Shown here: positions 1 through 64,000 of the stretch, piece after piece
Layout: every line of letters begins with the position of its first letter
Position numbering within the stretch: position 1 is the first letter of the stretch
Source of the DNA: an uncultured Chloroflexia bacterium
GTDB taxonomy: Bacteria > Chloroflexota > Limnocylindria > QHBO01
Assembly: GCA_963827475.1 (NCBI GenBank)
Contig: CAWHAZ010000005.1
Location: 960,001 to 1,024,000 of the forward strand
Length of the DNA stretch: 64,000 bases
Reading direction: 5' to 3'
Position numbers and translations under genes: made by a program
The notes under the pieces: model-generated
Database searches by the model: none
Told to the model about the DNA's origin: nothing
What the model saw: only the letters and a program-made list of their open reading frames with translations

Positions 1-325
1 CGCGGGGCATCGGTGCCCCGCTGGCGAGGCGCATCTCCTCGACCACGTTCATCAGCTGGCGGAGGTTGTCCGGCGGGTTGGCGCGGTCGATCTCGTGCGC
101 GTCGCTGGCGGCGAGCACCAGCCGATCCCCGCCGAAGTACGAGGTGGCGGCCAGGATGGCGGCGATGAAGATCGCGAACACGATGCCGTACCACTCGTAG
201 CCGAGCGCGTACCCGGCGGTCCCGGCCAGCGCAACCAGGAGCAGGGTCACGGTGAGCATGAGCAGCCAGCTCGCGCGCCGGTTGGCGGCGATCTGGGCGT
301 GGAAGGTCGGCGCGGATTCGCTCAC
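1..325 (-). CDS. htpX: Zinc metalloprotease HtpX (M48), N-terminal part; runs off the window edge
   Basis: Manual translation from GTG at 325: MSESAPTFHAQIAANRRASWLLM...SYFGGDRLVLAAS...LRQLMNVVEEMRLASGAPMPR. Typical HtpX N-terminus, directly downstream of lemA. Confidence 0.85.
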   Translation of the reverse strand, partial: MSESAPTFHAQIAANRRASWLLMLTVTLLLVALAGTAGYALGYEWYGIVFAIFIAAILAATSYFGGDRLVLAASDAHEIDRANPPDNLRQLMNVVEEMRLASGAPMPR

Positions 326-350
326 CGCGGGCGAGGGCCAGCGGTCACGG

Positions 351-926
351 TCAGACCTGGAGGTTCACCTCGGGCACCGCGGTGTCGGCCTCCTCGATCT
401 GGAAGTAGTCGCGCTCCTTGAACCCGAGCGCGCCGGCGAACAGCACGTTCGGGAATGTCTGGATCGCGGTGTTCATCTCCCGCACCGTGGCGTTGTAGTG
501 CTGGCGGGAGAACCCGATCTGGTTCTCGGTGGTGGTCAGCTCCTCCTGGAGCTGCATGACGTTCTGGTTGGCCTTCAGGTCGGGGTAGTTCTCGACCAGG
601 GCGAACAGCTGGCGCAGGGCGCCGGTCAGGAAGTTCTCGGCTCCCCCGGCCGCGCCGGCGTTGGCGGCACCCTGGGCCGAGGCCTGCACGGCGGCGTTGC
701 GAGCCTCGATGACCTTGGTCAGGGTCTCCTGTTCGAACTCCATGTAGCCGCGCACGGCGTTCACCAGGTTCGGGATCAGGTCGTGGCGGCGCTTCAGCTG
801 GACGCTGATCTGGTTCCAGGCCTCGTCGACCTGGTTGCGCAGGCGGACCAGCCCGTTGTAGATGAGGATGCCGCCGATCACGATGACGGCGATGACGATC
901 AACAGGATGATGGGCAGGAAATCCAT
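351..926 (-). CDS. lemA: LemA family protein
   Basis: N-terminal TM helix, YNGLV..RN.VDEAW..I.VQLKRRHDLIPNL and ENYPDLKANQN motifs. Confidence 0.95.
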   Translation of the reverse strand: MDFLPIILLIVIAVIVIGGILIYNGLVRLRNQVDEAWNQISVQLKRRHDLIPNLVNAVRGYMEFEQETLTKVIEARNAAVQASAQGAANAGAAGGAENFLTGALRQLFALVENYPDLKANQNVMQLQEELTTTENQIGFSRQHYNATVREMNTAIQTFPNVLFAGALGFKERDYFQIEEADTAVPEVNLQV

Positions 927-981
927 CGGGGCGACGTCTCCTCAGGGCACTACGTGTGGGCGGCCATGGTACTCGCGGGAC

Positions 982-1058
982 TGGTGGGCGGTGAGGGGCT
1001 CGAACCCCCGACCTTCTCGGTGTAAACGAGACGCTCTAACCAGCTGAGCTAACCGCCC
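982..1058 (-). tRNA. tRNA-Val(TAC)
   Basis: Reverse complement GGGCGGTTAGCTCAGCTGGTTAGAGCG-TCTCG-TT-TAC-AC-CGAGA...GGTTCGAGCCC...ACCA. Confidence 0.95.
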
Positions 1059-1092
1059 GCGGTGGAGGCTACGCCCATCGGTCTGTGGAAGG

Positions 1093-1177
1093 TGGTGCCC
1101 AGGCCGGGACTTGAACCCGGATGAGTTTCCTCATACGCCCCTCAAACGTACGCGTATACCAATTCCGCCACCTGGGC
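1093..1177 (-). tRNA. tRNA-Leu(GAG)
   Basis: Reverse complement GCCCAGGTGGCGGAATTGGTATACGCG-TACGT-TT-GAG-GG-GCGTA, long variable arm, GGTTCAAGTCC, CCA end. Confidence 0.95.
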
Positions 1178-1183
1178 CAGGGT

Positions 1184-1271
1184 TGGTACCGAGGGAGGGA
1201 CTTGAACCCACACGACCGTAATGGTCACTAGGTCCTGAACCTAGCGCGTCTGCCTATTCCGCCACCTCGGC
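1184..1271 (-). tRNA. tRNA-Leu(CAG)
   Basis: Reverse complement GCCGAGGTGGCGGAATAGGCAGACGCG-CTAGG-TT-CAG-GA-CCTAG, variable arm, CCA end; TAGAAT -10 box just upstream. Confidence 0.95.
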
Positions 1272-1324
1272 CCGGACCGCGATTCTACACGCCGTCCCCC
1301 GCCGCGAGAAAACGGGACCTTTGG

Positions 1325-1546
1325 TCAGACCGTCTGGAGGTACAGCGCCAGCACGGAGAAGATGACCCACAGGCCGGCGAGCACGATCGTGAGGCGGAAC
1401 AGGGTCCGCTCGATGCCACGACGGCTGCGATAGGCGGTGACCTCGCCACCGAAGGCGCCCCCCACCCCGGCGCCCCGCTGCTGGAGCAGGATGGCGACGG
1501 TGAGGGCCACGGCCAGGATCGACTGGACGAGGGTCAGGGCGTTCAT
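1325..1546 (-). CDS. secG: Preprotein translocase subunit SecG
   Basis: MNALTLVQSILAVALTVAILLQQRGAGVGGAFGG...RRGIERTLFRLT; two TM helices. Confidence 0.93.
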   Translation of the reverse strand: MNALTLVQSILAVALTVAILLQQRGAGVGGAFGGEVTAYRSRRGIERTLFRLTIVLAGLWVIFSVLALYLQTV

Positions 1547-1569
1547 GCGGCCGGCAGTATAGGGCACGC

Positions 1570-3115
1570 TCAGCCGGGAGCGGCTGGGGCCAGCAGGCTG
1601 CGACCGGTCATCCGCGGACCGATGTCGATGCCGAGCAGCTCGCACAGCGTCGGGGCGACGTCGGCCAGGGTCCCGTCGCGCAGCCGCGCTCCCCGCCAGG
1701 GCTCGCCGATCACGACGATCGGCACGTCGGCCGTCGTGTGCGCGGTGTGCGGCTGGCCGTCGGCGTCCCGCATCCGCTCCACGTTGCCGTGGTCGGCGGT
1801 CACGACCAGGGCCCCGCCGGCGGCGAGCACCGCGGCCTCCGCCCGCGCGAGGCAGGCGTCGACGACCCCGAGCGCGGTCTGGGCAGCGTCCCAGGCGCCG
1901 GTATGGCCGACCATGTCCGGGTTGGCATAGTTCACGACGATGAACGCGGCGGCGCCGCTCGCCACGGCTTCGACCAGGTGGCCGGTGATCGCGTCGGCGC
2001 TCATCTCCGGAGCGAGGTCGTAGGTCGGCACGTCGCGACGGGACGGCACGAGAATCCGATCCTCCCCGGGGAACGGCTCCTCGATCCCGCCGTTGAAGAA
2101 GTACGTGACGTGGGCGTATTTCTCGGTTTCGGCCAGGTGGAGCTGGCGCAGGCCGAGGCGCGACAGGTGGGCGGCGAGGCCATCGGCGATCACCGGCCCG
2201 AAGGCCACCGCGACTGGCAGCACGGCCGGATCCTGGTACTCGGTCAGGGTCGTGACCGATACCTCCGCCGGCGCCTCGCCCCGGTCGAAGGCGGCGAACG
2301 ACCGGCTGGGCGAGCGCCTGGGTCAGCTGCCGCGCCCGGTCGGCGCGGAAGTTCAGGTGGACGATGGCGTCGCCGGGGCCGAGCCCTGCACCGGGCAGGA
2401 TCACGGTGGGCTCGATGAACTCGTCCCCGGTCCCCGAGGCGTAGGCCGCGGCGACCGCGGCCGGGCCGTTGGGCGCGGCGAGGCCCACGCCGTGGACGAT
2501 CGCTTCGTACGCGCGCTGCGTCCGGTCCCAGCGGCCGTCTCGATCCATCGCCCAGTAGCGGCCCGAGACGGTCGCGAGGGTCGCCCGGCCGTCGAGCTGG
2601 CTGAGCAGGGCCGGGAGGAGGACGGCGGCGGAACGGGGTGGCGTGTCACGCCCGTCGGTGAAGGCGTGGAGCAGCACGCGGTCGGGCGCGAGTCCCTCAG
2701 CGTGAGCGAGGTCCGCCATGGCCACGATGTGCTCGTCAACGGCATGGATCCCGCCCGGTCCGATGAGCGCGAGCAGGTGCAGCCTGCCCGCATGGTCCAG
2801 GGCGTGGCGCACGGCCGCCAGCAGGGCGGGGTTGGCCGCAAACGACCCATCAGCGATCGCGCGGCTGATCCGGGGCAGGTCCTGGAGGACCGGGAAGCCG
2901 GCGCCCAGGTTCAGGTGGCCGACCTCGCTGTTCCCCATCTGCCCGGCCGGCAGGCCGACCGCTTCGCCGGCCGCGGCGAGCCGCGCATGGGGCCACTCCG
3001 CCCACAGCCGGCGCCAGGTCGGCATGTCGGCGGCCGCCACCGCGTCGGCGGCCGGGTCGTCACCGATCCCGAAGCCGTCAAGGACGCACAGGACGACGGG
3101 TCGGACGCCCGCCAT
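1570..3115 (-). CDS. gpmI: 2,3-bisphosphoglycerate-independent phosphoglycerate mutase (frameshift near 2300, probable sequencing error)
   Basis: VLCVLDGFG, GQMGNSEVGH, DGRDT, GRYWAMDRD and NFRADRA in one frame; AETEKYAHVTYFFNGG, NYANPDMVGH and TADHGN in another. Confidence 0.93.
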
Positions 3116-3137
3116 CAGGGAAGGCGGCTCCGGCGCG

Positions 3138-3916
3138 TCACGCGGCCGCGGCGCGGACGATGGCGGCAAATGCCCGAGCATCGAGGGATGCGCCCCCGAC
3201 CAGCGCCCCGTCGACGTCGGGCCGGGAGAAGTAGTCCGCGGCAAGCTCGGGAGCGACGCTGCCGCCGTACAGGATCCGGGTCTCCGCCGCGCCCGCCGGG
3301 TCGACCTCGGCCAGGAGGGAGCGGATGAGGGCCGCGCCGGCCTGGGCGTCCTCGCCGGTCGCGGCGTCGCCGGTGCCGATCGCCCACACCGGCTCGTAGG
3401 CCACCACCAGGCGACTGCCGACGATGCCGGACAGTCGCGAGACGGCTGCCCGAACCTGCCGCTCGATCACCGTGGCCGTGTCCTGGATGCGTCGCTCGTC
3501 GGCTGTCTCCCCCACCGCGGCAATCGGGCACCAGGCCGTGGGCGACCGCGCTGGCGACCTTGGCCGCCACGTCGGCATCGGACTCGCCGAACAGGTGCCG
3601 GCGCTCCGAATGGCCGACGATCGACGTACCGCGCGACGCCCGCCAGCATCGCGGGCGAGATCTCCCCGGTGAAGGCGCCGCTGTCCTCGGCGTGCATCGT
3701 CTGGGCGCCGACGCCCACCCCGGACCCATCCAGGGCCGCAGCGACGTCGCGCAGCCAGATCGCCGGCGGGCAGACGACGACCTCCACCCGCTCGTCCGCG
3801 GCCACGCTGGCCGTGTGCTCGGCGACGGCCGCGGCCAGGGCAAGCGCGGCGGCGCGATCGGTCGGATGCATCTTCCAGTTGCCGGCGACCAGCGGCCGGC
3901 GCGGCGCGGTGGTCAT
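3138..3916 (-). CDS. tpiA: Triosephosphate isomerase (frameshifts near 3620 and 3525)
   Basis: AGNWKM, GAFTGEIS, IVGHSERR, VAYEPVWAIGTG, ILYGGSV and DGALVGGASL motifs spread over three frames. Confidence 0.93.
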
Positions 3917-3926
3917 GGGCGGTGCC

Positions 3927-4733
3927 TCACCCCGCCAGCTGCTCGATGCGCCGCAGGCGATGGTGGACGGCCGACCGGCCCAGGCCAAGCGCGGCGGCGA
4001 GGGCCTCGAGGTCGGCCTCGGGATGGGCGCGCCGGGCATCGGCCACGGCCCGCAGGCCGGGCGACAGGTCCGCCAGCCGGCCGTCCGCCTCCAGGCGCTC
4101 GATGGCCCGCAGCTGGCGCTCCGCGGCCCGCACCGTCCGGTTCACGTTCGCCGCTTCCGCGTTCAGCAGCCGGTTCAGCCGGTTCTGGACGTCGTGCCCG
4201 ACCCGCTCCGACTCCAGCTCGAGCAACGCGCCGTGGGCGCCGGTCAGCTGGAGCAGTGCGGCGACCTGCTCGCGCCCCTTGACGTAGACCACGGCCCGAC
4301 CTCGGCGGTCGTAGGCCGCGCCATGGATCCCGCTCGCCGCCAGGCGGCGCTGGAGGGTCCGCGCCCGGGATCGCGAGCGGAAGACGAACTCGACATGGGG
4401 GCCGGTCCGCGCGAACGAGAGCGACCCGCTGCCGAGGACCACGCCGCGGAGAAACGCCTGCCGGTCGTGAGCGGCCGCCGTGGACCAGCTCCATCGGTCG
4501 GTGCTGCCCGCGTCGAGGACGGCGAGGTGGTGGCGCGTTCCCGAGCCGCGGTCGGCGGAGCGGGTGACGTCCCGGCCGGCCCCCAGTCGAACCGCGACTC
4601 GAACGGTGGACGGGTCCAGCGAACGGATGGCCCCGTCCGCGAACCGAAGGCCGGCGAGCTCCGCCGCGCGACAGCAGGCCCGCGCCGGTTCGATGCGGGC
4701 CAGCTCCCCCTTCACGTCACGGGCAGGACGCAT
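3927..4733 (-). CDS. whiA: DNA-binding protein WhiA
   Basis: CCRAAEL, AFLRG.VLGSGS, VVYVK, NRLLNAEAANVNRTV.AA and C-terminal HTH (S.VHHRLRRI); follows yvcK. Confidence 0.9.
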   Translation of the reverse strand: MRPARDVKGELARIEPARACCRAAELAGLRFADGAIRSLDPSTVRVAVRLGAGRDVTRSADRGSGTRHHLAVLDAGSTDRWSWSTAAAHDRQAFLRGVVLGSGSLSFARTGPHVEFVFRSRSRARTLQRRLAASGIHGAAYDRRGRAVVYVKGREQVAALLQLTGAHGALLELESERVGHDVQNRLNRLLNAEAANVNRTVRAAERQLRAIERLEADGRLADLSPGLRAVADARRAHPEADLEALAAALGLGRSAVHHRLRRIEQLAG

Positions 4734-4738
4734 CCGCG

Positions 4739-6055
4739 TCAGCTGGCCGTGGCCACCGGTCGCCGGATGCGGTGTCGCTGGCGGGCGGGACGATCCTCCT
4801 GGAGCAGGCGGAGCAGGACGGCCGCCAGCTTGTCGGGGTCGTGGTGGTGGGCGTTCTGGTCGTCGACGACGTCGTCCTCGATGACGACGACCGGCAGCTC
4901 CTCGAGGTTGCGGCTGTCGAGCTGGACCGGCTGGCCCTGCCACCCGGACGGTCGGCGGGCGGATCGGTTCCGATTCAGGAGGACCATGTCGACCAGCTCG
5001 TCACCGGCATGGTCGAACAGCGCGGTCAGGTGCTGCGAGGCGGTGAAGCCGCCGGTCTCGCCGGGCTGGGTGGCGACGTTGCAGACGTAGACCCGCAGGC
5101 CCTCGGCGGCGGAGAGCGCGTCGTGGATGTCGCTGATCAGCAGGTTCGGCATCACGCTGGAGTAGAGGCTGCCCGGACCGATGACCACCAGGTCCGCCTC
5201 GAGGATCCGCTCCAGCGCCTCCGGGTTGGCCCGGACGTCGGGCGGGTCGATCTGGACCCGGGTGATCGGCTCCGTGGCCTGGCTCACCGCCGCCTGCCCG
5301 CTCAGGAATCGCCCTGACGCGAGGCGGGCCGTGAGGTTGAGCGGCACGCTGGTGGCGGGCAGGACCTGGCCGCGCACGGCGAGGACGCGGTTCGACTCGC
5401 GGACCGCCTCGTCGAAGTCGCCGGTGACCGCGGTCATGGCCGCGATGAACAGGTTGCCGAAGGCGTGGTCGTCCAGGCCGGATCCCGGCGGGAATCGGTA
5501 CTGCATGAGCTGGGTCATGAGCGGCTCCGCATCGGCCAGGGCGGCGATGCAGTTCCGGATGTCCCCGGGAGGTACGATCCCCAGCTGCTGGCGGAGCCGA
5601 CCGCTGCTGCCCCCGTCGTCGGCCACGGCCACGACCGCGGTGATGTTGGCCGAGTAGGCCTTCAGCCCGCGGAGCAGCGTCGACAGGCCGGTGCCGCCGC
5701 CGAGAGCCACGATCCGCGGCCCGCGGGCGAGGTAGCGCTTGGTGTAGAGCACCTCCATCACCGAGTCGCCGCTGGTCACGAATGGCGACACGAGGCTGTG
5801 CATGAGCTTCCACAGCCCGAACCCGGTGAGGAATACCCCGACCGTGATCACGATCGCGGCCCGGATCTCGCGCTCCAGCTCGGCGCCGAGGAGGGCGGCG
5901 ATCTCGGGGAACTCGATGATGGCCTGGCGGTAGACCTCGATCACGAGGATCGCCGCGCCGATGGCCAGGATCGTCAGCCCGACCAGGACGGCACCCAGCC
6001 AGCGCTTGATGTGCATGCCGGGGTAGAGCCATGGCGGGAACCGGCGTCCGGTCAT
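4739..6055 (-). CDS. yvcK: YvcK/GlmR (UPF0052) gluconeogenesis/morphogenesis factor with N-terminal TM extension
   Basis: IVALGGGTGLSTLLRGLK, VADDGGSSGRLR, PPGDIRNC, GPGSLYSSV, NVATQPGET; two N-terminal hydrophobic helices. Confidence 0.93.
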   Translation of the reverse strand: MTGRRFPPWLYPGMHIKRWLGAVLVGLTILAIGAAILVIEVYRQAIIEFPEIAALLGAELEREIRAAIVITVGVFLTGFGLWKLMHSLVSPFVTSGDSVMEVLYTKRYLARGPRIVALGGGTGLSTLLRGLKAYSANITAVVAVADDGGSSGRLRQQLGIVPPGDIRNCIAALADAEPLMTQLMQYRFPPGSGLDDHAFGNLFIAAMTAVTGDFDEAVRESNRVLAVRGQVLPATSVPLNLTARLASGRFLSGQAAVSQATEPITRVQIDPPDVRANPEALERILEADLVVIGPGSLYSSVMPNLLISDIHDALSAAEGLRVYVCNVATQPGETGGFTASQHLTALFDHAGDELVDMVLLNRNRSARRPSGWQGQPVQLDSRNLEELPVVVIEDDVVDDQNAHHHDPDKLAAVLLRLLQEDRPARQRHRIRRPVATAS

Positions 6056-6471
6056 CGGCGCAACTCCCGGTGAATGACCGATACCGACGCGCCTTCCAGG
6101 CCGCCGAGGCGGCGGGCGAGCTCCTCGGCGAGGGCGATCGACCGGTGGTAGCCGCCGGTGCAGCCGAGGGCCACGACCAGGCGGTCCCGGCCCGCCTCTC
6201 GGTATGCCGGCACGGTCAGCTCGAGGAGCTGGACGACGAGGTCGAGGAACCGGCCAGCCTGGGGCTGGTCGAGGACGAAGCGGCGCACCTCGGCCGTCAG
6301 CCCGGACAGCGGCTGGAGCTCAGGGATCCAGAACGGGTTGGTCAGGAAGCGGACGTCGAACACGAGGTCGACCTTGGGCGGCAGGCCGTACTTGAAGCCA
6401 AACGTCACGATCTCGACCGCGAGCGTGGCGGGCTTGGCGCTGCGAGCGGGCTGTTCCGCCGTCGCGGGCAC
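6052..6471 (-). CDS. rapZ: RapZ/YvcJ C-terminal domain only (about 139 aa)
   Basis: TFGFKYGLP..DLVFDVRFLTNPFWIPEL, GCTGGYHRS, VIHREL. No P-loop domain and no room for one upstream. Confidence 0.85.
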   Translation of the reverse strand: MPATAEQPARSAKPATLAVEIVTFGFKYGLPPKVDLVFDVRFLTNPFWIPELQPLSGLTAEVRRFVLDQPQAGRFLDLVVQLLELTVPAYREAGRDRLVVALGCTGGYHRSIALAEELARRLGGLEGASVSVIHRELRR

Positions 6472-6563
6472 GGTCGTCGACCGGCGCGGCCGAGAGCGCC
6501 GCGTCGGGCGATCTGCGGGAGCCACCGAGGCCCGTCGGGTCGACACCGTTCCGAGTATAGCCC

Positions 6564-7538
6564 TCAGTTCCCACGATTCCCGTTCGGCAGGGAGGCCAAT
6601 CCGGCGAGCAGGCCGGTGACGGTGGCCGCGGCCGATGCCCGCAGCGCGTCGAGGTCGTAGCCGCCCTCGAGGGCCACGGCCACGCCGGCCAGGCCCGCCC
6701 TGCCGGCTGCCTCCCCCACCGCGTGGGCCACCTCCCCGAAGCCGTGCTCGGTGACCTCCAGCCCGGCCAGCGGGTCGTCGCGATGGGCGTCGTAGCCGGC
6801 CGAAACGAGGATCGCGTCCGGGCCAAACGCCTCGACCCGGGGCAGGATCGTGTCGCGCCAGGCGGCCACGAACCCCTCGTCGCCCGTCCCGGCCGCCAGC
6901 GGGACGTTGAGCAGCGTCTCGCCCTGGTCGAACGTGGAGCCGGTGCCCGGGTACCACGGGTACTGGTGGGTCGAGGCGTAGAAGACGTCCGGATCGTTCG
7001 CGAACAGCGCTTCCGATCCGTCGCCATGGTGCACGTCCCAGTCGAGGACGGCGACCCGCTCCGCGGCGTGGGCGGCGCGGAGCGCGGCCACGGCAACCGC
7101 CACGTTGTTCAGGAGGCAGAACCCCTTGCCGCCTTCGCGGCCCGCGTGGTGCCCCGGCGGCCGGACCGCGGCGAACGCAACCGCGGCCTCGCCCCGAGCG
7201 GCCGCCAGCGCAGCCTCCACGGTGAGCCCGGCCGCAACCATCGCCGCGGTCGACGACTCCGCGACCACGTACGTGTCGGCATCGAGCCAGCCGGCCGTCT
7301 CGACGCCGCCGGCCAGCCAGGCCACGTACCGCGGATCGTGCACCGAGGCCAGCAGATCGATCGGCGCCGGTTCCGCCGTCCGCTGGACGAGATCGGCGCC
7401 GGCCGTGCGAGCTCCTTCCGCCACCCCGGCCAGGACGGGAGCGATCCGCTCCGGTCGCTCCGGATGCCCCGGCCAGGCGTGGCCGGCCAGGGCGGAATCG
7501 GTCAGCAGGAGGACGGTCGGACGCTCACGGCTCGTCAT
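6564..7538 (-). CDS. Histone deacetylase family amidohydrolase
   Basis: HPERPER, RPPGHHA, GFC.LNN, DWDVHHGDG, SAGYDAH.DDPL, LEGGY. Confidence 0.93.
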   Translation of the reverse strand: MTSRERPTVLLLTDSALAGHAWPGHPERPERIAPVLAGVAEGARTAGADLVQRTAEPAPIDLLASVHDPRYVAWLAGGVETAGWLDADTYVVAESSTAAMVAAGLTVEAALAAARGEAAVAFAAVRPPGHHAGREGGKGFCLLNNVAVAVAALRAAHAAERVAVLDWDVHHGDGSEALFANDPDVFYASTHQYPWYPGTGSTFDQGETLLNVPLAAGTGDEGFVAAWRDTILPRVEAFGPDAILVSAGYDAHRDDPLAGLEVTEHGFGEVAHAVGEAAGRAGLAGVAVALEGGYDLDALRASAAATVTGLLAGLASLPNGNRGN

Positions 7539-8268
7539 CGGTTTGGATCCCGCTTGACCGAGGCCGCATGCCTCGGACCACGACCAGGGTGCCCTCGAAC
7601 AGGCCGTACATCAGGAGGGCCAGGATGACCATCGAGAAGGGGTCGCCACCCGGGGTCGCGACCGCCGACACGATCGCAATGATCAGGATGGCCCACCGCC
7701 GGCGGGAAGCGAGCCATTTCGGAGTGACGATCCCGAGTCGGACGAGGACGACGAGCACGACCGGGAACTGGAGCATCAGCCCGAACACGATCAGCAGGGT
7801 GGTGACGAAGCCGATGTACTCCTCCAGGATCGGGAATGGCTGGATCCCCTCACCGGCGAACCCGAACAGGAAGGTCAGCGCGTACGGCAGCACGAGGTAG
7901 CCGATGACGACTCCGAGGGCGAACAGGAGCAGGCCGGCCACGAGGAACGGCCACAGCAGGCGCTTCTCGCCCGGCATCAGGCCCGGCGTCACGAACTTGT
8001 AGAGCTCGAACAGGATCACCGGCATGGCGAGCGCGACGCCGACGAAGCCGGCGATCTTCAGGCGGGCGACAAACGCACCGGCCGGGCTGGTGAAGAAGAG
8101 GATGTCGAACTCGGTCGGTAGCGGCGCTCGCAGGATGTTGAGGACCTGCTCCGAGACGATGAAGCCGAGAATGCCGCCGATGAGGATCGCCGCGATGACG
8201 ATCATCAGCCGCCGGCGCAGCTCCTCGAGGTGCTCGACCATGGTCATGGCCGAGGCGTCCTGGCTCAT
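7525..8268 (-). CDS. tatC: Twin-arginine translocase subunit TatC
   Basis: MT.VEHLEELRRRL, FVTPGL.PGEK, FQFPV-like, TPGGDPFSM; six TM helices. Confidence 0.95.
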   Translation of the reverse strand: MSQDASAMTMVEHLEELRRRLMIVIAAILIGGILGFIVSEQVLNILRAPLPTEFDILFFTSPAGAFVARLKIAGFVGVALAMPVILFELYKFVTPGLMPGEKRLLWPFLVAGLLLFALGVVIGYLVLPYALTFLFGFAGEGIQPFPILEEYIGFVTTLLIVFGLMLQFPVVLVVLVRLGIVTPKWLASRRRWAILIIAIVSAVATPGGDPFSMVILALLMYGLFEGTLVVVRGMRPRSSGIQTDDEP

Positions 8269-8304
8269 CGGCTCAGGCAGGCCGGGGCGCCGTCAGGCGG
8301 GCGG

Positions 8305-8499
8305 TCAGCTCTTCGGCGTGGTGGTGTCGGACGGCTTCGCGTCGCCCCGGATCGAGTCCTCGATCTCGGAGGAGGCCTTCCGGAACTCGCGAATCCCCTT
8401 GCCGATGGCGTTGCCGATGTCCGGCAACCGTCCCGGGCCGAAGAGGATGAGCACGATCACCAGGACGATGATGAGCTCGGGGGCTCCGATGGTTGGCAT
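8305..8499 (-). CDS. tatA: Twin-arginine translocase subunit TatA
   Basis: [42 protein letters not shown]; GAGGAG SD upstream. Confidence 0.93.
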
Positions 8500-8516
8500 C
8501 TTGCGGCCGACTCTCC

Positions 8517-9353
8517 TCAGCTGGTGGCGCCGAGTGTAGCACCCGCCTTTCGGAGGTCGTCCAGCCACGCCCGGGCCGCCGCGGCCACGCCTTCGCGCCA
8601 ATCCGGACCCGTCGCCGCTTCGGCGATGGCGCGCGAGACGTTGACCAGGCCGGGTGCCGCGGATCCATCGCAGCTCTCGACCGCAGCCTGCAGGTCGCCC
8701 CCCTGGGCGCCGACGCCCGGGACGAGGAATCCCGGTGCGGGCACCTCGGACCGCAGGCGGCGGAGCTCCGCGGGATCCGTGGCGCCCACCACCAGGCCGA
8801 CGCGGCCGTCGGTCCATCGCTCGGCGGCCCAGCGCGCGACGGCCGTCGACAGCGGGACGCCGTCGACGGCGAGGTCCTGGAGCCGGCCCGCGCTCGGGTT
8901 CGAGGTTCGCGCCAGCAGGTAGACGAGGCGGCCGGGATAGTCGAGGAACGGCTCGATCGCGTCCTCGCCGAGGTACGGCTGGAGGGTGACCGCGTCCGCT
9001 TCCAGGTGACCCATCAGGGCTTCCGCGTAGCGCTCGGCGGACGGACCGATGTCGCCGCGCTTCGCGTCGAGGATGACGATCGGCCCCGTCGGGATCGCAG
9101 CGCGCGTGCGCTCGAGGGCTGCCCAGCCCGCGGAGCCAAGTGCCTCGAAGTAGGACGTGTTGAGCTTGACCGCCACGACCAGCTCGGCGGCCGCCTCGAC
9201 CAGGCCGCGCGCGAAGGACTCGACGCCGGCGGCATCGCGTCCGAGGCCATCGGGCAAGGCGTCGGGGCGCGGATCGATTCCGAGGCACAACGGCGCGCCA
9301 ATCGCCGCGCGCCGCTCCCGAAGGCGCTCGAGCGGGGTGGGGCCCTCACTCAT
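8517..9353 (-). CDS. pyrF: Orotidine-5'-phosphate decarboxylase
   Basis: [45 protein letters not shown]. Confidence 0.93.
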
Positions 9354-11110
9354 CCGGCGACCGGGATCGGCTCGAGCGGTGGATGGGCCTTCCGGCGCCG
9401 AGCGGCGAGGGGTGAGGCGTCCGCGGTCGCGTAGTCGATCACCCTCAGCTGGAGCCGGGGCTCGCCGTCCAGCATCCGCGACTCGAGGGTCGCCACCAGG
9501 TCGAGCGCGGCGCCGGCCTCCGGCGTCTCCTGGTCCTCCGCGACCCCGAATGCGATGGCGTCGATCGTCTCGAGCCCCTTCCGCATCCGCATCGAGAGGT
9601 GATTCTCGGCGGCGCCGACCCGTCGTGCGTCGCCGACGGTCAGGCCAGTGACGGCGAGGACCGGCTCGCCATGGCCCGCCCCGTAGGGCGCCAGGCCCTC
9701 GAGCTCGGCCAGCAGGGACCAGCCAACGTAGCGCGCCGGCAGGACGAGATCGACGGGGAGCGCGCCCGGCGGCGTCGGGACGACCGCCTGGTCAGGCGGG
9801 TACGGCCGCGGGAGGGCGGCGAAGGCGGCGGCGAAGGCGTCCCATTGCTCGGGCGCGGCGCTGAACCCGCCGGCTGCCGCGTGCCCGCCCCGCTTGGCGA
9901 GGTGCTCTCCGACGGCATCGAGCCCGAGCGTGACGTCGAAATCGGCCGGGGCGCGGATCGAGCCGCGGACCTCCGGCTCGACCAGGCTTGCGGCCGCCAC
10001 CGGGCGGGCCAGCTCGTCGGACAGTCGACCGGCCACCAGGCCGAGCAGGCCCGCGGGCCAGGCGTCGTCGCGGAGGGCCAGCGGCCCGCTGCCCGGGCGG
10101 TCGGCGGCCATACGGCGCGCGCTTTCGATCGCGATGGTGGTCAGCTCCCGTCGCCGCAGGTGGACCTCCTCCAGCTCGGTGAGCAGGGCCTCGGCCCGTG
10201 CCGGGTCGGTGGCGACCAGCAGGTCGAGCGCCAGCTCGGCATCGGCAATGCGCCCTGCGGCGTTCAGCCGCGGAACGATGCCGTATCCGACGTCACGCGC
10301 CGTCGGCCGCGACGGTTCCTCCGCGCCCCGCTGGAGCAGGCCCCGCAGTCCGGGATGGGTCGTGGTCGCCAGCTCGGCGAGGCCCATCCGGATGATGGCC
10401 CGGCTCTCCCCGATGAGCGGCGCCACGTCGGCGATGGCCCCGATCGCGGCCAGGGCCGCCAGGTCCGCGGCTTCGACGCCCCGGCGGGCGAGAAGCGCGC
10501 TCGCGAGGCGGTACGCCAGCCCGGCCCCGGTGAGATCGCGGTTCGGGTACGTGCAGTCCGGGCGGTGCGGATCGACGACGGCGACCGCGGCCGGCAGGAC
10601 AGCCGGCGGCACGTGATGGTCGGTCACGACCACGTCCATGCCGAGCTCGTTCGCCACCGCCACCTCGGCCGCGTTGCCGACCCCGCAGTCGCAGGTCACG
10701 ACCAGCCGCACGCCCTGCCCGGCCAGCGTCCGGAGTCCCTCCACCGACAGGCCGTAGCCCTCCGCCAGGCGAGAGGGCACGTACCGGATCGGCTCGACCC
10801 CGAGTCGACGAAGGGCGAGCACCCAGATCGCGACCGCGGTCATGCCATCGGCGTCGTAATCGCCCCAGATGGCGATCGTCTCTCCGTGGTCGACGGCGGC
10901 CTCGATGCGCTCGAGCGCGGCATGGGCATCGGTCATCAGGTCCAGCGCGGGGAGATCGGCCGAGCCCGCGTGGAGGAAGGCCGCGGCCTCGGCATCGGTC
11001 TGGATCCCGCGTCGAACGAGCAGCGTCGCGACCGGGGCGCCGAACCCGGTCAGGGCCGGTGGACGGTCAAGCGGGGGCGGGAGCAACCAGTCGAACCGGG
11101 GCCGGATCAT
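9350..11110 (-). CDS. recJ: ssDNA-specific exonuclease RecJ
   Basis: GDYDADG, EGYGL, TCDCG, TDHH, PRLNAAGR, GGHAAAGG. Confidence 0.95.
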   Translation of the reverse strand: MIRPRFDWLLPPPLDRPPALTGFGAPVATLLVRRGIQTDAEAAAFLHAGSADLPALDLMTDAHAALERIEAAVDHGETIAIWGDYDADGMTAVAIWVLALRRLGVEPIRYVPSRLAEGYGLSVEGLRTLAGQGVRLVVTCDCGVGNAAEVAVANELGMDVVVTDHHVPPAVLPAAVAVVDPHRPDCTYPNRDLTGAGLAYRLASALLARRGVEAADLAALAAIGAIADVAPLIGESRAIIRMGLAELATTTHPGLRGLLQRGAEEPSRPTARDVGYGIVPRLNAAGRIADAELALDLLVATDPARAEALLTELEEVHLRRRELTTIAIESARRMAADRPGSGPLALRDDAWPAGLLGLVAGRLSDELARPVAAASLVEPEVRGSIRAPADFDVTLGLDAVGEHLAKRGGHAAAGGFSAAPEQWDAFAAAFAALPRPYPPDQAVVPTPPGALPVDLVLPARYVGWSLLAELEGLAPYGAGHGEPVLAVTGLTVGDARRVGAAENHLSMRMRKGLETIDAIAFGVAEDQETPEAGAALDLVATLESRMLDGEPRLQLRVIDYATADASPLAARRRKAHPPLEPIPVAG

Positions 11111-11180
11111 GCCCGGCCATGGTAGAGGTGCCCGCTGCTGCCCGACTTACCCCGGCGGCACCGATCGAGAGATGGCGCCG

Positions 11181-12302
11181 TCAGCGGGTGGCGGACCGCC
11201 GCGCCTTGCGCTTCGCGGACCACTCGTCCCAGGTGACGAGGATCTGGCTCGCGTTGAAGATCGACGAGTACGTCCCGCTCACGATCCCGATCAGCAGGGC
11301 CAGGGTGAAGGTCTGGATCGTCACCGGGCCGAGGAGCAGCAGGGCAGCGGTGGTCGCGACCACGGTCAGGGAGGTGTTGATCGACCGGCCCATGGTCTGG
11401 AGGATCGAGTGGTTCACGATCGCGCCGAACGACTCCCCGGCGTGGCGAAGGCGGTTCTCCCGGATCCGGTCGAAGACCACGATCGAGTCGTGGACGGAGA
11501 AGCCGATGACGGTGAGCAGCGCGGTCACGAACAAGGCGTCGAACTCGACACCGAAGAAGTAGCCGAGGATGGCGAACGCGCCCACGACCACGATCACGTC
11601 GTGGAGGAGGGCGATGATCGCCGCCGTCCCGAAGCGGATGCTCCGGAACCGGTACCACAGGTACAGCAGGATGAACGCCTCGCCGACGGCGAGGATGATG
11701 ATCGAGCTCCGGATGAGCTCCGAACCGATGATCGCGCCGACCGTGTCCAGCGAGCGGGTCTCCGAGAAGCCGAACTCGGCCTCCAGCCCCTGGACCAGCT
11801 CCTCGATCGGGGTTCCCTCGATCGCTGGCGGAGGCGGCGTGGCCTCAGGGCTGGAAGTCGCCGACGGTGCCGGGGTCGGGCTCGGCGTCGGCGATGGGGT
11901 GGGGGTCGCGCTCGGTGCTTGGCTCGGCGACTCGGAAGCGCTGCCACTCGGGGCAGGCGTCTCCGCGGACGAGGCCGACGGGCTGGGGGTCGGCGACGGC
12001 GACGAGGTCGGCGCCGGGGTCGGGATGCCGCCGACGATCGGGAACTCGATCGGCTCCAGGCGCACCTCGAGGAATCCGCTGTCCACCTCGACCACGACGG
12101 CCTCCGGATGGTCGAGCGCGACCAGGGCGGCCTGGACCTCCGCCGCCGACGGATCGTCCGCGAAGCGGACCTGCCAGACCGTGCCGCCGGTGTAGTCGAT
12201 CGACGGCTTCAGCCCGCCGAGGGCGATGAAGATGAGCCCCGGGACGGTGATCAGGGCGCTGAAGAGGTAGTACCAGCGGCGCTTGCCGACGATGTCGTAC
12301 AT
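11181..12302 (-). CDS. secF: Protein translocase subunit SecF with S/T/P-rich insertion
   Basis: SIDYTGG, ALLHDV, LTVIGFSVHDSIVVFDRIREN, RSINTS, GTYSSIF. Confidence 0.95.
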   Translation of the reverse strand: MYDIVGKRRWYYLFSALITVPGLIFIALGGLKPSIDYTGGTVWQVRFADDPSAAEVQAALVALDHPEAVVVEVDSGFLEVRLEPIEFPIVGGIPTPAPTSSPSPTPSPSASSAETPAPSGSASESPSQAPSATPTPSPTPSPTPAPSATSSPEATPPPPAIEGTPIEELVQGLEAEFGFSETRSLDTVGAIIGSELIRSSIIILAVGEAFILLYLWYRFRSIRFGTAAIIALLHDVIVVVGAFAILGYFFGVEFDALFVTALLTVIGFSVHDSIVVFDRIRENRLRHAGESFGAIVNHSILQTMGRSINTSLTVVATTAALLLLGPVTIQTFTLALLIGIVSGTYSSIFNASQILVTWDEWSAKRKARRSATR

Positions 12303-12305
12303 CGG

Positions 12306-13631
12306 TCAGCGCTCCACGTGGTAGAGCTCGATCCGGCGTCCCCACTCGCGGTGGATGGCCATCCGGAGCAGGGTCCGGGTCACGACCACGGCGCTGAACA
12401 TCGAGACCAGGACACCGATGCCGAGCACGAGGGCGAAGCCCTTGATCACGCTGCTGCCCTGCCAGAACAGCCAGCCGGCGATGAGCAGCGAGCTGACGTT
12501 CGAGTCGAGGATGCTCGACCAGGCGCGGTTGAAGCCGGCCTCGATGGCCGGTCCGAGCGTCTTGCCGGCGCGGATCTCCTCCTTCATCCGCTCGAAGATG
12601 AGGATGTTGGCGTCCACCGCCATGCCGATGCTCAGGATGAAGGCCGCGACCCCGGCCAGCGTCAGGGTGACCGGCACGATCCGGAAGATGGCGTACACCA
12701 CCAGCGTGTAGAAGAGCAGCGCGAGGGACGCCAGCACGCCGGGCAGGCGGTAGTTCGCGATCATGAAGAACAGGACGAGGGCCAGCCCCACCACCCCGGC
12801 GATGAGGGCCTGGGTCAGGAAGTCGCGTCCCAGGGTGGGCTGGATGGCGGTGACCTCCTGGACCTGGAGAGAGACCGGCAGGGCTCCGAACCGGAGCTGG
12901 TTGTAGAGCGTCGTCTGCGACACCGACGTCTCGGTCCCCGGCGGCCCCACGGTGATGATCGTGCGGCCGCCGCAGATCGGCTGCTGGATGAGCGGGCTGG
13001 TGATGATCTCGCCGTCGAGGGCGATTGGGCCGTACGCGTTCTGGTGGGCGGTGGTGTAGTCGCACCAGATCGCCTCGGCCTCCGGTGAGATCGTGAAGCT
13101 GACGCCGAGCTGCCCAGCCTGGCTCGTGTCCGGGACGACCGAGCCCTCCTGGATCTCTCCCCCGTCGAACAGGATCCGGAGCGTGCCATTCGCGACCTGG
13201 TCGATGATGTTCTGCCCGCGCTCGAGCTCCGCGCCGGCCGAGTCGATGAAGAACAGCTGTCCCGTCGAGCCGACGAGATCGAGGACCTGGTTCCGATCGC
13301 TGACGCCGGGGACCTCGACCACGATCCGGGCCTGGCCGTTGGCGCCGACCTCGGTCCGCACCTGCGGCTCGGTGACCCCGATGCCCGACACGCGGCGCTC
13401 GATGATCGTGCGCGCCAGCTCCACGCGCTCGGGCGTCGGCTCCTCGCCGCTGACCGCCTGGACCTCGAGGGTGACGCCGATCCCGCCCTGCAGGTCGAGG
13501 CCGAGCACCGTGCGGATGCTGTCGGGAAGCGGGAGGAAGGTGGCCCCGGTGGTCTTGCGCGGAATGACGATGTAGAGGGCCAACAGGGTGATCGCGAGGA
13601 TCACCCATGGGGCGATGCGGCGCCAGGTCAT
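12306..13631 (-). CDS. secD: Protein translocase subunit SecD
   Basis: LGLDLQGG, LRFGALP, IGMAVDANILIFERMKEE, ILDSNV; start taken at ATG 13631. Confidence 0.95.
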   Translation of the reverse strand: MTWRRIAPWVILAITLLALYIVIPRKTTGATFLPLPDSIRTVLGLDLQGGIGVTLEVQAVSGEEPTPERVELARTIIERRVSGIGVTEPQVRTEVGANGQARIVVEVPGVSDRNQVLDLVGSTGQLFFIDSAGAELERGQNIIDQVANGTLRILFDGGEIQEGSVVPDTSQAGQLGVSFTISPEAEAIWCDYTTAHQNAYGPIALDGEIITSPLIQQPICGGRTIITVGPPGTETSVSQTTLYNQLRFGALPVSLQVQEVTAIQPTLGRDFLTQALIAGVVGLALVLFFMIANYRLPGVLASLALLFYTLVVYAIFRIVPVTLTLAGVAAFILSIGMAVDANILIFERMKEEIRAGKTLGPAIEAGFNRAWSSILDSNVSSLLIAGWLFWQGSSVIKGFALVLGIGVLVSMFSAVVVTRTLLRMAIHREWGRRIELYHVER

Positions 13632-13729
13632 GCTCGGTGGAGTGTCCCTCCGGCCCTCGGACAATAAACACGCCGCCAATCGGCGGCCGTCGCGAAGTAT
13701 AGGGGCGCCCCGGGGGAGCGCAAGAACGC

Positions 13730-15649
13730 CTAGGCCAGCCGGCCTTCCCGCGCCAGGGCGCTCTTCACCCGCTCGGCGAGCTGGACGCTCATCAGCGGAG
13801 CCCCGGCGATCTCCTCAACCGAGGCGTCGCGCAGGGCGCGGACGCTGCCGAACCGCCGGAGGAGGGCCGCCCGCCGGGCGGGACCGATGCCGGGCACGTC
13901 GTCGAACAGGCTTCCCAGGGCGCTCCGGCCCCGAACCTGGCGGTGGTAGGTGATGGCGAACCGATGCGCCTCGTCACGGATGCGCTGGACCAGGTAGAGC
14001 TCCGGCGCCTTGGCCGGCAGGATGATCGGCTCCGAGCGGCCCGGCACGAACAGCTCCTCGAACCGCTTGGCCAGTCCCGCGGCCGGCAAGTGGGTGAGGC
14101 CGAGGTCCTTCAGCACCCCGGTGGCGGCCGACAGCTGGCCCTTGCCGCCGTCGACGATCACGAGATCGGGCAGGGCCCATTCCTCGCCGTCGACCGCGTC
14201 TTCGTCCACCCCGACCGAGGACGGTTCGAGCGCGCCGGTTTCTCGCCGGAGGCGGGCAGCCCGGGCGAATCGGCGGCGAAGCACCTCGGCCATCATCCGG
14301 AAGTCGTCCGGCGTGTCGCCGCTGCGAATCCGGAACCGGCGGTACTGGCGGCTGTCCGGCGCGCCGTCGGTGAAGACGACCATGCTCCCGACCGCGCTCG
14401 TGCCCTGGATGTTGCTCATGTCGTAGCACTCGATCCGGTGCGGCGGCTCCTCGAGACCCAGTGCCCGGGCCAGCCCGACGAGTGCCTGGGCGCGCGCCCC
14501 GCGGTCCGCCAGCCATTCCGCGCGGTCCTTGGCCAGGGCCTCGGCCGCGTTTTCCGACGCGAGCGCGACGAGGCGCCGCTTCGCGCCCCGGCTCGGGACG
14601 TGGAGCCGGACGCCGCTCCCCCGCCGCGTGCTCAGCACCGCGGCCAGCGTCTCCACATCGGCGGGGGCGAACGGGAGGAGGATCGAGCGCGGCGGACGCT
14701 CGGTGGCCGGGTAGTACTGCTGCAGGAACGACGCGAGGACGTCCTCGTCGGCCTGGTCACCCGCCCCTTCCGCGATGAAGTGCTCGCGCCCGATCATCTT
14801 GCCGTTGCGGATGACGAAGACCTGCATGCAGGCCTCGGTTCCGTCACGGGCGAGACCGATGACGTCGTGCTCCTCCCGGCTGAAGGCGGCCACCTTCTGC
14901 TGCTCGATCGTCCACTCCACGGCCTTGAGCTTGTCGCGAGCGACGGCCGCCGCCTCGTAGCGGAGCGAGTCGGAGTGGGCCTCCATCTCGCCGCGCAGCT
15001 GGTCGGCGATGCCCTCCTGGCGACCCTCGAGGAAGTCGACCACCTGGTCGATGGTGGCCCGATAGGCATCGGTCTCGATCGCGCCGATGCACGGGCCCTG
15101 GCAGCGCTTGATGTGATAGAGGAGACACGGCCGCTCCAGGACCTTCTGGCCGGCGGGGATGTCGAGGTCGCAGGTCCGGAACGGGAAGATCTTGCTCAGC
15201 AGGCGGAGCGTCTCGTCCACCGATGACGCCGAGGCATACGGGCCGAAGTAGCGGCTTCCATCCCGGACCAGCTTGCGGGTCCTGACGATCCGCGGGTAGT
15301 CCTCGGCCATCGTGATCCGGACGAAGGGATAGCTCTTGTCGTCCTTGAGGCGGATGTTGAACCGGGGCCGATGCTCCTTGATGAGGTTGCCCTCGAGGAT
15401 GTAGGCCTCGCCGATGGTGTCGGTGACGATGTACTCGATGTCCGCCGTGTCGGCCACCAGCTTCGCGTGCCGGGCCTCGAGCTGGCCGCCCGCCCCAAAG
15501 TGGCTGCGAACCCGGCTGCGGAGGGAGTTCGCCTTGCCCACGTACAGCGCGCGCCGGTCGGCGGCGCGGAACAGGTACACGCCGGGAGCGGTGGGGAGAT
15601 GCCGGAGGATGGCTCGAATGTGAGCGGACGGCGTCGGTGTGGCGGCCAC
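13730..15649 (-). CDS. uvrC: Excinuclease ABC subunit C
   Basis: GIY-YIG (PGVY..YVGKA), Cys cluster, ECYDMSN, DGGKGQ, RDEAHRFA and HhH. Confidence 0.96.
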   Translation of the reverse strand: MAATPTPSAHIRAILRHLPTAPGVYLFRAADRRALYVGKANSLRSRVRSHFGAGGQLEARHAKLVADTADIEYIVTDTIGEAYILEGNLIKEHRPRFNIRLKDDKSYPFVRITMAEDYPRIVRTRKLVRDGSRYFGPYASASSVDETLRLLSKIFPFRTCDLDIPAGQKVLERPCLLYHIKRCQGPCIGAIETDAYRATIDQVVDFLEGRQEGIADQLRGEMEAHSDSLRYEAAAVARDKLKAVEWTIEQQKVAAFSREEHDVIGLARDGTEACMQVFVIRNGKMIGREHFIAEGAGDQADEDVLASFLQQYYPATERPPRSILLPFAPADVETLAAVLSTRRGSGVRLHVPSRGAKRRLVALASENAAEALAKDRAEWLADRGARAQALVGLARALGLEEPPHRIECYDMSNIQGTSAVGSMVVFTDGAPDSRQYRRFRIRSGDTPDDFRMMAEVLRRRFARAARLRRETGALEPSSVGVDEDAVDGEEWALPDLVIVDGGKGQLSAATGVLKDLGLTHLPAAGLAKRFEELFVPGRSEPIILPAKAPELYLVQRIRDEAHRFAITYHRQVRGRSALGSLFDDVPGIGPARRAALLRRFGSVRALRDASVEEIAGAPLMSVQLAERVKSALAREGRLA

Positions 15650-15680
15650 CGGCTAATGGTAGGGCGACCGATGGCGGCGG

Positions 15681-16915
15681 TCAGGGACTCCCGCTGGGCG
15701 CGCCCGGGCTGGGCACGGGCGTCGGGATCGGTTCGGCCAGCCTGGTGGCGAGGTACGCGTGGAGGGGCGAGTAGTCGGCCCCGGTGGCGCGACCGATGAC
15801 GACCAGGACGTACCGGCCGTCGGTCGTGGTGGTGGCCTGGAGGATCACGCCCTCGGTGAGCTCGATGCGGCGGTCCGGGGACAGGTGCCCGCTCAGGAGC
15901 GCGAGGTCGATGGCCGAGAGGTCGGTGGCGAGATGGGTGGACAGGACGTCCATGAGCGCCAGGCCCGGACCGATCGATCCCGGAAAGCCGTTTCCGAGCT
16001 TTGCGCGGAGCCCAGCCAGGACCCGTTGCTGGCGGATCGATCGCGCGAAATCGCCTGCCTCGGCGGGCTCGGACGTATAGCGGGCCCGGGCGTAGGCCAG
16101 CGCTGATGCGCCATCGAGCTGCAACGGTCCCGGCGGCGAAGGCTCCGCCGTCGAAGAATCGCTGCCTGAAGTTGACCTCGTTCAGGGTGAAGGCGAAGGC
16201 ACGAGGATTGTCGACCGTGATGCCGCCCACCGCGTCGACGACGCCGGCGAGGCCGTCGAAGTCGAGGGCAATCCAGTGGTCGATCGTGAGCCCGGTGACG
16301 TGCTCGAGGACATCGGTCTGGGCCTCGCCCGGCCTCGTGCACCCCGCCGACGTCCCAGCCCGCGGCGAATCCCTCGTTGACCTTGGCGTTCTCCGGGAAC
16401 AGGGCATGGCCCTCGACCCACAGGTCGCGCGGGACGGCGATCATCGTCGTCGCGTTGGTCGACGGGTCGATCGAGAGGATGTTCAGGGAGTCGGCGAGGT
16501 ACTGCCCGCCGTGCCCCTCGCGGCCCGCGTACCCGAGGAAGGCGATGTTGACCGGCGGTCCGCCGGCGAGGGGTCCGAGCAGCGCGGTGGACAGGCTCGG
16601 AGCCGTGCTGACCGCGCGGTTGAAGGCATCGGCACGCTGCCACAGGAGCACCGCCCCGATGAGCAGGCCGCCGACGACGAGCAGGAGACCCGCGCCCAGC
16701 ACGCGCCGAATCGGGACGCTACCGCCGACCGGCTCCTCGTAGCCGGCATCCGCCAGGACCGAGGCCTCGTGGGCGGCGACGAGCTGCATGCGCGACGTGC
16801 CGGTGTTGATGCCCTTCTTCCGGAGCCGCTCCTCCCGGGCGATGGCGGCCTGGAGCCGCTTCGTGCGCGCCGAGGGGCGCGCCTGGGCACGGGACAGTGA
16901 GAAGAATCGAGCCAT
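15681..16915 (-). CDS. LCP (LytR-CpsA-Psr) family protein (frameshifts near 16325 and 16125)
   Basis: TM helix, N.AFLG, ADS, VPRDLWV, KVN, LDFDGL..VVDAVGGI.V, LDGA.ALAYARAR, GDF.R..RQQ across frames. Confidence 0.85.
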
Positions 16916-17041
16916 TGGGCGCCGGTGAGCCGGCAGGTGCACCCTCCCTGACAAATAGCCGGCGGAAGGATAGCGGCATCCTGCCCGCGCCTGCCGGAAT
17001 CCGGCCGTCAGCCGTCGGTAAGGGGCTGGAGCCACGCTCAG

Positions 17042-18742
17042 GTGCGATGCCAGTCCCGTATTGCCGACATCCTCGCCAGCCTGGACGACCGGCAGCGGCG
17101 GGCCGCGACGCTCGGGGACGGGCCAGCCCAGCTCATCGCGCCGGCCGGCAGCGGCAAGACCGCGACCCTGGTCGCCCGCATCGGTGTGCTGGTCACGTCC
17201 GGCGTGCCCGCGGCGCGCATCCTGGTCGTGACCTTCAACCGCGATGCGGCGGCCGAGCTGACGGACCGGATCACGACCCGCCTGGGGATCCGTCCCGGGA
17301 GCGACGGACCGGAGGTGCGGACGCTCCACGCGCTGGCCCGCCAGATCGTGCTCGACGGGCCGCGCCCGCCGCGACTCGTCGCCGACCGGCTGCCGCTCCT
17401 TCGCCAGGCGCGCCGCAGAGTGCTGGCACGGAACGCGGGCGAGGAAGAGCTGCCGGCGGCGGAGGAGCTCGACGCCATCGTGTCCGCCGCGATCCTCGAG
17501 GGAAAGCGACCCGACGGACCCCTGGCCGAAGTGGTGGCAACGTACCGCGACCTCCTCAGCGTTCGCGGCCTGACGGACTTCGACGGGATGCTGGCCGGCG
17601 CACTCGCCTCCCTCCGAGACGACCCCGAGCGCCGGCGGCAGTGGCAAGGGCGCTTCAGCCACGTCCTCGTCGACGAGTACCAGGACGTGGACGGCACCCA
17701 GGTCGAGCTCGTCGCCCTGCTCGCCGAGCCGGAGCGCAACCTGTTCGTGGTCGGCGACGACGACCAGACGATCTATGCCTGGCGGCTCGCCGACGTCCGG
17801 CGCATCCTCCAGTTCCCGGATCGGTACCCCGACGCGGTCCGGATCGTGCTGGAAACCAACTACCGATGTCCGCCGGGCGTCGTGGCGGCCGCCGATCGGC
17901 TGATCGCGACGAACCGGGAACGGGTCCCGAAGCGCCTGCGCCCGGCGGCGCGGGCGGGACCGAACGCGGATGGCGGGCCGGCTCCGATCGCGACCTGGGC
18001 GCTGCGTGGCCCGGACGCGGCCGATCGGCTCGCGACGGCCCTGCCCGGCTGGGCCGCGGCGCATGGGCGGGTGGCGGTCCTGGCCCGCACCCGAGCCGAG
18101 CTCGGGCCGCTCCTGCTGGCCCTGCTCCGCGCCGGAATCCGCCATGCGACGCCGGTGAAGGCTCCGCTGCAGGCCGAGGAGGTAGCCACGCTGCTGGGCG
18201 ATCTGCAGGGGATCGATCCGGCCCAGCTGCCACTGCCGGTCCTGCTCCGGGCGCGATCGGACCACGGCTGGCGGCGAGGCGATCCATCGGATGCCCTGGG
18301 CGAGGAGGCGCACGCGGCGCTCGACGCGGCCATCGGGTGGGCGGTCGGCCATCGCCGGGTGGATGGCTATCTGGCCGCGTTCGCCGAGGCGAAGCATCGG
18401 CTGGAGTCGCTCCGCGACCCCGATGCTCCGATCGAGATCACCACGGTGCACGGCGCCAAGGGCCGGGAATGGCCGCTGGTGGTGGTGCTCGGGATGGAGG
18501 TCGACCGATTCCCGAACAAGCGGGCCCTGGACGACGCCCTCGACCCGCGCCGCGCGCTCGAGGAGGAACGACGGCTCGCCTACGTGGCGGTTACCCGCGC
18601 CCGAGAACGCCTCGTGCTCGCATTCGACCCGGAGCGCCCGTCACCGTTCGTGGCGGAGCTGATGGGTCGCCTGGCTCCGGATCGCGATGCGGACCGGGCT
18701 CCGGCCTACAGGCCGACCTCGGCCGCGACCGTGTCGAGGTAG
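17042..18742 (+). CDS. UvrD/REP family SF1A DNA helicase, compact
   Basis: APAGSGKT, VTFNRDAA, LVDEYQD, VGDDDQTIYAWR, LETNYRC, TVHGAKGREW, EERRLAYVAVTRAR. Start uncertain. Confidence 0.92.
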   Translation: MRCQSRIADILASLDDRQRRAATLGDGPAQLIAPAGSGKTATLVARIGVLVTSGVPAARILVVTFNRDAAAELTDRITTRLGIRPGSDGPEVRTLHALARQIVLDGPRPPRLVADRLPLLRQARRRVLARNAGEEELPAAEELDAIVSAAILEGKRPDGPLAEVVATYRDLLSVRGLTDFDGMLAGALASLRDDPERRRQWQGRFSHVLVDEYQDVDGTQVELVALLAEPERNLFVVGDDDQTIYAWRLADVRRILQFPDRYPDAVRIVLETNYRCPPGVVAAADRLIATNRERVPKRLRPAARAGPNADGGPAPIATWALRGPDAADRLATALPGWAAAHGRVAVLARTRAELGPLLLALLRAGIRHATPVKAPLQAEEVATLLGDLQGIDPAQLPLPVLLRARSDHGWRRGDPSDALGEEAHAALDAAIGWAVGHRRVDGYLAAFAEAKHRLESLRDPDAPIEITTVHGAKGREWPLVVVLGMEVDRFPNKRALDDALDPRRALEEERRLAYVAVTRARERLVLAFDPERPSPFVAELMGRLAPDRDADRAPAYRPTSAATVSR

Positions 18743-19269
18743 CGGACCATGTTCGCGACGTGCTCGTCGAACTCCAGGCCGATCTCGTCCGCGCCGGCGA
18801 GCAGCATCTCGCGCGGCACGGCCCGGGCAAAGGCCTTGTCCTTCATCCGCTTCCGGACGTTGGCCGGCTCCACGTCGGCGAGCTTGCGGCTGGGCCGCAT
18901 GAGCGCGACGGCGACGAGGAAGCCCGCGAGCTCGTCGCAGGCGTAGACGAGATGGTCCAGCCGGCTGGTGCGGGGAATGCCGAGGGCGTCGTTGTGGGTC
19001 CGGACCGCTTGGATCACGTCCTCCGGGTATCCGCGCCGGACGAGCTCGTCGGCGCCGATCGCCCCGTGGGTCGCTGCATCGGGGAATCGCTCGTAATCCA
19101 GGTCGTGGAGCAGCCCGGCGATTCCCCACTGCTCCACCGTCTCCGGGTCGAGTCCGTCATCGGTCGCGTAGCCGCGCACGCCAGCTTCGACCAGGATCCC
19201 GTGCTTGCGCAGCGACGCGCTCTCGTTCCACTCGTGAAGGAGCGTCAGCGCGTCGTCGCGGGTCGGCAT
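18706..19269 (-). CDS. HD-superfamily (HDIG-type) hydrolase
   Basis: SLRKH, GLLHDLDYE, ACDELAGF, KDKAFARAV.RE. Confidence 0.85.
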   Translation of the reverse strand: MPTRDDALTLLHEWNESASLRKHGILVEAGVRGYATDDGLDPETVEQWGIAGLLHDLDYERFPDAATHGAIGADELVRRGYPEDVIQAVRTHNDALGIPRTSRLDHLVYACDELAGFLVAVALMRPSRKLADVEPANVRKRMKDKAFARAVPREMLLAGADEIGLEFDEHVANMVRYLDTVAAEVGL

Positions 19270-19290
19270 CGAAACGATCTTATCGGTGGG

Positions 19291-22230
<2,940 letters not shown>

Positions 22231-22255
22231 CGACCCGATGATAGCAAACCGATAT

Positions 22256-22267
22256 GAACGCCTGTTC
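22256..22267. promoter_or_regulatory. LexA/SOS box (GAAC-N4-GTTC) in the uvrA promoter
   Basis: GAACgcctGTTC lies 26 nt upstream of the uvrA ATG, next to a TATCAT -10 box (22238-22243, minus strand). Confidence 0.75.
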
Positions 22268-22294
22268 GGTTTGACCGATGCGGGTCGCTCAGCC

Positions 22295-22324
22295 GAAGGG
22301 CCCGGTCAGACGACCGGGCCCTTC
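22295..22324 (-). terminator. Hairpin, probable terminator of the DUF4203-like gene
   Basis: Perfect 13-bp stem GAAGGGCCCGGTC-agac-GACCGGGCCCTTC just after the stop codon; weak U tract. Confidence 0.6.
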
Positions 22325-22347
22325 CATCGGTATGGGTGGTTCGGCTG

Positions 22348-22983
22348 TCAGATGCGAGCCGCAGGCGGCTCCAGCACGAACTCCCCGATTGATTTCAGCT
22401 GGACGATGATCGAGACCACGGCCAGGCCAAGGGCCAGCAGCCACCAGCCGGCGTTGGTCGCGATGATCGCGTTCGCCACGCCGTCCCCGAGATCGGCCAC
22501 GGCAACCTGACCGAGCAGGACGAGGATGCCCGCGATTAAGGCATGCGCCCCGGCGATGGCGGTGATGACCACCAGCGCGGCGAGCGGCACGCCGGTCACG
22601 AACGCCGCCACGGCGAAAATCGCGCCGAGCAGCAGGCCGATGCCAACCGCGAGCAGGCCGGTCTCCGAGAACCCGAGCAGGGTCATGAATCCCCAGCCGA
22701 GCCAGTAGCCGACCGATGCGAACAGGATCACGACCGCGACGTACCAGAACAGGTACGACAGGACGGCGAAGACCAGGCCGAGGATGACGCCCACCACCCA
22801 GCTGGCGGTGGTCGCCAGGAAGCCGTCGCCGAAGAACTCCTGCAGCATCTGGGCTCCGAAAATGAAGCCGAAGAAGAAGCCCCAGATGGGCAGGAGGATC
22901 AGGGCGAGGCGGTAGCCCAGCACCATCATCGCCGCTCCGAGGGCGATCGCGATGATGCCGATCAACAGCGCCTGAAAGTCCAT
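22348..22983 (-). CDS. Multi-pass membrane protein, DUF4203/TMEM198-like
   Basis: About 7 TM helices, [17 protein letters not shown] motif, GGAGGAG SD. Confidence 0.7.
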
Positions 22984-23068
22984 CGAGTCTCCTCCACGCT
23001 ATTCCGGCCCCCCGGTTCCGGGTAGCCGCCGGATATCTTGCGCGTTCCGTCGGTCCGGGGGAACCCTT

Positions 23069-23590
23069 TCAGTGCACGAGCCCGTCGACCTCCGACACGA
23101 CGAACGTGGCCCGGCAGCGGTCGATCTCCGGCGCGGGACAGGCGGCCGCCTCCGGGTCGTCGAAATGTCCGGTCACGATCAGCGGCTCGAGCATGAGATG
23201 CCAGCCACCCGGCTCGGGCCGGGGCGGGAACGGCTCGCCGCTGGGGGCCGCCAGCCGCAGGCCGATGGCTTCGAGCGCGTCCTGGGAGGCCGCCGCTGCC
23301 GGCTGCTCGGCCAGCAGGAGGCGGAGCGGGCAGGTCCGCGCCAACCAGCCTGCGATCGGTGTCTCGTCCGGAGGCGCCTCGCAGTCGGCATCGAGGTTCG
23401 CGTACCAGCCCACGATCTCGATCTCCTCCGAGCCGTAGGTGGCCGCCGGATCGGCGAGGGCCAGGATCTCGGCCACGTCGATCCGCGAGTACTCCGGGCG
23501 CGGGCCGCCAAGGCTGCCGACGAGGAGGAAGAGGGCGAGGACGCCGACGAGGAGGACCGGGATCGCGATCCAGGCCGCCCGCTCGGTCAC
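23069..23590 (-). CDS. Hypothetical membrane-anchored protein with four Cys
   Basis: N-terminal TM helix, then VGWY, TGHFDDP.AA.C...C...FVV. Start uncertain. Confidence 0.6.
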   Translation of the reverse strand: MTERAAWIAIPVLLVGVLALFLLVGSLGGPRPEYSRIDVAEILALADPAATYGSEEIEIVGWYANLDADCEAPPDETPIAGWLARTCPLRLLLAEQPAAAASQDALEAIGLRLAAPSGEPFPPRPEPGGWHLMLEPLIVTGHFDDPEAAACPAPEIDRCRATFVVSEVDGLVH

Positions 23591-23603
23591 CGCGAGGAGC
23601 GGT

Positions 23604-24206
23604 TCATCGGTCCCGCAGGCGTTCCAGCAGGCGAAGGTCGTCCGCGATCGCGAGGCGAATGGCTCGCCGGACACCGGCGTCGGGGTGGGTGCCGAGGGCG
23701 TCGATCAAGCGGTCGCGGGCCGCATAGAGGCGGTCGAGCCCGGTGAGCCCGTCCGGGAGCGAGCCGTCCGCGCCCAGGTCGGCGGCGAGGGCCAGGTCCT
23801 GCTCGGCCAGCCCCGCGGTGTGCTCCGCGGCGTCCGGCCGGCTGTCGAGCGCGGTGGCGAGGTCCTCCCGGGCGAGCTCGGCCCAGTGGAGCCAGGTCTG
23901 GAGCTCGGTCGCGGAGGGCGGCAGGTCGTCGAGGGAGAAGCTCGCCCGTCGCGTGGCGCCGTCGCGCCGGTCGGCGGCCGCGCGCTCGACCTCGTACCAG
24001 TTGCCGACCGGCTCGACGAGGGGCTCCCCGTGGCCGCGAAGCCATGCCACGAACGCGCTCACGCGGGCCGGCACCGCCGCCACCGCGGCCGCGGGGTCGG
24101 CGGCCACGGCCGCGCAGCCCGGCAGCTCCCCGGCGAACGCCGCCGCGGCGCCGGTCTCGTCGATATCGGTCTCGACGAAGACGGCGTGGGGCAGGGTGCC
24201 GGCCAC
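23604..24206 (-). CDS. Hypothetical protein with HicB-like N-terminus
   Basis: ELPGC.A.A.DP..AVAAVP..V..FV.WL..HGEP pattern, then a helical domain; starts 10 nt after the uvrB stop. Confidence 0.6.
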   Translation of the reverse strand: MAGTLPHAVFVETDIDETGAAAAFAGELPGCAAVAADPAAAVAAVPARVSAFVAWLRGHGEPLVEPVGNWYEVERAAADRRDGATRRASFSLDDLPPSATELQTWLHWAELAREDLATALDSRPDAAEHTAGLAEQDLALAADLGADGSLPDGLTGLDRLYAARDRLIDALGTHPDAGVRRAIRLAIADDLRLLERLRDR

Positions 24207-24215
24207 GTCCTGCGC

Positions 24216-26354
24216 TCAGCGCCGGCGCGGAGGCCGGCGCCGGGTGCCGGCCGGGATGATGTTCGGGCGAGCCGCGGTGCTGAACACCTCGCGCCGCGGG
24301 CGGCCGTCTCCGCCCCACCCGTCCTGCCCGGCCTCCGCCGCCGCGGCGTACACGTCGGCCGGGATCTCGCCCGGGGCGGCGTTCAGCTCCTCGCGGAGCC
24401 GGCGCAGGGCGACCAGCTCGTCGCGCAGGGCGGCCGCCCGCTCGAACTCGAGGTTGCGCGCGGCCTCCCGCATCTGGGCCTCCAGTCGGGAGGCGAGCTC
24501 GGCGATCTCCTCGCTTCCCCGGCCTTCCAGGTCGAGGGCCTGCCGTTCCTCGGCCACGCGTCGGAGTCCCTCGTGGATGTCGCGGATGGCCTTCGTGATC
24601 GTCTCGGGCACGATCCCGTTCTCGGTGTTGTAGGCCTCCTGCTTCGCCCGCCGGCGATCGGTCTCGTCGATCGCCGCCCGCATGGCGGCCGTCTCCTTGT
24701 CGGCATACATGATCACCCGGCCGCCGATGTTCCGGGCCGCCCGCCCGATGACCTGGATGAGCGAGCCCCCGCTGCGCAGGAAGCCCTCCTTGTCCGCGTC
24801 CAGGATGGCGACCAGCGTCACCTCCGGCAGGTCCAGGCCCTCGCGGAGAAGGTTGATCCCGACCAGCACGTCGTACACCCCGAGGCGCAGGTCGCGGAGG
24901 ATCTCGACCCGCTCCAGGGTGTCGACCTCGCTGTGGAGCCACTGGACCTTGATGCCGAGCTCGGCGAGGTAGTCGGCGAGGTCCTCCGCCATCTTCTTGG
25001 TCAGGGTCGTGACCAGCACCCGCTCCCCGCGCGAGATGGTGTCGCGGATCTCGGCGAGGAGGTCGTCGACCTGGTGGGCCGTCGGCCGGACGGTGATCTG
25101 CGGGTCGACCACCCCGGTCGGGCGGATGAACTGCTCCACCACGCGCTCGGCGCGCTCCATCTCGTACGGGCCCGGCGTCGCGCTCATGGAGATCACCTGG
25201 TTGAGATGGGCCTCCCACTCGGCGAAGGTCAGCGGCCGGTTGTCGAGCGCCGACTCGAGCCGGAAGCCGAAGTCGACCAGGACCTCCTTCCGCGTCCGGT
25301 CGTTCTTGTACATGCCGTGGACCTGCGGGATGGTGATGTGGCTCTCGTCCACGATGAGCAGGAAGTCGGTCGGGAAGTAGTCGATCAGGGTCCACGGCCG
25401 GCTGCCCTTCTCCCGGCGCGAGAGGTGGCGCGAGTAGTTCTCGATCCCCGGGCAGAAGCCGACCTCGCGCAGCATCTCGAGGTCGAACAGCGTCCGCTGC
25501 CGGAGCCGCGCCGCCTCGAGCATCTGGCCCTTGCTCTCCAGCTCGCGGACCCGGATCTCCATCTCGGCCTCGATGTCGCCGATCGCGACCAGCAGCTTGT
25601 CGCGCGGCGTGACGTAGTGGGTGGCCGGGTAGAAGTTCACCTCCTGCCGTTCGGCGAGCACCTCGCCGGTCAGGCCGTCGACCTCCACGATCCGCTCCAC
25701 CTGGTCCCCGAAGAAGTCGATCCGGGTCACCTCTTCGCCGTGCGGCGGCTGGACCTCCAGCACGTCCCCGCGGACCCGAAACCGTGACCGTTGGAGCGCG
25801 GCATCGTTGCGCTGGTACTGGAGGTCGACCAGGTGACGGAGGACCCCGTCCCGCCGGTAGTGGCCGCCGACCTTGAGGTTGATGACCGTCGCCCCGTAGT
25901 CGATCGGCGCGCCGAGGCCGTAGATGCACGACACCGACGCCACGATGATCACGTCCTGCCGCTCGAACAGGGCGCGGGTCGCGTTGTGCCGCAGCCGGTC
26001 GATCTCGTCGTTGCGGGACGAGTCCTTCTCGATGTACGTGTCCGACCGCGGGAGGTACGCCTCCGGCTGGAAGTAGTCGTAGTAGCTGACGAAGTACTCG
26101 ACCGCGTTCTCCGGGAAGAACTCGCGGAACTCCTGGTACAGCTGCGCCGCCAGCGTCTTGTTGTGGGCCATGACCAGGGTCGGCCGCTGGGCCGCCTGGA
26201 TGACCTTGGCCGCGGTGAACGTCTTGCCGGTGCCGGTCGCGCCCAGCAGGACCTGGTGCCGCATGCCGTCGGACAGCCCATCCACCAGCCCGGCGATGGC
26301 CGCCGGCTGGTCTCCGGTGGGCTCGAATGGGGCGTGCAGGGTGAATTCGGGCAT
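24216..26354 (-). CDS. uvrB: Excinuclease ABC subunit B
   Basis: [42 protein letters not shown]-terminal UVR domain. Confidence 0.98.
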
Positions 26355-26474
26355 GTCAGTACCGGCGGACCACTTCGGGGGAGCCGATTCTAGCGGACCC
26401 CATCGGTACCGATGCCAAAGCGATCTAACGGGTCATATCCGAACCGCAGGCCCGTTCGTACGCTGGCGGCTCAT

Positions 26475-27095
26475 ATGGGTCTCATCGGGTCCCGGCGCCG
26501 GAGTGGGCAGGTGGGCGGTCATGCCGTCCACGGTGCCGCTGCGCCTGCCCCTCGCGGGCAGGCGATGGTCGAGTTCGTGGTCGTCCTGACGCCGCTCATC
26601 CTGATCGTGGTCGCGATCATCCAGTTCGGCCTGTTCTACGGGGCGCACGTCACCCTCACCAACGCCGCTCGCGAGGGGGCGCGGGCGGGCACGATCTACG
26701 TCTACGACCGCAGCCACACCGCGTACTGGAACGACGCGCACCGCTGCGCGGCGATCCTGAACGCGGCAACGGCGTCCTTCGGCATGCTCGATGACGCCAG
26801 TCCCCACTTCGCGGCCACGCTGAGCGGCGGGGCCTGCCCGACGCCGACCTCCACGACCCTGGTCAATGGCGACATGACCGTGTCCTACTGCGCGTCGGCC
26901 GCGGTGGACGATCCCTGTCCCGATCCGCTCAACGGCCTGACCGCCTGCGTGACCGATACCCGCGAGGCGTGCTTCGTCAGGGTGGAGATCCGATACCACA
27001 GCGACGTCGTCGTGCCGCTCATCAGCGATCTGCTGTCGACCGATGGCAACGGGCGATTCCTGCAGCGGGCGACGGCGACGATGGTGGTGAATTGA
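26475..27095 (+). CDS. TadE-like pseudopilin
   Basis: RGQAMVEF prepilin-type motif, TM helix, LTNAAREGAR, six Cys. Start uncertain (26475 or 26511). Confidence 0.85.
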   Translation: MGLIGSRRRSGQVGGHAVHGAAAPAPRGQAMVEFVVVLTPLILIVVAIIQFGLFYGAHVTLTNAAREGARAGTIYVYDRSHTAYWNDAHRCAAILNAATASFGMLDDASPHFAATLSGGACPTPTSTTLVNGDMTVSYCASAAVDDPCPDPLNGLTACVTDTREACFVRVEIRYHSDVVVPLISDLLSTDGNGRFLQRATATMVVN

Positions 27096-27097
27096 CC

Positions 27098-29020
27098 GTG
27101 CCCACCGACCGCTCGGCGCCGGGCCAGGTGCTCGTGATCGTGGCCCTCACCATGGTCATCCTCCTCGTCTTCACCGGACTGGCCATCGACGTCGGGCGGC
27201 AGGTCGCCGAGCAACGTCACGCGCAGAGCGCCGCCGATGCCGGTGCCCTCGCCGCGTGCCGTGCCCTGATCGCCGGCGATTCCGACACCTCCGCCGCGGC
27301 GCAGGCGCGGGTCATCGCCGAGGTCAACCTGGAGCAGTCACCCGCCGGGACGCAGGGCGTGATCGCGCCCGACGGGTCCCGCGTCTACACGTCGGGCCAC
27401 GCCGGCGACCCGGCGCACCTCGTCAGCGGCATCATCGTGAACGGGGCGACCGTGCGGGTCGCGATCGAGTCGCAGGTCGACGCCGTCCTCGCCCGCCTGG
27501 TCGGGGTGCCCAGCCTCCAGGCGGTCGGTCGTGCCCACTGCCAGCTGCAGGGCGGACCGGCGGTCCCGATCGTGGCTCGCCGATACGAGGGGCCGCCCGG
27601 CCCCGGAGGCGGATTCGTGGACGCCCTGGCAACGTCCGGGACGTCCACCCTCGGCCAGGTGGATGCCACCAGCGTCCTCGGCTACGACGTCCGAACCCCG
27701 GCCAGCGAGGCCGATCCGGGCCCCACCTTCGAGCTCTACGGACCCGCTGCCAAGGCAAACAACGACAGTGACTTCCGCGGATTCATCGCCCTCGACGTCA
27801 GGAACTACTCCTCCACCACGTCCCGCGTCTACTACAACGGGGTCACCGCCGGGGTCACCGAGAACACCCTGAAGAACATGGAGGGTGACTACCTGCTCAC
27901 CGGCTATCCGGGGCCCGCATTCCCCCCGATCACGAACCCGGCCGACCCGAACGACCAGGTCGGCGCCCTGTCCGGCAACGACACCGCCATGGTGGTCGGC
28001 AACTTCTCCGACGTCTACGCCAATGGCGATCGCATCCTGCTCGCGGTCTACAACGGCACCGTGATGGAGATCCCGGACTTCTCCATCACCCCGCCGACCG
28101 CCATCGTGCTGCCGGCGACGACCAGCACCCCAACCGCCGGCCCGAACTTCACCGTCTCGCGGAACGACGCATTCAACAGCACGGTCGCGCTGTCGCTGCA
28201 CGGCGACCACGCCGCCCCCTTCTCCGGGTACGACCTCATCCCCGGCGAGCCGCCGTCCAACGCCGCTCCGACCACCGGCCACATGAACGAGCCACTGTGG
28301 TCGACGAACAACTTCATCCCGGACAAGCACGGGACGACCGTCCAGATGCAGTCGATGTCGACCAACGCCGTCCCGGCCGGCATCTACACCGTCTGGCTCG
28401 AGGGCCTGTCCGGCGACCCGTACTACCAGACCCGCAAGAAGCCGACCGCCGTCCGCATCGGCGGCGCCGTTCGCGACTTCAGCCTCAACAACTCCAACAC
28501 CTCCACCGACATCGCCACGCTCGGCGGGACGGCAAACCTCACCCTGTACGTGTCGACGACCAGCGCGTCGAGCACCCGATGGGGCGCCTCCGGCCTTCCA
28601 GTCAGCCTCACCGTCGACGCAGGGTCGTTCACCGATTGCAGCTACGGGGCTGCCTCGATCAACCCCGGCCAGCTCACGATCTCACCGGCCTTCGCCATGC
28701 CGTCGGCGAGCGGCAACGGGACGCCGGCCACGTTGACGATCAACTCGCTCGGCCTGGCGCCCGGCTGCTACTCGTTCGTCGTCCGCGGCTCGGGAACGAA
28801 CGGCGCGAACCAGCCCGTGACCCATCTCCAGCAGATCACCTTCAACGTCGCGACGACCGCCAGCAGCGGCAAGTACGTCGACGTCATCGGCTTCGCCGTG
28901 TTCGAGGTCACTGGCCTCGATGCCAATTCGATCACCGGGCACGCCGTGAGTCCAATCGCGGCCGATGCCAACGACCCGTCGCTGCGACGCGCGCAGCGAC
29001 CCCGCCTCGTCCCGTGGTAA
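27098..29020 (+). CDS. TadG-like pilus protein with large S/T/N-rich beta-rich body
   Basis: GQVLVIVAL..., GLAIDVG, AQSAADAGALA, C-terminal VDVIGFAVFEV. Confidence 0.82.
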   Translation: MPTDRSAPGQVLVIVALTMVILLVFTGLAIDVGRQVAEQRHAQSAADAGALAACRALIAGDSDTSAAAQARVIAEVNLEQSPAGTQGVIAPDGSRVYTSGHAGDPAHLVSGIIVNGATVRVAIESQVDAVLARLVGVPSLQAVGRAHCQLQGGPAVPIVARRYEGPPGPGGGFVDALATSGTSTLGQVDATSVLGYDVRTPASEADPGPTFELYGPAAKANNDSDFRGFIALDVRNYSSTTSRVYYNGVTAGVTENTLKNMEGDYLLTGYPGPAFPPITNPADPNDQVGALSGNDTAMVVGNFSDVYANGDRILLAVYNGTVMEIPDFSITPPTAIVLPATTSTPTAGPNFTVSRNDAFNSTVALSLHGDHAAPFSGYDLIPGEPPSNAAPTTGHMNEPLWSTNNFIPDKHGTTVQMQSMSTNAVPAGIYTVWLEGLSGDPYYQTRKKPTAVRIGGAVRDFSLNNSNTSTDIATLGGTANLTLYVSTTSASSTRWGASGLPVSLTVDAGSFTDCSYGAASINPGQLTISPAFAMPSASGNGTPATLTINSLGLAPGCYSFVVRGSGTNGANQPVTHLQQITFNVATTASSGKYVDVIGFAVFEVTGLDANSITGHAVSPIAADANDPSLRRAQRPRLVPW

Positions 29021-29041
29021 CTCGCATCAAGGAGCCTCGTC

Positions 29042-29884
29042 GTGTCGTTCGAAGACCCAGATAGGAATCGCCGCAGGTCCAGGATCTACGTCGGCGTCGG
29101 ATTGATCATGGCCGTCCTCGTCGGTGGCGTGGTGCTCGTCGCACTGCAGAGCAGCGCGATGCTCCGTGAGCCGGTGGAGATGCGCGCGGTCGTCGTCGCC
29201 GTCCGCGACATCGCCAGCCGCAAGCCGATCGAGGAGGGCGACGTCGCGCTTCGCGAAGTCGTCGCCGACCCGACCAACGAGACCGCGTACACGCTGATCG
29301 AGGACGTTCTCGGCCGTGTGAGCGGGGTCCCGATCGCGACGGGCCAGCTCGTCACCCGCAACATGCTCGCCGCATCTACCACCGGCCAGGCGTACTCCAT
29401 CCTCGAGGCCGGGGAGGAATACGACCCGACTGGACCGGAGCTGCGCGCGGTGTCGATCAACGTTCCCGACGACCGGGCCGTGGCGGGCACCCTCGTCCCC
29501 GGCCAGTGGGTCGACCTCGTCGTGACCCTGGCCATCAACCCCTCGATCGGCGTGGTGACGGAAGCGCCGGATCCAGAGGCTGCGGAGCCTGGGGCCGAGA
29601 CAGGATTCGTCGCCGGCCCGTCCACCAAGGTGACGCTCCAGATGCTCACCGTCCTGGCACGGAACGGGGCGATCTACATCCTCCGGACCGATCTCGCCAC
29701 CGCCGAGAAGATCGCCGAGCTGACGGCCGCCGGCGGCCAGTTCACCCTGGTCCTCCGGCCGGACGAGGACGACCGCGTGGCCAACACGACGGGGTCGACC
29801 CTCGACATGCTGCTCGACGAATTCGGTTTCCCGATCCCGGTGCCGCCGGCCCTCGGAAACGAGCAGGCCGCTCCGGCCAACTGA
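29042..29884 (+). CDS. cpaB: Flp pilus assembly protein CpaB/RcpC-like (SAF domain)
   Basis: TM helix, VVVAVRDI...PI, RAVSINV...AVAG.LVPG..VDLVVT. Confidence 0.8.
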   Translation: MSFEDPDRNRRRSRIYVGVGLIMAVLVGGVVLVALQSSAMLREPVEMRAVVVAVRDIASRKPIEEGDVALREVVADPTNETAYTLIEDVLGRVSGVPIATGQLVTRNMLAASTTGQAYSILEAGEEYDPTGPELRAVSINVPDDRAVAGTLVPGQWVDLVVTLAINPSIGVVTEAPDPEAAEPGAETGFVAGPSTKVTLQMLTVLARNGAIYILRTDLATAEKIAELTAAGGQFTLVLRPDEDDRVANTTGSTLDMLLDEFGFPIPVPPALGNEQAAPAN

Positions 29885-29947
29885 CCAGCCGCGACGAGGC
29901 GGTGAGAGCCCCGGCGTCCGCCACGGGCGGGCGTCGGGGTTCGGTTT

Positions 29948-30522
29948 CTACTCGGCCCCAATAAGCGCCGCGAGCGCGCGTTCGACGTCGCGCCGAGTCT
30001 CGGGCAGGGGTGCCGAGCCATCGATCACCACGTCCGCGGCGGCGGCCATCTCTTCCGCCGGCATCTGGCTCGCCATCCGCCGGTCCGCCTCGTCTTTCGG
30101 CATCCCTCGCTGCGCGAGCCTGCCCGTCGGCGTCCTCCGGTCGACAGGTGACGACCCAGACCTGGTCGCAGCGCTCGCGCAGCGGTGACTCGAGCAGCTT
30201 GATCGCCTCCACCACCGCGACCTCGGTCCCGGCCACGGCCAGGGCCATCGAGGCGGTCGCGGACGCGGTCGCGGACGGCGGGGTGGACGATGGCCTCGAG
30301 GTCCGCCAGCGCGCCGGCGTCGCTGAACACGGCGCGAGCCAGGGCGGGCGGTTCGGTGGTGCCGAAGCGGGCCAGGATGGCGGCGCGCACGTTCGGATCC
30401 GTCTCGCGGGCGTCTCGCGCGATCTCGTCGGCGTCGAGGGTGGCCGCTCCCAGCTCGTGCAACATCCCGGCGACGGTGGTCTTCCCGCAACCGATGCGCC
30501 CGGTCAGCCCGATCACCTTCAT
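29948..30522 (-). CDS. coaE: Dephospho-CoA kinase (frameshifts near 30250 and 30130)
   Basis: VIGLTGRIGCGKTTV, DADEIAR, LEAIVHPAV, VEAIKLLE, RMASQM across frames. Confidence 0.9.
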
Positions 30523-31400
30523 GGCCGCTGGTCCGCCGCGGCCGGCCCCACCGGTGCCGGCTCAACTGCCGCGGGTTGGCAGCGCGGGCAGAAATGCGTG
30601 GCCCGCAGGTTGACCACGATCCGCTGGATCGGTCGCCCGCAGCGGAAGCACGGCTCGTCGGTCCGGCGGTAGACCCGCATCCGCTCCGCGGCGAGGCCCG
30701 GTTCGCCATCGGGGTCCACGTAGTCGCGGTAGGACGCTCCCCCGCCAGCCAGGCCCTCGCGCAGCGCGGCCCGGATGCCGCGGTGCAGGCGCCGGATCTC
30801 GTCTTCGGTCAGGGTGTCTGCCCGACGGAGCGGGTGAAGGCGCGCTCGCCACAGTGCCTCATCGGCGTAGATGTTCCCCACGCCGGCGATGAACGACTGG
30901 TCCAGGAGCAGCGTCTTCAGGCGGGCGCTCCGGCGCTGCAGCCGAGACGCCAGCCGCGCGGCGGTGAACGACGGGGCCAGGGGCTCCGGCCCGTGGCGCG
31001 CGAAGACGTCCGCCACCCGACGCCGGCCGCGTCCCGGGTAGAGGCCGATCCGCCCGAACTTCCGCGCGTCGCGGAACCGGAGCTGCCGCCCGTCGACCAG
31101 GTCGAACACGACCCGTGCATGTGGATCCGGGGCGGTCCCCGGCGCGGCGACGATCAGGGCGCCGGTCATCCGCAGGGCCACCGTGAGCACGCGGCCGTCG
31201 TCGAGGTACAGGACGACCGATTTCGCCCGCCGCCCGACCCGGCCCACGACCCCGCCGCTCACCTCCATCGCGAACCGCTCCGGTGGCTGCGGGTAGGCGA
31301 TCGTCCGCGGCCAGAGAACCTCCGCGGCGCGAATCTCCGCGCCCGGCAGCCGTGCCTGGAGGCGACGGGCCACGGTCTCCACCTCGGGCAGCTCAGGCAT
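30519..31400 (-). CDS. mutM: Formamidopyrimidine-DNA glycosylase Fpg
   Basis: MPELPEVET, LRMTG, D.RKFG, LLDQ..AGVGNIYADE, C-terminal zinc finger. Confidence 0.96.
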   Translation of the reverse strand: MPELPEVETVARRLQARLPGAEIRAAEVLWPRTIAYPQPPERFAMEVSGGVVGRVGRRAKSVVLYLDDGRVLTVALRMTGALIVAAPGTAPDPHARVVFDLVDGRQLRFRDARKFGRIGLYPGRGRRRVADVFARHGPEPLAPSFTAARLASRLQRRSARLKTLLLDQSFIAGVGNIYADEALWRARLHPLRRADTLTEDEIRRLHRGIRAALREGLAGGGASYRDYVDPDGEPGLAAERMRVYRRTDEPCFRCGRPIQRIVVNLRATHFCPRCQPAAVEPAPVGPAAADQRP

Positions 31401-31424
31401 CGGATTGGCCGGGCATCGGATTCG

Positions 31425-34317
31425 TCAGGCGTCGGCCAGGGCGAGGACCGGTTCCTCCTCGGCGGTCTCGGTCGGGTCGACTTTGACCACGCGATACCCG
31501 GCGCCATCGGCCGACACGAGGCGGTCCATGCGGTCCCAGTCGGTCCCGACTTTGAGATCCACGGTGAGCGGAACGTCGAGCGGCAGCGCCGCCTCCATCG
31601 TGGTCGCGGCCAGCGCGGCGAGCTCGTCCCGCTCGTCGGCATCGGTCTCGAACACCAGCTCGTCATGGACCTGGAGCAGCATCTGCGAGCGCAGTTCGCG
31701 CTCTCGCATGGCGGCGTCGAGGCGGACCATGGCCAGCTTGATGCCGTCGGCAGCCGTGCCCTGGATCGGCATGTTGATCGCCATCCGCTCCCCCGCGGCC
31801 CGCAGCGCGCTGTTGCGGGCGGTGAGCTCCGGAAGGTAGCGCCGGCGGCCGAGCAGGGTCGTGACGTACCCCTGGTCGCGGGCGAGGATCCGGATCTCGA
31901 CGGTGTAGCGGCGGATGCCCTCGTAGGCCGCGAAGTAGTCGTTGATGAACTGGCGTGCCGTCTCGCGGTCGATGTGCAGCCGCTCGGCGAGGCCGAAGTC
32001 GCTCATCCCGTAGGCCACCCCGAAGTTCACCATCTTGGCCATCGACCGCTGCTCGGAGGTCACCTGCTCGGGCGGGATGCCGAGCACCCGGGCCGCAGTC
32101 GAACGGTGGATGTCCTCCCCCGCCGCGAACGCGGCCTTCAGCCCGGCGTCGCCCGACACGTGGGCCAGGATCCGCAGCTCGACCTGCGAGTAATCCGCCG
32201 CCAACAGGAGCTTTCCCGGCGGCGGCGACGAAGACGCTGCGGATGCGCCGGCCGAGGGCGGTTCGGATCGGGATGTTCTGGAGGTTGGGGTCGGTGCTCG
32301 ACAGCCGACCGGTGGCGGCCACCGCCTGGGAGTAGGTGGTGTGCAGCCGGCCGTCGGCACCCACCAGGCCCGGCAGCGCATCGGCGTAGGTCGACTTCAG
32401 CTTCGCGAGCTGGCGGTGCTCGAGGATCATGGCCACCACCGGGTGCTGCGCCTTCAGCTCCTCGAGGACGGAGGCATCGGTCGATCGGGCGGTCTTCGTG
32501 CGCTTCGTCGATGGCAGGCTCAGCTCGTCGAACAGGATCTGCTCCAGCTGGCGCGGCGAACCGATGTTGAACTCGTGCCCGACCGATTCGAAGATCCGCG
32601 TCTCGAGCCCGGCGAGCTGCTCCGCGAACTGCTCGGACATGGCCCGCAGCGCGTCGCGGTCGATGAGCACGCCGGCCACCTCCATCCGGGCCAGGACCGG
32701 AAGCAGCGGCATCTCGATCTCACGGAACAGTCCTCCCAGACCGATCTCGTCGAGCTCGGCCAAGAGCGCCGGAGCAGCCAGCAAAGCCGTGAGCGCCTCG
32801 GCGGCGGCCCGCCGAGCGACCGGAAGCTCCTCCGTCCCCGACTCCGGGGTCACGGCTCGATCGGGCAGGGTCGCCTCGAAGCGGTTCGCGGCAAGGTCGT
32901 CGATCGACTGGGCCCGCAGCGCTGGATTGAGGAGGTAGCTGGCGACCAGCGTGTCGCGGTTCTCCCCCGCCACCTCGTGCCCGCGCTGCAGCAGCTTGGT
33001 ATGCAGCGGCTTCAGGTCGTGACCGATGAGCGGGCGGTCGTCGCGGGTGAACCAGCGCGGCAGTGGGTCATCGCCACCGGCTCGCAGGTACCAGGTCGTG
33101 CCGTCCGTCCCGGCCAGGGCGATGCCGAGCAGCGGGCGCTCGACGAGTCTGCCGCTCCCTGCGGCCCAGCCGATGCCGACGTCGTCACCGTGCGCCGCCA
33201 GCCAGGCCTCCACCTCGAGCCGGTCCGCGTCGTCGACGACGACCCTCGGGTCGACGTGCTCGATCGCCCCCTTCGCGTCCGATCGCGGGTCCGGGAGGCC
33301 GGCCGCGCTCCGTCGCCGCTCGTGCACGACCGGCGTCTCACCGGTCTTCACCACCTGTGCCGGTGGCCGCGCTCCCCCAAGGAGGTCGAGGGACAGCTGC
33401 ATGCCGCCGTGGTCGTCGCCCTCGTCGGGCATCGACGACCCGCCGATGGTCGGCGGCAGGCGATCGATGAGCGATCGGAACTCCAGCTCGCGGAACCGCT
33501 GGGCCAGGGCCCGCCGGTCGTAGCGACCCGTCCGAGCCGCCTCAAGGTCGAGCGTCAGAGGCAGGTCGGTCACGATCCGGCCCACCTCCCGCGAGGTGAA
33601 CGCGTCGTCCCGGTGCTCCGCCAGCCGCTCGCGGAGCTTGCCCTTCACCTCGTCCAGGCGCTCGTAGATGGCGTCGAGCGTCCCGAACTCCTGGAGCAGG
33701 GCAATCGCGGTCTTCTCGCCCACGCCCGGCACGCCGGGGAGGTTGTCCGAGGTGTCCCCCTTGAGCGCCTTGTAGTCGAGCATCTGGTCCGGCCGCAGCC
33801 CGTAGCGCTCCGTCACCCGGTCCGGGTCGTACACCACCGTGGAGGCGACGCCCATCCGGGTCGTGAGCAGGCGCACGTGGTCGTTCACCAGCTGCAGCCC
33901 GTCGAGGTCCCCCGACACCATGACCGTGTCGACGCCCGCGGCCGTCGCGTGCTGGACGAGGGTGCCGATGACGTCGTCCGCCTCGTAGCCCTCGGCCTCG
34001 ACGATCGGCATGCCCATCCCGGTCACCACCTCGCGCACGATCGGGAACTGGCTGCGCAGGTCGTCCGGCATCGACGGCCGGCCGGCCTTGTAGTCGGGAT
34101 AGGCGACGAACCGGAAGTTCGGCCGACCGAGATCGAAGGTGACGATCGCGTAATCGGGCTTCAGGTCCGCCATGCCGCGGAGCACGATCTGGAGGAATCC
34201 GAAGGCAGCGTTGACCAGCGTTCCGTCCGAGGTCGTCAGTGGCGGAAGGGCGAAATAGCCGCGATAGACGAGGCTCGGACCGTCGATGAGCATCAGGATC
34301 GGACGACGATCCGGCAT
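31425..34317 (-). CDS. polA: DNA polymerase I (frameshift near 32215)
   Basis: 5'-3' exonuclease (LIDG, YEADD, GDTSDN), TGRLSS.DPNLQNIP, ADYSQVELR, AK.VNFG..YG, QVHDEL. Confidence 0.96.
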
Positions 34318-34389
34318 GGGGGGAGTCTAGACCGCAGCGACCGGTGAGCGGCCCCGGAGCGGCCGGGAAGCGGCCGCTAGAATCCGTGG

Positions 34390-34890
34390 ATGCCCAGCGG
34401 AACGGTGCGCGACCCCTACGCGGTGCTCGGCGTCTCCCGCGAGGCCACGACGAAGCAGGTTGCTGCCGCCCACCGGCGGCTCGCCAAGTCGCACCACCCC
34501 GACCTCCACGCAGGTGGCCCCGAGGCCGCCGCGCGCATGCGCGAGATCAACGAGGCGTGGGAGGTGCTTTCGTCGGCGCAGCGGCGAGCGGCGTGGGACC
34601 TCGAGCACCCGTGGAGCGGCACGGCGGCCACCAGCCACTGGCGTGGAGGCCGTCAGCCGATCGAGACCGGATCCTCGGTGAGCGCCCAGGTTTCGACCCC
34701 GTGGCGTACCGCGTCCGGCGACCCGCGCAGCGCGCGTCGCGGTCGGTTGCGGGTGAGCCCGCGGCCCCCGCGGGTCGAGGCGGCGCCGAAGACCTTCCTG
34801 GAAACGGGCTGGGCGGCCGTGATCGTCGGCGTGGTGGCGGTGGCTATCCTGACCGCGGCGATTGTGGCCGGGCGGCTGATCGGCGCCTAG
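34390..34890 (+). CDS. J-domain protein with C-terminal TM helix
   Basis: DPYAVLGV...HHPD...INEAWEVL; hydrophobic C-terminus. Confidence 0.85.
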   Translation: MPSGTVRDPYAVLGVSREATTKQVAAAHRRLAKSHHPDLHAGGPEAAARMREINEAWEVLSSAQRRAAWDLEHPWSGTAATSHWRGGRQPIETGSSVSAQVSTPWRTASGDPRSARRGRLRVSPRPPRVEAAPKTFLETGWAAVIVGVVAVAILTAAIVAGRLIGA

Positions 34891-35573
34891 CGGGTCACCC
34901 GCTTCGGAGCGGCAGCCCGGAGCACGAACGCGAGAACCAACAGACCGAGGCCGACCGCTCCCAGCACGAGCCAGACGGTCGTTCCGGCGGTCTCCATCTC
35001 CAGGTCATTGCCGCTCGTGGTCGGCTCTCCTTCGCTCCCCTGGTCATCCTCGCCGGCCGCTTCCTGCCCCGCCGGCGTGGGGCCCATCGCCCCCACCCCG
35101 CTGTCAGTGACTCGGTCAGTTGGCGACTCCGCGACCAGCGGTGACGCTCCGCCGTCGTCGGTGGTGATCTCCGGCTCCTCTCCGCCGTCGAGGCGTTGCA
35201 CGACGGGCGCGAGGTTGAACAGTCGCTGGGCATCGGCCGGCCCGAGCGCGCCGGTGGCCCCCACCCCTCCCACGAGTAGGAGGACCATGCCGGCCACTGC
35301 CAGTGGGGCGAACGCCCGGCGGAAGGTGACCCGCCACCCCGATGAGGTGGGAGCGGCAACGGGTGGCACATACTGCAGCGGCCGAGACGGGGTCAGGTCG
35401 GGCAGTTGCGCCAGCGCCATGCGCATGGCACCCAACTCGCGGACCTGGCGGTCGCACGTGGCGCAGCTCGCGACGTGCTCCGTCAAACCACGGTCGGCCC
35501 GGGCATCGGCATCGTCGCCGCCCAGGGCCGCCAGGCGCTCCGGATCGGGATGGGCAGCGTGCATCATGGTCAT
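34887..35573 (-). CDS. Zinc-binding anti-sigma factor (ZAS) with two TM helices
   Basis: H...HVASCATC (HxxxCxxC) motif directly downstream of an ECF sigma factor. Confidence 0.8.
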   Translation of the reverse strand: MTMMHAAHPDPERLAALGGDDADARADRGLTEHVASCATCDRQVRELGAMRMALAQLPDLTPSRPLQYVPPVAAPTSSGWRVTFRRAFAPLAVAGMVLLLVGGVGATGALGPADAQRLFNLAPVVQRLDGGEEPEITTDDGGASPLVAESPTDRVTDSGVGAMGPTPAGQEAAGEDDQGSEGEPTTSGNDLEMETAGTTVWLVLGAVGLGLLVLAFVLRAAAPKRVTR

Positions 35574-35586
35574 CGGTCAGACGCCC

Positions 35587-36198
35587 TCAGCCTTCGAACA
35601 GTTCCCGCTGGTCGGCCAGCAGCTCGCGCAGGCGGAGCCGTCCGCGGTGGATCCGCGATTTCACCGTGCCGACGGGCGACTGAATGACCACCGACACCTC
35701 GTGGTAGTCCATGCCGTACACGTCGCACAGGATGACGGCCGTGCGCTGGTCCTCCGGCAGGAGCCGGAGGGCGGCATCCAGCGCGCGATACAGCTCCGAT
35801 CGCGCGGCCTCCGCGACGGGGTTCACGCCGAACGGGTCGGGAATGTCGGCCTCGCCCTCCTCGGGCTCCGGCAGCGGGCTGGTCGGCCGGCGCTGGGAGC
35901 GGCGGAGGATGTCGTAGGCCGCGTTGGCGGTGATCCGCATCAGCCACGATCGAAAGACGCCGCCCCGAAACGACGCGAGGTGGTCGTAGGCATGAATGAA
36001 GGCGTCCTGGGTGGCGTCAGCCGCGAGGTCCCGGTCCCCCAGGAGGCGCCAGGCGAGGCCGTAGCAGGCCCCCTGGTAGTGCTCCATCAGGCGGGCGAAG
36101 GCGGACCGATCCCCGGCCACGGCGGCGGCCACGACCGCGGGCTCGTCGGCCAACGGGCTGGTCCGCGTGACCGGGCGGCTCGGGTCGGGGTCCGACAT
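35587..36198 (-). CDS. ECF RNA polymerase sigma factor
   Basis: GDRSAF..L, DATQDAF, FRSWL.RIT.N, LPEDQR, GTVKSRIHRGR. Confidence 0.93.
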   Translation of the reverse strand: MSDPDPSRPVTRTSPLADEPAVVAAAVAGDRSAFARLMEHYQGACYGLAWRLLGDRDLAADATQDAFIHAYDHLASFRGGVFRSWLMRITANAAYDILRRSQRRPTSPLPEPEEGEADIPDPFGVNPVAEAARSELYRALDAALRLLPEDQRTAVILCDVYGMDYHEVSVVIQSPVGTVKSRIHRGRLRLRELLADQRELFEG

Positions 36199-36225
36199 CG
36201 GCTTTCTATAATCACACCCCGCATG

Positions 36226-36312
36226 GCCGGAGTGGCGGAACTGGCAGACGCGTCGGTCTCAAACACCGATGTCCGCAAGGACGTGTGAGTTCAAATCTCA
36301 CCTCCGGCACCA
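36226..36312 (+). tRNA. tRNA-Leu(CAA)
   Basis: GCCGGAGTGGCGGAACTGGCAGACGCG-TCGGT-CT-CAA-AC-ACCGA...GAGTTCAAATCTC...CACCA; TATAAT just upstream. Confidence 0.95.
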
Positions 36313-36332
36313 TCCAATCTCAGGAGATCACG

Positions 36333-36896
36333 ATGCGCGTCTCGGTCAGCCCGGAGGAGATCAAGTCCGCGTTCGAAGCCGTGAAGGACGATCCCTCGTT
36401 CGACGAGAGCCGCGGCCTCTGGGAGCGGGGCCGGCCGCCGGTCGAAATGATCCAGGCCATGTGCCTGCGGCCCGAGATCCTGCGCGCGTTCGCGGGGTTC
36501 GGGAACGCCGTCTACCCCGGCGGCATCCTCGAGCGGCGCGTGAAGGAGCTCGTGATCATCACCGCCTCGCAGGCGAACGAATGCCAGTTCTGCACGCTCT
36601 CGCACGTCGACCTCGTCGGCATCGCGGACATCATCACGGAGCCGCTGATCGCCATCGAGCAGACCGATTCCCTGGCTCCCCGGGAACGCATCGCCGTCGA
36701 ATACACGCGCGCCGCGATGGCGGATTCGAATGCCGTTCCGGAACCGCTGGCCGAGCAGCTGCAGGAGCATTTCACCGATCCGGAGATCGTCGAGCTCTCG
36801 TTCCTGATCGGCTATATCAACATGCTGAACCTGTTCAACAACCTGCTGGAGGTGCGGTACCACGGCGACTACGCGATCCTGGCCGCCTCCACCTGA
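36333..36896 (+). CDS. Carboxymuconolactone decarboxylase/AhpD family protein
   Basis: KELVI...SQANECQFCTLSH, EIVEL...G.INMLN.FN; AGGAGA SD. Confidence 0.88.
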   Translation: MRVSVSPEEIKSAFEAVKDDPSFDESRGLWERGRPPVEMIQAMCLRPEILRAFAGFGNAVYPGGILERRVKELVIITASQANECQFCTLSHVDLVGIADIITEPLIAIEQTDSLAPRERIAVEYTRAAMADSNAVPEPLAEQLQEHFTDPEIVELSFLIGYINMLNLFNNLLEVRYHGDYAILAAST

Positions 36897-36905
36897 CCCG
36901 CACGG

Positions 36906-37505
36906 GTGAGCGCACCGGAGTGGGCATCCGAGCTGGCGGCCCGGGTCTGCGCCGACGCCGGCGTGGCGCCTCCGCATCTCTCGTGGCGTCGTCGGACCGG
37001 TGAGCATTCGAGCGGGCTCACCCGGCGCGACCGAGGGACGATCGCCGTGCGGGCCGGGACCGACCCGGTCGACCAACGACTGACGCTCCTGCACGAGCTG
37101 GCCCACTGGACCTCACCGCCGCCGCGGCGCTCGCGCCGCGGCCGCGCCGAGCATCACGGGCGTGACTTCTACGTCGTGGCATTCGACCTCTATCGCCGTC
37201 ACGGCATCACGGACGCCGATGCCATACGGCTCGAGTCAGGCCGCTACCGGAGCGCCCTCCGCCATGGCGCCGCCCTCGGCGTTCCGGGCGCCGCGGAGGC
37301 CCTCGGCGCCCACACGGCCAGGCTGCGCGCCCGGCCACGCCGGCGCTGGACCGTGCTCGTGGCCGAGCACGCGGTGCGCCTGCGTCGACAGGGACGGTGG
37401 CACGTGTGCGAGACCTGCGGTCAGCGCGTGGTCGGGATCACGCTCGCCCGCGTACGCCGCGGCCGACGACCCGTGCGACACGTCCTCCTCGCGCCGTCGA
37501 CCTAG
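36906..37505 (+). CDS. Basic HExxH zinc metalloprotease-like protein (SprT-like)
   Basis: TLLHELAHW, HHGRDF, C-terminal CETC; Arg-rich. Confidence 0.6.
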   Translation: MSAPEWASELAARVCADAGVAPPHLSWRRRTGEHSSGLTRRDRGTIAVRAGTDPVDQRLTLLHELAHWTSPPPRRSRRGRAEHHGRDFYVVAFDLYRRHGITDADAIRLESGRYRSALRHGAALGVPGAAEALGAHTARLRARPRRRWTVLVAEHAVRLRRQGRWHVCETCGQRVVGITLARVRRGRRPVRHVLLAPST

Positions 37506-37512
37506 CGCGTCC

Positions 37513-38425
37513 TCAGCCGGCGGCGACCGCGGGCACGCCGAGGCGCTCGCGCGCCAGGGCAGCGGCTTCTCCCAGCCGTGCCACCGCGGTGGGCGTGCGC
37601 GGGAACAGGTGCACGATCAGGTGGGAGATGTCCAGCTCGGCATAGCCAGTCAGGGCGTCCGCAATCTCCGACGTCGTGCCGCGGATGGCCCGTTCTGGCG
37701 CGTCGTCATCGGCGTCCTCGTACGCGACGAAGATGCCCGCGGTCAGCGCCAACGTCGCCGGGTCCCGACCGGCCGCCTCCAGCGCGCCACGGACGTTGGC
37801 CAGACGGGTGCGGAGCTCGTCGGCCTGGTCCGGGAACCCGTACCAGGCGCCGTTCCATTGGGCGGCATGCTCCGCGACGAGTCGGAGCATGCGCGGCTGC
37901 TTGCCGGCGATGAGGATCGGCGGACCGCCGTCGCGCACGGGGCGCGGGAGGAGCTCCACGTTCTCGACGCGGTGCCAGCGACCCTCGAACGTGACGGACT
38001 CCCCTCGCAGGAGCCGAGCGATGATCTTCACGCCCTCCTCGAAGCGACCGACACGGTGATCGAACGGGTAGCCGAACGCGTCGAACTCGGGCTCGTGCCA
38101 GCCGCACCCCAGGCCGAGGATGAGCCGGCCACCACTGACCTCGTCCAGCTCCGCAGCCATCTTCGCCGTGAGCGCCGGGCTGCGGAACGGCAGCGCGAGC
38201 ACCAGCGGACCGATCTCGACCCGCGAGGTCACCGCAGCGACGGCGGTCAGCACGGTCCAGCATTCGTGGATCCCCACCGTCTCGTTTTCATCACGGAAGA
38301 TGAGGTGGTCGGCTCCCCAGACCGAGTCGAGACCGGACACTTCCGCCTCCAATCGCGAGCGCGCGGAGGTCCTCGAATCCGCCGGTCTCGTCGGCAGCGA
38401 GTGGGAGCATGAGCCCGATCTTCAT
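37513..38425 (-). CDS. LLM-class flavin-dependent oxidoreductase (frameshift near 38355)
   Basis: MKIGLMLP start, DSVW.ADH, R.PAL.AKMAA.LDEVSGGRLILGLG.GW. Confidence 0.88.
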
Positions 38426-38626
38426 CGGCCCATGCTAATTCGCGTCCCACCCGCGAATTGGCGTTGCCGGGAGGCATCACTTCTTGGCCCGAGGACCTTC
38501 CCCTGCACGGAGCGCAGCGCTAGGCTCCGAGCGTCGCCCCGGGAGGAGAACCATGTGCCCGCCCCGTCTCTTTGACTCGCGTCCGTCGAGTCGACCGTCC
38601 ATGACCCCGACAGCTGTGGCCGCGCC

Positions 38627-39007
38627 ATGACCAGGCACGACCTCGTCGGCATCTCCAGCATCGTCGTCGCTGCCGGCTACGGCATGTTTGCGCTGTTCCT
38701 GCTCCGATTCGAAGCGCCGCTGGGCCCGGTGCTCCTCGAGTACGTCCTTCCGGCGACCGTGGCGCTCGGCGCCGGAATCGCCACCGCGAAGGGGCATTAC
38801 TGGGGACCGATCCTCATCGCCCTCCTGGCCGCCACGCTCGCGATCTGGCTGGTCGCCCCGCTGGCGCCGTTCTTCACCGCCGCTCTGCTGGCAGTGACCG
38901 CGTTGGCGGTGCTGGACGCCCTTCTGCTGTGGCGGAGCCGTCCGAAGAGTGCGCCGACGCGGGCGCCGGAGCTCCGACCGGCCCGGGAGCCGGTGGAACC
39001 CGCCTGA
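38627..39007 (+). CDS. Small hypothetical membrane protein (about 4 TM)
   Basis: Hydrophobic ORF with GC3-biased codons. Confidence 0.6.
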   Translation: MTRHDLVGISSIVVAAGYGMFALFLLRFEAPLGPVLLEYVLPATVALGAGIATAKGHYWGPILIALLAATLAIWLVAPLAPFFTAALLAVTALAVLDALLLWRSRPKSAPTRAPELRPAREPVEPA

Positions 39008-39104
39008 CGTCCCGGCCAGGCCCGGCAGCCCCGGCCGGAGGTACTCGGCGCCGACGAAGATCAGGCTAGGTTGCGCGGCTGGTGGGCCGCAGTAGCGTGG
39101 CGCA

Positions 39105-39590
39105 ATGCGCACCTCGATGGCGCCCGTTGCGGACGCCGCCGAAGCGCAGGACCTGCAGCCAATTCGTCTCTACCTGGCCGAAATGGTCCTGGTCGCATCG
39201 GTCAGTCCCGGCGAAGAGCGGATGACGGACATCCTGAACCACGGCGGTGAGCTGCGCGTCCTGCCGGCAGGGGCACAACCGTGGGATCCGGACAGCTGGC
39301 TCTACGTGCGGATCGACGAGGCACAGCTGATCGTCCCGCCGAGGCACGTCAGCCCGCAACACAAGCGCCAGGAGCGCTACCGGCACCCGGTCCACCTGCG
39401 AGTCGGCGAGTGGGACGTTCAGGGCACCGCCCACCTCAAGCCGGGAGCCGAGCAGGATCCGGTCCTCCTCTCGACCCACCCCTTCCTGCCGCTGACCGAT
39501 GTGACCATGGCGTCCACCGATCACCCGTGGCCGGAGACGTACGAGGTCGTCATCGTCAACCTGCGACACGCGGAGTTCGTCGACGACTGA
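39105..39590 (+). CDS. Hypothetical protein, DUF6812-like
   Basis: RMTDILN...G..HL....FLPLTD...VIVN pattern, recalled rather than searched; TAGCGT -10 box 6 nt upstream. Confidence 0.55.
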   Translation: MRTSMAPVADAAEAQDLQPIRLYLAEMVLVASVSPGEERMTDILNHGGELRVLPAGAQPWDPDSWLYVRIDEAQLIVPPRHVSPQHKRQERYRHPVHLRVGEWDVQGTAHLKPGAEQDPVLLSTHPFLPLTDVTMASTDHPWPETYEVVIVNLRHAEFVDD

Positions 39591-39728
39591 CCTTCCCACG
39601 CGGCGGAGGATAAAGGGACCTCAACCGATCCTTCGCCGTGCGCCTGTTGCGCTGGCGCCGTTGCCTCGATAGCCTTACCCGCCGAAATTCAATTCTCGTC
39701 GCTGCTGCCCGTCCATCGAGGAGATTCC

Positions 39729-40889
39729 GTGATCACCCGTACCTCTCTGCACCGCGGCGCCGCTGTGCCGGCCGCGACCCTTCTGCTTCTGCTTGCCCTC
39801 GCGCCGGCCATGGCCGGCGGGGGGCTCGTGCTGAGCACCCCGTTCCCGGCCGTGTCGGTCGCCCCCGGCACCGACGTTCGATTCGACATCTCCGTCAGCG
39901 CCGCGGCCAACACCCGCGTCGCGCTCGGCGTGTCCGGCACGCCGGACGGCTGGACCTCGACCCTGCGCGGCGGCGGGTTCGTCGTCGACGCGGTCCAGAC
40001 CGATTCGGCGGGCGCAGCCACGGTCGAGCTCACGGTGGCCGTGCCGGCCGACGCGACGGCCGGAACCTCCCAGATCACCATCACCGGGTCTGGCGGTGGC
40101 TCGGCGAGTCTCCCGCTCGACATCCGGGTCAGTGACGAGGCCGCCGGCGCGGTGACCATGGACACCGACTTCCCGTCGCTGCGCGGCGCGGCCGGCACGA
40201 CGTTCACCTTCAACCTGACCCTCAGCAACGACACCGCCGAGGACCAGACGTTCGCCGTGACGGCCATCGGGCCCGACGGCTGGGGCGTGAACGCGACCCT
40301 GACCGGGCAGGCCCAGGCGGCCAGTGCCGTGGTCGAGGCGGGCGGCACGTCCGGGATCACGGTCAGCGCCGTCTCGCCCGAGACGGTCGAGGCCGGCACC
40401 TATCCCATCCAGGTGCGGGCCACCGTCGGCGATCAGACGATCGACGGCGAGCTGAGCGTCGAGATCACCGGCACGAACCTGCTGACCCTGACCACGCCCG
40501 ATGGCTCGCTGAGCAACCGCGGGTCATCTGGCGGGACGATCACCCAGCAGCTGGTCCTCGTGAACGATGGGACGGCCGACCTGACCGACGTCCAGATCAC
40601 GGCCACGACGCCCCGGGACTGGACGGTGACCTACGACCCCGCCGACACGCTGGCCACCCTGGCCGCCGGGGAGTCGGCCACGGTCACCGCCTCGATCGTG
40701 CCCTCCAACGACGCGGTCGCCGGCGACTACGTCGTGACCTTCTCGGCCGCCGGCGGGGACGTTTCGGACGAGATCGAGATCCGGGTCACGATCGAGACCT
40801 CGCCGCTGTGGGGCTTCGTCGGCATCGGTCTGATCGTGGCCGTCCTGGCCGGCCTGTGGTGGGTCTTCCGGACCTACGGCCGGCGGTGA
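39729..40889 (+). CDS. Surface protein with three NEW3/Ig-like domains, signal peptide and C-terminal TM helix
   Basis: Repeated P.GW, AG.Y.I.V.A, and [11 protein letters not shown]...L.AGES.TV.A.I.P...AVAGDY; followed by an ABC pair. Confidence 0.82.
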
Positions 40890-41881
40890 CCGAGGCGGAG
40901 GCGCGGCCCGCGCCGATCGTCACCCGCGGGCTGACGAAGCAGTACGGCGACCTGACCGCCGTCGACGGCCTCGACCTCGAGGTCCGTCGGGGTGAGATCT
41001 TCGGCCTGCTGGGCCAGAACGGCGCCGGCAAGACGACCACCATCCTCATGCTGCTCGGCCTGAGCGAGCCGACCGATGGGACCGCCCGGGTCCTGGGCTA
41101 CGACCCGGCCCACGACGCGCTCCAGGTCAAGCGCCGGGTCGGTTACCTGCCGGACAGCGTCGGCTTCTACGACGACCTCACCGGGCGCGAGAACCTGCGC
41201 TACACCGCGCGTCTCAACGGGCTGCGCGGGGAGGACGCGGAGGAGCAGATCCAGCGGGTCACCGAGGCGGTGGAGATGGTCGACCGGATCGACACCCCGA
41301 CCGGGACGTACTCGCGGGGCATGCTCCAGCGGCTCGGAATCGCGGATGCCCTGGTCAAGGACCCCGAGATCCTCATCCTCGACGAGCCGACGACCGCCAT
41401 CGACCCCATCGGCGTGGTCGGCATCCTTGCCCTGCTTCGCAACCTCGTCGACGAGCGGGGCGTGACCATCCTGCTGTCGAGCCACCTCCTGGTCCAGGTC
41501 CAATCGGTCTGTGACCGGGTCGGCATCTTCGCGGCCGGTCGGATGATCGGCCTCGGGACGGTGCCCGAGCTCGCTGCCGAGTTCGGCGCTGATCAGGCCC
41601 GGGTCGAGGTCTCGTTCGAGGGCGCCGACGGGCCGACCTCGGACCGGATCCGAACGACACTGGCAAACATCCCGAACGTGACCTCGGTGGAGGCAGGAGC
41701 CGGTCCCGAGGAGCCATGGGTCCTGGCCGTCGAGCCGGCGACCGCCGACCGCCAGGTACGGGAGGCCGTGCTCGGAACGGCGGCCAGCGACCAGCTGGGG
41801 CTGACCGCGATCCGCTCGGTCAGCGCCTCGCTCGACGAGATCTATCGACGCGCGCTGCACACCTCGGGTCTGGCCGCATGA
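40886..41881 (+). CDS. ABC transporter ATP-binding protein
   Basis: [28 protein letters not shown]; GTGA overlap with the upstream gene. Confidence 0.92.
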
Positions 41882-42916
41882 CCACCGCCGAAGCGAGCCC
41901 CCGACGCGACCCCGGCCGCCGAGCCCCAGGTCGCGGCACCGCCAAGCTCCGGCTGGAGGGTGGTCGCGGCGAAGGAGTTCGCGGACCAGCTGCTGAGCCT
42001 CCGCTTCATCGTCCTGTTCGTGATCCTCGGCCTGGCCGCTGCCATCCCCCTGTTCATCGCCGCCGAGCAGATTCGGAGCCTGGCCGAGGACGTGAGCGGG
42101 GCGCAGGCCGTGTTCATCGCCATGTTCATCATCGGTCCACCCGACTTCGCGATCTTCGGGCTCGACTTCACGGTTGCCGCCTTCGTCGGGCTGGCCGCGC
42201 CCCTGCTCGGCATCGCGTTCGCGTTCGATGCGGTCAACGGCGAGCGGGCGCAGGGCACCCTGCCGCGCCTCGTTTCGCAGCCGATCCACCGCGACGCGGT
42301 GATCAACGGCAAGTTCGGCGCCGCGCTGGTGACGATCTCGCTGGTCCTGATCTCGGTCGTGGTGATGATCGGTGGATTCGGGCTGCTGCGGCTGGGCGTG
42401 GTGCCGACCGCGTCGGAGCTGCTTCGCCTGATCGCGTGGGTCGGCCTCACCCTCGTCTACGTCGCCATGTGGCTGGCCTTCGGGATGCTGCTGTCGGTCG
42501 TGTTCCGGCGTGCGGCAACCGCGGCCCTGGTGGGCTTCGGGGTGTGGCTGCTCGTCGCCCTGTTCGGGCGCTTCCTGCTCAACCTCGCCCTGGCCATCGT
42601 CTTCCCGGTCAACACCGCCCTGCCCGCCGCCGAGCAGCTGGCCTCCTACCAGTGGCACGCCCTGCTGAACCGGCTCCTGCCGCCGACCCTCTACACGGAG
42701 GCGTCGACGGTGCTCCTGAACCCGTCCGTGACACAGACCTCCGTGCCCGCCACCCTGGGCGAGCTCGACCAGGCGCAGCAGCAGATCCCCACCCTCCTGT
42801 CCCTGGATCAGAGCCTGCTCCTGGTCTGGCCCCACGTCGTGGCCCTCGTCGCGATCACGGTCATCTGCTTCGCCTACGCCTACATCCGCTTCATGCGGGA
42901 GGAGGTTCGGGCCTAG
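41878..42916 (+). CDS. ABC-2 type permease (frameshift near 41900)
   Basis: [41 protein letters not shown]. Confidence 0.88.
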
Positions 42917-42943
42917 CCGAGCACCGTGCTAGGCTCCCCGCCG

Positions 42944-43663
42944 ATGGCCGAGGGCTCGGTGGAGTGCGCGAACTGCGGCCGCGCCAACCCGGCGTGGGCC
43001 ACGGTCTGCCGTTCCTGCGGCGCGCCCATGCACCCGGCGGCCGCGGACCCGGCCACCGCCCCCGCCGTGGACCGATCCGTGGCCGGGGTCGACCAGGGAT
43101 CGCTGATCGCGATCGGAGCGGCGCTCGGGACGATCGTGGCGGCCATCGTCATCGGCATGCTGGTCGGCGGCATCCTGCCGCCCGCGCCGCCGATCGCCGC
43201 CGCTACCCCGTCGCCGTCCGCCAGTGCCGAGCCGACCCCGGCCCCGACACCGAACCCGAGCGCCAGCGCCGGGTCGCCAGGGCCGTCGTTGACCCCGGGC
43301 CCGGTTCTGCCGGGCACGCTGACCTTCGGCCTGGGCCTGAACACTGAGACCCAGAGAGTGACGAACCCGACGGACACGTTCACCGCCGGCACCACGTTCG
43401 CCCACTCGGTCGAGCTCACCACGCCCTTCGGGGTGACTCAGATCGGTGAGGGCGTGTCGCGGGTCAACGAGGACCGGACCGAGACGCTGGTGATCAACGA
43501 GGCAGACAACGTGATCACCGGCATCAACCCCAACGCCCTGGTCGACGGGTTCACGGTGGAGACGAACGCGCTCCTCGATGCGCTCGGCCCCGGGACCTAC
43601 GTCATGCGGGTCTACCGAGGGTCCGAGCTGCTCGCCGAAGGCACCTTCATCCTCGTCGAGTAG
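42944..43663 (+). CDS. Zinc-ribbon + TM + P/S/T linker + beta-rich domain protein
   Basis: CANCG.AN....VCRSCG, TM helix, ATPSPSASAEPTPAPTPNPS, GPGTY.MRVY.G.ELLAEG.F. Confidence 0.75.
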   Translation: MAEGSVECANCGRANPAWATVCRSCGAPMHPAAADPATAPAVDRSVAGVDQGSLIAIGAALGTIVAAIVIGMLVGGILPPAPPIAAATPSPSASAEPTPAPTPNPSASAGSPGPSLTPGPVLPGTLTFGLGLNTETQRVTNPTDTFTAGTTFAHSVELTTPFGVTQIGEGVSRVNEDRTETLVINEADNVITGINPNALVDGFTVETNALLDALGPGTYVMRVYRGSELLAEGTFILVE

Positions 43664-44495
43664 CCGCCACCTCGTCCCACGCCTCGGCGTACAGGTCGGC
43701 CCGGACCGGCAGGTAGCCGGGGTACGCCACTCGCGCCCGGACGACCTCCTCGCGCTCGAGGGTGACGAGCGCCATCCGGTCGGTCGTCTCGACCAGCGGC
43801 GTGCCCGACGGGTCGATCGCCACCGACGGACCACCGATGAGCACGCCGGCCTCCGGATCGGGTCGATTCACCGACAGGACGTACGTGGCGGAGGTCAGCG
43901 CGCTGGCCCGGAACACGATCTTCCAGCGCTGATAGGTCTTCTCCTCGGTGGCGCGGGGAATGAGGATCGCCTCGGCGCCGAGGGCGCCGAGCAGGTGCGC
44001 TCCCTCCGGCCGGTTGGTGTCAGAGCAGATCTGGATCCCGATCGGCATGCCGAAGGCGTCGATGGGCCGCGCGACCGCCGTCCCAGGGTCGTAGTGGCTC
44101 GTCTCCCAGAATCCGGGCTCCTCGGGGAGATGCAGCTTCTCGAAGGTCGAGACCAGCTCGCCCGCCGCGTCGAACACGAGTGCGCGGCTCGTCCGCCGCC
44201 CCGCCTCGTCGCGATGGATGATCCCGCCCACCAGGCCGATCCCCGCCCGTCGGGCTGCCTCCGCCTGGGCCGTCATCCGTGGCCCGTCCATCGGCTCCGC
44301 GTCGTCGTCGACCGCCTCCTTGGTGGCGGGTCGCCACGGGTGGAGCGGCAGCTCGGGCAGGAGGGCGATGTCCGCTCCCCGGCGAGCGGCCTCGTCCAAC
44401 CGCTGGTCGAGACGGCCCAGGCCGTCCGGCTGCCAGAACACCTCGCTGACGAGGGCGACGGTCAGCCGCCCGTCGGCCCGTTGCACCGCGCTCAT
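43647..44495 (-). CDS. Carbon-nitrogen hydrolase (nitrilase superfamily)
   Basis: Catalytic triad motifs LPEL, EKLHLP and QICSD. Confidence 0.9.
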   Translation of the reverse strand: MSAVQRADGRLTVALVSEVFWQPDGLGRLDQRLDEAARRGADIALLPELPLHPWRPATKEAVDDDAEPMDGPRMTAQAEAARRAGIGLVGGIIHRDEAGRRTSRALVFDAAGELVSTFEKLHLPEEPGFWETSHYDPGTAVARPIDAFGMPIGIQICSDTNRPEGAHLLGALGAEAILIPRATEEKTYQRWKIVFRASALTSATYVLSVNRPDPEAGVLIGGPSVAIDPSGTPLVETTDRMALVTLEREEVVRARVAYPGYLPVRADLYAEAWDEVAATRRG

Positions 44496-44800
44496 TCCTC
44501 TCCCTCCTGCGCCGCGATCACCAGACCAATGAGGTACGAGGCGTTGCGGCTCACGTCGGAGTACTCCTTTGGGCGCAGGCTGCCGAGCTCGTTGTAGCGC
44601 TCGACAAACCGCTCGTGGCCCTTGCGGCCCTCGGTCTGGCCCCAGCTACTCGAGGCCGGCGTGAAGAAGATCTCGCCCGTGCGCGAGATCCCGACCGTGA
44701 ACGACTTCCCGGTGACCGTGGTCAGCGGCCGGCCCTCGAACCGTCGAGCGAGGGCGACCAGGTCGTCGTAGGTCAGTGGCGCCGCCTGAGCAGCGCTCAT
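44492..44800 (-). CDS. Hypothetical protein (102 aa)
   Basis: ATGA overlaps with both neighbours; plausible globular composition. Confidence 0.7.
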   Translation of the reverse strand: MSAAQAAPLTYDDLVALARRFEGRPLTTVTGKSFTVGISRTGEIFFTPASSSWGQTEGRKGHERFVERYNELGSLRPKEYSDVSRNASYLIGLVIAAQEGEE

Positions 44801-45929
44801 CGGTCAGCCCCCTCGCCCAGGAACTCGCGGACCAGGTTCTGGAAGTGGTACACGCCGTTCTCGCGCAGGGCGCTGAACCGGCCCCGGTCGTAGGCCCGCG
44901 ACCGCAGGCCGCGCTGGACCTGCTCGCACAGGACGATGTCCTCCTGCTGGATCTGGTCCGAGAACGCGATCCCCTGCTGCATCGACTCCCACCCGGCTCC
45001 GGTCCCCGGCTCGGCGAAGAACCACTCGAAGATCGTCAGCGTCCGCTCGTGGCCGAGCGGCAGGACGAGGTTCGACGACAGGTTGTCGGGGTAGATGTTG
45101 AACATCGTGTTCGGGAAGACCCAGTAGTACAGGGCGCTGTCCTCGCCGTCGCCGGTCCGCATGAACCGCCGGTCGCGCCCGACCTCCTCGCCCGGCTTCA
45201 GCTCGCGGATGGGGGCGTAGCTGACTTCGAGTAGTAGCGGAACTCCTCGACCCGGTAGGCGTCGTAGTCGACCTCGCGGAACAGGTCCGGGTGGGCAATC
45301 GGCAGGTGGTAGCCCTCGAGGTAGTTGTCGACGTAGACCTTCCAGTTGCAGTCGATGACGTACTCGCGCCGCTCGACGAGCCGCATGTGGTCGATGTCGA
45401 AGCCGGCCGCGGCAACCTCGGCCGGGATCGCGCCGAGGACGTCACCCAGCGGCGGCGCGTCCGGATCCAGGTTCGCGAAGACGAACGGTCCCCAGCGCTC
45501 GACCCGGATCGGGACCAGGCCGTAGTCCTCCTTGCGGAAGTCCTCGGTGGCCTCCATCTCCGGGCAGGCGCGCAGCGTGCCATCCAGCCCGTAGGTCCAG
45601 CCGTGGTATCGGCACTGGAGGCTCTTCCGGTTGCCCTTGGCCAGGGCCACCTGCCCCGCCCGGTGGCGGCAGACGTTGTAGAAGCCGCGCAGCTCCCCGT
45701 CGATGCCGTGGGTGACGACGATCGGCTCGTCGACGATGCTCCCCGGCACGAAGTCCCCGACCCGGCTCAGGTCCTCGGTGCGCGCCACGAGCTGCCAGGT
45801 GCGGGAGAAGATTCGGTCCTTCTCGGCGTCCAGGACGACGGGATCGAGGTAGTAGCGCGACGGGATCGTCGCGGCCCGGGCCAGCGGGACCGATGTTCCT
45901 TCGACCGATGCGGGCGGCATGCCCGTCAC
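44797..45929 (-). CDS. Rieske non-heme iron oxygenase alpha subunit, choline monooxygenase/CntA-like (frameshift near 45220)
   Basis: NVCRHR, CRYHGW, NWKVYVDNYLEGYH.P.AHP, FPN, EDI.LCE.VQRGL. Confidence 0.9.
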
Positions 45930-47827
45930 GGCAGGTCACCGCTCGCGGTCCGCTCTCCCGCGGCGTCGCGACCGTAGGTCAGCTCGCCGCCGGCGTCGGT
46001 CTGTGCCGTCAGGCTGAACGTGCCCTCGTCGTCGTTGATGATCGCGTCGCCGGTCAGTGCCAGGCCCTCCGAGAAGGCGCAGTGGTCGAGCGCGACGGCA
46101 TAGCCGACGTCGTTCGATTCATACGTGATCGTACCGCCGTAGTGACAGCCGTAGGTCAGCGGCGACTGCCCATCCCAGTACCACCAGTCCGGCGAGGTGT
46201 GGATCTCGTCGTCGACCGCGCCCAGGGCGTCCAGGGTCGAGGGGTAGTCGTCGACCGACGCCGCCGGGATCGGAACGTAGGGATCGACCCCGATGAACTC
46301 GCACTCCACCTCGCGACTGTCGGGCAGCGTCCCGCTCAGCAGGTAGGCGTCGAGGAGCTCGTCGGGGCAGGCCTCGCCTCGATACGAGATGACGTGCGGT
46401 CCGCCGGGCTGGGTGATGAGGTACGAGTTGTCGAGGTGAGCGGCCAGCCGTTGCGCGTTGGCGTATGGGGTGTAGGGATCCCACGTGGCGCCCAGGATGA
46501 AGACCGGGTACGGCGTGTCGCCGAGGTACGCGGGTCGCGTCTCCGGCCCGTGCGACGGCCAGTAGGCGCACGGGAGATCGAGGAAGTAACCGCTGCCCAG
46601 CCGCATCCCGTCAACCCCGGCGGCCGCACCGGCCGCGAAGTAGGCGTCGGCCCGCTGGTCGGCCGTGCCGGAACCGAAGGCGTAGTCCCCGCAGTCGACC
46701 GCGAAGTACAGGGCGTCGGACCAGGTCGGGTCGATGAGCGCCTTGAGGGTCTCCGGGTCCTGGCCGAGGGCGCCGTAGAGCAGCCGAGCCATGGGCAGGA
46801 GCTGGCCCCGGGAAGCCTGGGCCATCGCCCGCTGGAGGAACATGCGGTCGGTCGACGGACTCAGGTAGCTGCTCGCCGCAATCTCCAGGTCGTTGAGCCC
46901 AAACTCGCGGCGCTCCACGTCCCCGGATGCGGTCACGAAGTCGAAGCTCATCGGTCCGTCGCGCAGGGCCTCGGCCAGCCGGTCGTAGGCATCCAGGGCG
47001 TCCCCGCCCTCGACGTCGGAGCTGCAGACCGGGCCCGCGGTGCACGTGTCGAGCACGTCCGCCAGCACCGCGCCGGCCGCCTCGGTGGACTCGACGTAGT
47101 AGTCGGGGCCATCCACGGTGAGGTCGACTGGTCCGTCGATGAACAGCGCCGCGACCCGCTCGGGGTGGGCGGCCGCAAAGGCCTGGACGTACTGGGTCCC
47201 GTAGCTCTCGCCAAACAGGACGACCTCCTCCGCGCCGTGCCACCCGAGGAAGGCCTCCAGGTCCTCGACCGCCTGGGCCGTGCTGTACAGGTCCAGGTCG
47301 TCGGGATCGACCCCGGCCTCGGCCACGCAGTCGGCCACGTAGGCCTCGGTGGCGCCGCGGAACGCCTCCGCCTCCGCGGCCGTGCCGGTCGGGATCTCCG
47401 GGGTCGTGTACCAGGCCAGGGACGCCGCGGGGCACTGGAGCGGCTGCGACAGGCCGATCCCCCGCTGGTCGAAGAAGATGATGTCGTAGCGCTCGGGAAC
47501 CTCCGGGTCGAAGTAGGTCGTGTAGTCGTCGGCGACCGCGATGCCGGACGTGCCCGGGCCGCCGGTCGCGTACACGAGGACCCCATCGCGTGTGCCGCTC
47601 AGGGCTCGCTGGATGGCGAACGTCACCTCCCACGTCTCGCCGCCCGCGTCGGCGTGATCGCGCGGGACGTTCAGCGTGACGCAGCTGAAGCCGCTGTCCG
47701 GGCAGCCTCGTTCGCGGACGAAGGTGGGGTCGCGCTCGATGAGCAGCGTCGCCAGCGCCCAGACCCCGATCCCGAGCGCCACGAGCAGGCCGAACACGAG
47801 CAGCGGGCGGCTGGACAGGGCCGACAT
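45926..47827 (-). CDS. Membrane-anchored alpha/beta hydrolase, TAP-like peptidase family
   Basis: TM helix, GGPG.SG, FDQRG.G.S, GESYGT, WDP.TPY, GPH; Cys-rich. Confidence 0.85.
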   Translation of the reverse strand: MSALSSRPLLVFGLLVALGIGVWALATLLIERDPTFVRERGCPDSGFSCVTLNVPRDHADAGGETWEVTFAIQRALSGTRDGVLVYATGGPGTSGIAVADDYTTYFDPEVPERYDIIFFDQRGIGLSQPLQCPAASLAWYTTPEIPTGTAAEAEAFRGATEAYVADCVAEAGVDPDDLDLYSTAQAVEDLEAFLGWHGAEEVVLFGESYGTQYVQAFAAAHPERVAALFIDGPVDLTVDGPDYYVESTEAAGAVLADVLDTCTAGPVCSSDVEGGDALDAYDRLAEALRDGPMSFDFVTASGDVERREFGLNDLEIAASSYLSPSTDRMFLQRAMAQASRGQLLPMARLLYGALGQDPETLKALIDPTWSDALYFAVDCGDYAFGSGTADQRADAYFAAGAAAGVDGMRLGSGYFLDLPCAYWPSHGPETRPAYLGDTPYPVFILGATWDPYTPYANAQRLAAHLDNSYLITQPGGPHVISYRGEACPDELLDAYLLSGTLPDSREVECEFIGVDPYVPIPAASVDDYPSTLDALGAVDDEIHTSPDWWYWDGQSPLTYGCHYGGTITYESNDVGYAVALDHCAFSEGLALTGDAIINDDEGTFSLTAQTDAGGELTYGRDAAGERTASGDLP

Positions 47828-47955
47828 CCGCGGCATGCTAGCAGCCGGACACCGTGCGGGAATCCTTGCCGCGGAGGCGAGCCTCCGTGGTACACCACGG
47901 CCTACATATCGGCGCGCCGTCCTGCCCGACGGCCTGCGCTCCCGAAGGAGGGTTC

Positions 47956-48825
47956 ATGAGCACATTGCGACGTGGTTTGGCCCTGCTGGCCGGCCTCCTT
48001 GTCGTCGCGGCCTGCCAGGGCGGAACGGCGGAGATTCCGGCCACCGTCTGTGTCGGCGAGGCGACGACCTACCTCGACTGGTTGAACGGTGACCTGCTGC
48101 CGGACGTACCCGACGAGATCGTCGAGCCGGCGGATCCGACCGGCGACCTGCTCGAGGATATCCAGGAAGCTGGTGTCCTCCGGATCGCAACCGAGGCGAA
48201 CTACGAGCCGCAGTCCTTCCGTGACCCGGACGGCAACTGGGTCGGCTTCGACATCGACGTCGGGACGGCGATCGCCGAGGGCCTGGGCGTCGAGCCCGAG
48301 TTCCAGCACCAGGACTGGGACATCATCACCGCCGGTAGCTGGGCGGAGCGCTGGGACGTCAGCGTCGGTTCGATGACGATCACGACTGACCGAAAGGAGC
48401 TCTTCGGCTTCGCCACGCCGTACTACTTCACGCCGGCGTACATGGCGGCGAGTGAGCGGTCGGGTGTCACCAGCGTGGACGACCTGCCGTTCGACGTACC
48501 GGATGGCGTCGAGGCGATCACGCGCCCGGTCGATGGGAACTGCATCGAGGACATCGAGGCCGGTCGAACCGAGTTCGACCTTCTCATGACCTCGGGCACC
48601 GTCATCGATTCGGCCGTCGACGACGGCCTGCCGATCGTGAAGATCGGCGAGCCGGTCTACACCGAGAACCTGTCCATCGCCCTCGACAAGGCCGGCCCTG
48701 AGCAGGCGGCGCTCCTCTACGAGATCGACCAGATCATCCAAGGGATGCACGAGGATGGAACCCTCACCGCCCTCAGCGAGGAGTGGTTCGGCGCCGACCT
48801 CACCCAGGATCCAAGCGGCGAGTGA
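47956..48825 (+). CDS. Polar amino-acid ABC transporter substrate-binding lipoprotein (permuted)
   Basis: Lipobox VAAC, YEPQSF, GFDIDV, SMTIT..RK, DGTL..LS.EWFG; AAGGAGG SD. Confidence 0.9.
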   Translation: MSTLRRGLALLAGLLVVAACQGGTAEIPATVCVGEATTYLDWLNGDLLPDVPDEIVEPADPTGDLLEDIQEAGVLRIATEANYEPQSFRDPDGNWVGFDIDVGTAIAEGLGVEPEFQHQDWDIITAGSWAERWDVSVGSMTITTDRKELFGFATPYYFTPAYMAASERSGVTSVDDLPFDVPDGVEAITRPVDGNCIEDIEAGRTEFDLLMTSGTVIDSAVDDGLPIVKIGEPVYTENLSIALDKAGPEQAALLYEIDQIIQGMHEDGTLTALSEEWFGADLTQDPSGE

Positions 48826-48853
48826 GCCGGGAAGGCTGACACCGGCGACCCAC

Positions 48854-48891
48854 AAGGGCGGGGATCGCAAGGGTCCCCGCCCTTTGCCTTT
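48854..48891 (+). terminator. Intergenic hairpin (terminator or mRNA stabiliser) between SBP and permease
   Basis: AGGGCGGGGATC-GCAA-G-GGTCCCCGCCCT followed by TTGCCTTT. Confidence 0.65.
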
Positions 48892-48906
48892 GCATGAGGA
48901 GCCGCC

Positions 48907-49716
48907 ATGACCGTCGCCGTCGGAACCCCGGAGCCCGGTTCACTCCTCGCCCAGATCGAGGCCAGCCAGGCGCGATATCGGTCGATCTTCCGCCTGAAGT
49001 TCTTCCTCACCTGGGCAGCCCTGATCGGTCTGCTCCTCGTCGGCCTGTATGCGACCGGCAACATCGACACCGCGTTCATCGCCGAGTGGGGTCCGTTCAT
49101 CATCGGCGGAGCCGGGCTCACCGTCTTCGTCTCGGCGGTGTCGATCGTGTTCGCCACGATCCTGGCCCTGATCGGCGCCATCGGACGGATGTCCCGCAAC
49201 CCGTACATCAACGGCATCGCCTCGCTCTACGTGTCGCTCGTGCGGGGCACGCCGCTGATCGTCCAGATCTACTTCATCTACCTCGCCCTGCCGCAGCTCG
49301 GCATCGTGCTCGCGGCCATCCCGTCGGGGATCATCGCCCTGAGCTTCAACTACGGCGCGTACATGACCGAGGTGTTCCGGGCCGGTATCCAGGCCGTGCC
49401 GCGCGGCCAGCGCGAGGCGGCCCAGTCGTTGGGTCTCACCGAGCGGCTGGTGATGTGGCGGATCGTCATGCCGCAGGCGTTCCGGATCGTGATCCCGGCC
49501 ATCGGCAACGACTTCGTGGCCATGCTGAAGGACTCCTCGCTGGTCTCGATCCTGGCCGTCGAGGAGCTGCTGTTCCGCTCCCAGCTGGTGGGTCGGCAGA
49601 ACTTCCGAAGCCTCGAGGCACTCGTCATCGCCGCCGCCATGTACTGGATCCTGACCATCGTGTTCAGCTACTTCCAGCAGCGGCTCGAGCAGCGCATGGC
49701 CCGGGGTGACCGATGA
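48907..49716 (+). CDS. Polar amino-acid ABC permease
   Basis: RGTPLIVQ, YGAYMTEVFRAGI.AVP.GQ.EAA, PQA.R, LKDSSL. Confidence 0.93.
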   Translation: MTVAVGTPEPGSLLAQIEASQARYRSIFRLKFFLTWAALIGLLLVGLYATGNIDTAFIAEWGPFIIGGAGLTVFVSAVSIVFATILALIGAIGRMSRNPYINGIASLYVSLVRGTPLIVQIYFIYLALPQLGIVLAAIPSGIIALSFNYGAYMTEVFRAGIQAVPRGQREAAQSLGLTERLVMWRIVMPQAFRIVIPAIGNDFVAMLKDSSLVSILAVEELLFRSQLVGRQNFRSLEALVIAAAMYWILTIVFSYFQQRLEQRMARGDR

Positions 49717-50547
49717 CCGAATCGACTCCGCCGGCGCCAAGCCACGGACACCGGCATCACGAGGTCATTGCCCCGCATCTCGGCGAGCCCATCGTCCGGG
49801 CCGAGGCCATCGAGAAGTATTACGGGCGGAACCACGTCCTGAAGGGAATGGACCTCACCGTCCGCAAAGGCGAGGCGGTCATGCTCATCGGTCGCTCGGG
49901 AAGCGGCAAGACCACGTTCCTGCGCTGCGTGAACTTCCTCGAGGAGCCCTCGGCCGGCTCGGTCGAGATCGATGGCCTGCGGGTGGCGGCCGATCCGCTG
50001 CACGCGCGAAGCAAGGCCCACCTTGAGCAGATCCGCCAGATCCGGATCCGCGCCGGGATGGTGTTCCAGGACTTCAACCTGTTCCCGCACATGAGCGTCC
50101 TCGCACAACCTCATCGAGGCGCCGACGCGGGTCCTGAAGGTTCCCCGGGCAGAGGCCGTGGAGCGGGCGGAGGCATACCTCGACAAGGTGGGCCTTGCCG
50201 AGAAGCGGGACGAATACCCCGCTCGGCTGTCCGGTGGCCAGAAGCAGCGGGTGGCCATCGCTCGCGCCCTGTGCATGGAGCCCAAGGTCCTCCTCTTCGA
50301 CGAGCCGACCAGCGCCCTGGATCCGGACCTCATCGGTGAGGTGCTGAAGGTGATGGAGCAGCTCGCCCACGAAGGCGCGACGATGATCGTGGTCACCCAC
50401 GAGCTGCATTTCGCGCGGGAGGCGGCCGACCGGGTCGTGTTCCTCGAGGAAGGCGGCGTGGCGGAGGAAGGGCCGCCCGAGAAAATGCTCCACGACCCGG
50501 ACGACGAGCGGACCCGCCAGTTCCTCAGGCGATTCCTGGCCGGCTAG
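49713..50547 (+). CDS. Polar amino-acid ABC ATPase (frameshift near 50105)
   Basis: GRSGSGKTT, MVFQDFNLFPH, LSGGQKQRVAIARAL, FDEPTSALDP. Confidence 0.92.
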
Positions 50548-50575
50548 CCGGGCGCGCCTGGGAGGTCCTAGGCGG

Positions 50576-50947
50576 TCACCGCCGCACGCCGTAGACCTGG
50601 GCTCGCGGCAGTCGTGCCGCCTCGTCCTCCGCCCGCACCCGGTCCGTCGCCGGCTTGAACGCCACCGGCGTGTCGCGAGGCTTTCCGCCCTCGTGGGCAA
50701 TCAACCACTGCAGGCCGACCTGGGTGAGCTTGGCCCCGCCGGCCTGACCAGGCTCGATGAACGGAGCGATCAGGAATCGGCGCTGGTGGAGGCGCTCGAC
50801 CGAGACCTGGAGCTCCACCGGGTCGATCCCAAGCTCCGCCGCCAGCGCGTCGAGGTCCAGCTCCCGGTTCGGATACCGGCGCAGGTGGCGCAGGATGGCG
50901 GCTGTCAGCTCGTCCCCGCGCTTGGCGGACGCCTTGGTCGGACTCAC
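50576..50947 (-). CDS. Hypothetical winged-HTH protein
   Basis: AIL..L....LD.LAAELGID...L...V.RL....L...LT..G pattern; TATCAT -10 box 7 nt upstream. Confidence 0.65.
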   Translation of the reverse strand: MSPTKASAKRGDELTAAILRHLRRYPNRELDLDALAAELGIDPVELQVSVERLHQRRFLIAPFIEPGQAGGAKLTQVGLQWLIAHEGGKPRDTPVAFKPATDRVRAEDEAARLPRAQVYGVRR

Positions 50948-51005
50948 GGAACGGATGATACCGATGCGCTCGACGCGACGGCCGCCGGGCGGGAGCGGAA
51001 GTCGA

Positions 51006-52219
51006 CTACGCCGGATCGGGGGCCGGCGCCTCGGCTTCTGCCTGGCGAGCGGCCAGGTAGGCGGCCCGGCGAGCCTGTTCGCGCGCCTCGGCCCGCCGCC
51101 GCATGGGGATGACCACGCCGCGCAGCCCGACGCCGATGAGCGCGGCGATGGGGATGGCGATGATGCCGCCGACCAGCCCGCCGAGCGTGATCCCGGCCGT
51201 CACGCCGAGCATGACGACCAGCGGCGAGATGTTGATCGCCTTGCCCTGGACGGTGGGCGTGATGACCGACCCCTCGATCTGCTGGATGATGATCTGCCAG
51301 CCGATCATCAGCAGCACCGCCCCGGGGCCGACCTCGATGCCGGCGATGATCAGGATGGGCACGAGGGCGAACAGTCCGCCGATGTACGGGATGGCCGCCG
51401 TGAAGAAGGCGATGATCCCCATCGGGATGGCGTACGGGATCCCGATCAGCCACATCCCCACTGCGGTGGCGACGCCGATGAAGGCCATCGAGATGAACAG
51501 GCCCGCGCAGGTACTTGCCGAGGCTGTCGATGCCGGTGGTGAGGATGTAGCGCGTCGCCGGGCGGTCCTCGGTGTCCATGAACTCGAGCACGCCGTTCAG
51601 CAGGTGGCGGCGCTCGATGAGCAGGAAGATCTCGATGATCACGATGATCACGACGTTGGCAATGACCGCGATCGTGGACAACGGTGAGGTCGAGGAGGCC
51701 GCCGAGCAGGAACGAGAGGTCCACGCCGTCCGGGAACAGCTGGTCGTAGGCCTCGCTCCCGATCAGCCCTCGAGCCAGGTCGCGAAACGACTCGACGATG
51801 CCGGGGATCGCCTCCACGAACGCTCCGATCGCGGCCAGGGCCGGGCGAGCCGCCAGCAGGATGACGCCGATCACCACGGCGATGACGACGACATTGACCG
51901 TGATGGCGGCGGCCGGCCGTGACATCCGCTGCTCGAACCGGCGGGCGGTCCCGAGCAGACCTGCGGCGAAGAGGAGCGCCAGGAACACGTTCAGGACGAG
52001 CCCGCGCAGGAGCCACAGCAAGCCGAGCACGAGCACGACGGTGACGACCACGGCCACCACCCGGATCGTGATCGCGATCGGCCCCATGGGCTCCGGTGGG
52101 ACTTCGATCTCGTCCGGTGGCAGGGCCTGCGACATGTCCGCGCCGATGTCGGCCGATGAGCCCTCGACCGTGAACCGGTCGCGCAGGCCGGTCATCGCAC
52201 GGCGGATCTGCTGGGTCAT
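51006..52219 (-). CDS. AI-2E (PerM) family transporter (frameshifts near 51680 and 51500)
   Basis: IPYIG, QQIEG.VITP.VQG, GG..G.IIAIP.AA. Confidence 0.85.
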
Positions 52220-52235
52220 GACGAACGGGTCGCCG

Positions 52236-55200
52236 TCACGCTCCGGATGATACCGACGGACCTGTCGGCTCGGGCCTCCGCTCCACGCTGAGCGCGCCGG
52301 TCACCTCCCGACGCAGCACCGCCTCGATCGCCTCATCCCAGCCGGTCGCCTGCGGCAGGCGAACCTGGCGGGTCGCGCCGGCCACGGGCACGGCCAGGAC
52401 CACGGGCAGGGCTCCGGGGCGCTGCTTGACGATGGACGTCACCGACTCGATCGCGTCGAGCAGGCTGTCGGCCGTCAGGTCCGCCCCGAACGAGATCCAC
52501 AGCGAGCCCGCCGCGCCCTCGGCGACGGCGGGGATGGGGCGGGCGTCCGCCGGCGGCGGCGCCTCGTCCGCGTCCACTTCGGACAGGGCGGCATCGCCCG
52601 GCGCGGCCGGCGCAGCCGACGGCTCGACCCCGCGGGGACGCACGAGCGGGACCACGGCGCTCGCCCGACGCCGCGGCAGTAGGCTGGGGCGGCGGCGGGC
52701 CGCCCTGAGCGGCACCGAACGGGCGTGGGCCGCCGCGGCCGCGGGTCAGGCGGTCTCGTTCGGCCGCGTACGCGGCCGGCCCGAGCCGCGCCGCGTCGTC
52801 CCAGGCGTGCACGACGTCGCACAGGAGCTTGGCCTCCTCGTCGCGGTGATCGACGCGGCCGCTGACCAGGACCACGGCATCCTCGGCCCACGCGTTGGCG
52901 GTGTCGGCGAAGACCTTGGGGAAGACGACCACCTCCACGCTGCCCTGGAGGTCCTCCAGCTGAACGACGAGCATCGTCGACCCGGCGCGGGTGACCACGC
53001 GGCGGGCGCTCTGGATGATCCCGCCCAGGGTGACCCGCGACTGGTCCGACTCCTCCGCCAGCTCCCCGGTGTAGGCGGTCACGTACTCGGGCAGCTGGTC
53101 GGCGATGTCGCCCAGGGGGTGCTCGGTCAGGTACAGGCCCAGCAGCTCCTTCTCCCAGCGCAGCCGCTCGCGACGGGAGATCTCGCCACGGGCGCCATCG
53201 GTCTGCAGCGTGCCGGCCGGGGCCGTTCCGGCCCCGTCGGCCGCCATCGGTACCGCGAACAGGTCGAACAGGGTGGACTGGCCGGCAGCGACGTCGCGGT
53301 GATGCCGGGCCGCGGCGTCGAGCGCGGAGTCCAGCCGGTCGAGCAGCGAGGTCATCGGTCCGAGCGACGTCAGGGCGTTCACCTTGATCAGCGACTCGAA
53401 CACGCGCTTGTTGACCCGCTGCGGGTCCACGCGTCGGCACAGGTCGTCGAGCGAGGTGAAGGGGCCGCCGTCCTCCGCCGCCTCCCGCGCGGCGACGATG
53501 CTCTCCACCGCGCCCTCGCCGACGTTCTTCACCGCCGCCAGGCCGAAGCGGATGGCGCGCGTGTCGTCGGCATCGGTCTCCACCGCGAACAGGGCGTGGG
53601 AGGACTGGACGTCCGGCGGGCGGACCTCGATCCCCAGCCGCCGGCACTCGGCGACGACGGCGGCCACCTTCTCCGCGCGCTCCCGGAAGCCGTTGAGGAC
53701 CGCGGTCATGAACTCCACCGGGTAGTTCGCCTTGAGGTACGCCGTCTGGTAGGCGATCAGCCCGTAGCAGGTGGCGTGGGCCTTGTTGAAGCCGTAGCGG
53801 GCGAACGGCTCGAAGGCGGCAAAGACCTGGTCCACGACGCCGGGCGGGATGCCCTTCTTCTTCGCCCCGGCCTTGAACTTCGCCTCGTGCTCGCGGAGGA
53901 CCTGGGCGTTCTTCTTCCGGATCGCGTAGCACAGGTTGTCGGCCTCGGGGCCGGTGTAGTCGGCCATCGCGATGGCCGCGGTCATGATGTCCTCCTGGTA
54001 CACGAAGATCCCGTACGTCTCGCGCAGGGCGGGCTCCAGGGCGGGGTGCAGGTAGGTGACCGGCTCCTCGCCGTGCTTGCGGCGGATGTAGGCCGGGATG
54101 TTGGCCATCGGTCCGGGGCGGAAGAGGGCGACCATGGCCGCCAGGTCGCGGAGCTCGGTCGGGCGCAGGTCCTTCACGTAGCGGCGCATCCCCGACCCCT
54201 CGAGCTGGAAGATGCCGGTCGTCTCCCCGGTCGACAGCAGCTCGAAGGTCTTCGCGTCGTCCAGCGGCAGGTGGTCGACGTCGATCTCCACGCCCCGGTG
54301 GCGGCGGATGAGGTCGACCGCGTCGGCGAGGATGGTGAGGTTGATGAGCCCGAGGAAGTCGAACTTCAGCAGGCCGAGCTGCTCGCAGGCGTGCATCTCG
54401 AACTGGGTCATCGTCGTCTCGCCATCGGTCGCGCGCTGGAGGGGCATGATCTCGGTCAGCGGCTCGCGGCTGATGACGATCCCCGCGGCGTGGGTCGACG
54501 CGTGGCGGGCGATCCCTTCCAGCTGGCGCGCGGTCCCGATCAGCTTTTCCACGCGCTCGTCGGCGGCCATCTGCTCACGGAGCTGCGGTGACGTCTCGAT
54601 CGCCCGCTCGAGGCTGATGTTCAGCTCGTTGGGCACGGCCTTGGCCACCCGGTCCGCCTCGGCATAGGTCAGGCCCATCGCCCGGCCCGTGTCCCGGATG
54701 GCGGCCTTCGCGCCCAGCGTCCCGAAGGTGATGATCTGCGCCACCCGGTCCGCGCCGTATTTGCGGGTGACGTAGTCGATGACCTCGTTCCGCCGGCTGT
54801 CCTGGAAGTCGATGTCGATGTCCGGCAGCGTCACCCGGTCCGGGTTGAGGAACCGCTCGAACGGCAGCCCGTAGGCCAGCGGGTCGACGGGCGTGATCCC
54901 GAGGGAGTAGGTCACGATGCTCCCCGGCGCCGATCCCCGGCAGGTGGTCATGATCCCCTGCTCGCGGGCGAAGCGGGTGAAGTCGGCCACGATCAGGAAG
55001 TAGGCCGAGTACCCCATCCGGTCGATGATTCCCAGCTCGTACTCGAGCCGGTCGCGGATCGCCGGAGTGACGTCGCCGTACCGATCCGCCAGCCCGCGCT
55101 CACACTCGCGGCGGAGCCAGCTGGCGGCCGTGTCGCCCTCCGGTACCGGGAAGTCCGGCAGGCGAAGGCGGTCGAACTCGAGCTTGAGGTCGACCATCTC

Positions 55201-56038
55201 GGCCACCCGCAGGGTGTTGTCGAACGCCTCCGGCAGCTCCCCGTTGAACAGGCGCCGCATCTCGTCCGCCGGCTTGATCGCGAACTCGGTGGTGTCGAAG
55301 CGGAGGCGGTTCGGCGTCTGCAGGTTGGAGCCGGTCTGGATGCAGAGGAGCAGGTCGTGGGCCTCGGCCTGCTCTGGCCGGGTGTAGTGCGTGTCGTTGG
55401 TCGCCAGCAGCGGCAGGTCCAGGTCGCGGGCCAGGTCCACGAGCTTGGGGTGGAGCATCCGCTGCTCGGTCAGTCCGTGATCCTGGACCTCCACGAAGAA
55501 GTTCCCCGCGCCGAGGATGGACCGATAGTCGTCCGCCGCCTGGCGGGCGCCCTTTTCATCCCCCTCGCGCCAGCTTCTTCAGCACCTCTCCGCCGAGGCA
55601 GGCGGAGGTCCCGATCAGCCCCTCGGCGTGCTGGGCCAGCAGCTCCTTGTCGATCCGCGGCTTGTAGTAGTAACCGTCGAGATGCGCCTTCGTCACCAGG
55701 GCCAGCAGGTTGCGGTAGCCGGTCGCGTTGCGGGCCAGCAGGATGAGGTGACTCGGGTTGGCGTCCAGCCGCGGGTCGCGCTCGGTGTGGCCCCGCGGGG
55801 CGACATAGGTCTCGACCCCGATGATGGGCTTGACCCCGGCATTCATGGCCGCCCGGTAGAAGGCGACCGCCCCGTACAGCGCCCCGTGGTCGGTGAGCCC
55901 GACCGCCGGCATGCCCAGCTCCGCGACCCGGGCCGTGAGCTCCGACAGCCGGGACATCCCGTCCAGCAGGCTGAACTCCGAGTGGACGTGGAGGTGGACG
56001 AACGAGTCGGAGGCCGGATTTTCGGGTCGCAGGGTCAC
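52236..56038 (-). CDS. dnaE: DNA polymerase III alpha subunit (frameshifts near 55560 and 52700)
   Basis: HLHVHSEFSLLDG PHP domain, RGSAPGS, PDIDIDF, KFDFLGL, YGFNKAH, OB fold. Confidence 0.96.
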
Positions 56039-56103
56039 CAGCCGATGGTAGTCGCCGGGTCAGGTCACCGCCGGGTCTGCTGACCAACACCGTGGAGCCC
56101 GAC

Positions 56104-56137
56104 TTGACAGGATGTCCATACAACCGTATGGTTGTAT
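56104..56137 (+). promoter_or_regulatory. Sigma70 promoter (TTGACA-17-TATGGT) with overlapping ArsR-type operator
   Basis: TTGACA at 56104-56109, TATGGT at 56127-56132, perfect inverted repeat ATACAACC-gtat-GGTTGTAT at 56118-56137. Confidence 0.85.
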
Positions 56138-56139
56138 CA

Positions 56140-56481
56140 ATGCAGATCGTTCCTCCCGACTTCGACCGCATGTTCGGCGCCCTGGGCGATGCCACGCGCC
56201 GGGACATCGTCCGTCGCGCGATCGACGGTGAGGAGGGCGTCGCCGAGCTGGCGGTCCACTACCCCATGAGCTTCGCCGCCGTGCAGAAGCACGTCGCGAT
56301 CCTCGAGCGGGCCGGGCTCGTCACCAAGGAACGCATCGGACGACGCAAGGTCGTCCGCACCAACCTCGAGGGGCTGCTCCAGGCCCGTCGCCTGCTGGAC
56401 CGATACGAGGAGCTGTGGCTCGGGCGGATCGACCGCATGACCGAGCTCGTCACCGAGAACCCGAAGGAGACCGACCGATGA
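56140..56481 (+). CDS. ArsR/SmtB family regulator
   Basis: FGALGDATRRDI, MSFAAVQKHVAILERAGLV...GR. Confidence 0.9.
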   Translation: MQIVPPDFDRMFGALGDATRRDIVRRAIDGEEGVAELAVHYPMSFAAVQKHVAILERAGLVTKERIGRRKVVRTNLEGLLQARRLLDRYEELWLGRIDRMTELVTENPKETDR

Positions 56482-56985
56482 CCGTCACCGCCGTCCGCAA
56501 GGACCTCGACGCCCTGACCATGACCCTCGATGCCGAGTTCGACGCCAGCCCGGAGCGGGTCTGGCAGCTGTGGGCCGATCCACGCCAGCTCGAGCGCTGG
56601 TGGGGCCCGCCCAACTACCCCGCCACCTTCACGACCCACGACCTGGCCCCCGGAAGCCACGTCGCGTACCACATGACCACGCCCGAGTGGCGACCAGCCC
56701 AGGGGCTACTGGGACATCGTCGAGGCAGATCCGCCGCATCGGCTCGTCTTGCGCGATGGCTTCGCCAACGACGACGGCATCGCCGAACACGGAGATGCCG
56801 GCGGGCGAGATGCAAGTGACGATCGAGGAGATCGGTGCCGGACGCACCCGGATGTCGATCGAGAGCCGCTTCCCGAGCACCGCGGTGATGGAGCAGCTGC
56901 TTGCCATGGGCAGGAGGAGGGCATGATCGATGCGGTTGGCCAGATCGACGCCATCCTGGCCGAGACCGCGATTCCCCAGGCCTGA
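56478..56985 (+). CDS. SRPBCC/AHSA1 domain protein (several frameshifts)
   Basis: FDASPERVWQLWADP..LERWWGPP, Y.MT.PE, DGFANDDG, MEQLLAMG.EEG across frames. Confidence 0.8.
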
Positions 56986-57011
56986 CCCGGGGACCGAGAA
57001 GGAGTGCACGG

Positions 57012-57898
57012 ATGACCGCGACGACGACCGAACCGACGACCCACAGCCTGGACGTGTCCCGGGCGCCACCCTGACCTACGACATCCGGCGCAACGACACC
57101 AGCGCGGAGCCGATCCTGTTCCTGATCGGTTCACCGATGGGCGCCGCCGGCTTCGGCAGCCTGTTGAAGCATTTCCCCGACCGCACGATCGTGACCTACG
57201 ACCCGCGCGGATCGGAGCGCAGCCCGAAGGACGACCCGACCACCGCGTCGACGCCCGACCAGCATGCCGAGGACCTGCATCGGATCATCCAGGAACTGGG
57301 CGGCGGGCCGGTGGACCTCTTCGCCAGCAGCGGGGGCGCCACGAACGCCCTCGCGCTGGTCGCCGCCCATCCGGGCGACGTCGGAACCCTGGTCGCACAC
57401 GAGCCGCCTGTGGCGACGGTCCTTCCCGACCGCGAAAACGCCCTCGCCGCGGCCCGCGCGATCCACGAGACGTACATGGCGAAGGGATGGGGTGCCGCGA
57501 TGGCGCATTTCATCGCGGTCGTCAGCCACGAGGGTCCGTTCCCCGACGACTACGCCGCGCAGCCTGCTCCGGATCCGGCGATGTTCGGGATGCCGACCGA
57601 GGATGACGGCACCCGGACCGACGTCCTGTTCGCCCAGAACATGATCTCCGGCAGCCACTACGAGCTCGATTTCGATGCCCTGCGCGCGGCTTCGACCCGA
57701 GTCGTCCTGGCCGCCGGCGTCGAGTCGGAGCGGGTGATGACCGGCCGCGAGGCGAAGGCCGTGGCGGAGCGGCTCGGGACCGAGCTCGTCGTCTTCCCCA
57801 GCGACCACGCCGGGTTCATGGGTGGCGAGTACGGCCAGACCGGCGACCCGGATGCCTTCGCGGCGAAGCTGCGCGAGGTGTTAGCCACCGCAACCTGA
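57012..57898 (+). CDS. Alpha/beta hydrolase (frameshift near 57057)
   Basis: TYDPRG, FASSGGA, AHEPP, FPSDHAGF; AAGGAG SD before ATG 57012. Confidence 0.85.
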
Positions 57899-57918
57899 CC
57901 GCGCGGTAGGCTCCCGCC

Positions 57919-58995
57919 GTGCATCGGCTGACGAGGGAGCAGGCGCGGCGGGTGGCGTCCGGGCGCAGCTGCTCGACGCCGCGCGCCCGACGGACCTGGT
58001 CTCCATGGTGGACCGCCTGACGCTCCTCCAGCTGGATCCGACCGCGGCGATCGCCCCGAGCGCGGACCTCGTTGCCTGGAGCCGCCTCGGCCCTTCGTAC
58101 CGGCCCGAGTACCTCAAGCAGGCCCACGAGCAGGACCGGACGCTGTTCGAGCTCGACGCGGTCGTGCGCCCGATCCGCGACCTCGGCCTCCACCTGGCGG
58201 GCGCGTCCGAGCGGCCGCACTACGAGCATTCGCGCAACTGGCTGCGCGCCAACGACCGGTTTCGGCGCGACATCCTCAAGCGCCTGGCGTCAGGTCCGTT
58301 GCGGTCGCGCGACATCCCGGACACCTCGGTCGTGCCGTGGCCGTCGACCGGGTGGACGAACGACCGCAACGTCACCCAGATGCTGGAGTTCCTGATGGTG
58401 CGCGGCGAGGTCGCGATCACCGCCCGTGTCGGCCGGGAACGAATCTGGGATCTCCCCGAGCGGGTCTACCCGCCCGATGTCGAGGTGCCGTCGGTGGAGG
58501 AGGCAACGCGTCGCCTGAACGTGCGGCGGCTCGGCGCGCTCGGCATCGCCCGGGCCAGGACGCGCGCGGTCTCGATGGAACCATACGAGGTGGGCGATGC
58601 CGGCGAGCCCGCCGTGGTCGAGGGCGTCAAGGGGGAGTGGCGGGTCGACCCCGCCGCGCTCGGTGACGATTTCGAGGGCCGGACGGCGCTCCTCTCCCCC
58701 TTCGACCGGCTCGTGCACGACCGCGTCCGCGCCCTCGAGCTGTTCGAGTTCGAGTACACGATCGAGATGTACAAGCCCGCGGCCGCGCGGCGCTGGGGCT
58801 ACTACGCCCTGCCCATCCTCCACGGAGACCGGCTGGTCGGGAAGCTCGACGCGGCCGCGGATCGCAAGGCATCGGTCCTGCGCATCAACGCGATCCACGA
58901 GGACGTGCCGTTCACTCGGGGCATGCGGGCGGCCGTGGAGGCCGAGATCGACGAGCCTGGCCGCATGGCTCGGGCTCGCCGTCGAGGTGCCCTGA
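57919..58995 (+). CDS. YcaQ/AlkZ (HTH_42) crosslink-repair DNA glycosylase family protein (frameshifts near both ends)
   Basis: LQLD (QxD), WSRLG, WDLPERV, LLSPFD, RRWGYY.LPILHGDRLVG. Confidence 0.85.
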
Positions 58996-58998
58996 GGA

Positions 58999-59514
58999 CT
59001 ACTCCTCGCGCCAGAGGTCGATCTGCGGGAGGCCGTGGATGCCGAGGGTCTGCGACAGCTCCCCGCAGTGATAGGCATCGTGGCTGAACATCCGCTGGAG
59101 GACCGATGTCCGCGTGTGCGTCGACACCACGCCGCCGTACTCGCGCGTGAACGCCTCGGCGAGCATGTCCGGGGTCCATCGGTCCAGGCAGCCCTCGACG
59201 ATGCGCCACGTCGACTCCAGGGCGGTCACGAGCTCGTCCGCCGAGCGCGGGACGCTCTCGTCATCCTCCCATCCCGGGCCCGTGCGGGATCCGGAAAGGG
59301 CGTGGTCTCCGCGCCGGGCTCGCCGAACACGCCGCAGAGCCAGTAGACCCGCATGCCCGCGGTGTGGCCCACCGTCGCCCAGATCGGCGGACGGTCGGGT
59401 GCGGGGCGGATCGCGAGCTGCTCCGGCGTCATCGGGCGCACGACCTCCACCAGGCGCCGGTTGTACTGCGGCCAGTGGTCGTAGGACGAGCCGGATCGAG
59501 CCAGGCGCGGTCAC
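58999..59514 (-). CDS. DinB family protein (frameshifts near 59490 and 59290)
   Basis: WPQYNRRL, IWA.VGH, HDAYHCGELSQTLG..GLPQIDLW. Confidence 0.82.
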   Translation of the reverse strand: MTAPGSIRLVLRPLAAVQPAPGGGRAPDDAGAARDPPRTRPSADLGDGGPHRGHAGLLALRRVRRARRGDHALSGSRTGPGWEDDESVPRSADELVTALESTWRIVEGCLDRWTPDMLAEAFTREYGGVVSTHTRTSVLQRMFSHDAYHCGELSQTLGIHGLPQIDLWREE

Positions 59515-59661
59515 GACCCGATGGTAGCGACCTCGGTGGGGTCCTGGTACTCGCCGGCCGTCGCGCGCACCGCGGCGTCGAGGGGCTCGCACGCGGGCAT
59601 GACCCGATGGTCCCTATGGGTCATGGCCCCGGGATGGCCCCGTCCGTAGCCTCACCGCAGC

Positions 59662-62418
59662 ATGACCGCGCGACCGGGGGTGTTGCGACCCGATCGGGCG
59701 ACGGCTGCCCCTGTCCAGGAGGCAGCCGGCGCCCTTGAGCTGCCGCGCCTGGACCGGCTGAACCGCCGCGCGGTGTTGGGCCTCGGCATCGTCATCCTGT
59801 TCGCCGCCGCGGGTGCGATGGGCGCAGCGAGCGCGATCTCGTGGTGGAACCAGGCGGGCATGACCATCGCCGCCGGCCTGATGATGCTCATCGTCGTCGA
59901 GGGCCGGCGCGCCGCATCCGCCGACGACCTGCCGTTCCGCCGCGTGGTCGTCGTGGGCGGGAGCCTGTGGTTCCTGATCCAGCTCCTCGTCTTCTTCGAG
60001 CAGGTCACCGGGACCGAGTTCGGCCCGATCATCGAGTACCCGCTGGTCATCATCTTCGCCGGGGCCTGCGCCATGCTGTGGCGCGCCGCGGTCCGGGGCC
60101 GGCTGTCCGGGATCGAGGCATCGGCGGTGTACCTCGACTCGTCCATCGTCTTCGCCGCGGTCGCCGCCGGGGGTCTGCTCGCCCTCGGCGGATCGGTGCT
60201 CGACGGCGCGCAGACCGTCTACGCCCTGCTGTTCGCGGCCCTGTTCTTCGGCATGATCGGCGCGACGGCCGTCCTCAACCTGGCCCTCGCCCCGGTGCGC
60301 AGCGCCGGTGGGTGGGTGGCCGCCGTCGTCGGCCTGTTCATCGCGGGCATCGGCCTGTCCGCGTGGCTCAGCGACCCAGCCGCACCCGGCTGGAGCGCCG
60401 GCCTGGCCGCCGCCTCGGTCGGGGCCATCGTGACCGGCTATGGCGGGGCCACCTGGACCCGCGCCCCGGACCCGAGCGAGTCGTACCGCCGGAGCGCCAA
60501 CCAGGTTCGCGAGGCGCTGCCACTCCTGGCCGCCGCCCTGTCCCCGCTGCTGTGGGTCCTGGGCGAGATCCTTCGCGACCAGATCCAGCGCGAGGTGAGC
60601 GCCGCCGTGGCGGGGTCCGTGGCGGCGGTGCTCATCCTGTGCGTGCTGCGCCAGACGATCCTCCTCCGGGAGCGGGACCGGGTCGTCGGCCTCGCGACAT
60701 CCGCCGCCAACCGCGAGCGGGTCCTCCATGGCGAGCTGGAGTCCAGCGAGCGGCGGTTCCGGACCCTGGTCACGAACTCCACCGACGTGGTCCTGATCGT
60801 CGGCCGCGACGGCCGGATCGCGTACCAGAGCCCGTCCGTCGAGCGGGTGCTCGGCCACAGTCCGACCAGTCGTCTCGGCCACCCGGTCGGCGTGCTCGCC
60901 CATCCGCACGACGCGGAGTACTTCCGCACCTCGCTCTCCGAGCTCGGCGCCCAGCCGGGGGCCGAACGGACGCTCGAGCTGCGGACGCGACATGCCGACG
61001 GGTCGTGGCGAATCCTGGAGGCCACCGCCAAGAACCTGCTCGACGACCCGGCGGTGGCGGGCATCGTGATCAACTGCCGTGACGTCACCGAGCGGCGGGC
61101 ACTCGAGGAGCAGCTCAAGCACGAAGCCCTGCACGACCCCCTGACCACGCTGGCCAACCGCGCCCTGTTCGTGGACCGCGTGGGCCACGCCCTCTCGCGG
61201 CGTGACAAGCCGGATGCCACGGGCGTCCTGTTCATGGACCTCGACGACTTCAAGACGATCAACGACTCCCTGGGCCACGCGGCCGGCGATGAGCTGCTGC
61301 AGGCCGTCGCCCAGCGCCTGCGCGGCAACCTCCGGCTGGAGGACACCGTCGCGCGGCTGGGCGGCGACGAGTTCGCGGTCCTGGTCGAGGACGCGGACAT
61401 CGAGATGGTCGAGCACGTCGGCAGTCGCCTGTTGGGCGCCCTGCGGGCCCCGTTCGAGATCGCCGGCAAGCAGGTCCACATCGGCGCCAGCGCGGGCGCG
61501 GCCATGAGCAGCGCCGACAACCGCGAGGCGGAGGTCCTCCTCCGCAACGCCGACGTGGCGATGTACACCGCCAAGTCCCGCGGGAAGGGCCGGCTCGAGG
61601 TGTTCGAGGCCAGCATGCACGCCGCGGCGGTCACCCGCCTCGAGCTCAAGGCGGACCTCGAGCGCGCCCTCGAGCGGGGCGAGATGCGCGTCCGCTACCA
61701 GCCCATCTTCCGCCTGTCGGACGGCGCGCTCGACGGCTTCGAGACGCTCGTCCGCTGGCGCCACCCGGATCGCGGCGAGGTGGGTCCCGGCGATTTCGTG
61801 CCCCTCGCGGAGGAGACGGGCCTGATCGTGCCCATCGGTCGCTGGGTGCTGGCCCAGGCGTGTCGCCAGGCGCAGGCATGGCGCATGGCCGGCAGCAACG
61901 GGATCAAGGTCAGCGTGAACCTCGCCGCCCGCCAGCTCCGCGACCCGGAGGTGGTGTTGATGGTCCAGGACGTGCTCGCGGAGACCGGCCTCGAGCCGGA
62001 CGTCCTGACCCTGGAGCTGACCGAGTCGAGCATCATGCAGGACGACGAAGGGCGCCTCCAGGAGCTGCGCGGCCTCGGCATCCACCTCGGCCTGGACGAC
62101 TTCGGCACCGGCTACTCGTCGTTGAGCTACCTCTCGAAGTTCCCGATCGAGACGCTGAAGATCGACCGGTCGTTCACCTCCCGTCTCGGCGGACCGGACG
62201 AGGAGACCGCGCTCGTGCGCTCGGTCATCCAGCTCGCCACCTCGATGGGGATGGAGACGGTGGGCGAGGGCATCGAGCGGCCCGAGCAGCTGGAGCGCCT
62301 CCGCGAGCTGGGATGCACGTACGGGCAGGGCTTCCTGCTCGCGCGACCGATGGACGCCATCCGGGCCACCACCCTGGCCACGACCGGGCAGCTGGACGCC
62401 ACCGCCGCCGAGGCCTGA
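59662..62418 (+). CDS. Membrane PAS-GGDEF-EAL c-di-GMP signalling protein
   Basis: About 9 TM helices, PAS (HPHD, DGSWR, RDVTE), RLGGDEF, ETL.RW, DDFGTGYSSL, QGF. Confidence 0.93.
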   Translation: MTARPGVLRPDRATAAPVQEAAGALELPRLDRLNRRAVLGLGIVILFAAAGAMGAASAISWWNQAGMTIAAGLMMLIVVEGRRAASADDLPFRRVVVVGGSLWFLIQLLVFFEQVTGTEFGPIIEYPLVIIFAGACAMLWRAAVRGRLSGIEASAVYLDSSIVFAAVAAGGLLALGGSVLDGAQTVYALLFAALFFGMIGATAVLNLALAPVRSAGGWVAAVVGLFIAGIGLSAWLSDPAAPGWSAGLAAASVGAIVTGYGGATWTRAPDPSESYRRSANQVREALPLLAAALSPLLWVLGEILRDQIQREVSAAVAGSVAAVLILCVLRQTILLRERDRVVGLATSAANRERVLHGELESSERRFRTLVTNSTDVVLIVGRDGRIAYQSPSVERVLGHSPTSRLGHPVGVLAHPHDAEYFRTSLSELGAQPGAERTLELRTRHADGSWRILEATAKNLLDDPAVAGIVINCRDVTERRALEEQLKHEALHDPLTTLANRALFVDRVGHALSRRDKPDATGVLFMDLDDFKTINDSLGHAAGDELLQAVAQRLRGNLRLEDTVARLGGDEFAVLVEDADIEMVEHVGSRLLGALRAPFEIAGKQVHIGASAGAAMSSADNREAEVLLRNADVAMYTAKSRGKGRLEVFEASMHAAAVTRLELKADLERALERGEMRVRYQPIFRLSDGALDGFETLVRWRHPDRGEVGPGDFVPLAEETGLIVPIGRWVLAQACRQAQAWRMAGSNGIKVSVNLAARQLRDPEVVLMVQDVLAETGLEPDVLTLELTESSIMQDDEGRLQELRGLGIHLGLDDFGTGYSSLSYLSKFPIETLKIDRSFTSRLGGPDEETALVRSVIQLATSMGMETVGEGIERPEQLERLRELGCTYGQGFLLARPMDAIRATTLATTGQLDATAAEA

Positions 62419-62449
62419 TCGGCCCCAGGTCGCCGGGTACCATCCCGGC

Positions 62450-64000
62450 GTGCGCTACGACTACACCACCGCCAGCGTCGAATCGGTCCGCCAGGAGACC
62501 GATGCCGGCCTGGCCGATGCCGACGCGCTCGTCGACCAGGCACTGGGCGCGGACGAGGTCTCGTTCGCGGCACGGGTCGCACCGCTGGAGCTGGCCAATG
62601 CCCGCCTGACGGCGGCGTACGGTCGGGGCGCGATCCTGGGGCAGGCGCACCCGGACTCCGCCGTCCGGGACGCCGGGTCGGAGGCCGAGGAGCGGATCAC
62701 GAAGTGGCGGGCGGCGCTTCCCTTCCGCGAGGACCTCTACCACGCCGTCCGAGCCGTGGCCGATGCGCCGGAGGCGGAGTCGCTGACGCCGGAGCAGAAG
62801 CGCGTCCTGTTCCTGTGGATGCGTGACTTCCGCCGGGCCGGCCACGCCCTGGAGCCCGCGGCCCGCGCCGAGCTCGAGCAGCTCCGCGCTCGCCTGGTCG
62901 AGCTCGAGATCGCGTTCAACCGCAACGTCAACGAGTACGAGGACGCGATCGAGCTGACCCGGGACGAGCTGGAGGGGATGCCGGACGAGTTCGTGGAGCG
63001 GCTGTCACCGGGGAGCCGGGACGGGACGCTGCGGGTCAGCCTCGACTACCCCGAGGTGTACCCGTTCCTCGCCCAGTCCCCGAACCGCCCGGCCCGCGAG
63101 GCGCTGTTCCGCAAGCACTGGCGCCGGTGCGTGGACGCCAACCGACCGTTGATGGAGGAGGCGATCCGTCTGCGGCAGCGCGCCGCCGAGCTGCTCGGCC
63201 ATCCGACCTGGGCGCACTACGCGATCGAGGTGAAGATGGCCGAGACGCCCGAGGCGGTGGCCGCGTTCTACGAGTCCCTCGTGCCCCGCCTCACGGCCGT
63301 CCGCGATCGCGAGCTCGACGTGCTGACCGAACGCTTCCGCGCCGACGGCCACGAGGGCCTGCTCCAGGCCTGGGACTGGACCTACTACGACGAGCAGATG
63401 CGCCGGTCGGACTTCGGGGTCGACGCCAACCTCGTCGCCGAGTACCTGCCCATGGAGGCCAGCCTGGAGGGCATGTTCGCCCTGACCGGCGAGGTCCTGG
63501 GTCTTGACTTCCGGCGCGTGCCCGAGGCCCACGGGTGGCACCCATCGGTCGAGCTGTACGAGATCCTCGACCGCGCCTCCGGGGAACCGATCGCCTCGTT
63601 CTACGCGGACTGGTTCCCCCGCGAGGGCAAGTTCGGGCACGCGGCCGCGTTCCCGCTGGTCGTCGGCCATCGGCGCGCGGACGGCGACCTACGAGCAGCC
63701 GGTGAGCACCATCCTCGCCAACTTCACCCCGCCCGCCGGGGATCGGCCGTCACTCCTCCAGCACAACGAGCTGGAGACCCTGTTCCACGAGTTCGGCCAC
63801 ATCCTCCACATGTCCCTCACCCGGGCCGAGTACGCGCGGACGAGTGGCAGCGAGACGGAGATCGACTTCGTCGAGGCCCCGTCCCAGATCATGGAGCACT
63901 GGGCGTGGGACCCCGGCGTCCTGGGTCGCTTCGCGCGGCACTACCGGACCCGGGAGCCGATCCCCGCCGAGCTGGTCGACCAGATGATCGCGGCGCGGTA
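62450..64000 (+). CDS. M3 family oligopeptidase (thimet-like), truncated by window end; frameshift near 63690
   Basis: Manual translation: VRYDYTT..., WDW.YY, D.FPREGKFGHAA, TLFHEFGHILH, DFVEAPSQ.ME.W. Confidence 0.9.
   Translation, partial: MRYDYTTASVESVRQETDAGLADADALVDQALGADEVSFAARVAPLELANARLTAAYGRGAILGQAHPDSAVRDAGSEAEERITKWRAALPFREDLYHAVRAVADAPEAESLTPEQKRVLFLWMRDFRRAGHALEPAARAELEQLRARLVELEIAFNRNVNEYEDAIELTRDELEGMPDEFVERLSPGSRDGTLRVSLDYPEVYPFLAQSPNRPAREALFRKHWRRCVDANRPLMEEAIRLRQRAAELLGHPTWAHYAIEVKMAETPEAVAAFYESLVPRLTAVRDRELDVLTERFRADGHEGLLQAWDWTYYDEQMRRSDFGVDANLVAEYLPMEASLEGMFALTGEVLGLDFRRVPEAHGWHPSVELYEILDRASGEPIASFYADWFPREGKFGHAAAFPLVVGHRRADGDLRAAGEHHPRQLHPARRGSAVTPPAQRAGDPVPRVRPHPPHVPHPGRVRADEWQRDGDRLRRGPVPDHGALGVGPRRPGSLRAALPDPGADPRRAGRPDDRGAV

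Follow-up and report, generated by a model that had tools for sequence, protein, structure and literature searches.

The window analysed here, a stretch of 64,000 nucleotides, carries on its forward strand an open reading frame (47956-48825, +) whose 289 open codons encode a family-3 (SBP_bac_3) solute-binding protein of 289 amino acids, a predicted lipoprotein. Direct reading of the sequence places a Shine-Dalgarno-like AGGAGG (47946..47951, +) 5' of the ATG at 47956, and the translation begins with a predicted lipoprotein signal peptide, M1 to C20 (47956..48015, +; codon of the last residue, 48013-48015), in which basic residues are followed by a hydrophobic core and the lipobox V-A-A-C. Lipoboxes follow the pattern [LVI][ASTVI][GAS]C; judged by eye against it, Cys20 is the predicted lipidation site as the last residue of that motif, and A19 and C20 recur in 90% or more of the 121 family members.

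Directly 3' of this gene lie an ABC permease and an ABC ATPase, an arrangement that is syntenic in all six of the relatives' loci compared. The permease (48907..49716, +) is of the polar amino acid (His/Glu/Gln/Arg/opine) type, with 94.8 bits against 42.2 for NCBIfam TIGR01726, and its best named matches are cystine and ectoine permeases, each under its own cut-off. The ATPase (49713..50547, +) is read in two frames, 49713-50339 and 50095-50547, with NCBIfam matches in both halves, and DNA alignment with four relatives, all of them in frame, traces the split to one extra g near 50103. Such a lesion could mean that the locus is decaying in the window's genome, with an intact binding protein left beside a transporter that the frameshift has killed. 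We consider this unlikely: the difference amounts to one base, which could be an error, in a seven-contig assembly of unknown read type, and no other lesion is seen in the binding protein, in the permease or in either half of the ATPase. On the other side of the binding-protein gene, and divergent from it, stands a conserved gene for a predicted secreted alpha/beta-hydrolase-type peptidase of 636 amino acids (45926..47836, -), whose match to a prolyl-aminopeptidase model is weak (39.9 bits, under the cut-off). It is syntenic in four of the six relatives' loci, at 62-64% identity in L015, L016 and L019 and in pieces of 42-74% in L018, and no match to it was found in the other two, L017 and L020.

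By descent, the protein is a member of SBP_bac_3: Pfam PF00497 matches residues 75-279 with 107.1 bits against a cut-off of 26.4, and the predicted model superposes on solved members of the two-lobed type II fold. The order of its elements from N- to C-terminus departs from the canonical one, the central strand of lobe 2 being missing from its place after the first hinge strand and the DDL turn, so that by topology we would call it permuted rather than canonical. Three homologous pieces can be told apart, which we name after their canonical order A, B and C. Segment A (residues 63-177; 48142..48486, +), delimited by its match to profile positions 27-144 (181 bits) and by Pfam SBP_bac_3, comprises the N-terminal part of lobe 1 with the S139-T141-R146 binding motif, continues through a hinge strand (157-166) into the beginning of lobe 2, and ends in DDL. 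Segment C (residues 178-289 with the stop codon; 48487..48825, +), delimited by profile positions 176-280 (89.6 bits) and the AF2 secondary structure, supplies the remainder of lobe 2 (strands 186-190, 209-213 and 227-230), a hinge strand (236-244) and, in lobe 1, the C-terminal helices; it includes the codon of Cys196 (48541-48543). Between the two, SGVTSVDDL, ending at 48486, continues directly as PFDVPDG. The alignments mark this junction, L177 joined to P178-F179 (48484..48492, +), as an excision scar at which profile positions 145-175 are unmatched and canonical relatives are longer by about 28-31 residues (G-x-x-[IV]-C-V-G-E-A-T-T-Y...). Ahead of segment A lie segment B (residues 30-48; 48043..48099, +), made up of a strand (30-34), a GEATT ligand loop and a helix (38-43), and a linker rich in Pro, Asp and Glu (residues 49-62; 48100..48141, +) that has no counterpart here in the canonical profile. 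Within segment B, T30-L47 reads TVCVGEATTYLDWLNGDL (48043-48096) and includes the codon of Cys32 (48049-48051).

The profile against which these pieces were read was built from 24 relatives of canonical order, and along the protein it is met as positions 148-166, 27-144 and 176-280, corresponding to residues 30-48, 60-177 and 181-285. Because the pieces come in this order, the strand-helix that normally follows DDL now stands directly behind the lipobox. The match of segment B itself scores 17.0 bits (E 6e-7 in a four-sequence search) and in four family members extends over positions 148-176. Residues 32-43 (CVGEATTYLDWL) are identical at 12 of 12 positions to an internal segment of the canonical relative P0126, a protein that aligns over its full length with the solved TTC0807 (3vv5) and in which CVGEATTYLDWL falls on the VGVQVGTTYME strand-helix. 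In a whole-genome search, canonical genes of three genomes (G007, G009 and G024) had a match to residues 29-50 of P0001 (70-77% identity) lying between their A and C pieces, and phmmer alignments with the solved canonical proteins 5tuj and 4zv1 required about 17 additional target residues after DDL. Taken together, these alignments identify the N-terminal segment as the homologue of the missing piece and exclude a chance look-alike. The first-pass annotation had described an intact, in-frame gene from which a strand-helix was absent after DDL and reappeared behind the lipobox, and had called it a natural segment transposition; its coordinates, sequence and lipobox placement agree with our re-reading, the alignment of homologues for segment order that it proposed bears out the transposition, and the order B-A-C is shared by relatives.

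Joining the ends of a B-A-C chain gives A-C-B, unlike the canonical cycle, so the rearrangement, as the alignments have it, is a natural permutation of the non-circular kind. True circular forms do occur among the relatives, in the B-C-A proteins P0135, P0137 and P0173, where profile positions 137-280 precede 27-136. A short repeat, D-L-(L)-P-(F)-D-V-P-D..V-E, found after B and again after DDL, was considered as a recombination scar and set aside as lineage-specific or due to chance; it is missing from the early-branching B-A-C proteins P0272, P0281 and P0285 and weak in the family consensus. A form with two copies of B, one at each site, as expected of an intermediate, was not seen among 271 + 109 proteins (150 representatives and 121 from the first search, 109 new in the second), and the route of origin is therefore conjectural.

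The AF2 monomer model suggests that the moved segment fits the normal fold, the chain being rewired without a change of shape. Its mean pLDDT is 91.0 and its pTM 0.85, with strand 30-34, helix 38-43 and the linker 49-62 all at a pLDDT of about 95. The body of the model (residues 64-285) superposes on 3vv5_A with Z 22.6 and an rmsd of 2.5 A over 215 aligned of 237 residues, leaving some 22 residues of 3vv5_A unaligned, about the size of segment B. All 1000 chains of the structure comparison had Z of at least 8, the best 50 of the 1000 standing at about Z 20 or more; the sequential aligners used reach from model residue 43 at the earliest to about 288 (62-285 in most cases), and strand 30-34 is beyond their placement. 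To this we can add two-chain docking with ESMFold2 of residues 24-62 against 63-289, which gave ipSAE values of 0.69, 0.76 and 0.68 in three runs (best of three controls, 0.02) and passed a mark reached by 116 of 157 solved complexes as against 2 of 215 mismatched pairs; the runs share at least 94% of contacts, with partner pLDDT of at least 79. This pass may mirror the model's memory of the canonical fold, and speaks for likeness rather than as proof for this copy. The best contacts are those of residues 30-34 with 186-191 and 207-212 and of C32 with C196, and residues 47-58 of the linker region contact 121-126, 141-155, 161/163, 234-240 and 251-258, a geometry taken from one docking contact list and DSSP strings.

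These models go along with the earlier proposals that the N-terminal strand completes the sheet of domain 2, here modelled between strands 186-190 and 209-213, that the two cysteines could pair, and that an additional link joins the domains. Since the chain runs from B in lobe 2 through A, from lobe 1 to lobe 2, and back through C, from lobe 2 to lobe 1, a third inter-lobe crossover would follow. Cys32 and Cys196 are both present in 118 of 118 readable family members. Among 88 representatives, 39 have both cysteines, 38 neither and 11 one only (Fisher p 1.5e-13); their covariation was tried as independent evidence of contact and rejected, and the co-occurrence is without statistical weight because the tree reduces these counts to two and one changes, with one to two independent pairs.

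The same earlier proposal had left room for completion in trans, in which the strand-helix enters lobe 2 of a neighbouring molecule and yields an obligate swapped dimer or a chain on the membrane. The long, flexible-looking linker that joins the segment to the body, and the docking of the segment as a separate chain in the two-chain model, are compatible with this. Swapped elements are described for engineered permuted halves of ribose-binding protein (PMC10601554). Among natural binding proteins, the C-terminal helix of Thermotoga ArgBP is reported to be swapped. Against it, the AF2 monomer places segment and linker with the high confidence given above, and the modelled linker runs in defined contact with lobe 1 and the hinge. 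We regard trans completion as improbable; it is the confident monomer model only that favours insertion in cis over swapping.

Less probable still, to the point of being very hard to sustain, is the view of the N-terminal segment as a decoration without kinship to B, with a lobe 2 that has lost a strand and is degenerate or differently folded. The Pfam match, silent on residues 1-74, would allow it, but the segment matches the profile at exactly the missing positions with the 12 identities noted above, is modelled as the central strand, and surpasses every other part of the family in conservation, C32-Y39 being invariant in 20 aligned sequences. Selection within the gene tells the same story in codons: pairwise synonymous/non-synonymous differences among nine genomes are 221/137 for B, 904/1505 for A, 672/1557 for C and 120/288 for the linker, so that segment B is under the strongest purifying selection within the gene and the linker evolves faster than any other part of the mature protein.

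The B-A-C order was found in all 121 proteins of a first search (116 by a regular expression and break point, four with variant or truncated motifs, and one whose break point the script had missed) and in 107 of 109 new proteins of a second, and recurs in 228 distinct protein clusters at 90% identity drawn from JGI, ENA, NCBI and Logan assemblies. Ten of 18 genomes of the genus have it, the window's own and nine others, and six others have the canonical order. Given this recurrence across clusters and genomes, and a synonymous divergence over the junctions that fits a long-standing coding sequence, an assembly or gene-calling artefact of the window's genome can be put aside as next to impossible, even though the ATPase frameshift marks at least one probable indel in that assembly. 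No public sequencing run matched more than 7% of sampled words from 47900-50600.

Canonical orthologues from the same genus are found in G006, G015 and contig 146 of G012 (loci L015, L016 and L019), with the metagenomic proteins P0126 and P0375 in addition. Both forms are flanked by the permease, the ATPase and a downstream gene, the upstream gene flanks both forms in five same-genus loci, and the divergent peptidase adjoins three canonical same-genus loci and one of two B-A-C loci, being without a match in L017. The canonical and B-A-C forms thus share one syntenic locus within the genus. In a tree whose columns came from segments A and C only, the 32 B-A-C rows group as a single clade (support 100/96, present in 100% of 200 bootstrap trees), nested in a 99/98 clade that includes canonical same-genus proteins, and on this topology the B-A-C form has a single origin inside canonical forms.

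Both binding motifs expected of the family are present. In solved amino-acid-binding proteins the ligand is contacted by a Ser/Thr...Arg motif of lobe 1 and a Gly-x-x-Thr-Thr loop of lobe 2; here the lobe-1 motif S-x-T-x-x-x-x-R is in place, the loop comes from the relocated segment, and S139, T141, T143, R146, T37 and T38 do not vary across 121 sequences. In a phmmer alignment, Ser213 falls on the conserved Asp of the third lobe-2 strand of AncCDT-1, and the ligand class is uncertain because a Ser stands at this position. Among NCBIfam equivalogs none reached its cut-off for naming a substrate, the best being a cystine-binding protein (103 bits against 312).

The reading that we prefer, at a probability of roughly 85%, is that of a working, lipid-anchored B-A-C receptor of a polar-amino-acid-type importer, with an ordinary fold and one ancestral relocation of segment B. 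In a single ancestor within a Chloroflexota genus whose close relatives are named Candidatus Limnocylindria, the central strand of lobe 2 with its G-x-A-T-T loop and the next helix, about 20-29 residues, would have left its place after DDL for the one behind the lipobox. It may have been duplicated to the 5' end with later loss of the internal copy, or a tandem gene duplication with deletions may have had the same result. In the model the N-terminal strand inserts in cis between its two neighbours so that lobe 2 would regain a normal sheet, Cys32 would face Cys196, probably in the same disulfide as in canonical relatives, and the acidic, proline-rich linker of about 15 residues would lead the chain back to lobe 1 past both hinge strands. 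The outcome would be an ordinary Venus-flytrap fold with its binding site formed by S139/T141/R146 from lobe 1 and G34/T37/T38 from the moved segment, with three inter-lobe connections in place of the usual two and a lipid anchor separated from the ligand-binding lobe by only nine residues. A role as the transporter's receptor, with the ligand class unchanged, would be in keeping with this arrangement. More tentatively, we suggest that topological rewiring may have a natural hot spot in this clade of binding proteins, with one non-circular transposition of the strand-helix that was fixed and then radiated, four or more independent circular permutations whose cuts lie at the boundary between DDL and CVG or close to it, and long tandem arrays phased at that same boundary, and that the B-A-C form is perhaps non-neutral, a mechanistically distinct tethered receptor; were this so, the third crossover and an anchor nine residues from the ligand loop could shift the equilibrium between open and closed states, and ligand binding could be coupled to membrane-proximal transporter geometry.

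Non-circular permutations are usually inferred between distant structures, and those within a domain are described as rarer than circular ones (PMC10085705). The present case is an unusually clean system because both orders persist as orthologues at one locus in one genus, the moved piece is recognisable letter for letter, and the direction of change is clear. It invites three questions: how altered chain connectivity is accommodated by a fold, which of the intermediates could survive, and how Venus-flytrap dynamics respond to an additional crossover at the hinge. A family-3 protein can take its ligand-binding strand-helix from another point of the chain, which is useful in the design of split or insertion-based biosensors. 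Annotation by domain models silently misses such rearrangements, as Pfam here returns an ordinary SBP_bac_3 match.

Among known systems, the closest solved proteins are canonical family-3, cluster F type II binding proteins, namely Thermus TTC0807 (3vv5), the ancestral proteins AncCDT-1 (5t0w) and AncQR (4zv1), and the cystine receptor of Neisseria (2yln). Our protein is like them in its SBP_bac_3 domain, two-lobed fold, both binding motifs and its place in an operon beside a permease and ATPase of polar-amino-acid type, and unlike them in that its G-x-x-T-T strand-loop-helix is encoded before lobe 1 rather than after DDL and in its three crossovers as opposed to two; the Cys32/Cys196 pair also sets it apart from canonical cluster F and is common to its nearest canonical relatives. 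With the canonical orthologues of the same genus it shares the locus, the CVGE-x-TTY motif, the cysteine pair and A and C parts that are 43-51% identical, whereas in those proteins B stands between A and C and the lipobox leads straight to the D-L-L helix. Fukami-Kobayashi in 1999 reportedly described a 'domain dislocation', in which a core beta-strand is shifted in sequence between type I and type II binding proteins. The two cases are alike in that the sequence position of a core strand has changed and the two-lobed fold is kept, but the dislocation is ancient and separates whole classes, whereas the present change is recent, confined to one genus, and has both states alignable residue by residue. 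Among the matches listed from the full-text literature, to which subscription journals are external, none is a natural permutation of a family-3 binding protein, and the sole natural case is TpMglB-2 (Tp0684) of Treponema pallidum, which is our closest precedent. This glucose-binding lipoprotein is classed as 'Type Ic / Cluster Bc' and is circularly permuted, its N-terminal three strands having moved to the C-terminus with poor sequence similarity in the moved part; ligand binding and closure are kept, and the authors tie the topology to tethering (PMC4990184). Both are natural, conserved permutations, TpMglB-2 of a lipoprotein and ours of a predicted one, with one extra hinge crossover beside the canonical hinge; TpMglB-2 differs in being a type I, cluster B, sugar-binding protein permuted circularly, whereas the permutation described here is non-circular and its moved piece, of about 20-29 residues, is identical in sequence to that of canonical relatives.

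The binding-protein gene, described in the first-pass annotation as intact and in frame, is indeed an open frame of 289 codons (47956-48825, + strand), with a Shine-Dalgarno-like AGGAGG at 47946-47951 on the same strand. Its product begins with a putative signal peptide closed by the lipobox V-A-A-C (Cys20); over residues 75-279 it matches Pfam SBP_bac_3, scoring 107 bits (cut-off 26.4). Directly 3' lies a gene for an ABC permease of the polar amino acid type (48907-49716, + strand), followed directly by an ABC ATPase (49713-50547, + strand), while a large predicted secreted hydrolase/peptidase is encoded divergently upstream (45926-47836, - strand). Relative to four relatives the ATPase gene carries one extra g near 50103 (within 50095-50110), which shifts its reading from 49713-50339 to another open frame, 50095-50547; either the assembly has an indel here or the gene has recently become a pseudogene. 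Only one other SBP_bac_3 match occurs in the 1.92-Mb genome (G000:C5:417972-418277, locus L003; 52 bits, inside a 431-aa frame), and family-3 binding proteins seem to be very few there.

Canonical family-3 proteins follow the order A-B-C, with a strand-loop-helix (B) placed directly after DDL in lobe 2. Aligned with these homologues, the window protein reads B-A-C, and the positions first proposed for the moved piece (T30-L47, 48043-48096) and for the end of DDL (48486) are exact. After DDL, the solved canonical proteins 5tuj and 4zv1 carry about 17 more residues than the window protein in the alignments. A profile of 24 canonical-order relatives, drawn from a 50%-representative library, matches three pieces of the window protein: its positions 148-166 fall on residues 30-48 (17.0 bits, with E 6e-7 when 4 sequences were searched), positions 27-144 on residues 60-177, and positions 176-280 on residues 181-285. 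The first piece is longer, 148-176, in four family members. Since positions 145-175 are unmatched internally, as the claimed absence of the strand-helix after DDL implies, and are found N-terminally instead, the missing piece is the N-terminal piece. The canonical relative P0126, 51% identical to the window protein overall, continues past its DDL-equivalent as ...EELAGATI-CVGEATTYLDWL-EG..., where all 12 residues of CVGEATTYLDWL are identical to window-protein residues 32-43; P0126 and the Thermus protein TTC0807, a solved structure (3vv5), in turn align over their full lengths, the P0126 motif falling on the VGVQVGTTYME strand-helix. A whole-genome search also found counterparts of window-protein residues 29-50 in canonical genes of three genomes (G007, G009 and G024), 70-77% identical and situated between pieces A and C. 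The moved piece is homologous to the canonical internal segment.

The rearranged order was found in all 121 proteins of a first homology search (63-87% identical; 116 called by motif and break point, four with variant or truncated motifs by eye, and one whose break point the script had missed). A second search, using the most divergent B-A-C gene (from genome G017) as query, returned 109 new proteins, 107 of them B-A-C and 2 canonical. Within the window's genus, 10 of 18 genomes, its own included, carry B-A-C, six published genomes carry the canonical form, and two incomplete ones gave no match; canonical order was read directly in translations of the G006, G015 and G012 genes. This recurrence across both searches and the genus genomes excludes an assembly artefact for the family. 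One further canonical-type match lies in an unpublished genome (G016), on which we build no claim. G012 holds both forms on separate contigs, B-A-C at the start of C126 and canonical at the syntenic locus on C146, which could represent a paralogue or a strain mixture in the bin. In G001 the B-A-C gene (G001:C11) contains one in-frame TGA.

In six of six loci examined the binding-protein gene is flanked by the permease, the ATPase and the downstream gene; one of these loci, L020, is canonical and belongs to another family of the same class. The upstream gene was matched in the five same-genus loci. Among the six loci searched, the divergent peptidase was matched in three canonical same-genus loci (L015, L016, L019) and one B-A-C locus (L018), with no match in the B-A-C locus L017 or in L020. 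In L018 (G013, 7917-9831; a single-contig relative) the peptidase match is broken across several frames, pointing to indel errors or decay in that relative's assembly. A maximum likelihood tree of the A and C columns only, excluding the moved segment, unites 32 B-A-C rows in one clade (ultrafast bootstrap 100, SH-aLRT 96, 100% of 200 bootstrap trees) nested in a 99/98 clade with the canonical same-genus proteins, P0126 and the canonical P0375. A prior quick tree of 85 rows had also given one change for B-A-C, weakly supported (58) before denser sampling. Because every outgroup and the whole superfamily are canonical in order, the change ran from A-B-C to B-A-C, once.

Within the gene, constraint is strongest on the relocated segment. 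Codon alignments of nine genomes give 221 synonymous to 137 non-synonymous pairwise differences in B, the corresponding counts being 904/1505 for A, 672/1557 for C and 120/288 for the linker. Residues C32-Y39 do not vary among 20 aligned sequences, nor do T37, T38, Y39 and C196 among 121.

AlphaFold2, run with the 121-row alignment, gave a mean pLDDT of 91.0 and a pTM of 0.85, with a strand at 30-34, a helix at 38-43, and block means of 95-99 from residue 31 on. The body superposes on 3vv5_A with Z 22.6 and rmsd 2.5 A (215 of 237 residues aligned), leaving an unaligned remainder about the size of segment B, and Foldseek TM, target-normalised, reaches 0.81; the structures superposed on are closed, liganded canonical proteins. 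When residues 24-62 and 63-289 were given to ESMFold2 as two chains, the scores were 0.69, 0.76 and 0.68 (best of three controls 0.02), passing a mark that 116 of 157 solved complexes and 2 of 215 mismatched pairs pass. The runs share at least 94% of their contacts, with a partner pLDDT of 79 or more. The contacts of lowest error set 30-34 between 186-191 and 207-212, and Cys32 against Cys196. As modelled, residues 30-34 thus fill the domain-2 sheet in the central-strand position of lobe 2, with the Cys-Cys contact suggested in the first reading. The pass may reflect what the model has learned of the canonical fold; it shows that the pieces resemble a split canonical protein, and folding in a cell is not thereby demonstrated.

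Both cysteines occur in 118 of 118 family members readable at both positions. Across 88 representatives, 39 have both, 38 neither, 8 the first only (some of these with a frameshifted C-terminal half) and 3 the second only. The raw association is strong (Fisher p 1.5e-13), but when mapped on the tree it comes down to 1-2 evolutionary changes, and we therefore rejected covariation as independent evidence of contact. The distribution of the pair does show that it is older than the rearrangement and was retained through it.

Break points were taken from the nearest canonical proteins. P0375 reads ...DEF-SGET|ICAGESTTYVDWMEGTLSLVDAPD|PAEPPADITVTT..., and the early B-A-C protein P0272 reads ...NV|VCAGEATTYVDWIEGDLALAEPDP|MRITAVTGDPDDLL... 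behind its lipobox and ...LDQL|PDELTVTT... at the internal junction. Conceivably block B was copied to the 5' end and the internal copy then lost; tandem gene duplication followed by deletions is also conceivable. One relative, P0123 (576 aa), consists of two complete canonical units fused in tandem (48-305, 317-571), as models of permutation by duplication suppose for an intermediate. An intermediate carrying B twice was looked for and not found among 150 representatives, the 121 proteins of the first search and the 109 new proteins of the second.

The fold and binding site would be those of a family-3 receptor, with lobe 1 supplying S139/T141/R146 and the relocated loop G34/T37/T38. The chain would start in lobe 2, its lipid anchor 9 residues from the ligand-binding strand, and pass through an acidic, proline-rich linker to lobe 1, then by hinge strand 157-166 to lobe 2 and by hinge strand 236-244 back to lobe 1. 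In the two-chain model linker residues 47-58 contact 121-126, 141-155, 161/163, 234-240 and 251-258, a path that follows lobe 1 and passes the two hinge strands, and the linker and hinge passages together would make three inter-lobe crossovers, in keeping with the extra inter-domain link envisaged earlier. We infer that the protein still captures a small polar ligand for delivery to the permease. Among named families the cystine and ectoine systems come nearest, each scoring well under its own cut-off. Ser213 (48592-48594), a Ser also in canonical close relatives, aligns with an Asp on the third strand of lobe 2 in AncCDT-1; as that Asp is the usual alpha-ammonium contact, this contact may be made differently. 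Invariant aromatic residues are numerous (W121, W129, W133, Y83, F98, Y156, Y157). The ligand may be other than a standard alpha-amino acid.

Order, homology, spread, shared locus, tree and model together support the original reading of a natural segment-transposed protein: the observation is confirmed, its interpretation supported, and the protein is a naturally permuted binding protein. Four metagenomic relatives, each with a lipoprotein signal, are true circular permutants of this family: P0135, P0137 and P0173 have the order B-C-A, cut just ahead of the DDL-AG-x-x-CVG strand, and the cut in P0171 falls elsewhere (profile 197-279 followed by 20-196). In the 85-row tree each of the four has its own canonical sister protein (supports 93, 98, 99 and 94), requiring four independent changes. 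Ten others (P0153, P0181, P0193, P0217, P0222, P0239, P0242, P0244, P0249 and P0251), of about 1,000-2,000 aa, hold 3-7 tandem binding-protein units with a C-terminal half-unit first and an N-terminal half-unit last, as would be expected of an array of circularly permuted units read against a canonical profile. Among the full-text literature matches listed, none reports a permuted family-3 binding protein, and PMC10085705 describes non-circular permutations of proteins as less common than circular ones. The closest precedent found is TpMglB-2 of Treponema pallidum (PMC4990184), a type I sugar-binding lipoprotein that is naturally circularly permuted, has a fourth hinge crossover and retains glucose binding and closure. 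The window protein differs from TpMglB-2 in being type II, of family 3, in a non-circular rearrangement of only about 20-29 residues, and in having canonical orthologues within its own genus.
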